Virus record (IMG/VR): IMGVR_UViG_3300038603_000026
Span: 1 to 40,218 of that record
Length of the DNA: 40,218 nt
Source: a virus
Lineage: Duplodnaviria > Caudoviricetes
Direction: 5' to 3' (one strand)
Within the stretch, counting starts at the first letter, position 1. Every line of letters starts with the position of its first letter. The position numbers and the translations under genes were made by a program. The notes under the pieces were generated by a model. The model saw nothing but the letters and a program-made list of their open reading frames with translations, ran no database searches and had not been told where the DNA came from. Positions 1 through 40,218 of the stretch are shown here, piece after piece.

Positions 1-127
1 CAATAGTATTCATTAGAGGCTTTGGGTGATACATCACTTAAAATCATTAAGATAAGTACCAGATAACCACTTTTGCTATTTTCAAACACCTACTCGATAT
101 GCGAAACAGTTTTTAGAGATGTCGCTC
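1..127. repeat. Terminal 127 bp exact overlap (circular assembly), copy 1
   Basis: caatagtatt...gtcgctc is identical to 40092-40218; 127 is a standard assembler k-mer size. Confidence 0.95.
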
Positions 128-287
128 CGATACATCACATCCATGTGGCAACGGGTATTATTGCCGGATATCGTGATTACTATCACCACTAACTCGCTTT
201 GTCCCCGCCTCTAAAGGTCGACACGGTGTGTAGCAATTTCAAATTGTTCGGGTTTGGTAACGCTGTGCAAATCCCGCTAGAAAGCGG

Positions 288-533
288 TTGACTGGAGTGG
301 TTTGTGAAGGGGTTGTATCTGTTGGGTAACTAATCCAAACGCCTATCCTGTTCTCATCTCAGGACTATCGAAGGCACTATGAACCTTGGCTTACATTACT
401 GTCAGATACAAAAAGAGGACTTAGGCGGAGTCTATCTGGTGAAGCTAACAAATGCGTAATGGTGGCACAAATTTGTTACAGATAAACCCTACCTAAATCC
501 TCTAGTCTCTTCGGGCTTCACTCCAAATCAACG
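288..533 (-). ncRNA. Candidate structured RNA / leader, C4- or IsrK-like
   Basis: No ORF. A 24 bp wobble-containing stem (415-438/479-502) is followed by a U-run. The bulged GCUUCAC (439-445) is complementary to 5' GUGAAGC (515-521). The 5' end (519-531) also pairs with 288-299. Confidence 0.6.
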
Positions 534-538
534 CTTAT

Positions 539-567
539 ATTATATCCCCATTTTCACGAATAAGCAA
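539..567 (-). promoter_or_regulatory. Sigma70-type promoter driving the non-coding region
   Basis: TTGCTT-17bp-TATAAT on the - strand. Confidence 0.75.
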
Positions 568-581
568 AAATGGGGTGGGTT

Positions 582-944
582 TTACTTGTTTACATGCTTG
601 TTTTCATGATGGGCGCAATCTAAAACCTTTTCTGTTAGCCAACTTATTGCGTAAGCCCAATGCTCGTTTGTGCCAGTCTTGTCGAAATCAACCCCTTTGG
701 TGTTAAACATAAAATCGACAGCGTGAAAAACCTCATGATTAAGCGTTGGGATTGGTAGTGAGTAATCTTCATGCTCAATGTAAATTGCAATGTCAGTATC
801 GCTCATTATCGCAGTGCAGCCTTCAGTTCTATCACCCAAAACCATACCAAACTTTCGTTTTGCAACATCCTTGCTAAATGATACATAAAACCTCTGACTG
901 TACATTTCGCACACAACTTTGTGGTAAATGTTCATCTCAACCAC
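582..944 (-). CDS. Hypothetical protein with HEXXH metallopeptidase-like motif
   Basis: LNHEVFHAVDF ... NEHWAY. Confidence 0.55.
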   Translation of the reverse strand: MVEMNIYHKVVCEMYSQRFYVSFSKDVAKRKFGMVLGDRTEGCTAIMSDTDIAIYIEHEDYSLPIPTLNHEVFHAVDFMFNTKGVDFDKTGTNEHWAYAISWLTEKVLDCAHHENKHVNK

Positions 945-1864
945 CCATTACCATATAAATACCAATACCATACTTGACCAATAGACAGGCGAATAGCGTG
1001 TAAGCTAAGTTTGTTAGTGCTGTGTTCATAACTTAAGTTCCGCGATGAAATTACCAAGGCAAACAAAAGCCATACCAAGTTGAAAAGCGCATGTTATCAT
1101 TCTATCAGGCTCGACAACGCCAACAGCATGAAGAATAAACGACGTAATTATCACGACAAAACAAATTCCGTAAAAGTATTCCATAATCTACCTCTCCCAC
1201 TCTAATGGCGCTATCTCATCAGCACCGATAATCTGTAAATAATCCGTTACATCATCATGATTGCTAGCGTAAAACTCGCATTGCCCGTCTTCGTTGATGA
1301 CGTCGGTTGTTTCTTCTTGGTTGTTTCTGGTTATGTAGAGTTTCATTTCACGCACTCCATCCAAAGTATACCTCTAACGTAATCACCACCAGCATCAGAG
1401 CAATCAAAGTAACCACGAAGCATAAGGGCTATCGCAATCGTACAAATGAGTGACGCAATAAATAAAAATAGATTCTTACTCATACCAAAAACACCCCCAC
1501 AGCTACGCCTAAACAAAAGGCTATGATTACCGCATCTTTAAATATGTTCAGCATAATCCCAACTCCTTCTCTATCATTCTATTCTCAATATCACTGCGCG
1601 CTTTCTGGCGGTTGATTAGCTTTGGTTTGGTTAGCTTGTCCAGTGTTGTGCGGCGCGGTTTGAACGGCTGTACAATGTAATGCGTTTCAGTTTTAGTTTT
1701 CATAACACGCCCACTCTTTTGTATGATTCAACTTGACGCTTGCGAACTACGCGAGGCTTTTCATTGTTACGCTTTGCCACTTCCCAAACTTTACCCGTAG
1801 GCTCTGAGCCAGTGTTTCCGCCAAATGCGATTGATTTATTTGTGTTTGCTACGTTGTACATCAT
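935..1864 (-). other. Cluster of very small (<60 aa) accessory ORFs, several hydrophobic
   Basis: Back-to-back short ORFs with GGAG/GAGG RBS and overlapping start/stop codons; individual boundaries not all resolved. Confidence 0.5.
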
Positions 1865-1875
1865 GGTTGCTTCCT

Positions 1876-2265
1876 CTATCTATACCAATCATTAAATGTG
1901 TAATGAATTTCTCTACTAACATCCGCGTTAAGCTCGCCCTTGAATCTTGCAACAAGCTTAACGACCTCTTTGCTATTTAAATTTAGCTTATCGCCAATCT
2001 CAGATGCACTAACAGTCCCTTTCTCTTGAAATAGGTCAGCAAGTTGAATTAACTTTGGTTTTTCTGTTTTAACTTCTCCAGTTGGATTTAGTATCCACAC
2101 ACCCTTTCTAACCTTGTGTATGCTTTCGTACTTTCTGTGAAGGTAGTAAAGCACTCTCGCAACATGAACGCGACTAACACCGATTGCCTCGGCAACCATT
2201 TGATTACTTACGCGACAGCCCTCTTGAGATTGCAAGTAGGACATAGCTCTTTCGTTATGTGTCAT
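1876..2265 (-). CDS. Tandem winged-HTH DNA-binding protein
   Basis: SNQMVAEAIGVSRVHVARVL and SASEIGDKLNLNSKEVVKL HTH patterns. Confidence 0.7.
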   Translation of the reverse strand: MTHNERAMSYLQSQEGCRVSNQMVAEAIGVSRVHVARVLYYLHRKYESIHKVRKGVWILNPTGEVKTEKPKLIQLADLFQEKGTVSASEIGDKLNLNSKEVVKLVARFKGELNADVSREIHYTFNDWYR

Positions 2266-2663
2266 TTCTTAACTCTCTCTATCTTAAATGCTCTCTCTGA
2301 ACCTCTGCCGTATGCCTGAACCTTTGCCATGCCTAAGTCTTTTAATCGCTTAATTGAGCAATGGATAGCGTGTCTGTCGCGGTTTAATATCTCTGATATC
2401 TCATCTAGTGACCACCATTCCCCAGTGTCGGCAACCAAATCCAAAACGTACTCATAAGCAAACTTTGCTCTAGGTTGGTGGTACTTTGGCAAGTAATAGT
2501 GCCTTGTGTCACCGTGACCAATCTTTTGCGCTGGCGTACCGCTTCTTGTTAGCTCATTGATTGCATCGCGTATCTGGTTTTCTGTTAGCCCAGTTAGTGA
2601 AACAATTTCACCCTTTGTACGAGGCTCTGTTATTACCTCTAGCACTCTAGCTACTATTCTCAT
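2262..2663 (-). CDS. Tandem winged-HTH DNA-binding protein
   Basis: TKGEIVSLTGLTENQIRDAINEL and SLDEISEILNRDRHAIHCSIKRL. Confidence 0.7.
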   Translation of the reverse strand: MRIVARVLEVITEPRTKGEIVSLTGLTENQIRDAINELTRSGTPAQKIGHGDTRHYYLPKYHQPRAKFAYEYVLDLVADTGEWWSLDEISEILNRDRHAIHCSIKRLKDLGMAKVQAYGRGSERAFKIERVKK

Positions 2664-2824
2664 TTTTTGACCACCTTCTTATGCATTGCCAGCACAGCAG
2701 AGTGAACAACATCAGCCTTACTTACCTTACCGATAACATCAGGCTTATCCTGCATAACTTCAGCAATCTCATCGATTAGCTTATGAGTTGCTTTATGTAG
2801 TGACGCTTGTTTATGGTTTGACAT
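2660..2824 (-). CDS. Small ribbon-helix-helix-like regulator (54 aa)
   Basis: AGGAG RBS before the ATG at 2824; KQASLH...SKADVVHSAV pattern; first gene after a promoter. Confidence 0.5.
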   Translation of the reverse strand: MSNHKQASLHKATHKLIDEIAEVMQDKPDVIGKVSKADVVHSAVLAMHKKVVKK

Positions 2825-2853
2825 ATTGACTCCTATTTCGTTGTGTTGAGGTA

Positions 2854-2935
2854 AATTTAGCTTAACCCAATACAAACGTCAATAAATTTATTTTACATTT
2901 TTATATTGACACCAACCACAACCAAAGCCTATGAT
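2854..2935. promoter_or_regulatory. Divergent sigma70 promoter pair with AT-rich spacer
   Basis: - strand TTGACG-17-TAAATT; + strand TTGACA(2906)-18-TATGAT(2930). Confidence 0.65.
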
Positions 2936-2966
2936 TAACCCATCAAAACAAACGAGGATAGATAGG

Positions 2967-3254
2967 ATGAAAAACGCAGATAAACCAGCAAGTCCAGTTT
3001 TAACTTACGAGGACTACGAGTGCTCTGATGGCCTTCCTGCTGGTTACTCGGTAACAAAGCAGCGAGTTGTTAGTCATGGCGGCCTAACAAAGCGCGAGAT
3101 GTTCGCCATGCATGCGATGCAGGGTCTTGTGTCAAATAATATAGAAACAACCAAGCTCTATTTAAGTTCGACTGGTGAGGATGATATTAGCGTTATGTTT
3201 GCAAAAATGTCTGTTGAATTTGCCGATGCACTACTAGCGGAGTTAGATAAATGA
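2967..3254 (+). CDS. Conserved phage hypothetical protein
   Basis: GLTKREMFAMHAMQG motif, common in phage early genes; start moved to the ATG after the RBS. Confidence 0.65.
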   Translation: MKNADKPASPVLTYEDYECSDGLPAGYSVTKQRVVSHGGLTKREMFAMHAMQGLVSNNIETTKLYLSSTGEDDISVMFAKMSVEFADALLAELDK

Positions 3255-3730
3255 AGCATAAGCATTACGAAATGATTGTAGCTAAGGCTGCGAATATGGA
3301 ATTGGTTGTATTTGGAAAATCAAAGGTGGACAAGGCTACTGGTGAGCCTATTGGGTGGTCAATTCTTTGTGAGAGCAATGAGATGAATTGGCTTACTGAT
3401 GAGGGCAGAGAGCTATTTCTCTGCCTACCTCAACACAAAGAGGCTTGCTTGCACTGGCTTAATGGTGGGGAATTGTACATTAACAATGGTAAGGGCCTGG
3501 GTGAAGGTAATTACACTCTGAGCATAGATATACACAATCCACTAGCTGATTTCATAGGCCATCCAGAGTATCAATTCCGCATCAAACCCAAAAAGGAAAA
3601 GCGCTGGATTGCGGTTAATCCATTAACTGGTTCTGTTGAGTTGTTTGGTGATGAGAAGGTGCTTGATAACTGCCTTATTTGCCCTGAATACAAATCACAC
3701 CAGAAAATCGAAATAGAAGTAGAGGTTTAA
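3251..3730 (+). CDS. Hypothetical phage protein
   Basis: 159 aa ORF overlapping the upstream stop; MKHKHYEMI...YQFRIKPK. Confidence 0.7.
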   Translation: MKHKHYEMIVAKAANMELVVFGKSKVDKATGEPIGWSILCESNEMNWLTDEGRELFLCLPQHKEACLHWLNGGELYINNGKGLGEGNYTLSIDIHNPLADFIGHPEYQFRIKPKKEKRWIAVNPLTGSVELFGDEKVLDNCLICPEYKSHQKIEIEVEV

Positions 3731-3798
3731 ATGAAACTACGCATAACAAGACGAATAGGGCCCTATGGTCGTGTTTACGAGTTTAGAGGGAAGAAGAA

Positions 3799-4125
3799 GT
3801 GAGTGATTTACTTAAAGACTTAAAGATAGATTGCGAAAAGGTGATTCAGAATCTGGTTAACACAGGGTGTGATGAAGCTTGGTCTATCATAAAGCTTAAC
3901 AATATGATTCAAGATATTGATGATGCACTAATTGAGAGTTGCATGAATTGCCATGGAAATGAGTATGTAATTGATATTCATGACAACAAGTGGCCTTGCA
4001 GCGAATGTAAACCACAACCAACCATTGCCGACTATCTTGAAGCTAACAAAGAAATGATAGATAAGACTGGGTGCAAGGTTGTTACTGTTGCGAGTTTGAA
4101 AAAGTTTGGAGGTTTGGATGATTAA
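3799..4125 (+). CDS. Hypothetical protein with CxxC zinc ribbon
   Basis: CMNCHG...CSECK. Confidence 0.6.
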   Translation: MSDLLKDLKIDCEKVIQNLVNTGCDEAWSIIKLNNMIQDIDDALIESCMNCHGNEYVIDIHDNKWPCSECKPQPTIADYLEANKEMIDKTGCKVVTVASLKKFGGLDD

Positions 4126-4381
4126 AGCAATATTAAACTCAGCTATTGGTTTGTTTTTCTTTGCGATTTACATGGTGTTAGGTTTGGCGGTTATGGTGCT
4201 GCCAGTTTTGCATAAGGTGTTGTGATGTATATTGAAATAACTGAATCGGTAACGATTGATGAGGGTGTAAATGAAGATGGTGAGATTTGCATTAATGTAA
4301 TAGGTGCTCACGAAGAATCTTACGCATACTTAACAAGAGAGGATGTAGAAAAGATACTGTCTATATTTGACCAGTAAAATC

Positions 4382-4408
4382 AAGCCCTCAACTAAGAGGG
4401 CTTTTTTT
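4382..4408. terminator. Rho-independent terminator between convergent genes
   Basis: aagccctc-aactaa-gagggctt followed by a T-run. Confidence 0.8.
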
Positions 4409-4979
4409 ATGAGCGAGGCAAGTCTAATTCGCCTTCATACCACGTTAGCAAGCTTGTGATATCTTGCGGTTGTGTATCAAGCGATGTTAGGCGTAGTAGG
4501 TAGGCTGTGTTTGGCTTGAGAATCTTCTCACGACCAACAACTGTACCTGTCACGCCTTTACCTTGGTTTGACTGGTTGCCAATAAGATGTTCAGGTGCGA
4601 ATGCTAGAGTTCCATCAGCTGTAATTGTTGCGCCAACAATGATTTGAGATTCACCAACAACTGGATTGATTCGCGTTGCGTTCTGGTAATCAGCTTCAGT
4701 TCCGCCTGAGTAAGTTGGAGCCTCGTAGATAAATGTGCTAACACCACCACCAGTGTAACTAACAACGCGGCCTTTTAGTGAAACAGGCTTTGAGCCAGTT
4801 AGAAAGATTGTGTCGTTATCTGCTCCAGCAGGAACACCAACCAGAAGCGTAGAGCCTTCGTGTTGTGCACCAAGCTTTGAGTTGGCCTCTACATAGGATT
4901 GCACGGTAATAGCGCGCATTCCTTCATATAGGCCTTCCGGAGTTTGCAACTCCTTGAGTAAGTCATTTCTTGTTACCAT
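4407..4979 (-). CDS. Putative virion structural / decoration protein
   Basis: 190 aa, beta-rich and Gly/Thr-rich, strong AAGGAG RBS, downstream of the capsid gene. Confidence 0.5.
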   Translation of the reverse strand: MVTRNDLLKELQTPEGLYEGMRAITVQSYVEANSKLGAQHEGSTLLVGVPAGADNDTIFLTGSKPVSLKGRVVSYTGGGVSTFIYEAPTYSGGTEADYQNATRINPVVGESQIIVGATITADGTLAFAPEHLIGNQSNQGKGVTGTVVGREKILKPNTAYLLRLTSLDTQPQDITSLLTWYEGELDLPRS

Positions 4980-5016
4980 GGTTAAATCTCCTTATGAATA
5001 CCATGTAAGAGTATAC

Positions 5017-5046
5017 AAAAAAGCCCCCTAATGTAAGGAGGCTTTT
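5017..5046 (-). terminator. Terminator after the capsid operon
   Basis: aaaagcc...ggctttt hairpin with a T-run on the - strand. Confidence 0.65.
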
Positions 5047-5048
5047 GG

Positions 5049-5225
5049 TTAGTCTGATTTGCGCTTACGCTTTGGCTTTTCTGCACCTAACGCAACCGCT
5101 TTATCAGTGTAGTATTTATCACCGCTTATGATTTTAGCGCCTTTAAAGTTTACCTTTGAGAAAGTAAAGGGATGAACTTCAATCTCGACGCCAGAAGATA
5201 AGCGGCACTTTAGCACCGCTTCCAT
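5049..5225 (-). CDS. Small basic-tailed protein after the capsid gene (58 aa, not in the ORF track)
   Basis: MEAVLKCRLSSGVEIEV...KPKRKRKSD; AGGTG RBS. Confidence 0.6.
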   Translation of the reverse strand: MEAVLKCRLSSGVEIEVHPFTFSKVNFKGAKIISGDKYYTDKAVALGAEKPKRKRKSD

Positions 5226-5232
5226 AAGCCAC

Positions 5233-6186
5233 CTACAGAGTTGTTACACGTACGCCAGCCGTATCTTTAAGGCCAAGGTTAGTTACGCGAGACCAGTTAG
5301 CAGGAAGAGCGATAGCTGCGTCGTTAGGCTTAGTTACAGCGGTGTTCCATGTGTAACCTTTAACTCCTAAGCCAAATGTAGCCTCAACCTTCATTAGCTG
5401 CTTGGCATTCTCTTCGGTTAGCTCAGTGGTATTATATACGCGCATGTCACCTTGGTCTTCTACAGCTAGACCACCAGCAACCAAACCAAGTTGGTGATAG
5501 TTCTCTGTGCCGCCGTTATCAAAATGAAGAGCATCTGAGTCGGTCATGATTAGAGGTCGACCAAAGCCGTCAGACATAACCTGAACATTACCAAACTCAA
5601 ATAGACGGTTAGAGTTAGCAAGAGCATTGCCGTAAATGTCATTCATTGACTTAGAGTGCATTACCCAGCAAACAATTGAGCTTTGACGGTCGCCAAACTT
5701 AGCAGCACCAAGGTTTAGAGACTCAAGTGATGCGGTTCCGGCGGTGCCGTCGTAAATAACATCTGCATCATCAATTGAAGCAACACCAGCCGCTAGAATT
5801 GAGTTTAGATGGTAAGCCATTGCACCTTCAGCCATTGCTTCACCAAAAGCGGTACCAGCAATAGATGGATCGCGTTGAGTGTAGTCAAATGCAGTGTTGG
5901 TGTAAGAAATGTTTGGAGTACCCAAACCAACTTTAACCTCAACTTGCAAAAGTTCCGTTAGCGCATGCTCGGTAGCTGCTGCTGTAGATGATGCATCACG
6001 GTTGCCAACTAGAGATGCAAGGTTTTCAAACTGAGACTTTGACTTGTAGTCGCCAGAAAAACCAGCCACGCGCATTTGAATTGCGTTACGTGTAGCAGCA
6101 TTAAACAGATTTACGTTTTGCTGGTACGTGGTAACAAATGAATTGTAAGCGTATTCGTTGAATACTTGAAAATCGCCTAATGCCAT
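5233..6186 (-). CDS. Major capsid protein
   Basis: 317 aa, follows the scaffold gene; VCWVMHSK, GRPLIMTD and GVKGYTW motifs typical of HK97-fold capsids. Confidence 0.9.
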   Translation of the reverse strand: MALGDFQVFNEYAYNSFVTTYQQNVNLFNAATRNAIQMRVAGFSGDYKSKSQFENLASLVGNRDASSTAAATEHALTELLQVEVKVGLGTPNISYTNTAFDYTQRDPSIAGTAFGEAMAEGAMAYHLNSILAAGVASIDDADVIYDGTAGTASLESLNLGAAKFGDRQSSIVCWVMHSKSMNDIYGNALANSNRLFEFGNVQVMSDGFGRPLIMTDSDALHFDNGGTENYHQLGLVAGGLAVEDQGDMRVYNTTELTEENAKQLMKVEATFGLGVKGYTWNTAVTKPNDAAIALPANWSRVTNLGLKDTAGVRVTTL

Positions 6187-6190
6187 AATA

Positions 6191-6862
6191 TTAACCTATT
6201 CTTTGGATTGGATTGTTTCTTAGATATTCAGCCTTTTGCTCTAGCGTCATATCACGATATTGCGTACCAGAAGGAGCCTGACCCCCAGAGTTACCGCTTG
6301 CACCGATACCCTTAGTATCAGGGGCTTTCATCATTCCTGACCATGTAGGGTCTGTTTTTGCAAACTCTTTAAAATCAGCAGTGCTGTTAAATTCCTTATC
6401 GCCATGACGGATGGTTACTTTCTTTTGACCATCTTCGCCATAGCTAACTTCTGTATTTGCAGTCAATAAAGCTTGCGCCGCCGGTGTGAAGTTTTCATGA
6501 ACACCTCGCATGATGTCAGAATGAACTTCAGATAAATCTCGCTGCTTAAGTGCATTTTGTGCTGTTTCCGCTTGAAGCTTCATCTCTGCTGTAGTGTTGG
6601 CTAGTTGCTCCTCATAGTGAGCCTTTAAGCCGTCCATATCACCAACAGCCTTAAGTCGAGCCTCTTCTTTATCAGCTGCAAGTTTGCGTGCCTCTTCTGC
6701 TGCTCGCTCACTTTCGCCAATCTCACCTTTAAATCTGTTAGCTTGATTCATCCAATCATCGCGACTGTCTTTCAAACCTTTTTCATTTGCTGAAACCATC
6801 TCAGCAATTTCTTCTGGAGTCTTATCGGCAAAGTCTGCCGCTGTAAGTTCCTTATAGCTCAT
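6191..6862 (-). CDS. Capsid scaffolding protein
   Basis: Coiled-coil, Gly-rich linker, C-terminal MTLEQKAEYL; sits between minor head and capsid genes. Confidence 0.85.
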   Translation of the reverse strand: MSYKELTAADFADKTPEEIAEMVSANEKGLKDSRDDWMNQANRFKGEIGESERAAEEARKLAADKEEARLKAVGDMDGLKAHYEEQLANTTAEMKLQAETAQNALKQRDLSEVHSDIMRGVHENFTPAAQALLTANTEVSYGEDGQKKVTIRHGDKEFNSTADFKEFAKTDPTWSGMMKAPDTKGIGASGNSGGQAPSGTQYRDMTLEQKAEYLRNNPIQRIG

Positions 6863-6941
6863 TCTGCACCTCATGCATTAATTTTATGTGCGACCTGACC
6901 GCACGGTGTAATTATAACATTCGTAAAGCGAAGTTTACAAA

Positions 6942-8051
6942 TTACTGTTTAACAGACCTAATTAATCTACCTAGTTCATTATCTTTCTTTTGCATTTCGG
7001 TCAATGTTAATGGTTTAAGGTTTTTCTCATCTATTGTCATCTTGGCGAATGAATCGGGAGTGATTGAACCCTCTTTGATGCCTTTGCGGAATGCTTTGCC
7101 TAAAGTTGGGCCCATAATGGCGTCTTGTGAGGCTGCATCTAGATTTTTCATTGCTTCGTAGTAGGTTTTCTTGCTCGACGTAGTGCCAGGTTCAAGCAAT
7201 CCACTTTCAGCGTCGCGAAAGTTTTCCGGCCTTTCTCCGCCATCGTCTTCGTGTTTATAGCGTGAGTCGACTTCGGGTATGTTTGCTGTCCTGCAATTTG
7301 GATGGAATGGTGCAAATGCCTTTCGATAGTTCGGGTCTGTTTTTAAAACAACTGTATTATCGATACCTCGGCAATACTGCGAAGTCTGACTATCTAAAGT
7401 TGCAATTCTGCGCGTCCCAATAACAATTGGTTCTTTAGCAAAGTAAGTCTCACGGGCAATGTTTGCATAGTGGTTGGTTCCGGTCTTTGCGATTGCTTTA
7501 GCTTGCTTGCGAGTCTTAACCACTCGATTATCAACTTCAGACATAACCTTCGCTGCAATCTCTCGCGTAGTTGTGCCGCTTACAAAGCCTTGAGCAACGA
7601 TGTTATCTATTTGCTCTCTATTCTGCCTAACGTAGTTGTTAAGCATCTGCGTGTAAGATGTGTAAGAGTCATCACCAAGCTTAATTAGAGTGTTGTTAGC
7701 GTTTGTGCGGATAACTGACTTAGACACAGCAGCAGCTTCTGTGGCTTGGTATAGACTGGATATGGTTTTAGCTTGAAAGTCTGCCTCATAGCTTCCTAGG
7801 TCTGCATTGTTTGCCTTTAGAGAATCCGTATAGCCTTTCAGCTCCTCAGTAACAATGTCAGCAATATCACTGAGTAACTTCTCACGACGGTTAGGTGTTA
7901 GATTTTTGCCGACCTCACGATTAATGCGAGCACTAATGCGCTCGCTCATTGAATCGATAAATGGTTTCGACTCGTTACCATATTGCGCAGCTAGGCGCTG
8001 TATATAAACGCCATGCTGAGCCTCAATAGCTGTTAGCTCCTCGTTAATCAT
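6942..8051 (-). CDS. Minor head / head morphogenesis protein (SPP1 gp7 / Mu F family)
   Basis: ATLDSQTSQYC ... PFHPNCRT motif. Confidence 0.9.
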   Translation of the reverse strand: MINEELTAIEAQHGVYIQRLAAQYGNESKPFIDSMSERISARINREVGKNLTPNRREKLLSDIADIVTEELKGYTDSLKANNADLGSYEADFQAKTISSLYQATEAAAVSKSVIRTNANNTLIKLGDDSYTSYTQMLNNYVRQNREQIDNIVAQGFVSGTTTREIAAKVMSEVDNRVVKTRKQAKAIAKTGTNHYANIARETYFAKEPIVIGTRRIATLDSQTSQYCRGIDNTVVLKTDPNYRKAFAPFHPNCRTANIPEVDSRYKHEDDGGERPENFRDAESGLLEPGTTSSKKTYYEAMKNLDAASQDAIMGPTLGKAFRKGIKEGSITPDSFAKMTIDEKNLKPLTLTEMQKKDNELGRLIRSVKQ

Positions 8052-8631
8052 TAAACCTCTCCATTATGGCAGATGCAATTCTTTGGTCTGTTATTTCTGA
8101 GCACAGCTTTTTTGCATAAGAAAGCTTCTTAACCCTCCAGGCCTCATGCGCAGAGTTTGGGTCCTTATATATGCCAATATATTCTTTTATTCCAGTGTCA
8201 GGATTGCTACACGATGCAGTATAGTAAACGCCATCACTGTGCAACGCTACACCTATAGGCAGCTTCCCTCTTGCTCTTCCGTGGTCATTTAGGAATCTGT
8301 TTAGTGATTTCGGAACAAATGCACATGTCTCTGGTGAATAAATCTTTTCACTTCCTGAGAGTATGTCTTTATCAAGCTCCATACCTTTCCAGTCTTGCTT
8401 TTCCATCCACAACTTAAAGTTAGAAAATGTGAGCCACTCATCGCAAACTTTACATCCTGCATAGGTTGGGTTTTTCTTGTTTGTCTTTTTGTTGTAGCAC
8501 CTTTCAAGCATTGATTTCCATCTAAAATAAAATGGACACCTAACTTGCTTACGTTTTCCGTCGACAACAACCGTAGGTGCTACTTTGTAGTCGGCGTCAT
8601 TAATGCCAACTCCGTGAACCAATCTTTTCAT
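8044..8631 (-). CDS. HNH-type homing endonuclease with C-terminal AP2-like DNA-binding domain
   Basis: WKSMLERCY...YAGCKVCDEWLTFSNF...LDKDIL...YSPETCAFVP...N; GAGGG RBS before the ATG at 8631. Confidence 0.85.
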   Translation of the reverse strand: MKRLVHGVGINDADYKVAPTVVVDGKRKQVRCPFYFRWKSMLERCYNKKTNKKNPTYAGCKVCDEWLTFSNFKLWMEKQDWKGMELDKDILSGSEKIYSPETCAFVPKSLNRFLNDHGRARGKLPIGVALHSDGVYYTASCSNPDTGIKEYIGIYKDPNSAHEAWRVKKLSYAKKLCSEITDQRIASAIMERFND

Positions 8632-8663
8632 ATCTATACCCTCATAGATTCCCGAATTGAAGA

Positions 8664-8718
8664 TTGAGGCAACACGCTTCGGGTGTGACATGCTTTCAGC
8701 CGCTAAACCTAGCCTCAA
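8664..8718 (-). promoter_or_regulatory. Structured RNA leader of the HNH gene
   Basis: Closing stem ttgaggc/gcctcaa with two internal hairpins; loop cccgaa is complementary to ttcggg just upstream of the RBS. Confidence 0.5.
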
Positions 8719-8726
8719 CATAAATA

Positions 8727-10178
8727 CTACTGATTACCTCTCAATTCTTCAAGCTCAGATTTGGCATTGTCTAGCTCCATTCTAAGCTGTGCAACCTCTT
8801 CAGTGTCGCCCTGCGTTGGAGCTTCGTCTTCAAGGTCTTCTGCTAGCTCTTCATTGGTTTTCATTGTCCAATTAGCTTTACGCTTAACAGTGTTTAGTTC
8901 GTCAAGTGTTGCGCCGCCACCCTGGAAGATTGTAAATGCCGCCAATACATCCTGAGCCGTTAAGTTATCAGTAACAAATTGATCATTAACCATCACCTTA
9001 ACTTCATCATTGACACCCATAAACTCAGCAGCCTTATTAGCGCACCAAGTTAATCCGGAAGAGATGTTATTAGCAATACGCTTAAGTTGTGATGTAGATG
9101 CGTTTGATTCGATTTCCTTAGCGCCTAGAGTTTGATTTGTTGCAGAATCCTGAACCACTTGAGCGCCTAGCATAATCATGCGCTTTTCAACTCTATCCAT
9201 TTCAGTAGGGATAGCGCCGGTTGCTTCAATCTGAAGAATTTCAACCTTATCACCCTGCTCAAGCATGTTTACACCCTTAGCGCCAACATCTAAGCCGTTA
9301 GGGTTCATCTCGTTGAACTGGTCGATATCCATTGATGAGTAAACGTTAGTCATCCCCTGGCCGTGATAGTGAAGGTTCTCCAGGTTGTCACAGCTCAACT
9401 GGAAATGCCCTAGGTTCTCATGCGACAAATCAAACATTACCGGTCGGTCGTATGTAGGCTTGTTGTTTTCTGAACCGATAAACTGGAACGGGATATAATC
9501 AAGAGTCTCGTTATCAATTTTAGGTTCAATAACATCCATCCATTCACCCTCGCGCTTAATGCGAGATGTGTAGACGCCATTAATCAACTCAAGTCTGCGT
9601 AATTGCTCTTTCTGCTCGTACTCATCACCATTCTTTTCCCAGTACAGCTCAATCAGGTCCACCAGTGTTAACTTACCGCCGCTAACAACGTGATTTGGGA
9701 TTGCTTCAGCGCGATAACCAACAAGGCGAGACTGATTCATGCCACTCAGTGTGCGACCTTCATTATTTGGTGGGTCAACTAACACACCGTAACGCGCAGT
9801 AACTAAAACCTCAGACGCAATCTCTAAGGCGAAGTCCATCATTGTTGCGCCTTCGCTATCTACATCATCGATAAACGCCTCCATTGAATCAGAAGCTTCG
9901 ATATCTACAGGTTTAGCGCCAATCATACCCACATAAGCATCATGCGTGCGACCGGTAATGTTAAAGAATCGACCACGCGCAAAGTAAGCTAGTCGACGCT
10001 TACTAACCGCATCGTAATTATCATTTGTAATTCGATATGACGGAGCGACTAGGCCAAAATAACCTTGCTCCGAATCAAGAAGCTTAATAACCCCTTGCTT
10101 ACCACGAATAGCCGCACGTACTTGCGCCCACAATGGCAAATTTTCTGTATAACCTTTGTCTAATTTTGTTTCCATCAT
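8727..10178 (-). CDS. Portal protein (DUF4055-type)
   Basis: 483 aa following TerL; IPFQFIGSENN, MIMLGAQ motifs. Confidence 0.9.
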   Translation of the reverse strand: MMETKLDKGYTENLPLWAQVRAAIRGKQGVIKLLDSEQGYFGLVAPSYRITNDNYDAVSKRRLAYFARGRFFNITGRTHDAYVGMIGAKPVDIEASDSMEAFIDDVDSEGATMMDFALEIASEVLVTARYGVLVDPPNNEGRTLSGMNQSRLVGYRAEAIPNHVVSGGKLTLVDLIELYWEKNGDEYEQKEQLRRLELINGVYTSRIKREGEWMDVIEPKIDNETLDYIPFQFIGSENNKPTYDRPVMFDLSHENLGHFQLSCDNLENLHYHGQGMTNVYSSMDIDQFNEMNPNGLDVGAKGVNMLEQGDKVEILQIEATGAIPTEMDRVEKRMIMLGAQVVQDSATNQTLGAKEIESNASTSQLKRIANNISSGLTWCANKAAEFMGVNDEVKVMVNDQFVTDNLTAQDVLAAFTIFQGGGATLDELNTVKRKANWTMKTNEELAEDLEDEAPTQGDTEEVAQLRMELDNAKSELEELRGNQ

Positions 10179-10180
10179 AT

Positions 10181-11554
10181 TTACCCGTGTATTGCGAAGC
10201 GTTTGCGCTGTTGTTTAACTAGGTGCGGACACGCTGCCATGACAAATGAGTCTGATAAGTCGTGAGACTTCTGTAATCGTTTCTTTACATCTTTCTTGGA
10301 TTCTACCATATCAAGACCACGTTTCGAATAATCACTATGAGGCTCACATAGCTCTGCTTTAAGCTCTTCAAGATTCTTAATCTCACTTGATATGGAAATC
10401 ATATCAGACACATCAAACTTAGCGCCCTTTTGCACTGCGTTATATGTATTCTTCAATCTATCAGCCACATCACGCCAAGCCTGAGCTTTAAGGTTCTCAA
10501 ACTTCATCTTATTGGTAATCTTAGGTGAGTATTCGCGTGTAGGGTTAAACACCTCGCCAGCTGCGTTAAACTTAGAGTAGTTTGATTTATTGGCCTTCTT
10601 GAGAATAGCACCAACACCCGCACCAACACCGATTGAATCGTAAGACATATGGCCGTTAGGTTTAACATGCGAATAAGCCCTTAAGCTACTCACATCAAGC
10701 TCATCTTCTCGCGCCTTCCATACATCCATAGACTCAGCAAGAGAGCCATTAAAGACCGTTACAGCGTTTCTATCATCACCGCCATCAGCAACGTCATAAC
10801 CAACGTTACATTTGCCAGTGAAATCTAGGTTTAGCTTAATATGAGCATCTACAGCAGCCTCAACCCATGAGCGCTTGATGATTGACGAATCATCATCTGT
10901 CAATGGAACGCCAAGGTAAATGTGCGTAGCTAACTCATAGTCTTCTTCAAATTCATTCCCAATATCTTTCAATGCACCCTCAGTTAAGAACCCATTGCGA
11001 TCGTAATTGATTTGATGAACTAGAAACCCTTTAGGCGGCGAAGCAACCAGTCTAATGTAACTGTAGTCACTAGCTAGGAGAGGGTTAAGCGTAAACCACA
11101 TCTCAGCACCTTTGTTACGCATAACTGTAGGTCGGATAGTAGTAAACATCTGCTTGGTTAGGTTGTGACTCTCTTCATTCCACCAGACATTAGCACCCTC
11201 AAATGATTTAATCTCATCGATGTTACGCGCAATACCATAGAACCTAAATAGCGAACCATTAGTCTTGTGCTCAATAGCATCAGCATAAATCTTGAAGTTA
11301 TTCTGTAGGCCGAAGTAATGAATCTTATCTTTCAGAAGAGAATAAACCGAATCAGCAATACGGTTTTGGTACATACGAGTGCACAAAAATCGCTGAGGCA
11401 TAAAGTTAGCCCTAGCGATTGCCATACCTGCAACGTCATGTGATTTGGAAGACATTCGACCACCATGCAGTACGCGACCTATTACATCATCACCATCTGG
11501 CGTAACAGTAGTCTCCCAAAACTCTCTAAGCTCAGGATTTAGTGTTGGTTGCAT
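10181..11554 (-). CDS. terL: Terminase large subunit (PBSX-like)
   Basis: Walker A LHGGRMSSKSH, Walker B WWNEES, nuclease GYDVADGGDD and SHDLSDS. Confidence 0.95.
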   Translation of the reverse strand: MQPTLNPELREFWETTVTPDGDDVIGRVLHGGRMSSKSHDVAGMAIARANFMPQRFLCTRMYQNRIADSVYSLLKDKIHYFGLQNNFKIYADAIEHKTNGSLFRFYGIARNIDEIKSFEGANVWWNEESHNLTKQMFTTIRPTVMRNKGAEMWFTLNPLLASDYSYIRLVASPPKGFLVHQINYDRNGFLTEGALKDIGNEFEEDYELATHIYLGVPLTDDDSSIIKRSWVEAAVDAHIKLNLDFTGKCNVGYDVADGGDDRNAVTVFNGSLAESMDVWKAREDELDVSSLRAYSHVKPNGHMSYDSIGVGAGVGAILKKANKSNYSKFNAAGEVFNPTREYSPKITNKMKFENLKAQAWRDVADRLKNTYNAVQKGAKFDVSDMISISSEIKNLEELKAELCEPHSDYSKRGLDMVESKKDVKKRLQKSHDLSDSFVMAACPHLVKQQRKRFAIHG

Positions 11555-11918
11555 AGAAGTCACTTAGAGTTACAGGCTCTTTAGGTGTCATCGTACCATC
11601 GGATGAAATGTTATCTTGCTGAACCTTGTCAGAGTAACCATGTTTGGTTAGCATCATCTTGGCAATTGGTGAGTTAAACTCCCCAGACAGACCACCAGCA
11701 ATCAACTTACCCTCTTGAAGCTCCTCAATCTGCTCTAAGATGTCCAGAAAGACTTTCTTATCCTCATCCTTAGCCCATGAATAAACAGTGCTCTTAGAGC
11801 GCCCTATGTGCTTACAAAGCCCTACAACTAGTGGAACTGTATCGGGGCAATTATCAACATAATCCTGCGCTAATTCTAATACCTCTTCCGTGTAGGTAGT
11901 TGGTCTACCTGTCGCCAT
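11532..11918 (-). CDS. terS: Terminase small subunit (P22 gp3-like)
   Basis: GRPTTY N-terminus, HTH, GGLSGEFNSPIAK; overlaps terL. Confidence 0.85.
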   Translation of the reverse strand: MATGRPTTYTEEVLELAQDYVDNCPDTVPLVVGLCKHIGRSKSTVYSWAKDEDKKVFLDILEQIEELQEGKLIAGGLSGEFNSPIAKMMLTKHGYSDKVQQDNISSDGTMTPKEPVTLSDFYATNTKS

Positions 11919-11988
11919 ATCAATCACCTTATGATTAAATTTATCCGCCTAACGAATGTGTAAATTATATCACCTTAGCTAGAAATGG

Positions 11989-12013
11989 AAAAACCCCGAG
12001 TTAACGGGGCTTG
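11989..12013 (-). terminator. Terminator upstream of terS
   Basis: ccccg-agttaa-cgggg hairpin with a T-run on the - strand. Confidence 0.7.
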
Positions 12014-12016
12014 GTT

Positions 12017-12262
12017 TTATGGCATAAAGTAAAGCTCATCGCCTTCTTCATCTCTTATAACTAACTCTTCTGCGTGCAGTTCGATGCTCTCTTTGTCGTT
12101 ATTGCTTATTACTTCAACTCTCGATGTTGGATACATGTCGTACTCCATGGCAATGTTGTTCATTTCCTGAACCACTTGCCATGCGTCCTTTGCATCCCTT
12201 GCAGCAAAATAAGAATCGCTGCCACCGTGAACTATCCATAATTTATTATCCATCTTAATCAC
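12017..12262 (-). CDS. Hypothetical acidic protein
   Basis: 81 aa ORF coupled to the upstream gene. Confidence 0.6.
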   Translation of the reverse strand: MIKMDNKLWIVHGGSDSYFAARDAKDAWQVVQEMNNIAMEYDMYPTSRVEVISNNDKESIELHAEELVIRDEEGDELYFMP

Positions 12263-12947
12263 CTTTGCTATATTTTGTTTTATCTACAATTAACAAGTAG
12301 TCAGCCTTGTGGTTGGTGCGTGACTCATCACAAAACAGGGTGAAAGTGAATACAGGCCTGTTATTTGCCTCTTGCACGTAGCAATACAAATCATAAGCCG
12401 ATTCTAGCCTTTCGCGCTCTTTGCGTTGCTCTGGAGTTTCTGGTTTATCTTTCAGCAACTCTGACACCCAAAACTTATCTAAAATTACTCGACTACCATT
12501 CGTTATGCATTCACATACAGCAATTGCGTTATTACCACTCAACCCAATAAACTTAATCTCATCATGAGTGCAGTTTTCAACATAAACGGTATCGCCATTC
12601 TTCCATTCAACTACTTGAGGGTTATCCAATTCTGCTGCGCGTAGTACGTAGCGAACGTTGTCATATTCACCAGGAGCATTCCAATCTATACAGTCAATCT
12701 CATTAACCTGATAAACTTCTTGAGATATGGAACTAAAAATAAAATCACCAGCAACAAATTCATGACCATCCTTTAGGAATTCTTCAGATGTAACGCAGTA
12801 ATCAGCAGGTTTACACAACCTCCAGCCATTAGCGAAGTGACTTGTTGGCGATTCCTCTACTGCGTGAAACTTACCTACATTACTAACTAAGATATCCATT
12901 GTTGGATTAGCAATCTTAGCTTCTTGATATGTGTTATATGTTTTCAT
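12255..12947 (-). CDS. Hypothetical phage protein
   Basis: 230 aa ORF with GAGGTGGAG RBS. Confidence 0.75.
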   Translation of the reverse strand: MKTYNTYQEAKIANPTMDILVSNVGKFHAVEESPTSHFANGWRLCKPADYCVTSEEFLKDGHEFVAGDFIFSSISQEVYQVNEIDCIDWNAPGEYDNVRYVLRAAELDNPQVVEWKNGDTVYVENCTHDEIKFIGLSGNNAIAVCECITNGSRVILDKFWVSELLKDKPETPEQRKERERLESAYDLYCYVQEANNRPVFTFTLFCDESRTNHKADYLLIVDKTKYSKGD

Positions 12948-13179
12948 TACTCCACCTCTAAATAAAAATACTTAATCAAATCAATACCAGCCATTTGCGC
13001 GTAGTTACTTCTATCTACCCATCGCTTTTCTTTATGGGCTAGTAACATGTGTTTTATGTAGAAATCCATTACTCTTCACCCTCCACAATATCCACAAACT
13101 GCATTAGAACGCCTGAGCCCCATATCTTTTCTATTAGGCGATAAACTAGGGCCATTTGCCTTTGTTTAATTGTCATAAA

Positions 13180-13491
13180 TCAACCTCTGATATAAACAAG
13201 CCCATCATCATCAATTGAAACATCACTTACAGATACATTCCTGCGTTTAGCTACACCTCGAATCACACCGTCCAACTGCCTATCATGATCATCCTTAAGT
13301 CGTCTTATTTCCTGCTTCAATTTATCAACTTCTGACTCCATTGGGTTTGGTATGCAATCATGACCATGAGCCATTCCGTAGTTATCATGAGCGCCTTCCA
13401 CCCAGCTGCACACAGTTTCTATTTGCTCATTAGTTGCTTTAATCCCAGCATCTTCCATAGCTTCTGTAACACACTCTTTCCAGTAATCCAT
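13180..13491 (-). CDS. Hypothetical coiled-coil protein
   Basis: 103 aa, GAGG RBS, first gene after an AC-rich leader. Confidence 0.7.
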   Translation of the reverse strand: MDYWKECVTEAMEDAGIKATNEQIETVCSWVEGAHDNYGMAHGHDCIPNPMESEVDKLKQEIRRLKDDHDRQLDGVIRGVAKRRNVSVSDVSIDDDGLVYIRG

Positions 13492-13874
13492 TTCTCTATC
13501 CTCTCTGTTTGTTTTGATTAGTATTGCGAAGGTTTAATGAAAGGACTATTCGACTATTCCGTTGTTTACTTCGGCTTTTTCGAAACAAAAAAAGACCCAA
13601 TCAAAAGACTGGGTCAAAAGGATAGAGTAGTTGGATAGATGAAGTGTGCGCTTCATGGTTTGAATGTAAGCTTATTAATGGATGATGTCAAGATACAGCA
13701 GCTCACCATACTCGCTAATGATTGATGCAAAGCCGCCTTGTGAGTCGTAGTAAACAATCTCGCTCTCATGCTCTACGTCTAAACCTTTAATAACTCCTCA
13801 GAGTTAATCATCTTGGTATCGCTCGTCAAAGTCGCAATCTCCGAACATCCACGATTGCGCTTTTTTCGATTAGA

Positions 13875-14198
13875 TTAAACGGGCGTGCTTCCGCCGCTTT
13901 CTTTATCATCTCCAGACGATTTTCCCGTTGCTCTTCTGACTGCGTTGATTGCTTCTGTGGTCTCGCCATTGTCTAACATCCTCTTAACTATCGCGTCGAT
14001 CATCTTATCTTCAGATATCTTATTGCGACGGTGGTTTGAATAAGCATTCCAGATAGCGCATGAGGCGTACACTAAACCAAATCCTACAGTAGCTATCACA
14101 CTGATTGCCGTTGCGTTATTCCCTATTACCGTCATCAGGCCCGTTGTTGCTCCAGCTCCTAATGACGCATTTTGTACATTTGAGATTGTGTCGCTCAT
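13875..14198 (-). CDS. Membrane protein, holin-like
   Basis: Hydrophobic segments followed by a basic WNAYSNHRRNK stretch. Confidence 0.45.
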   Translation of the reverse strand: MSDTISNVQNASLGAGATTGLMTVIGNNATAISVIATVGFGLVYASCAIWNAYSNHRRNKISEDKMIDAIVKRMLDNGETTEAINAVRRATGKSSGDDKESGGSTPV

Positions 14199-14644
14199 TT
14201 CTTTCAACCAAGAATTTAATTAAACCGAATACCAGTGTCGCAAGCTGTATAATACATATAGAAAATATCGGGTTTGCATTAATCCAGTCTATTACGTTGC
14301 TCATTGGCAAAATCACCTGACAAGTAAACTAAACCCCAGACAAGGGTAGCTACAACAACCAAGATGATTATCATTGATAAGTAAACTAAGCCCATATGCC
14401 AACCTTTTTCTTTAATTATACTCTTCGGTAGCCTAATTCTCAATCAAACCCATCTTTCCTGCGTTGACTTCTAGACCTTCTTGATGTTCTGCATCTCATA
14501 AGTAGCATGTGATTCGGTGTGTGGTAAGGGCTGCAAGAGATATCTACGTAAAGCCTTTGCACTGTTCCTTGCATGATTGCACCAACCACCAGCGTGATAC
14601 ACAGGCAGTAAATTATAGTTTTCATTGTCTCTATCCTGGAAAAT

Positions 14645-14675
14645 AAAGCCCCATCGCGAAATTTATATGGGGCTT
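14645..14675 (-). terminator. Terminator-like hairpin
   Basis: aagccccat...atggggctt, followed by Ts on the - strand. Confidence 0.55.
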
Positions 14676-15131
14676 CAGAAATTATCCACACCTGTATCAG
14701 AGGGTTAAGCCTTCTTTACGACTTAACAAGGGAATGCACGCTTCTCAGAGTTCATGGTAAGGTTATCTATCGACAAGCTTGGTAGATTTAGACCAACCTC
14801 CCATCATGAAACTTTTCGTTCAATTAGGTCAATTTGCGCACTCAAAATTAGCATGCATGAAATCACCAATGACTCTATATCTCCATTCGGCCTAAGTGAA
14901 AACAACAAGACAGCTATGATAATTTTTACAATTGAGAAAACAATACTCAGCATATTAGTTACCTTTTAATTTGCGTGGAAGAGTTGTGACAACAAACCCC
15001 ACAACGCAGCCAGCCAACATCCACCATGAAGAGAAATAAGACCATAAGATTGTTAGAAATAGCGTAATTACCGCAAACTTATCAGTAGCAAAGAAAACAA
15101 AAACGCTTCTCGTATAACTCACCAAAGCCTC

Positions 15132-15350
15132 CTAACCAGCAATATAAACAATTAATGCGAATGCTAGCGCTATTGATGCGTAGATATACACAGGCTTAAC
15201 AAACACGTTTAAGTATGGAATAAAAACCGTCACACCATGACTCTTTGATGCTCTCCAATCCTTAACTCGCAGGTAAATAATACTTACTGCTAGCATAAGG
15301 CCAGCAATAACACTTAACACGTAAAGCACACTTTCAAAACCATCCATCAC
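15132..15350 (-). CDS. Small two-TM membrane protein
   Basis: Two hydrophobic helices; GAGG RBS. Confidence 0.6.
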   Translation of the reverse strand: MMDGFESVLYVLSVIAGLMLAVSIIYLRVKDWRASKSHGVTVFIPYLNVFVKPVYIYASIALAFALIVYIAG

Positions 15351-15514
15351 AATTCCTCTCTCGCTAGTTTATTTTTGTAGTAAACACCCTTTGCACTTCT
15401 TCTTGCATGCTCGCTGCCGGGTATTACTTTCATTTGTGGGCTTACACTTCCTGGTCGCTTGTTCTTGCCTTTGCGCTTCGTCATTAGGCATTACCTCAAT
15501 CTTATCTACGTTCA

Positions 15515-16117
15515 TTAGTACTTCTTCCCGCCTTCTTTCTCGCGATTTTCACGCTTATGGTCGGCTCTATGTTTATTGTACTCAACTTTTTCTAGGATGA
15601 TTTGGTAAAGGTCAATGCTTTTAAAATCACACCAAGAAAAACAAATTTCAACACATGCAGAAATTCCATCTCTAACATCGAAGTCAGCGATTTTATTCTT
15701 ATCAAGGTAGTGCTGAAACGTTTGGGCTACACCATTGTGAAGCCTAGCTATCAACTCAATACCATCATACTCTTCATAATTTATTTCAATAAAATCATAG
15801 CAAGCTTCTGGAGTGGAGTGATTTTTGCTACCCAACCAATCAAGACAGCGAATAACAAAGTCAGCAAGCTCAACCTGAAACATTGGATATTGTGGCAAGT
15901 GGTCATCCATCAACCCTTTGCGGTCGCCCTCCATAGCCTCTGATAGCTCAGAGTGAAATAGACACACAAACGTACTGAATGGTCGAATCTCATCCCACCA
16001 GCCCATCTCTTTGTTCTGTGCGTGAATCTTGTTTTGCAGTTCAACTAGTGACATTCGTTTGTTATTAATCATATCCAAAGCTTCTTTTTCCTCTGGTGTT
16101 TCTGTTTTTACTTCCAT
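15515..16117 (-). CDS. MazG-like nucleotide pyrophosphohydrolase
   Basis: HSELSEAMEGDRK...VELADFVIR...EKVEYNKHRADHK. Confidence 0.8.
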   Translation of the reverse strand: MEVKTETPEEKEALDMINNKRMSLVELQNKIHAQNKEMGWWDEIRPFSTFVCLFHSELSEAMEGDRKGLMDDHLPQYPMFQVELADFVIRCLDWLGSKNHSTPEACYDFIEINYEEYDGIELIARLHNGVAQTFQHYLDKNKIADFDVRDGISACVEICFSWCDFKSIDLYQIILEKVEYNKHRADHKRENREKEGGKKY

Positions 16118-16155
16118 CTTCTATCCTTATGGCGGCCGAAACCGCCTTTTATTAT

Positions 16156-16371
16156 TTACTCAGCTTCACCAAGAGTTATTTGAGCATCTTCTTGGCTCGG
16201 CAACTCACAGTAAGCTATAAACTCATAACCATTAGCAGCGTAGCATGCGCCTGTATCACTATCATACTCAACATGCGAAACTCTAAAGTCACACCCATCC
16301 CAAACAAGAATCTCCTCATCAATTGGGCAGTCTTCATATGTGCTTATAATTGTGAAAAAAACTAAGGTCAA
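16156..16371 (-). CDS. DUF551-like hypothetical protein
   Basis: PIDEEILVWDG...AYCELP pattern. Confidence 0.45.
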   Translation of the reverse strand: MTLVFFTIISTYEDCPIDEEILVWDGCDFRVSHVEYDSDTGACYAANGYEFIAYCELPSQEDAQITLGEAE

Positions 16372-16443
16372 TAATCATCAATCTTCCCCTATAACGCCCA
16401 CTAATGGCGTGTTGGTTGTTTAAATTACCTTAAAATAAATGAA

Positions 16444-16941
16444 TTAAAATGGAATATCGTCATCGAAGTCCATTGGTGGCTCATTGTATTGCGGCAGCTG
16501 CTGTGGCGCTTGCTGCTGTGGTGGCGCGTATTGTTGCTGTGGTGCCTGTTGTGGTTGTTGCATTGGTTGTTGTTGCTGACCACCTTGAGACTTACCACCC
16601 AACATTTGCATAACACCGTTAAAGCCCTGAACAACAACTTCAGTTGTGTAACGGTCTTGCCCGTTTTGGTCTTGCCATTTGCGTGTTTGCAATTGACCTT
16701 CAATGTAAACCTGTGAGCCTTTGCGTAGGTACTCACCCGCAACTTCAGCAAGTTTTCCGAAGGTAGCTACACGGTGCCACTCTGTTTTTTCCTTTTGCTC
16801 ACCGGAAGCTTTGTCTCTCCATGACTCACTGGTTGCAACAGTGATATTTGCCACTGCCCCACCATTTGGCATGTAACGAATTGATGGATCATCACCAATA
16901 TTTCCAACCAAAATTACCTTATTTACACCCTTACTTCCCAT
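16444..16941 (-). CDS. ssb: Single-stranded DNA-binding protein
   Basis: [19 protein letters not shown]-terminal DFDDDIPF. Confidence 0.97.
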
Positions 16942-17461
16942 GATATTTACCCTTAACTATTGCATTTATTATATCCACGCATACACCATAAAGTTTCGCA
17001 ACTTCCTTTCTTGTTACACCTTCACCTCTTCCGTTTGCGCCAACAAATTTCATTTTCTTTATCTCACTTACCTGACTTTTGGTTAGTGCTTTTTCGTGAT
17101 TTAAGTTCTTTATTGATTTTTCATTCATTCTTCCTCGATTTACCATGTCGCGCATATTATCCTTTTGAGTGCCAACCTCAAGATGGTCAGGGTTTGTGCA
17201 TTCAGGGTTGTCGCATTTATGCCTGACAACCATTCCATCTGGTATTTCCCCATTTTCCTTCTCGTAACTAACCCTATGTGCTTTTTCTGGAGATCTTGAG
17301 TTTCCATGCCTACTTGAAAGAATTCCGTAACCCTTACCATCCTTAGATCCAGACCAAGCCCAACATCCATCAGATTTAACTTGAAATCTTTCTAACCTAT
17401 CAAATATTGGCGTAACTCTTTTCTTGGCAGGTCTGCCGCACTTTACAGATCCACTGCCCAT
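16931..17461 (-). CDS. HNH homing endonuclease (HNH_3-type)
   Basis: CWAWSG...AHRVSY...[25 protein letters not shown]-terminal HTH. Confidence 0.9.
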
Positions 17462-18042
17462 TACCATCCCTCTACTGTTTTAATTGATTGATCTAAGTTT
17501 GTTTGTGTTAGCGATTGAATCTGCCAAGTTTGGCAAACCTGCTCAACCGTATAGCCCTTACTAACAATTAAGTCTTGAAGCTTTTTAAGCTTTGCTTGTT
17601 CAACTTGGTTGTTTTGCTTTTGACCTGAAGACTTTTGTTGCCTTGTGTTTGATGCACCGTCATCATCTTCTTGAGCCATGCCAATCATTGCAGCAAAGCA
17701 GTATCGGCGCATGTACGTAATTGCCGAGCCAAGAACCTGGACAGGGTTTTTACCAGCAGCGCCCTGTAGCGTTGCATTAGGCATTACAGTCTCACTACGC
17801 ATCCATTGACCAGAGCTATGAGTCATCATTGTGATGATTGTTTGCTTATCATCCTTACAGCCCATCATTTGAGTTACAGCCAAACCATTTGAGGCTAGGA
17901 TAGGCTTTGCAGTGTTAATACAATTGGCAAGGTCTGAATAGTTGTAACCGTGACCCTGCGAGGACTTGCTAGAGTTTTCTAGATCACCTTGAAACTTAGC
18001 AAAAGCTGTAAAAAGCTCGCTAGTGCTTTCTGACATTTCCAT
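17461..18042 (-). CDS. erf: ERF-family single-strand annealing protein
   Basis: GSAITYMRRY...EDDDG motif. Confidence 0.9.
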   Translation of the reverse strand: MEMSESTSELFTAFAKFQGDLENSSKSSQGHGYNYSDLANCINTAKPILASNGLAVTQMMGCKDDKQTIITMMTHSSGQWMRSETVMPNATLQGAAGKNPVQVLGSAITYMRRYCFAAMIGMAQEDDDGASNTRQQKSSGQKQNNQVEQAKLKKLQDLIVSKGYTVEQVCQTWQIQSLTQTNLDQSIKTVEGW

Positions 18043-18044
18043 AA

Positions 18045-18212
18045 CTAACCCTTTTTCTCCATATCAACAACAAGAAGGTTTCGCATGTACTCAGCCTTAC
18101 CTATTGATTGACTTTCTAAATACCTATGCTGCTCTTCACTAAGCCCAACTGGCAGAGGTCGCTTAGCTGGCTTTCTAGGTGCGCTAACACGCTTTACTGG
18201 ACACTCTTTCAT
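18045..18212 (-). CDS. Small RHH/CopG-like regulator (55 aa, not in the ORF track)
   Basis: PLPVGLSEEQHRYLE...KAEYMRNLLVVDME; GGAG RBS. Confidence 0.6.
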   Translation of the reverse strand: MKECPVKRVSAPRKPAKRPLPVGLSEEQHRYLESQSIGKAEYMRNLLVVDMEKKG

Positions 18213-18241
18213 TGTTTATCTCCGTCGTTTTGTTGATATCA

Positions 18242-18333
18242 AGTATAATACCACGCACATCGATTGTAAAGTTATTTTTGATATTAATTTTAATATTATT
18301 TATCTTGCTCATTCTCTCTATATAGACTACGAT
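18242..18333. promoter_or_regulatory. Divergent sigma70 promoter pair
   Basis: - strand TTTACA-17-TATACT; + strand TTGCTC(18305)-17-TACGAT(18328); AT-rich spacer. Confidence 0.7.
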
Positions 18334-18361
18334 TCACATACACAAACAAGAGGTATCAGTT

Positions 18362-18541
18362 ATGCATCAAGTATGGTTATTAATGTCGATTCCTTGCGAA
18401 TCAGAACAAGACGCTATTGAACGCGCACAAATCGTAGAGCGTAGCGACAAAACTAAAGACGTAGTTGTTGAGGGTAATGTTGTTAAGTACAAACAGCTTA
18501 CTTGGCAAGATGGTTACAACAAGGAAGATTTAGATGATTAA
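18362..18541 (+). CDS. Hypothetical protein (59 aa)
   Basis: GAGG RBS; MHQVWLLMSIPC... Confidence 0.55.
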   Translation: MHQVWLLMSIPCESEQDAIERAQIVERSDKTKDVVVEGNVVKYKQLTWQDGYNKEDLDD

Positions 18542-18824
18542 CAAGCAATGGGTGATTAATATTTTGGAAGATGGTGGCTATGTATCGCTTGGCAGCGCTG
18601 AAGGCTGTCTATTCAATAAAGATAATGTTTGCGTACGAATCATGACTTACACGCAAGCTTACACGCTAATCCATGAAGGTGTAATCACTAAAAATGATAG
18701 AGACGTGTTTATTCGTGGTGATGATGTGTTCATACCTTACAGCAAAGCATCACATGATAAGAAACACACTATCGTAGACACATCAGACCGCGGATATGGT
18801 CAAGGACGTAGAATGGGTGACTAA
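18534..18824 (+). CDS. Hypothetical protein
   Basis: 96 aa ORF, overlapping the upstream stop. Confidence 0.6.
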   Translation: MINKQWVINILEDGGYVSLGSAEGCLFNKDNVCVRIMTYTQAYTLIHEGVITKNDRDVFIRGDDVFIPYSKASHDKKHTIVDTSDRGYGQGRRMGD

Positions 18825-18945
18825 TGAAAATTAAACCAATGCACCAATCCAAACCAGGTTATAACGACCTTATGAAGCGACAATCAGATAAAAAGCCGTC
18901 TAAGTTTTCGGTTGAGTTGGAAAAGGCGAAGAGAGAGATTAAAAA

Positions 18946-19872
18946 ATGATTCATGTAGGAAAGATATCAGGCGGAGAGACTTCGGGAGTTTTAATGGGAA
19001 TTCTTGAGTCCAAGAGGAAAAATGATGGATGGGATGTTGTTCACATTTACAACGAGACCGGACAAGAGGCTGATGAGACATACGAGTTTCTCAGAAGTCT
19101 TGCGGAATACTACGATACAGAAATAATTTGCCTCAAGCCGTTAATCTCAAATATTAAGAACATAGGCGTTACATGCAAAGTTATATCTAGTGATGGTATT
19201 GGCCATGACAAAACAATCATAGATGACTTGTTTGAGTCTTACGGAACAATGACCATAAACTCAAGAATGTGCACCAGCAGAATGAAATCAGAGCCAACCT
19301 CTAAGTATTGCAACGCTGTATTTGGAAAGAGAAACTACAAGTTGTGGCTTGGCATTAGAGCTGATGAGCAAGCGAGAATAAAGGAATTTAACGACCAAAT
19401 GGACTTATTCCAAGCGGAGATGAAAAGAAAAAAACAAAAACCAGAGTGTGAAATTGGATATATGGCGCAGCTATCTGACTTTACAAAGCAGGATGTTAAG
19501 GATTATTGGTCAGAAATGCCGTTCAGACTAAAGATTCACGACAAGCCATTTCTTGGAAACTGCTTATTCTGCCCTCACAAGGAAATAAGCAGAGTTGCGT
19601 TAGCGGCCAGGTACTACCCAGAAAGGGCTGAAGAGTTTGTTAAGCAATGCGAATCAGAATCCGTAAAGGAGCATAATAGGGTTGATAAAGATGGAAATGC
19701 AATGCCTAGCTGTATGATGTATAGAGGATTTCATAGCTTAAGAAGCATCATTGATACATACAAAGAGTTCCCAACAGAAGAACTTGAAGCTCAAATATCC
19801 AGAGGAAACAAGTTTAAAGATACGGGCTGCGGTTCATCTTGCATAGATTACGGGCAACTAACAATGTTCTAA
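18946..19872 (+). CDS. PAPS-reductase-family (PP-loop) protein, candidate DNA-modification enzyme
   Basis: ISGGETSG, ETGQE..ETYEFL, CTSRMK, LGIRADE, GNCLFC. Confidence 0.85.
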   Translation: MIHVGKISGGETSGVLMGILESKRKNDGWDVVHIYNETGQEADETYEFLRSLAEYYDTEIICLKPLISNIKNIGVTCKVISSDGIGHDKTIIDDLFESYGTMTINSRMCTSRMKSEPTSKYCNAVFGKRNYKLWLGIRADEQARIKEFNDQMDLFQAEMKRKKQKPECEIGYMAQLSDFTKQDVKDYWSEMPFRLKIHDKPFLGNCLFCPHKEISRVALAARYYPERAEEFVKQCESESVKEHNRVDKDGNAMPSCMMYRGFHSLRSIIDTYKEFPTEELEAQISRGNKFKDTGCGSSCIDYGQLTMF

Positions 19873-19875
19873 ACC

Positions 19876-19899
19876 AAAGAGGCCAAGCGCCTCTTTTTT
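19876..19899 (+). terminator. Rho-independent terminator
   Basis: aaagaggc-caagc-gcctcttt followed by a T-run. Confidence 0.8.
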
Positions 19900-19963
19900 A
19901 TTGCCTGTTATTTATCAATCGCTTTTCTATCAAAAATCTACCATATCAATCGAATTAATTCAG

Positions 19964-19992
19964 TTGTACGATTGGTACAATACATATATAGT
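19964..19992 (+). promoter_or_regulatory. Promoter with palindromic operator
   Basis: TTGTAC-17-TATAGT; TTGTAC-N5-GTACAA palindrome overlapping the -35. Confidence 0.7.
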
Positions 19993-20020
19993 TACTACAT
20001 CAAACAAACGAGAGGTTTAC

Positions 20021-20227
20021 ATGTTATCAGAAGCGCAAAAAAAGAAAGGTTACTTTGAGTCAGTGTCAGCGGCAGATTTTCGCAGTGACTCAGCCCATTA
20101 CTACAACCTAGTTACTTCAGATGGTTTTATCAAACTAAACCACAGAAGCCGGCCGAACATGGTTCTTATGACTGAAGAGTTATTTGGAGAGTTAATGAAT
20201 GAAAAATCAAAGAGTGATTCAAATTGA
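20021..20227 (+). CDS. Phd/YefM antitoxin-like protein (68 aa)
   Basis: VSAADFRSDSAHYYNLV...IKLNHRSRPNMVLMTEELF resembles the Phd/YefM pattern; GAGG RBS. Confidence 0.55.
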   Translation: MLSEAQKKKGYFESVSAADFRSDSAHYYNLVTSDGFIKLNHRSRPNMVLMTEELFGELMNEKSKSDSN

Positions 20228-20396
20228 GTTCAATCAACCAATCAAGGACGTTAAATTCCTTCCGTTAAAGCTATGCATTATCGCTTACTACGCTGTTAAA
20301 TCGATAGTGTCAGTGCATAGCTATGAAAGCAGTAAGCTGAAAGGGTTTAAGTTTACAGTTAGAAAAAACAAGATTATTAAGGTGAAAGAGTTATGA
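20199..20396 (+). CDS. Small basic hypothetical protein
   Basis: 65 aa, GGAG RBS, overlaps both neighbours. Confidence 0.55.
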   Translation: MKNQRVIQIEFNQPIKDVKFLPLKLCIIAYYAVKSIVSVHSYESSKLKGFKFTVRKNKIIKVKEL

Positions 20397-20596
20397 AAGT
20401 AGATTTAGTTATTGATACCAAAGCAGATATCTCAATTGAGCCACTATACAACGGTCGAATTGAGGCAAGAATTAACGAAGTTTATGTTGACGACATTATA
20501 GCATCAGTTGGACTCGGTACACTTTTGGAAAGTATGGATATCGATGAGGTGATATCCGAACTTGAAGAAAAAGGCTACACAATAAGTGAGGATTAA
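20393..20596 (+). CDS. Small acidic hypothetical protein
   Basis: 67 aa, ATGA overlap. Confidence 0.6.
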   Translation: MKVDLVIDTKADISIEPLYNGRIEARINEVYVDDIIASVGLGTLLESMDIDEVISELEEKGYTISED

Positions 20597-20681
20597 CCAT
20601 GACTAAACGCTACATCCTAACACTGTTATTAATAGGCTTTATCCTATGGTCTTATGTTGTTTACACTGGTATTGAGAGAGG

Positions 20682-20963
20682 TTGGTTATGAGTGATTTAA
20701 TTCAAGCAATAAAAAACAATCAAGATGCATTTATATACACAGCAGAGCGCAGAGCTAGCACGACACCATGCTTTCAAAACAAATGCAGTCACACGGGATT
20801 GGCTGTAGCAATAAGAGCTGGAGACTGGAAAAGAGTTAAAAAAATAGTCGAGCTACCAAAGTATCAAGCTGCATTCAAAAGGCTTGTCTGGTGCTTAAAC
20901 ATGCATAGCGACATTGATATTGATGAGCACTCAAGAATACTAAAGATTATTGGAGAGGATTAA
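20682..20963 (+). CDS. Hypothetical protein
   Basis: ~91-93 aa, GAGG RBS. Confidence 0.6.
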   Translation: MVMSDLIQAIKNNQDAFIYTAERRASTTPCFQNKCSHTGLAVAIRAGDWKRVKKIVELPKYQAAFKRLVWCLNMHSDIDIDEHSRILKIIGED

Positions 20964-21026
20964 CATGAAGCACTTTACATGGACACCAAGCGAGGGGTAG
21001 AAATATCCCTTTATTTTTAATTGACT

Positions 21027-21065
21027 TGTATACACAGTATGTATACACAGTATGTATACACTGTA
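21027..21065 (+). repeat. 13 bp tandem repeat x3 inside a promoter
   Basis: tgtatacacagta tgtatacacagta tgtatacactgta directly after TTGACT (21021-21026). Confidence 0.9.
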
Positions 21066-21085
21066 ATAACTAACTAAGAGGATAA

Positions 21086-21289
21086 ATGATGAAACAGCTT
21101 CCAGTAAGATTTAACGACAAGCAAGTTCTACAGATTGGTGATTTAGTTGATTGCCTAGGAGCTTCAACAACAGACGTTAGTCGAGTTGCTTTGGCTTTGG
21201 GGCTTTAGCAACTTAAAGAATTAGCAGCAAGAGATAAGGAGTCAGCTCAAGAGCTATTAGCAGTAACTGCATTCAAGGTAATGCAATAA
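21086..21289 (+). pseudogene. RHH-like regulator interrupted by an in-frame TAG (21206-21208)
   Basis: MMKQLPVRFNDKQ...ALALGL*QLKELAARDKESAQELLAVTAFKVMQ; GAGG RBS; the frame continues to a TAA just before a hairpin. Confidence 0.65.
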
Positions 21290-21291
21290 AC

Positions 21292-21320
21292 AAAAAAAAA
21301 CCACCCGGCAAGGTGGCTTT
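21292..21320. terminator. Terminator-like hairpin
   Basis: A-run, ccacc-cggcaa-ggtgg, ttt. Confidence 0.55.
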
Positions 21321-21347
21321 AAAATTAGATAACAGAAGGATTATAGC

Positions 21348-21515
21348 ATGGCTAAACCATATATTGACACTTACGAAAACGAAGAAGGCGACATTGTACT
21401 TGTTTACGTAGCTGAGGTTAGACCCTATCACACAGTTGAGCCTCAACACATTATTATAAGCCCAGACCACATTGATGATCTAATTGCAGAAATGAAAAAG
21501 CAAGCGGAGCATTGA
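21348..21515 (+). CDS. Hypothetical protein (55 aa)
   Basis: AAGGA RBS; MAKPYIDTYENEEGD... Confidence 0.55.
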   Translation: MAKPYIDTYENEEGDIVLVYVAEVRPYHTVEPQHIIISPDHIDDLIAEMKKQAEH

Positions 21516-21517
21516 TT

Positions 21518-22186
21518 ATGACGGGATGGGTAAGCCTTCACAGAAAAATTCTTGAATGGGAGTGGTATGACGATGCCAATGTATGTCGACTGTTTATCCA
21601 TTGCCTATTAAAAGCAAATCACCAACACAAAAAATGGAAAGGAATAGATATTGAAAGGGGCCAGTTTATTACCTCATTAGATAAGCTTTCAAAAGAAACT
21701 GGTCTATCAGTTAGTCAAGTTAGAACTTGTATGAAAAAGCTAAAATCAACAGGCGAGATAGCAAGCAAATCGCACACGCAACATACTGTTATTACTGTAC
21801 TTTCTTACGATTCGCACCAGTGCAATGACAAGCAAAATGACAAACCAATGACAAACCAATCGCAAACCAATGACAAACCAATCGCAACTACTAATAATGA
21901 TAATAATGAGAATAATGAAAATAAATCTAAGCGCTTCGCGCCGCCATCCATAGAAGAGGTTTTTGAACATTTGTCTGATAGTGGTTATCCATACAAAATT
22001 GAAGCTGAGAAGTTTTGGAACTACTACGAATCGAACGGTTGGAAAGTTGGCAAGAACAAAATGAAGAATTGGAAGAGTGCTGCAACTGGTTGGATTAAAC
22101 GAACCAATCTACCTAAAAAGCAAGCTCCACAAAACAACATGCCACCAGCTGACTATGATCCACTTGAATCACTAAGGAATATGTAA
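21518..22186 (+). CDS. Phage replication initiator / replisome organiser
   Basis: GWVSLHRKILEWEWY N-terminus, wHTH, internal repeats, C-terminal FWNYYESNGWKVGKNKMKNWK; precedes DnaB. Confidence 0.85.
   Translation: MTGWVSLHRKILEWEWYDDANVCRLFIHCLLKANHQHKKWKGIDIERGQFITSLDKLSKETGLSVSQVRTCMKKLKSTGEIASKSHTQHTVITVLSYDSHQCNDKQNDKPMTNQSQTNDKPIATTNNDNNENNENKSKRFAPPSIEEVFEHLSDSGYPYKIEAEKFWNYYESNGWKVGKNKMKNWKSAATGWIKRTNLPKKQAPQNNMPPADYDPLESLRNM
21823..21925 (+). repeat. Iterons plus AT-rich tract: putative replication origin
   Basis: About six 11 bp (aatgacaaacc / aatcgcaaacc) units followed by aataatga repeats inside the initiator gene, as in lambdoid O genes. Confidence 0.75.
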
Positions 22187-23547
22187 TGAATCCGATTTTG
22201 CCACCTTACTCACAAGAAGCTGAAATGGCGGTTATCTCAACGCTGATTGAAGATTGCAGCCTAATGAGCAAAATTGAGTTCTTAAAGGCTGATGATTTCT
22301 ACATGATGCCACACAGATTGATGTTTGAACTGTTTGCCTTAGAAGCATCTAAGGGTGAGATGTTTGACCTAAGCCTGTTGGCTGACAAGATTACCGATGA
22401 AATGGGAGGTATTGCTTACTTCGTAGATATTGGCAAGACAAAGACAGCGAAAGGCGCAATTGTTTCATACGCTCGAAAGGTTGTTGATTTGGCTATCAGA
22501 AGAAAATCAATGGCAGCGTATCAACAGGGAATTAAAGACCTAGCAAACACCAACACAAACTTTGTCGATGAGATTAACAAGGTATCGACTGAGGTTGATG
22601 AGTCAATGTGCAGACTTAACCAGAGCGATTCACTGGACGTTCAGACTCTAATTGAGCAATCAGCCGATGAAATGGAAAGGTCTCTACAGGAAGCACGCAC
22701 AGGGATTTCTACGGGCATACAAGAGGTTGATGAGAGATTAGGTTATCAGATGCTAGCTATTGGCGAGGTGACGATTATAGGAGCACCATCAAAGAACGGT
22801 AAAACACTTTTTGCTAATACCATCGCGGCACGTTGTGAGTTAGAAGCGGGTGAATGCGCTCATATTTACAGTATCGAAATGCCAGCGCTAGGGATGTTCA
22901 ACGGTATTGCATCGGCAATATCAGGCGTTCCGGCTAACTTCTATGCTCGACAGTCGTACTACAGCAAGGTTATGCCGTCAAAGTATGATGAATGGATGGG
23001 GCGCTGGGGTAAAGCAGCGCACGAACTTAGAGAAAGCGGAAAGATAACCATAGACGGGCGCAAGGATGTGACAATGGCATACATTTGCAGTGATATGCGA
23101 AAGCAAAGCCAGATTGCGCAGAACCAAGGAAGAAAGCTCCGCGTTGTGTTTATTGACCACGCACACCGAATCACATACGACTGCTCCAAAAAGCCAATGA
23201 CCTATGCTATGGGGGACGACGTGCGAATGCTGAAGAACACGGCTGCAGACTTGGGAATTGCAGTGGTTTTACTTTGCCAGTTAAACGAGAACAGCAAAGA
23301 CCGAGAGCCGACCTCATACGACATTCTGGATACTTCGCGCATTCGCCATGAGATGCAAGCGTTTATCGGACTTCGATTGTTTCGTGAGAATGGTGAAACA
23401 TACTTCGGCATTTACGGACACGACCCGCGATTTGCCGACCACGAAACCAAGTTTCATCCAGCTTACATGTGGATGGATAACGGGGTTATTAAATCGCTTC
23501 CAGAGCACAATAAACACTGGACACCAAGCATTACAGAGCAACAGTAA
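22186..23547 (+). CDS. dnaB: DnaB-like replicative helicase
   Basis: PPYSQEAEMAVI N-terminus, GAPSKNGKT, SIEM, FIDH, LCQLN. Confidence 0.9.
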   Translation: MNPILPPYSQEAEMAVISTLIEDCSLMSKIEFLKADDFYMMPHRLMFELFALEASKGEMFDLSLLADKITDEMGGIAYFVDIGKTKTAKGAIVSYARKVVDLAIRRKSMAAYQQGIKDLANTNTNFVDEINKVSTEVDESMCRLNQSDSLDVQTLIEQSADEMERSLQEARTGISTGIQEVDERLGYQMLAIGEVTIIGAPSKNGKTLFANTIAARCELEAGECAHIYSIEMPALGMFNGIASAISGVPANFYARQSYYSKVMPSKYDEWMGRWGKAAHELRESGKITIDGRKDVTMAYICSDMRKQSQIAQNQGRKLRVVFIDHAHRITYDCSKKPMTYAMGDDVRMLKNTAADLGIAVVLLCQLNENSKDREPTSYDILDTSRIRHEMQAFIGLRLFRENGETYFGIYGHDPRFADHETKFHPAYMWMDNGVIKSLPEHNKHWTPSITEQQ

Positions 23548-23650
23548 ACTTTTAACAGATAGGTGAAGAGATGAAGAAATATAGGGTATTCGAAATAGTG
23601 TGAGTATCGATTAATAAACATACAGAATTGATACCCACACTTAACAAACC

Positions 23651-24973
23651 CTATTCGTGTGTATTTGGTTGTTTTTCAAGCAAAGTAACCATGTCTCTAA
23701 ACAGTGCTTTAAAGGCTCGATGTCTTAAGCCATGCATGGTTACTTTTGGATCGTCTTTCTTCAACAATTCAAACAGTGGATCATAAGTTGGTTTGTTCAA
23801 TGACTTCATTGACACTTCTAAGCCGCCTTTGTTGTAAAGCAACTTCGCTCTAAGCACTTCAAAGCTATAACCGCGACCATTCCTAAACACGCCCTTAATA
23901 GTGTTATTCAGACTCTCTGTAACAGCGTTGGTGTAGGGATAGTCCCACCAATTGAAGATAGGCTCATGCCAGTTATCAACGGCTCGTATCGCGTCCTTGA
24001 AGTATTTCCTGACAGATGGTGTAGATACTGCTTTCCAGTTCTCCCAATAGTCCTCAGCTTCCTTTCTGGTTGGCATATCCCACATATCGAGAAATGCTTC
24101 CTTAGCGTTATACACTTCCATCAACGTTGGGTATTCCTCTGTCCAGAAATGGAATGACGCCAGCTCGTTTAAGCCTTTGATATTGGCTCTACGTTTAAGC
24201 AGTATCTTTCGGTCATTCTTGAGCTTCTTACGCTCCTTGTCTGATAGTTCGGCTCGTATCGCCTTACGTGCTTTCTCCATGGCTTCGCCAGCCATCTTAG
24301 CAACGTGAAAGCGGTCTATAACGACAACGGAATTAGGCAATAGCTGTTTCACTGCACGGTAATACGGTCGCCACATATCGATACAGACGATCTCAATATC
24401 TTTCCATCCATTCAGCCTCATAATGGCTTTCTGAGTGGCATCCTGAGACCTATCCTTACGCATATCGAGTAGAGTTCTACGCTCAATATCCGTCATGACA
24501 AGGTGCATCTTCTTGCTGAAATGAGTCTCATCGATACCAAGAACGCGAGGAGCAAGCCAGTCATGCTTACCTTCGATAATATCTACGTAGTTGGCGAATA
24601 CGTTGCGTATAGTACCTTCCGTGATACCCATTTCAGTGGCTACATGTGTAAACGGCACTTTTCCACACATTCGCATGATGTAATCTTCAGCTCGTTTAGT
24701 CATGCGAAAATCATTAGAGAGCCAGTCCAGTTGTTCAAAGCAAGTCTTGCCACAATCCTTGCAGCGGAGCCGCTTTCTATCGAACTGAATCTTGATGGTT
24801 TTTCCGTACATGCGAGTGTCGTTGTAAGGTTGGTTTACTTTGCCGACGATTACTGTATTGACTGATCCGCACTCGGAACAAGTGCGGTTAGGAGATATAG
24901 ATTGAGCGTGGAATATACAGTGTTCGTCATACTCTTCACGCTCAATAACTTTCAGGTTTTCAATGTTTAGCAT
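23651..24973 (-). CDS. tnpA: ISL3-family DDE transposase
   Basis: Zn finger CSECG...CKDCG, HTH, LGIDE, CIDMW, IDRFH, TNAVTESLNNTIK. Confidence 0.95.
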   Translation of the reverse strand: MLNIENLKVIEREEYDEHCIFHAQSISPNRTCSECGSVNTVIVGKVNQPYNDTRMYGKTIKIQFDRKRLRCKDCGKTCFEQLDWLSNDFRMTKRAEDYIMRMCGKVPFTHVATEMGITEGTIRNVFANYVDIIEGKHDWLAPRVLGIDETHFSKKMHLVMTDIERRTLLDMRKDRSQDATQKAIMRLNGWKDIEIVCIDMWRPYYRAVKQLLPNSVVVIDRFHVAKMAGEAMEKARKAIRAELSDKERKKLKNDRKILLKRRANIKGLNELASFHFWTEEYPTLMEVYNAKEAFLDMWDMPTRKEAEDYWENWKAVSTPSVRKYFKDAIRAVDNWHEPIFNWWDYPYTNAVTESLNNTIKGVFRNGRGYSFEVLRAKLLYNKGGLEVSMKSLNKPTYDPLFELLKKDDPKVTMHGLRHRAFKALFRDMVTLLEKQPNTHE

Positions 24974-25127
24974 TGCTTAGCTTTTCTTTTGCTTGAGATA
25001 AAAACTCATTTTCAAGACCTTCAAGCATGTCGCAGTCATCCAGATCGATTCCATTAGCAACGATGTCTTTTAACTCGCTCTCAGTTGCATTTTTTAGTCT
25101 GTCGGCTACGTATTCAGTAATGTTCAT
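24960..25127 (-). CDS. Transposon passenger ORF4, small acidic protein (55 aa)
   Basis: GGAG RBS; overlaps the transposase start. Confidence 0.7.
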   Translation of the reverse strand: MNITEYVADRLKNATESELKDIVANGIDLDDCDMLEGLENEFLSQAKEKLSNAKH

Positions 25128-25137
25128 AATTTCTCCA

Positions 25138-25314
25138 TTACATCTGAATGTCGATGCGATCAATCTCACCGCTCTCTTTCAAATAAACGTCAACACCATC
25201 AATTTCAACAAGTGCGCCACCATCATCAAAGAAGGTAATTTCGACATCATCAAACTCTTTTGCTTGCTCAAAAATGCTTTTTGCACAATTTTGAATCCTT
25301 TGAATTTTCGACAC
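25138..25314 (-). CDS. Transposon passenger ORF3, small acidic protein (~58 aa)
   Basis: GAGG RBS before a GTG at 25314. Confidence 0.65.
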   Translation of the reverse strand: MSKIQRIQNCAKSIFEQAKEFDDVEITFFDDGGALVEIDGVDVYLKESGEIDRIDIQM

Positions 25315-25324
25315 AATTTCCTCT

Positions 25325-25507
25325 CTATGATTGATTTGTTTTAAGAACATTAGACTCAATCAACGAGTCAATCAAATCTGGTATTTTGTACTCGTTTACA
25401 TTAGCCAATAGAGCCATGATTGCAGCAGTTGCAGTCGCTTCATCCTTTGCTGCATTAAGCAGTGATTCCATGATTTGTTCTGGGCTAGCTTTCATGCTTT
25501 TCTCCAT
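25325..25507 (-). CDS. Transposon passenger ORF2, helical protein (60 aa)
   Basis: Starts immediately after the ORF1 stop. Confidence 0.65.
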   Translation of the reverse strand: MEKSMKASPEQIMESLLNAAKDEATATAAIMALLANVNEYKIPDLIDSLIESNVLKTNQS

Positions 25508-25711
25508 CTATTTTGATTTTTTATTGCTTTCACGAACTGCGTGGAAAGCCTCTGCGAAATCATCATAATCCGTGCAATCTGGATCATACGGGTTTGCCAT
25601 TGGACAACCAGATTCTGCGACCATTCTTCCAAGTTCAGCGGCAGTATCAAACTCAAATGTGAACCCTTTGTGCTTACAACGATGCTTGGTTTCTTTGTGC
25701 CATCTAGCCAT
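25508..25711 (-). CDS. Transposon passenger ORF1 (~67 aa)
   Basis: First ORF after the extended -10 TGCTATATT inside the element end. Confidence 0.65.
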   Translation of the reverse strand: MARWHKETKHRCKHKGFTFEFDTAAELGRMVAESGCPMANPYDPDCTDYDDFAEAFHAVRESNKKSK

Positions 25712-26601
25712 TGATATACTCACTTTTTTACGAATTGAACACCAATTGAATATAGCATTACTATGAACTCACGTACACACTATTTTACGAATACCCGAAA
25801 TATAAATGCATAGTTCCAGTTAGTGGCGGCAAAGATTCTCAAGCTTGCCTGAAAATGGCAGTTGAAGAGTTTGGTTCAGATAATGTGTTGGGGTTGTTTT
25901 GTGATACCAAGTTTGAGCACCCATTAACGTACCAGCACGTTGAAAACCTAAAAGAATACTACGGCGTTGATACTCACACTCTTAACGGTGGTGACGTTGT
26001 TAGCGAGTGTAACAAGAACGGAAGATTTCCAAGCGGTACGGCTAGGTTCTGCACTGACAAGTTAAAGATTAGGGAGACTAAGTTTTTCCTCAAAGAATAC
26101 AGCGAGGAACACGGCGCGGTTCAAGTTTGGTATGGAATGCGTACAGATGAGAGCCAAGAGCGTGCAAAGCGATACCAATACAGAGACCCTGATGAATTAT
26201 ACGAACCTCATATTCTCCTTGGAAATTACCCAAAGTACCTAGGAAAAAATGGCGTTAGATATCGAGTTCCTATTGTTGACTGGACGCGAGATGAGGTTGT
26301 TGAATACTTAGAAGGCAAACACAATCCTTTGTATGACATGGGATTCGATCGAGTTGGCTGTTTTCCTTGTTTGGCTTCAGGTGACGCCTGGAAAATCAAA
26401 GCATTTACTCACGATGAGTTTGGCAAAAGTCAGTTGATAAAGGTTAGGCAGATTGAAGAGGAAACGGGCAAGTCAGTATTTACCAGTAACATAGGTAAGG
26501 CATTTAACTCTGGATGCATGATAAGCAAAAACCAGATAGACATGTTCGAGCTTGGTGATAGCAGTCACGGGTGTAGAATTTGCGAGATTTAAGGAGTTGC
26601 C

Positions 26602-26781
26602 ATGGACATATACACAAAAGCACCACCACCAAACAGTGATGATTTAACCCCAGAAGATGCAAGCATGATATTTACTCTAATGGATGAGGATATAGCGCTT
26701 ATTGATATGCGTTTTAAGCTTGCGATATATGCGCCATTGGCAAAAGGTCAGGTTGATATGCAATTGGAGAGAATGAAGTGA
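26602..26781 (+). CDS. Hypothetical protein (59 aa)
   Basis: AAGGAG RBS; GTGA overlap with the next gene. Confidence 0.6.
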   Translation: MDIYTKAPPPNSDDLTPEDASMIFTLMDEDIALIDMRFKLAIYAPLAKGQVDMQLERMK

Positions 26782-27098
26782 TTAACTATAACGACGCGGA
26801 AAAAGCATTAGAGTTCCTGAAGTCTAGTGACGTAGAGTTTGCTAGGCGTAAATGCCTCTATGAAGGACTGGACGACCAAAAGAAAACGGTTGAGGCAATC
26901 GCATTCATGAACGCAGAAGGAAGCGCAGCAGAGCGAGCACAGAAGGCCAAAGCTGACAATGGATACCAAGACCATATCCAAGCAATTAACGAGGCTAGGA
27001 TTGAGTTTGAGACCATGAGGAACCAAAGGCAGACGGCTGCATTGCAGATTGAAATGTGGCGGTCAGTTAACTCCAACATGAAGAAGGGCAACATCTAA
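26778..27098 (+). CDS. Coiled-coil protein, possibly a UvsY-like recombination mediator
   Basis: All-helical, C-terminal IEMWRS; adjacent to the resolvase. Confidence 0.45.
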   Translation: MINYNDAEKALEFLKSSDVEFARRKCLYEGLDDQKKTVEAIAFMNAEGSAAERAQKAKADNGYQDHIQAINEARIEFETMRNQRQTAALQIEMWRSVNSNMKKGNI

Positions 27099-27538
27099 TG
27101 AGAAACTACGTTATTGGAATCGATCCAGGCTCAACAAAAGGTCATGGTGTGGCTGTTTATCAAGATGGTGAGCTTGTTAATATCAAAATGTCGCAGCTAA
27201 TGCCCCTGTACTCGCTTCTAACCACACTTAAGCAGTCAGGCAATGTGATTGTACACATTGAAGATGTAATGGCTCAGAAGGCTGTATGGCACGGTAAAAA
27301 GCAATCTAAAGCGGCTTACGGTAAAACATCGCAAAACGTTGCTTTGTGCAAGTGGGCGCAAGTTGAGGTTGAGCGCATGTGTGAATACATCGATGTTGAT
27401 GTGGTTAAGCACAGAGTTTCTAGTTGCTGGAAGAAGGATAACGGCAAAGCGCAGTTTGAGAAGGTGACAGGATGGAAAGGCAGAAGCAACGAGGACACAA
27501 GAAGTGCCGCTTACTTTGGATGGCTGGGGTTAAAATGA
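27098..27538 (+). CDS. RuvC-like Holliday junction resolvase
   Basis: VIGIDPG, VHIED, WKK, NEDTRSAA. Confidence 0.85.
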   Translation: MRNYVIGIDPGSTKGHGVAVYQDGELVNIKMSQLMPLYSLLTTLKQSGNVIVHIEDVMAQKAVWHGKKQSKAAYGKTSQNVALCKWAQVEVERMCEYIDVDVVKHRVSSCWKKDNGKAQFEKVTGWKGRSNEDTRSAAYFGWLGLK

Positions 27539-27687
27539 AATACCTAACATGCGAAACCTTTCACGCTAGATTGCACAATTGGTTTTTCTGCTTGGTGAGT
27601 TTGCCTGTCGTGGTTTTGGTGATTGCAAATAATATTTGGCATGTGGATTAAGTGGAGTAAGATTAACTTATCAACTAAGGGGTATGT

Positions 27688-28071
27688 ATGAATTACGAAG
27701 AATTAAAGCCTTGGCAGATTAGCCAGCTAGTTCACAACCAAGTTTCTTGCGATGGTAAGTTTGATGTTACATTTGAAAATCATGGCTGTCAGTGGCGATA
27801 CAAGGAGGGCGCCCTGTCGGATGAGGTTTTTGAATTTACAATGAACGAGGCAAAAGCAAAGGTTAAAAACTACACATCAGACATTAATTTTGCTTGGCCT
27901 ATCATACAAAGCAATGGAATTAGCCTTGTTTACATGGTTGATAGTTGGGAGGCCCATTGGCTAAATCCAGATAAAGGTATGGATGAGGATTTTAGTACAT
28001 CGGATGATGACGCTCTAATTGCAGCAATGATTTGCTTTCTAAAAATGAAGGATGAAGAAAATGATATTTAA
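27688..28071 (+). CDS. ninX: NinX-family protein
   Basis: AWPIIQSNGISL...LIAAMICFL. Confidence 0.75.
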   Translation: MNYEELKPWQISQLVHNQVSCDGKFDVTFENHGCQWRYKEGALSDEVFEFTMNEAKAKVKNYTSDINFAWPIIQSNGISLVYMVDSWEAHWLNPDKGMDEDFSTSDDDALIAAMICFLKMKDEENDI

Positions 28072-28256
28072 GAAATTCCGTGATGATATTGTTAAGAATC
28101 TTCACAATTTGATTCACCATGACCAACCGTTAGAGTTTACGCATCGTAACTTTTTCGGTTGGAAGTTTAAGGTTGTAGCGGTTAAGGATGATGTTAAATG
28201 AAGATGTTACTTAACGCATTATCAGTAGCTGTATTTATCGGTGTGATAATGCTGAT

Positions 28257-28496
28257 TTGTTTGGAGTGGTAAAGATGAGTTTAGATAAGTTTAAACACGG
28301 CAAAGAGTTTATTTGCTCATGGCGTGAAGAAGGTAAGTTTAACGTTCGTATTTGTAAGTATGATGAAGAGTCTGAGTTGTTTTTTCAGCAGGATAAAGAT
28401 GGTCACTTTTTGATTGTGCCTGATGAGAAAAGACTGTTTAGCTTTACTAAGTGTGATGATGGTGATTGTGTGTTTGAGTTTGGGAGAGTTGAGTGA
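28257..28496 (+). CDS. Hypothetical protein
   Basis: ORF with GGAG RBS (likely ATG start at 28275). Confidence 0.55.
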   Translation: MFGVVKMSLDKFKHGKEFICSWREEGKFNVRICKYDEESELFFQQDKDGHFLIVPDEKRLFSFTKCDDGDCVFEFGRVE

Positions 28497-28837
28497 TGAA
28501 TACTGCGCATTTTAAAGAGTCAGAATTCGCGTGTCGATGTTGTGGTGTTACAAAGCCTAATAGTGAGTTGATGGCTGTGTTGCAATTGGTAAGGGTTCAT
28601 TTTAATAAGCCTGTTTCGGTTACATCTAGCTATCGATGTGAGCAACACAATACTAATGTAGGTGGTGCAAAATCATCTAAGCATTTGCTAGGTATTGCTG
28701 CGGACATTCAAGTGAAAGATACAGACCCTATGGAGGTTTATCACTTCCTAGATTCCATATTTCCATCACATTATGGAATTGGCTCATACAAAACATTTAC
28801 TCACATTGATGTTCGCTCATCTAAGGCGAGGTGGTGA
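28493..28837 (+). CDS. Endolysin, peptidase M15A family
   Basis: HFKESEFACRCCG, SSYRC...N..VGGAKSSKHLLGIAADI, FTHIDVR. Confidence 0.92.
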   Translation: MMNTAHFKESEFACRCCGVTKPNSELMAVLQLVRVHFNKPVSVTSSYRCEQHNTNVGGAKSSKHLLGIAADIQVKDTDPMEVYHFLDSIFPSHYGIGSYKTFTHIDVRSSKARW

Positions 28838-28838
28838 T

Positions 28839-29318
28839 ATGGCTTTGCCATTAATTATTAGCGGTCTATCTGCTATTGCTCCAATTGTCGGTAAGATGCT
28901 TGGTGGTGATAAGGGTGAAGAAGCTGCGGAGTATGTGGCTGATATAGCGCGTAACGTTACTGGAATTGGTGATGTTGATAAAGCGGTGGGTGCTATTCAC
29001 ACAGACCCTAAGTTTCGAGCTGAGTTTCTAACGCAACTTAATCAGCATGAAGAAGTTATGACTGGGCTTTATTTGAGCGACCGTAAAGACGCCAGAGAGA
29101 AGCATAAACACTCAATCATGCCATCAGTCATCGTTGTGTCTTTAACGCTTATGGTGGCTGCTATGGGCGCTGCTATGTTCTATTCTGCGATACCTGAAGA
29201 GAATCAGACGCTGGCAAATATCCTTTTTGGTGCTGTATTGGCTAAGTGGGCTGATAGTGTTGCTTACTGGGTTGGCAGTAGCCGCGGCAGTGCTGAGAAG
29301 CAGAAAATGATTCAGTAA
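28839..29318 (+). CDS. Lysis-associated membrane protein (holin-like)
   Basis: Follows the endolysin; DRKDAR, two TM helices, YWVGSSRGS. Confidence 0.7.
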   Translation: MALPLIISGLSAIAPIVGKMLGGDKGEEAAEYVADIARNVTGIGDVDKAVGAIHTDPKFRAEFLTQLNQHEEVMTGLYLSDRKDAREKHKHSIMPSVIVVSLTLMVAAMGAAMFYSAIPEENQTLANILFGAVLAKWADSVAYWVGSSRGSAEKQKMIQ

Positions 29319-29385
29319 CCATCTCGCCAGATTCAGCGAGAAGGCTATCAGAGTTTAAAGCTGATTTGGAAGCCATGTGAAAATT

Positions 29386-29408
29386 CGGCTCTCAGTAGTT
29401 GAGAGCCG
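29386..29408. terminator. Hairpin / terminator between the convergent lysis and tail operons
   Basis: Perfect 9 bp stem cggctctca/tgagagccg. Confidence 0.6.
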
Positions 29409-29564
29409 TGTATGGGTTAATGGGGTTGTTGGTATATCTATCGAGGTTTATTGATAATAAAACAGCACCAACTAAAATGATGACACTAAGTTGCACCATC
29501 TAGCAGGCATGTAATGTTATCTGTATAACAAAAGACTCTGTAACTAAAATAAATATTAATTTAG

Positions 29565-31307
29565 TTACAGAGGATCAACAATAATCATATCTTCAGAATC
29601 GCTTCTGGTTGATATCCCATCAAATGACCACTGAAATTGCGGCGTGTTCACAGGGGTTATTGAGCCGCTAAATACAGCCTGAAGTATTATTTCACCCTTT
29701 ACCGCTCCTGTTGTAGCAAGATCTAATGTTACACCGCCGGTCAGACCTCCAGTTTCACCTATTTTATTAAACTGAAGTGTCATAGCTGCTGTGCCAACTC
29801 CAGAAACTAAAACCTGATAACGTTGTGTTATTAGCGATGAAAAACCACCAGCCACACGACACGCAAACTGAACAGTAACCTCGCCACTCATTACTGGTTG
29901 ATTGTCACTTGATGCATCAATTGTAACCCTAGAGAACTTGAATATATTCCTAATGTTACCAGGGGGGAACTGGGTTGAAATTTTACTTACAACCCTTGTT
30001 GTTCCACTTCCCGTCCCTTCTGAGCCAGAATCCAAACCGTTGCCACTATAACCAGAATACTCTGTAAACTTAGCGTCATCGGCAAACATATTTCTATTTG
30101 AACCCGTCAGCAGGCAGCGACCCTCGCCGTCTCTAAATGTAGTTCCCGCCCCAGCGTTACAACCGGAATATTCCACAATCCCATCTGTTTCCATTCTCTG
30201 TCTTCTGAACCCTGTTGGGTTGCCGTAAGCCCCTGTAAAGTGGCACGCTGAGAATACTGTAGTATTGGTTGAGTTTGTCTCCTTAAATGTATTCAAGTGA
30301 GTTCTCTCAAAGTAGCACCCTTTAAACTCTAAGCCCCTTGGTTGAATTACTTGAATGTGATGCTGTTGTGTTTCTTCATCTGGCGGAATTACTCCGTTAT
30401 TTCCTTCAAATCTAGACCCGTTAAATGTATTGGCCTCCATGTATGTGCAGGTGGATTTAAAGTAATACTCGGAGCATGCAACAAAATGACAGTCATAAAA
30501 GTGATTTGCATTGGCAAAGGCGCCAGTCCACAAAAGACCACCGGATGCTTGGAAAAACCAAACTCTTTTAAATGTACAAATAAGCGGCTGGAACATTTTC
30601 GCACAAACTTGTGACTGACCAGTAATTACAATGTCAGTCATTGTCAGATTGTTCACAGAGCTTGTCACGTTAAAATCAATTCCCGTAACACCCCCTGAAA
30701 CGGTAAAGCCCTTCATCTGTGTGTCTAGCATATTTGCCTGTCCACCTTGAATCAGGACGTTTTGTGTTGTAGATAGACCTTTAAATATTGTTTTACCAGA
30801 CCCTTGACCTTCCAAATTCATGAATGCGTAAATCTTTAATTCATCAACCATAAACTGCCCACTAGGATAGACAACTTTTTGGTTTGAGGTTTGCGCATAA
30901 TCGTGAACGATTTGAATTCTATCAGTGGTATCGTCTGTATCAAGAGTGCCTACCTTCATACCGCCTTTAGCAGCGTTTATTGATTTGCCTTTTAAATTGG
31001 CCTCTATGTAAGTATTTGCATCTATACTAAATATGCTAAATCCATCATCAGAATGTGACCCAAACCTTAAAACTCCCCAATTTGAACCACCATCAGATCT
31101 ATCATAATAACCAAGCCATTCAACTCTTGACCCATCATTTAAAGATGATAGATCAATAAGTTTTCCATCATTTAGCTTTCCAGACTTAAGGTTTGCTATA
31201 TTTTCAAATGTTAAAGAAGAATATCCAGATATTGATTCTGGTAGTGATGAAACAGTATCATGTATAGCCTCAATCTCAGGCCCCGTTCTTGTAAATGCGT
31301 ATGTCAT
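29565..31307 (-). CDS. Tailspike / receptor-binding protein with beta-helix (pectate-lyase-like) domain
   Basis: Last tail gene; DDTTDRIQ...VVYPSGQF...LEGQG beta-helix start; Asn/Phe/Cys-rich repeats. Confidence 0.8.
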   Translation of the reverse strand: MTYAFTRTGPEIEAIHDTVSSLPESISGYSSLTFENIANLKSGKLNDGKLIDLSSLNDGSRVEWLGYYDRSDGGSNWGVLRFGSHSDDGFSIFSIDANTYIEANLKGKSINAAKGGMKVGTLDTDDTTDRIQIVHDYAQTSNQKVVYPSGQFMVDELKIYAFMNLEGQGSGKTIFKGLSTTQNVLIQGGQANMLDTQMKGFTVSGGVTGIDFNVTSSVNNLTMTDIVITGQSQVCAKMFQPLICTFKRVWFFQASGGLLWTGAFANANHFYDCHFVACSEYYFKSTCTYMEANTFNGSRFEGNNGVIPPDEETQQHHIQVIQPRGLEFKGCYFERTHLNTFKETNSTNTTVFSACHFTGAYGNPTGFRRQRMETDGIVEYSGCNAGAGTTFRDGEGRCLLTGSNRNMFADDAKFTEYSGYSGNGLDSGSEGTGSGTTRVVSKISTQFPPGNIRNIFKFSRVTIDASSDNQPVMSGEVTVQFACRVAGGFSSLITQRYQVLVSGVGTAAMTLQFNKIGETGGLTGGVTLDLATTGAVKGEIILQAVFSGSITPVNTPQFQWSFDGISTRSDSEDMIIVDPL

Positions 31308-31316
31308 TTCATTTCC

Positions 31317-33863
31317 TTAAGAATCAATTAGAGTGTAATCAACGCCGTCAACTGATCGGCCTGGTTTGAATTTGCTGGATTCTGAAGCTAAATTATAAAC
31401 CTTTATGTCAAGAGGGTCTAACGCGCCTGATACAGAGAAGCCAGCCAGTCCAGCTCCGCCACTTTGATGAAGAGTTATTTCCCTATCGCCTGACGCAGTT
31501 GCATTGCTTGTTGAAGGATCGGAATTTGAACTGCTACCTCCACTACCTGATAATGCAGAAATGTAAACATCAGCAACTGTTGTCGTGCCATTTTGATAGC
31601 TATATGAATTACCCACACCATTACCACCATTTGTCTCACTGCCATCTAATCCGGAAGATAAATGCGTGTATTTTTTATGATATTCTGGCTGTACGCTTCT
31701 GTCGTCATTTGTAGCTAAGCCATTGATTCCATTTGGTATGCCGTTACCTCCAGAGCCTGATGATGATATTGAAGCGCTGACTGATTCAATACTTTCACCA
31801 TTGGGTAGCACTACGTTAGCATAGGAATAAGCAACAGCCCCACCAGAACCACCGCCTGATGAAATTAAAGATGAACTAGCATTGTACAAGCCAACAGAGT
31901 AGTTGAGATATATTTCTGTCTTTATTCCATTTGAATCATAGCTATTATACCCATCACCACCGCTTGGTGTTGTCGCTTGAGGTGAGTCCCACAAATCATT
32001 TACAAACAAGTAAGAATCAGCACCATCACCACCTTTGGCGCTCCAAAATGTGTCATTAATGCAGATAATTCTAATCCTGCTATCAGGATGCCACGCGCCA
32101 GCCCTTACAGATGTCAACCAAGTCCCAGCCTCTTCAGCTGATCCAATTTCACAACCATCAAAAATAAAAGTGTAATTTAGAGGTATATTAGTTGGAGCAC
32201 CTACGTAAGTAGCTAGATTTATTGAACGAATACTGCCGGTTATGGTAACAAATTGCTCTTCATTAGGGTTCGTTGCAAAAAGAGGAGTGTAAGCAAGTGC
32301 ATTAACCGTGTATTGTCGGCCTGGTTTTTTATTTACTGGCTGCAACTTAAGAATCTGCAATCTATCGTCGCTTGTTAGGATAGCACCAGATGGTGATTGC
32401 TTATCAACACTTAGCACACTTACAACATCACCAATCCTTAAGTCTTTAACCTTTCGCTCTTCCATTTTAAATGTCACTTCGCGAGGTGTATCAGAGTAGC
32501 GCTGAATATAGCGAGATGTTAGCCGTAGAGCAGAATCACCACTTAACCACTGAACAGGGTCAAACTCTTTAAGCTTAACCGATCCGTAAAAGTCTGAGGT
32601 TTCCGATTCAACATCACTAGAGCTAATTAATCTTGAATAGTTTGTTGGATCGTCATTCTCCGCTTGAAATGCTTTACCGGCAAGAATGTAAGCGCGACTA
32701 AATCTGGTATTATCCTTGGTTGTTACCTTGTACTCCTGAACGTCATCACCCTCAACTAAGCTAGCCTTTGGTTGCTTCCAGTTGCTATTGGTTGATACAA
32801 AAGCTTTTTGTGTATCTTGGTCTAGCCACATATCAACCAAGAATGCTTGCAATAGGTCATCAACCAAATCACTTGCATCTGTAGGCTCTGACATAATGCC
32901 CCACAATAGAGCGTCACCATCCCACTGTGTGATGTCATCATTCCACTGAGTGTAATCAACAAACGCACCAAGCCCAACAGCATTAAAGATAGCCTCAAGC
33001 GTGTCAGCTAAAGGTTCACCATCAAGTAACCTGGATGGTTGAAGCGTTGAATCAGCTGAGTGAGTTTCAGCTTCAGACCTGTAAAGAATACGACCATCAA
33101 TAGATGATGTTCGAGTGTGCCCGCGAGGGTCTACAGTAATATCATTACCAGCAACAGAAGCAACACGGAATAGCTCACCGTCAATTCTAAAATAAGTGTT
33201 TGCAGGGAAATCAGTCGCATCACTAATGGTAAAGGTTGTTTGACTTGCATCAATATCAGCTGTCAAAGTCACCTCGCCTGGTATTGGGTATTGCTGAGAA
33301 AAAGCCTCTAAGTCCTTAAGAGCGTCTTTAGCATTTAATGTGAACACTCCTGCGCTTAATGCTGCATTTGTCACGTAGTGCGTCTCTGTGCGAACTTCCA
33401 CAGGTGTTTCGCCATCATTACCAATTGCATAGTAATGGGTGATTATCTTTTTACCCTCAAGCACGTTTCTAGCCATGAGCTTACCAAACAAGGTTCCCTG
33501 CTCGGTAAACTCAATAGGGCCCGGATCACCCTCAATGTCTGTAGCAGTGAATGACATTGTTCCTCGACTAGCTAAACCGCCAGCCTTAGCTTGGGATGTT
33601 GTAACGCTAGCTTTTGAAATGCATCGCCAAATTGTAGAGTTAAGCCTACTCTTTCCTGCAATTGCTTGTGATGGTGGAGCTACAAAAGGCGCGTTATCAT
33701 GCGTAAAGAATAGAGAATACTCGGCATCGCTAGATTCAACACACAAGGGCGGCGTGTACCAAGTTCCATCTACATTTTCACGAGGCGTGCATACCGTGCA
33801 ATACGGAAGCACTAACTCATAAATAACATAATGTGACTGTGAGAAATCTTGTAAATAAGCCAT
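31317..33863 (-). CDS. Tail tip / baseplate hub protein
   Basis: 848 aa after the distal tail gene; IDGELF...RG motif, Gly/Ser-rich C-terminus. Confidence 0.75.
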   Translation of the reverse strand: MAYLQDFSQSHYVIYELVLPYCTVCTPRENVDGTWYTPPLCVESSDAEYSLFFTHDNAPFVAPPSQAIAGKSRLNSTIWRCISKASVTTSQAKAGGLASRGTMSFTATDIEGDPGPIEFTEQGTLFGKLMARNVLEGKKIITHYYAIGNDGETPVEVRTETHYVTNAALSAGVFTLNAKDALKDLEAFSQQYPIPGEVTLTADIDASQTTFTISDATDFPANTYFRIDGELFRVASVAGNDITVDPRGHTRTSSIDGRILYRSEAETHSADSTLQPSRLLDGEPLADTLEAIFNAVGLGAFVDYTQWNDDITQWDGDALLWGIMSEPTDASDLVDDLLQAFLVDMWLDQDTQKAFVSTNSNWKQPKASLVEGDDVQEYKVTTKDNTRFSRAYILAGKAFQAENDDPTNYSRLISSSDVESETSDFYGSVKLKEFDPVQWLSGDSALRLTSRYIQRYSDTPREVTFKMEERKVKDLRIGDVVSVLSVDKQSPSGAILTSDDRLQILKLQPVNKKPGRQYTVNALAYTPLFATNPNEEQFVTITGSIRSINLATYVGAPTNIPLNYTFIFDGCEIGSAEEAGTWLTSVRAGAWHPDSRIRIICINDTFWSAKGGDGADSYLFVNDLWDSPQATTPSGGDGYNSYDSNGIKTEIYLNYSVGLYNASSSLISSGGGSGGAVAYSYANVVLPNGESIESVSASISSSGSGGNGIPNGINGLATNDDRSVQPEYHKKYTHLSSGLDGSETNGGNGVGNSYSYQNGTTTVADVYISALSGSGGSSSNSDPSTSNATASGDREITLHQSGGAGLAGFSVSGALDPLDIKVYNLASESSKFKPGRSVDGVDYTLIDS

Positions 33864-34675
33864 TAAAGCACCGTGTTAGAGAATGCGTTAAACGTAAATT
33901 GAGATGCACCAAGCAATCTAGTTTGAGGGTGTGCTTTTGTCTGCATACCGCTAGTAGCAAACCCTGCATAACTGTGAAACTTGTTATCATCCTCAAGCAC
34001 GTAGAACGTATTGCGTGATGTGAACTTAAGCATATTGTACCACCCTGCATCATAATCAGACATAAGGTTATTTGGCACTGTTAACGTGCAGGTTTGAACC
34101 GTACCTTCATAAACAAAGTTAACCGGAGCGCCATCAAGACCAGTTGCTGAACGAGTCTTAATATTTGGAACTGCCCAAGCTCGGTTGTATCCTGATTGCT
34201 CACCCCTTGGTACTTCATAAATTGAACCCATAGCAATTTCAGATATGTAAATTTCACCCTGACCATAGATAATAACCTCAATCTCTTGAGTGTCTCTAAG
34301 TTCTGCTTTGTAAACCATTACGCGCGATTCAGTTAATCCAAGTTGAGAATCATCAACTGTGCCGGTTGCAGGGGCAAAAAGCTGATCGCCGTTTGAATCG
34401 AACAATAAATTTCCCAAAGAATCAGAAAGCGGCACTGGCTCTAGTGATGTAATAACAATTCTATCTTTGCGAGATATGTTAGTTCCACCCAAAGCAATGT
34501 AATCAATATTCTGAGGTGTTGAGAAGGCAAACTTAATTGATAACTGACCGCTTAAGGTTGCTCGATAAGTGGAGGAATAATCACCATCAGTAATAACGTT
34601 AATGTCTTGAGTTACTGACTCTGGAGTGTCTGTAATTGTTGCCGTCGGAGCGACATTTGATGTGCTAATAATCAT
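33863..34675 (-). CDS. Distal tail protein (Dit-like)
   Basis: Position directly after the tape measure gene. Confidence 0.6.
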   Translation of the reverse strand: MIISTSNVAPTATITDTPESVTQDINVITDGDYSSTYRATLSGQLSIKFAFSTPQNIDYIALGGTNISRKDRIVITSLEPVPLSDSLGNLLFDSNGDQLFAPATGTVDDSQLGLTESRVMVYKAELRDTQEIEVIIYGQGEIYISEIAMGSIYEVPRGEQSGYNRAWAVPNIKTRSATGLDGAPVNFVYEGTVQTCTLTVPNNLMSDYDAGWYNMLKFTSRNTFYVLEDDNKFHSYAGFATSGMQTKAHPQTRLLGASQFTFNAFSNTVL

Positions 34676-36549
34676 TATGTTAACCCATTCTGTTTTGCCA
34701 CGCCTATAGACCTATTTAGGAATGCACCAAGCTCGCCCAGATCTCCATCTTCGCTAAATTCAATGGTAAATGTCTGATTTGCATTGCTTAGGTCTGTGTT
34801 TTGAGCTTGTAGTGTTGGTGGAGTATCGTCAACTTGCTCAGCAGGAACAGAAGTAGACGCAGACCCACCTCCTTTGGACGCACTTTGGATTGCAGCTAAT
34901 TGAGCAACACCAGTTGCAGCAATAGAAGCTGAAGCAGCCAATGCAGCAGGATAAGGCAATTCAGCAAAAGCTTTAGAAATACCGGCAGCAGTATCAACAA
35001 CAACTAGACCAGCCTTTACAGCCTTGTTGTCCTCGAAGAGTGCGTTGCCAGTTGTAATTGCAGCGTCTAGATAAGCCTCTTCAGACTTAGACTTATCTTT
35101 ATTTCCTTTCTCAATTGCGTCTACGTTTTCTTTGTCTATCTGACCTTGTTGCTTAAGAATGTCAGCATAGTAAGCGTTTTGTTCATCTAACCTTTCTTGG
35201 TCACGCGCCGCCGCTTCATCTTTAAGCTCTTGAGATGCTGCTAGATACTCTTGTTCAAGTTGCAATAAAAGCTCATTGTTACCAGCTGCAATTTCACGCT
35301 CTTTCTCGTACTTTTCTAAAAGCAGTTGCTCTTCAGTCTTGAATCTATCCAGTAGCGCCTGTAATTCTGCATCAGCATCTTGAGTTGATACAGTTCCAAC
35401 AGTCGCACCGATAGCGCCACCTTGACCTTTGGCTGCGTCTGCAATCTTTTGTTGCTGCTCTAAAGCCTTGTCTCGCTGTTGAATCAATTCCTCTTGGCGT
35501 TGAATCTCTTCCTGAAGCTCTGCATTAATTCTAGCTTTGTTTGCAATCTCATCTTGCTCAGCACTTATGTAGCCATTTGACTTTCCGACATACTCGTCAC
35601 GTTTTCGTGTAAGCTCTTCAACTTTTACCGCTTGCTCATCAATAAGTCGATTGAGCGAATCAACGTTTTCGATATTCTCAGCATTGCGGAACGTGTTGAT
35701 GAAGTCGACAATAACTTGAGTCGCACCAGGTACAACATCGATAACGCCATTAAAGAACTCATTTAACGCCGGAGCTAGCTGTGCCGCAATAAGCTTGGTT
35801 GCATTACCTAGTGACTCTGTAAGTAAGTCAAAGCTAGTTGCAGCATCAAGAAGTCCTTCGGCTTCAGCCTGTGTGATAGATAGAGCTGCGTTAGCTTCGT
35901 TGTACCTAGATGTTAAGGTTTGCAGCTCCTTGCCATTCTCGGCGAATAGGGGGGTTAATCTAGATAGGTCTGAGCCCAAAGCCTCGAATACAAAAGTAGT
36001 TTCATTTGCGCTTGCACCGGCTGCTTCTAGCTCATTAGCGATATTCTGAATTACTTGCTGTGATGATAGGTCTTGCCACTCAGCTGCTAAAGCCTGAGCT
36101 TCCTCAGTGGTTTTACCTGTCACATCCGCAAAGTCTTGAAATGCTCCCGTCCCAACAGATGCAAACTCCCCCAACTTGTCAGAAAGGTCTTTTGAGATAT
36201 CTGCAATTTGCTCAGCTGTAATTCCATACTGTCTTGTGGCAAATGCTAGAGCTTCAAAATCACCAGTTGCCAACTTGGTTTGCTTGGATAAAGACTGTAA
36301 CTCTTGCTCACCCTTTGCGGATAAAGTGATCATAGTTGTGAGAGCAGCACCAACAGCAATAGCAGCTTTTGACAAACCAAAAAGGCCAACATCTACAGTT
36401 TTTGTACTTTTCTCAAACTTAATTAGCGAGTTGTCAGCCTTTTTGGTTACCTTGCTAGTTTCGTTAAGATTTTTGTTTGTTTTGCTAAGGCTTTTATCGA
36501 GGCTTGACGTGTCACCTTGCAATTTTACTATGAGGTTCTCAGTTGTCAT
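34675..36549 (-). CDS. Tail tape measure protein
   Basis: 624 aa, Ala-rich helical, ENLIVKLQGDT N-terminus. Confidence 0.9.
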   Translation of the reverse strand: MTTENLIVKLQGDTSSLDKSLSKTNKNLNETSKVTKKADNSLIKFEKSTKTVDVGLFGLSKAAIAVGAALTTMITLSAKGEQELQSLSKQTKLATGDFEALAFATRQYGITAEQIADISKDLSDKLGEFASVGTGAFQDFADVTGKTTEEAQALAAEWQDLSSQQVIQNIANELEAAGASANETTFVFEALGSDLSRLTPLFAENGKELQTLTSRYNEANAALSITQAEAEGLLDAATSFDLLTESLGNATKLIAAQLAPALNEFFNGVIDVVPGATQVIVDFINTFRNAENIENVDSLNRLIDEQAVKVEELTRKRDEYVGKSNGYISAEQDEIANKARINAELQEEIQRQEELIQQRDKALEQQQKIADAAKGQGGAIGATVGTVSTQDADAELQALLDRFKTEEQLLLEKYEKEREIAAGNNELLLQLEQEYLAASQELKDEAAARDQERLDEQNAYYADILKQQGQIDKENVDAIEKGNKDKSKSEEAYLDAAITTGNALFEDNKAVKAGLVVVDTAAGISKAFAELPYPAALAASASIAATGVAQLAAIQSASKGGGSASTSVPAEQVDDTPPTLQAQNTDLSNANQTFTIEFSEDGDLGELGAFLNRSIGVAKQNGLT

Positions 36550-36776
36550 ACAAGATACTCTTCAGGTGCGCCGTTAAGTTTACGCGCCATATTTGTCATG
36601 CCGTGCAAATCTTTAGGTGGTTTAAAGTCAACAAGATAAAGAGCGTCTGTAATAGACATTTTCCAAACCTCACTTGGTGCGATATTTTCTGTTTTCACAA
36701 GCATCTGCCACCACTCCATAAAGTTAAAAGTTGAAGGCTCAACCCGTGTTACTGGAGCAGGGCTAAATCCTTTTTT
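36546..36776 (-). CDS. Tail assembly chaperone, -1 frameshift extension (gpGT-like)
   Basis: A AAA AAG slippery site at 36776-36770; the -1 frame is open to a TGA overlapping the TMP ATG; IAPSEVWKM motif. Confidence 0.85.
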   Translation of the reverse strand, partial: KKGFSPAPVTRVEPSTFNFMEWWQMLVKTENIAPSEVWKMSITDALYLVDFKPPKDLHGMTNMARKLNGAPEEYLV

Positions 36777-37171
36777 TCTTCTGTCATGCCTCGCTTAGCA
36801 TCAAGAAACTCCTTGCCAACACTAGCAATTACAACCTGAATTGGTTCATTCTTGCCATTTAGCTTAAGGTCACTAAAGTACTCAGTCTTTGTGCAAGCAT
36901 CCCAAATCTCATCGATAGTGACATTCTTATGGTGCTTTTTAGCTAGGATGTACAAAGCGTGGCAGCAATCGATATTGCTAAACTCGGAAGTTAAACCAAT
37001 AACAACATCACCAACGCTTGCACTTTCCTGATAAAGCTTATGGAACTTGTAGTAACACTGGCAAAGGAAGTTTAGGAGACACTTACCTGTCTCACGGTGA
37101 AAATCTTTAGTGTCCTGAAATGTAATTTCACCAAAGTCATAATCTTTGTAACACAGAGTAAATGTAGCCAT
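36749..37171 (-). CDS. Tail assembly chaperone (gpG-like)
   Basis: Between tail tube and TMP genes; ends EEKK at the slippery site. Confidence 0.8.
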   Translation of the reverse strand: MATFTLCYKDYDFGEITFQDTKDFHRETGKCLLNFLCQCYYKFHKLYQESASVGDVVIGLTSEFSNIDCCHALYILAKKHHKNVTIDEIWDACTKTEYFSDLKLNGKNEPIQVVIASVGKEFLDAKRGMTEEKKDLALLQ

Positions 37172-37179
37172 GATCCACC

Positions 37180-37611
37180 TTAAGATGTAGTGATAGGGGT
37201 GCGAGTAACAACGCCGCTAGAGCCGAATGTAACCGAAGTAGTTACAGCTGTACCGTCAACTGGAGCAGTATCTGCTACGCCTGAAACTTGGAAGTTGCCG
37301 GTGAACGTTTCACCACTTGAGCCACACTGAATAACAGCATTAATATGCGTACCTGAGAATGCAGCAGCACGAACAGCCTCAAAACCAGCATCACTGTTGT
37401 AGTGTAGAGAGCCTGAGAATGTGATTTGCTTAGATGTTGTCACACCATCAAACAGCTCAATAAAGTCCTGAGATGACTTATTGGTAACATCGATAGGTTC
37501 ACCACCGATTGTCATTGTTCCTTCAAGCTGACCAACGAGTTGAGTCTCTGAGCCTGATGTTCCGGTCATGATGTAGTAATCACTACCTTTTACTTTTCCT
37601 GGAGTTGTCAT
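37180..37611 (-). CDS. Major tail tube protein
   Basis: EPIDVTNKSS, ITFSGS, FTGNFQVS, SVTFGSSG. Confidence 0.88.
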   Translation of the reverse strand: MTTPGKVKGSDYYIMTGTSGSETQLVGQLEGTMTIGGEPIDVTNKSSQDFIELFDGVTTSKQITFSGSLHYNSDAGFEAVRAAAFSGTHINAVIQCGSSGETFTGNFQVSGVADTAPVDGTAVTTSVTFGSSGVVTRTPITTS

Positions 37612-37613
37612 AG

Positions 37614-38036
37614 TTATAACCTTCTGTAGTTAATTGTGATAGCTATTTGGTACCAACTTTCACTAATCAAAGGAGCAGCAAAGGTTGATTCTTCAATTTC
37701 AACGTTAGTCCCGTTGTATGTAATTGTATCATGCTCTGGGAATGCAGATAAAACATCAGTAACAATCTCAAGAGCACGTAAATTATAACGCTTTGAGCCG
37801 CCAGTTGCATCGTTTAGCGGTACAAACACATCAACCTGAAATAAACCTGTATCTTCAGCGCTCATTGCGGTCTTGCTTGAGCCCCCGCGCTCTACAGGAA
37901 TGAAGTTGGTTGATAGCCAAGCGTCTTTGTTTGTTGGGTCAAAATCAGCATTATCATAAGCAATGTCACTCGCATCAATATCAGTGATTGATGATGTGGT
38001 AAGCCTTTGAATTAATGCGTTATAAATATCAATCAT
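37614..38036 (-). CDS. Tail terminator / completion protein
   Basis: GLFQVDVFVP motif; position. Confidence 0.75.
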   Translation of the reverse strand: MIDIYNALIQRLTTSSITDIDASDIAYDNADFDPTNKDAWLSTNFIPVERGGSSKTAMSAEDTGLFQVDVFVPLNDATGGSKRYNLRALEIVTDVLSAFPEHDTITYNGTNVEIEESTFAAPLISESWYQIAITINYRRL

Positions 38037-38482
38037 AGTTTGTTAGCCATTTTCTTGATTGCAATGCGTACCATGCCAGCCGGAGCTTGCTTTGAGTAAC
38101 CGTTTTGAGATAGCTTTTGGAATGAACTACCAGTCCAAGTTCCATACTTAGGGTTTTGAGGGTACCCTCCATATTCAATAACTGTTGCGTAATCCATGTT
38201 ATTCGTAAAATACACAGTCTTATCTAGTATGTAATCTGGCATCTTGCCAATTGATGAGTATGAGGCATTCCCTCGCTTATTCTTACCTCTAGTTTGCTTG
38301 CTAGGTGCTCTAGTGGTTAAAAACCAGTTATTTCTAAGTCTACCACCATCCTCAAAATGAACAGGGGTAGCGGTGACAATGTCAGTTAATCCATTAACCC
38401 AAACTGATTTAACAAAATCATTGGTATCTTCCTTAATATCCACAATGGCTTTTGTTACCTTCTCCAACCCAATCAGCGGCAT
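38033..38482 (-). CDS. Neck protein (HK97 gp10-like)
   Basis: TPV...GRLRNNW, NNMDYATVIEYG, SKQAPAGMVR. Confidence 0.85.
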   Translation of the reverse strand: MPLIGLEKVTKAIVDIKEDTNDFVKSVWVNGLTDIVTATPVHFEDGGRLRNNWFLTTRAPSKQTRGKNKRGNASYSSIGKMPDYILDKTVYFTNNMDYATVIEYGGYPQNPKYGTWTGSSFQKLSQNGYSKQAPAGMVRIAIKKMANKL

Positions 38483-38862
38483 TATCTCAACCTCACAATC
38501 AGCTTCTGCACGATAGATTCACCATAAGGCTCAACAGGGTCTTTCGTAATCATCACCCATTCTTTACCATCGCGCTTAATAGTTTCACCTTGTTGAATCT
38601 GTGTCTCGTAGTTAGCGACAGTTAAACCAGCATCACCCTGCTTAATCATGGTCCCATCAATCAATGAGCGTGAGATTGTGGTAAATACAGCGTTAATAGG
38701 AATCTCTTCCTTCGTAACAGTTGGCGGGTCGATTGGACTTGTTCCGCCTGAAGTCGTTTCTTTCACATGATACACAGTCGGGTTATTTGCGCCATTGCCA
38801 AACTCAACACCAAAATCTGTAACAAGGTCATCTGCGAATTTAATCCAGTCTTTAGCTGACAT
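38482..38862 (-). CDS. Head closure / head-tail joining protein
   Basis: IDGTMIKQGD motif; position. Confidence 0.75.
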   Translation of the reverse strand: MSAKDWIKFADDLVTDFGVEFGNGANNPTVYHVKETTSGGTSPIDPPTVTKEEIPINAVFTTISRSLIDGTMIKQGDAGLTVANYETQIQQGETIKRDGKEWVMITKDPVEPYGESIVQKLIVRLR

Positions 38863-39406
38863 ATCGACCACCATACAAACCAGTACCTTTACCATCGTAG
38901 AGGTAATCATCACGATTCAGGCCATTTGATTTCATGTAAGGCTGAAGCCATTGAGTAACAGCAGGAACAAAAGGCGTTGTACGTGAGCTAGAGCCGTTTT
39001 TGTATGTGCGAGACCCAACTCCATCAAGTGACTCACTAGACACCTCCTGAGCCTTTGCTGTTTGGTTTACATCTGCACCTTTATTGATGCTGTCAGCGTA
39101 GGCCAGTTGAGCGTAGATAACATCTTGAGGAATTGAATTGCTAGGCACGTAAAAGCCGTTAGCATAAATACCTTCACGCGGGTAAATTCCAGTTTGCTCA
39201 CTGCTAACCAAACATCCCTTTAATCGGCTCTGGTAGCTTCTCTTGAGTTGATAGTAAGCTTGAGTGAGTTGAGATTTTGCTGTTTCGTCATCTGCGTTTA
39301 GTGTTAAGCCTAGCGCTTCTACTTGCACTCGCGCATCTTCTAGACTGATAAAGGAGTTTGCCGAAGCTATTACGCTTCCATCCTCCACAATGATTGTAAT
39401 CGCCAT
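38852..39406 (-). CDS. Head-tail adaptor (DnaT-like ssDNA-binding annotation family)
   Basis: IIVEDGS...ANSFIS, YPR, IPQDVIYAQ, LQPYM. Confidence 0.82.
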   Translation of the reverse strand: MAITIIVEDGSVIASANSFISLEDARVQVEALGLTLNADDETAKSQLTQAYYQLKRSYQSRLKGCLVSSEQTGIYPREGIYANGFYVPSNSIPQDVIYAQLAYADSINKGADVNQTAKAQEVSSESLDGVGSRTYKNGSSSRTTPFVPAVTQWLQPYMKSNGLNRDDYLYDGKGTGLYGGRYVS

Positions 39407-39473
39407 GATTCCACCCTTTTAATGATTGTATGGTTATTATACATCTTAACGCCAGATAAAGAAAAACCCCGCA

Positions 39474-39755
39474 TTAGCGAGGTTTGTTGTACATTTCGTT
39501 GATTCTTTCCATCATATCGCGGATTGGTTTAACATCATCATTTCTCTCTTCGATATAGCTGCCAATATGATTTACATAACCATCAAAGCAGTATTGACAC
39601 CTTAGCAACCCAAAGAAGTGCCTACCAGTCGCATTGCAAGATTGGCACTCATTTTTTATTACCGACAATCTTAGCTTTGAATAAGACCCAACTCTATCCC
39701 GTGAGCTAGGTTTATTTTGCTCAAGCCTCTTTCTAAACTCTGCTAGTTTGTACAT
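39474..39755 (-). CDS. Zinc-finger (DnaJ-like CxxCxxxG) hypothetical protein
   Basis: CQSCNATG...CQYCFDG. Confidence 0.6.
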   Translation of the reverse strand: MYKLAEFRKRLEQNKPSSRDRVGSYSKLRLSVIKNECQSCNATGRHFFGLLRCQYCFDGYVNHIGSYIEERNDDVKPIRDMMERINEMYNKPR

Positions 39756-39765
39756 TTATCTATCC

Positions 39766-40071
39766 TTAATCTTCATTATAAAGCATTTCATAAAGCATCT
39801 TGTCCATATTTTCAGATATGTAATCAAGCGATACGTTTTGCATAAACACGATTGTGTCTTGAGACTCTAACCAGTCTCTACTTTCAAAGTAATCAATGTC
39901 ACCATATGAAAGTTGGTTAAAGATTTTATGCACATACTCATCATCAAGACCGCAACAGTCCCAAACAATGCCGATAGCGTTAAATCCACCTCCATACCTA
40001 GCTGTCTGGATTCGAATGTCTATGTCAAAACTTCCGTTTAATATTACTGTGCCTTCTTTGTTAATTTTCAC
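39766..40071 (-). CDS. Hypothetical acidic protein
   Basis: 101 aa, AAGGA RBS; first gene downstream of the non-coding region on the circle. Confidence 0.6.
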   Translation of the reverse strand: MKINKEGTVILNGSFDIDIRIQTARYGGGFNAIGIVWDCCGLDDEYVHKIFNQLSYGDIDYFESRDWLESQDTIVFMQNVSLDYISENMDKMLYEMLYNED

Positions 40072-40091
40072 AATCCATCCTTAAATTTAAA

Positions 40092-40218
40092 CAATAGTAT
40101 TCATTAGAGGCTTTGGGTGATACATCACTTAAAATCATTAAGATAAGTACCAGATAACCACTTTTGCTATTTTCAAACACCTACTCGATATGCGAAACAG
40201 TTTTTAGAGATGTCGCTC
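40092..40218. repeat. Terminal 127 bp exact overlap, copy 2
   Basis: Identical to 1-127. Confidence 0.95.

Follow-up and report, generated by a model that had tools for sequence, protein, structure and literature searches.

An ISL3 element with passenger genes interrupts a phage gene and belongs to a phage-biased clade with a variable cargo slot

A transposon that carries extra genes and lies within a phage gene bears on the question of how small accessory genes pass between phages that are unrelated. The window, by which we mean the whole stretch of DNA analyzed (40,218 nucleotides, IMG/VR record IMGVR_UViG_3300038603_000026), comes from a phage whose host bacterium is likely a Vibrio. The element occupies positions 23584–25796 (2,213 bp), and GGGTATTCG opens both of its ends. 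The end motif begins GGGTAT, and the terminal inverted repeats (right end, downstream of the transposase, 23584–23607, + strand; left end, 25773–25796, − strand) pair over 28 nt with 75% complementarity, the longest among 59 such repeats in the region. The flanking copies of the target-site duplication (23576–23583 and 25797–25804, + strand) are identical over exactly 8 bp, lengths of 7 and 9–14 bp being excluded, and in the whole window the + strand has no other occurrence of the 8-mer than these two, at 23576 and 25797. The transposase (23651–24973, − strand, 440 aa) matches the Pfam family DDE_Tnp_ISL3 with an E-value of 5e-57 and also contains HTH and Zn-ribbon domains (PF01610/PF13542/PF14690); it scores 284.8 bits against the NCBIfam model transpos_ISL3 (NF033550), for which the cut-off is 180. 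The residues D148, D221, and E353 are invariant in 6/6 aligned relatives. The element thus has the attributes of the ISL3 family, these being a DDE transposase of 400–440 aa, imperfect inverted repeats that start with GG, and an 8-bp duplication at an AT-rich site, the last found at 15/15 sites of the clade for which both flanks were present (78% AT; locus L011 lacks the left flank and lies outside this count). We conclude that it is an intact ISL3 element, as a first-pass annotation made from the sequence had proposed on the basis of its GGG-starting imperfect repeats, perfect 8-bp duplication, and intact 440-aa transposase, all of which are confirmed here.

An in silico deletion that takes out the element together with one of the two duplication copies restores a 266-aa ORF. 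Its start codon, the ATG at 23571, agrees with the N-termini of homologues that carry no interruption, as translated for 19 of 36 loci. The insertion point falls after codon 4 of this gene, which is PAPS-reductase-like (DndC/SspD-like); its 5' part lies at 23571–23583 and its remainder at 25805–26592, both on the + strand. The first in-frame ATG of the remainder (25855) is past the SGGKDS motif, so the interrupted gene is likely inactive. Neither the interrupted gene nor the promoter- and operator-like left end had been part of the first-pass annotation.

Between the left end and the transposase start are 823 bp that hold four close-set ORFs, consistent with the approximately 800 bp of extra DNA and four packed ORFs noted previously. 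By best starts these encode 67, 60, 58, and 55 aa, the raw ORF calls being longer. ORF1 (25508–25711, − strand) belongs to a phage gene family with 28 phage records, all at less than 60% identity (e.g. 53% for ValSw3-3). ORF2 (25325–25507, − strand) has three homologue representatives at 58–73% (E≤1e-10), ORF3 (25138–25314, − strand) has 12 clusters of 58–59 aa at 69–100%, and ORF4 (24960–25127, − strand), which overlaps the transposase start, has 12 clusters at 80–95% and is also present in the Vibrio phage Seahorse and in run X9. No Pfam, PHROG, or PADLOC family was found for these cargo ORFs, and their atlas scores were below 0.9 or lacking; ORF3 was not found in annotated phages, nor were ORF2, ORF3, and ORF4 found in viral contigs. 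The presence within the ends of four ORFs that have homologues and are unrelated to transposition agrees with the definition of a transporter IS, as given in the part of PMC9330008 consulted. Across the clade as a whole, no fixed pair of regulator and transporter was found among the cargo sets that have a family.

The same organization is found in 16 close relatives, the window included, with a left end followed by cargo (from approximately base 82 to the transposase start), the transposase, and a right-end hairpin. The 16 elements carry 12 different cargo sets, in answer to the earlier proposal to look for the same ends at other loci with variable cargo; a 5'-truncated remnant (L008/L084) was excluded from the counts. 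The cargo includes DNA methyltransferases, PAPS-reductase-like proteins, and small phage genes, with PHROG families 56, 67, 954, 424, 631, 23977, and 24515 represented. The elements of the window, L009, and L010 have unrelated cargo despite transposase proteins that are 98% identical. The idea that such elements deliver small genes holds for the small ORFs but is too narrow, as the cargo is frequently a DNA-modification enzyme of 170–345 aa.

In these 16 relatives the left end is 81 bp long; it has a conserved match to a −35/−10 promoter and contains the end motif a second time. In the window the predicted sigma-70 promoter (TGTACG, 17 nt, TG-n-TATATT) lies at 25749–25777 (− strand), and the internal motif copy lies at 25717–25734 (− strand), just upstream of the first cargo start. 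The −10 box is found at one fixed offset, with 84/96 matches over the 16 left ends and none as good in 2000 shuffles, which ignore the kinship of the left ends; a generic promoter scan, which performed at chance level, did not list this promoter. Judged by its sequence, the promoter is very probably functional. The internal motif copy matches the terminal copy at 16/18 bases, compared to 7–9 of 15 in ordinary ISL3 elements, and the chances are about even that it would act as a transposase operator, giving a burst of expression in naive cells. At the opposite end a palindrome (23597–23642, − strand), conserved in relatives, is predicted to form a hairpin with a folding z-score of −4.4 in the window and of −2.0 to −4.6 in 8/8 elements folded. 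RNAalifold found no consensus on the unshifted right-end alignment because the hairpin arms are offset by one base. The hairpin is likely a terminator or a second transposase site.

Evidence that the passengers move with the element comes from additional copies. An isolate sequenced in another study (run X5) contains all 2,213 bp with the same cargo and 56 differences on a 31-kb contig, at a different site flanked by new 8-bp repeats, which supports the earlier proposal of a mobile transporter-type ISL3; a further run (X6) yielded pieces only and was not used. Apart from a tail block (80%), all that the phages K256 and K251 g2 share is a sister element, which is 99.92% identical over 2,500 bp and lies at different sites. 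The sister element has thus hopped recently between two unrelated phages. In K303, which is near-identical to K256 at the insertion site, the site is exactly empty, the two flanks overlapping by 8 bp, and the methyltransferase-carrying copy is found only in K256. ISL3 elements transpose by a copy-out/paste-in route through a circular intermediate with joined ends; no joined-end circle junctions were found in 8 contig sets, contigs being prone to drop rare forms. Several element-length Logan contigs were found, a hint of multi-copy states.

We examined whether the clade is associated with phages more than ISL3 elements in general. Among 401 Vibrionaceae genomes, 4/5 clade copies lie in phage DNA as opposed to 0/40 ordinary ISL3 copies (Fisher p 3e-5, by replicon), or 2/5 under a strict 6-kb rule (p 0.01), p values that overstate independence because the controls are mostly of two lineages and 6 kb per side was read. 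Each of 5/5 genomes has a single left end, whereas ordinary ISL3 elements are often multi-copy. The phage hosts of the family are mostly temperate phages or phage-plasmids. The suggestion of a family specialized in phages is therefore upheld as a bias and not as exclusivity, since 3/8 genome copies are outside phage DNA, one of them in a core chromosomal region, and the non-phage contexts (L009, L010, L014, L028) include a chromosomal GGDEF gene interrupted by one copy, islands, and a 292-kb plasmid. Among 58 NCBI members listed, 27 are on contigs of more than 100 kb and 17 on contigs of 30–50 kb, as classed by contig alone. Searches at order level (2/401) and in Shewanella (1/148) yielded no new loci, a scan of metagenomes turned up nothing more than an L006 duplicate and three distant fragments, and the five matches to the left-end pattern in viral contigs were two known elements and three chance matches with no transposase. 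The layout recurs, with transposases at 34–40% identity, in Bcep22, BSP9, DMCA, L086, and two conjugative plasmids; no ends were found at 6/12 distant loci tested, and a search of 5,426 complete E. coli genomes gave no Fraca-like element. A quick tree, which gave long-branch warnings and did not include ISPst2 and ISPpu12, was relied on solely for the 13-row clade (100 SH-aLRT).

Could this be an ordinary transporter IS, inserting at random into AT-rich DNA and surviving where selection is weak, as in prophages and islands, with cargo that is neutral debris? The target sites conform to such a picture, being AT-rich (78% compared to 56% in the flanks) and lacking a consensus, as do the chromosomal, island, and plasmid copies and the disruption of genes in several hosts, the window phage gene included. 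Decay is also seen, with a frameshifted cargo in L006 and shortened transposases in L010 and L014. However, the ordinary ISL3 elements of the same genomes are cargo-less (32/33 being 1,281–1,349 bp in length) and none of the 40 is near phage genes, whereas 0/16 clade members lack cargo. The cargo is largely of phage families, its ORF length is kept, and synonymous change exceeds non-synonymous change (9 and 4 codons, respectively, for ORF4 compared to Seahorse). We consider this explanation unlikely, although it survives better than the others.

It is less probable still that the transposase itself captures genes, with the internal motif serving as a recombination site that loads the slot in an integron-like manner. 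The cargo of every element starts a few bases from the internal motif and stops at the transposase start, and elements with transposase genes 93–95% alike have left-end spacers that are only about 53–61% alike, so that the left end and cargo behave as a module. But neither the junction of cargo and transposase nor the boundaries from one cargo gene to the next showed a conserved site, and the integron arrangement of sites flanking each gene plus a tyrosine integrase is not present, there being no integrase inside the ends. A free ORF3 in a P2-like prophage (genome G270) also argues against this mechanism: it is alike at 155/177 bases within the gene, from start to stop codon, likeness outside falls to 17/60 and 14/60, no end motif was found beside it, and no transposase or left end was found in the surrounding approximately 10 kb. 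The other seven of the eight matches in this nucleotide search were of 31–41 bp, at chance level, and were set aside. Along the transposase genes identity varies in a mosaic manner, which points instead to ordinary homologous recombination. None of the cargo has a near-identical donor among the sequences searched (best 87%), the cargo of L003, L009, and L010 included, and capture junctions are thus not readable.

Domestication of the element by the phage for integration or lysogeny is very improbable. In its favor, Seahorse lysogenizes and the word 'integrase' is absent from the main text of PMC7012835, and no integrase was found in the window genome. The earlier statement that the phage lacks an integrase and a repressor stands for the integrase (none in the 58 non-overlapping ORFs scanned of the 103 listed) and is less sure for the repressor, because two ORFs have weak HTH matches; no long ORF crosses the 127-bp terminal repeat of the window. 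Against domestication, the ends enclose 2.2 kb and not the genome, a phage gene is split, sister elements are found in phages that own an integrase or a Par system, and near-identical phages lack the element, these empty-site phages largely refuting the idea. A chimeric assembly is the least credible explanation of all, for although the four runs come from one study, possibly the source of the window, single contigs span both junctions with zero differences in 4/4 of them (contigs only), the 8-bp duplication is exact, the gene is rebuilt at the empty site, and a copy from another study occupies a second site.

The reading that we regard as probable is that a cargo-slot ISL3 element moved as one unit into the phage gene. 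Its predicted left-end promoter, likely repressed by the transposase, would fire on arrival of the DNA in a new cell, giving a single message from the left end that would comprise the four passengers and the transposase; the passengers were likely acquired from phage genomes as whole genes through recombination, a phage origin that the phage families of the cargo and the free ORF3 in the P2-like prophage support. An operator-controlled burst in naive cells would explain why copy number is low, why infectious DNA is favored, and why so many cargoes are DNA-modification enzymes. We slightly favor a model in which cargo is swapped by phage recombinases or illegitimate recombination, with selection for read-through into the transposase retaining only whole-gene swaps. 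Cargo may also grow by nesting, as suggested by the nested left end of Seahorse, and it is an evenly balanced proposition that multi-gene cargo arises when one element lands inside another and the transposase genes recombine. At the level of the family, the elements likely ferry genes between phages. More tentatively, the ISL3 lineage in Proteobacteria and Bacillota may be a gene shuttle dedicated to infectious DNA, whose self-repressed promoter would fire only on entry into a naive cell and which would hop between co-resident or superinfecting phages, even the lytic BSP9, bringing expression-ready anti-restriction enzymes and small anti-defence proteins. If so, the small cargo ORFs would form a library, already selected, of genes for early counter-defence. 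The clade in any case provides a visible, bounded vehicle with a predicted promoter and a slot, the slot points to candidates for early anti-defence genes that could be screened, and cultured systems are at hand in the K256/K303 pair and the isolated phages Seahorse, Val-yong3, Fraca, Bcep22, and BSP9.

Movement of an ISL3-type element tied to cell-to-cell transfer has a precedent in ISPst9, transposition of which is reportedly induced by conjugative contact. We compared the clade by description with ISPst2 and with ISPpu12, which we take to be an ISL3 member, and it is a variant of transporter ISs of this type. From the portions of PMC6305408 and PMC3735179 consulted, ISPst2 (2,985 bp, two passengers) is likewise an ISL3 element with ends that open with GGGTAT-CGGA, closely resembling those of the clade, with 8-bp duplications, and with passengers within the ends (PMC6305408), and ISPpu12 has 24-bp imperfect repeats, 8-bp duplications, passengers, an internal −35/−10 promoter, and a broad host range (PMC3735179). 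Unlike the clade, ISPst2 has a fixed pair of passengers, a permease and ArsR, and is present in multiple copies on chromosomes and plasmids (PMC6305408), and ISPpu12 carries fixed metal-related passengers (czcD), is multi-copy, and forms composite transposons, with no phage bias reported in the same portion of PMC3735179. In the window clade, phage-type cargo varies among 98%-identical transposases and the slot is ahead of the transposase. Transposases are described as very rare among phage-exchanged genes in the portion of PMC10879196 consulted. No description of the clade as a family was found in the texts consulted, supplementary IS lists and ISfinder being where a member may be named; the NCBI names of its members include no IS name, and the neighbours ISVa11 and ISVa13 are named. 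The Seahorse ISL3 gene encodes a 90% identical transposase and has the same ends and ORF4 in common with the window. In the part of PMC7012835 available to us it is taken as an integration gene, with no mention of the element ends, cargo, or nested second left end; our analysis corrects the annotation habit by which such a transposase is read as a sign of lysogeny. The putative insertion sequence of Bcep22 (GenBank AY349011), an IS-bearing Burkholderia phage according to the portion of PMC3091744 consulted, resembles the window element in its 2,158-bp length, 8-bp duplication, two small genes followed by a transposase of the ISL3 family, +81 start of the first cargo gene, and internal motif copy, and differs from it in cargo and in transposase sequence (34% identity). 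It puts a single member of the cargo-slot layout on record, entered as one odd IS and not as a family. To this record we add a Vibrio clade, an ordinary-ISL3 control, a free donor-like gene, and isolate pairs.

The element at 23584-25796 is 2,213 bp long, both of its ends start GGGTATTCG, and its flanks are identical over exactly 8 bp. The transposase (23651-24973, minus strand, 440 aa) contains three ISL3 Pfam domains and passed the NCBIfam cut-off, with residues D148, D221 and E353 invariant in 6/6 aligned relatives. Four cargo ORFs of 67, 60, 58 and 55 aa, abutting or overlapping, fill the interval between the left end and the transposase. The ISL3 insertion of the first-pass annotation, with its GGG ends, 8-bp duplication, intact transposase and four ORFs, was thus borne out by ends, flanks, Pfam and NCBIfam, and by each feature examined the element qualifies as both an ISL3 and a transporter IS.

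Relatives were sought in phage, plasmid, viral and genome collections, giving 16 elements with mapped ends, the window element included; all 15 with both flanks have an 8-bp duplication. Their transposases are 63–98% identical and form one clade of 13 rows (100 SH-aLRT, quick tree), to which 36 protein clusters were assigned. In each element the left end occupies approximately 81 bp before the first cargo start, and consists in order of the terminal repeat, TGTACR, 17 bases, a TATAAT-like box and a second copy of the end motif. With the box at one fixed offset, 84 of 96 bases match, a level reached in 0 of 2000 shuffles, which ignore relatedness. The second end-motif copy scores 16/18 in the window element, compared to 7–9/15 in seven ordinary, cargo-less ISL3 elements. 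The transposase start codon coincides with the cargo end, and a right-end hairpin is predicted in all eight elements folded (z of -2.0 to -4.6). Left-end spacers are only 53–61% alike in elements with 93–95% alike transposase genes, and the latter show mosaic identity along their length; left end plus cargo and transposase are being reshuffled. In the sister elements L006 and L028, the motif-to-motif spacer is 73% alike, the cargo 97% and the transposase 95%, a fast change of the promoter region. The element of Vibrio phage Seahorse (L001, 2741-5375) contains a second, mutated left end, which suggests insertion of one element into another; this nested end, at 3139, has a changed terminal base and overlaps a further 32-aa ORF. 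A phage-plasmid contig carries a 555-bp transposase-deleted, non-autonomous copy (L015, 7663-8217) that retains both ends and an 8-bp duplication; inside it are a single cargo gene of 76 aa and just the last 38 transposase codons.

Sequencing runs and phage genomes capture the element on the move. The entire window element, with 56 differences, lies between different 8-bp repeats in an isolate from another study (run X5). Run X7 shares the ends and the transposase, but its slot between left end and transposase start is filled by 498 other bases, and run X9 keeps ORF4 behind 584 other bases (pieces on separate contigs). The X9 element is apparently flanked by the window's 8-mer at another locus, and the X5 duplication is that of L015; target preference is possible. 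Two oyster phages, K256 and K251 g2, hold 99.92% identical copies of a sister element carrying a Dam-like methyltransferase; apart from these copies, the two phages have only a tail block in common. Empty sites agree with insertion: K303 has the exact empty site for this sister element, and removal of the window element in silico restores a 266-aa PAPS-reductase-like ORF from 23571. Twelve cargo sets occur among the 16 elements, and in L009 and L010 unrelated cargo accompanies transposases that are 98% identical to the window's, confirming the expectation of variable cargo behind the same ends. These comparisons show a unit that is mobile, has a fixed slot and carries phage-type, exchangeable cargo.

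Five occurrences of the clade were found in 401 Vibrionaceae genomes, one in a P2-like prophage, three on phage or phage-plasmid contigs and one at a core chromosomal site, with one left end in each of the 5 genomes. Among the same genomes, 87 had ordinary ISL3 elements above the cut-off. For the control we took the best ordinary ISL3 match from 40 genomes, skipping IS-only contigs, and scanned 282 of the 283 ORFs within 6 kb; a head, tail or lysis family lay within 6 kb of none of the 40. Of 33 ordinary elements measured, 32 were 1,281–1,349 bp and without cargo. Fisher tests gave p = 3e-5 by replicon and p = 0.01 under a strict 6-kb rule (clade 2/5), values that overstate the case because the controls are mostly two lineages. 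Among the 58 listed NCBI members, 17 are on 30–50-kb contigs and 27 on contigs larger than 100 kb. The proposed phage-specialised family therefore stands as a bias to phage DNA relative to ordinary ISL3 but not as exclusivity, since three of the eight copies in genomes, and one in a plasmid, lie outside phages. A lone right-end-like remnant (L045, G002:C111:222702-222751; 82%) lies 27 kb from the Alteromonas copy, where no partner end was found.

The predicted left-end promoter would express cargo and transposase together. An end-motif copy lies just downstream of the predicted start, at an operator position. In established cells, therefore, the transposase likely keeps its own operon silent, and expression would begin once the DNA reaches a transposase-free cell. 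Such self-silencing would explain the low copy number, the bias to infectious DNA and the abundance of DNA-modification cargo. Plasmid leading regions are rich in genes of this type, according to the accessible portion of one account (PMC11541004). Neutral hitch-hiking, by which cargo would simply ride along, we consider unlikely, as none of the 16 elements is empty. The cargo comprises Dam-like, N6/N4 and phrog_954 methyltransferases, a PAPS-reductase/SspD-like enzyme, phrog_631 and small unknown genes. Delivery of small genes, as first proposed, describes only part of this cargo, which also includes the methyltransferases and the PAPS-reductase/SspD-like enzyme.

The cargo probably comes from phages. 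Homologues of ORF1 occur in 28 phage records; the clade transposase is absent from the 25 of these that were listed, and no transposase adjoins the homologue in ValSw3-3. A P2-like prophage (G270) has an ORF3 homologue flanked by its replication gene and its late activator. Within this gene 155 of 177 bases agree, compared to 17/60 and 14/60 outside, and the surrounding 19.9 kb contain neither a transposase nor a left end. In another P2-like prophage this region is occupied by a sister element (L012). ORF4 is apparently a long-standing passenger, because all four of its 12 homologues that were examined end in the overlap with the transposase start. Searches for cargo donors gave nothing above 87%. 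In Val-yong3 the 100-aa cargo protein falls into a cluster with transposases; it recurs on ~40-kb Vibrio contigs, a hint that cargo and transposase are fused in some member. Capture of cargo driven by the transposase itself appears improbable. Cargo is likely swapped through phage recombination, the window phage encoding Erf and SSB, and only whole-gene swaps would preserve read-through.

The PAPS-reductase-like family is encoded at 36 viral loci, with an ISL3 transposase near 0/36; 19 were translated, and their starts agree with the rebuilt window gene. The interrupted gene (23571-26592) is likely dead, because the first in-frame ATG of its remnant is downstream of the SGGKDS motif. A second, different PAPS-reductase-like gene is still present (18946-19872), and both may be DNA-modification enzymes, as the interrupted one weakly matches DndC models. 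The same enzyme class is cargo in L006 and L028. For the replication genes, 34 of 36 matching records are Vibrio phages, which makes Vibrio the likely host. A scan of 58 of the 103 listed ORFs (a non-overlapping set) and of the window ends revealed no integrase. The earlier call of a non-integrating phage is tentative, as Seahorse, which shares a helicase with it (69%), is reported to lysogenise in the available part of its paper (PMC7012835). Domestication of the element for lysogeny is very improbable in our estimate. Two ORFs with weak HTH/MarR-like matches (1876-2663, minus strand) adjoin a divergent gene group and are possible regulators in this integrase-less genome. A 55-aa ORF (18045-18212, minus strand), ribbon-helix-helix-like by eye and with no PHROG match, lies where the recombination and replication operons diverge. 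HNH endonuclease genes lie at 8044-8721 and 16931-17467, one between the portal and head morphogenesis genes and the other between erf and ssb. The window is a virus record of 40.2 kb, complete and with terminal repeats, in which the element occurs once. Chimeric assembly is scarcely credible; both junctions of the element are spanned by a single contig with zero differences in 4/4 runs, all of one study, which may be the source of the record.

The same layout with 8-bp duplications recurs at 34–40% identity in Bcep22, Bacillus phage BSP9 (with a methyltransferase as cargo), Caulobacter phage DMCA, L086, and conjugative plasmids of V. harveyi and P. putida; in 6 of 12 distant loci examined no ends were found. 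Pseudomonas phage HB2107-3I (L161, 225-4231) has a tandem pair of ISL3 transposases, each behind an upstream gene, the first encoding an antirepressor/Rha-like protein; ends were not found for these. Three distant and close relatives (L164, L166 and L014) lie near traI, mobA or DUF2913 genes, possibly in plasmid or ICE leading regions. A published account of such a group was not found in the literature searched, largely the main text of open-access papers; single members are already recorded, in the GenBank features of Bcep22 and in the accessible text of the Seahorse paper. Compared to ISPst2 (PMC6305408) and ISPpu12 (PMC3735179), as described in the available portions of those reports, the clade differs by its variable, phage-derived cargo and its bias to phages.
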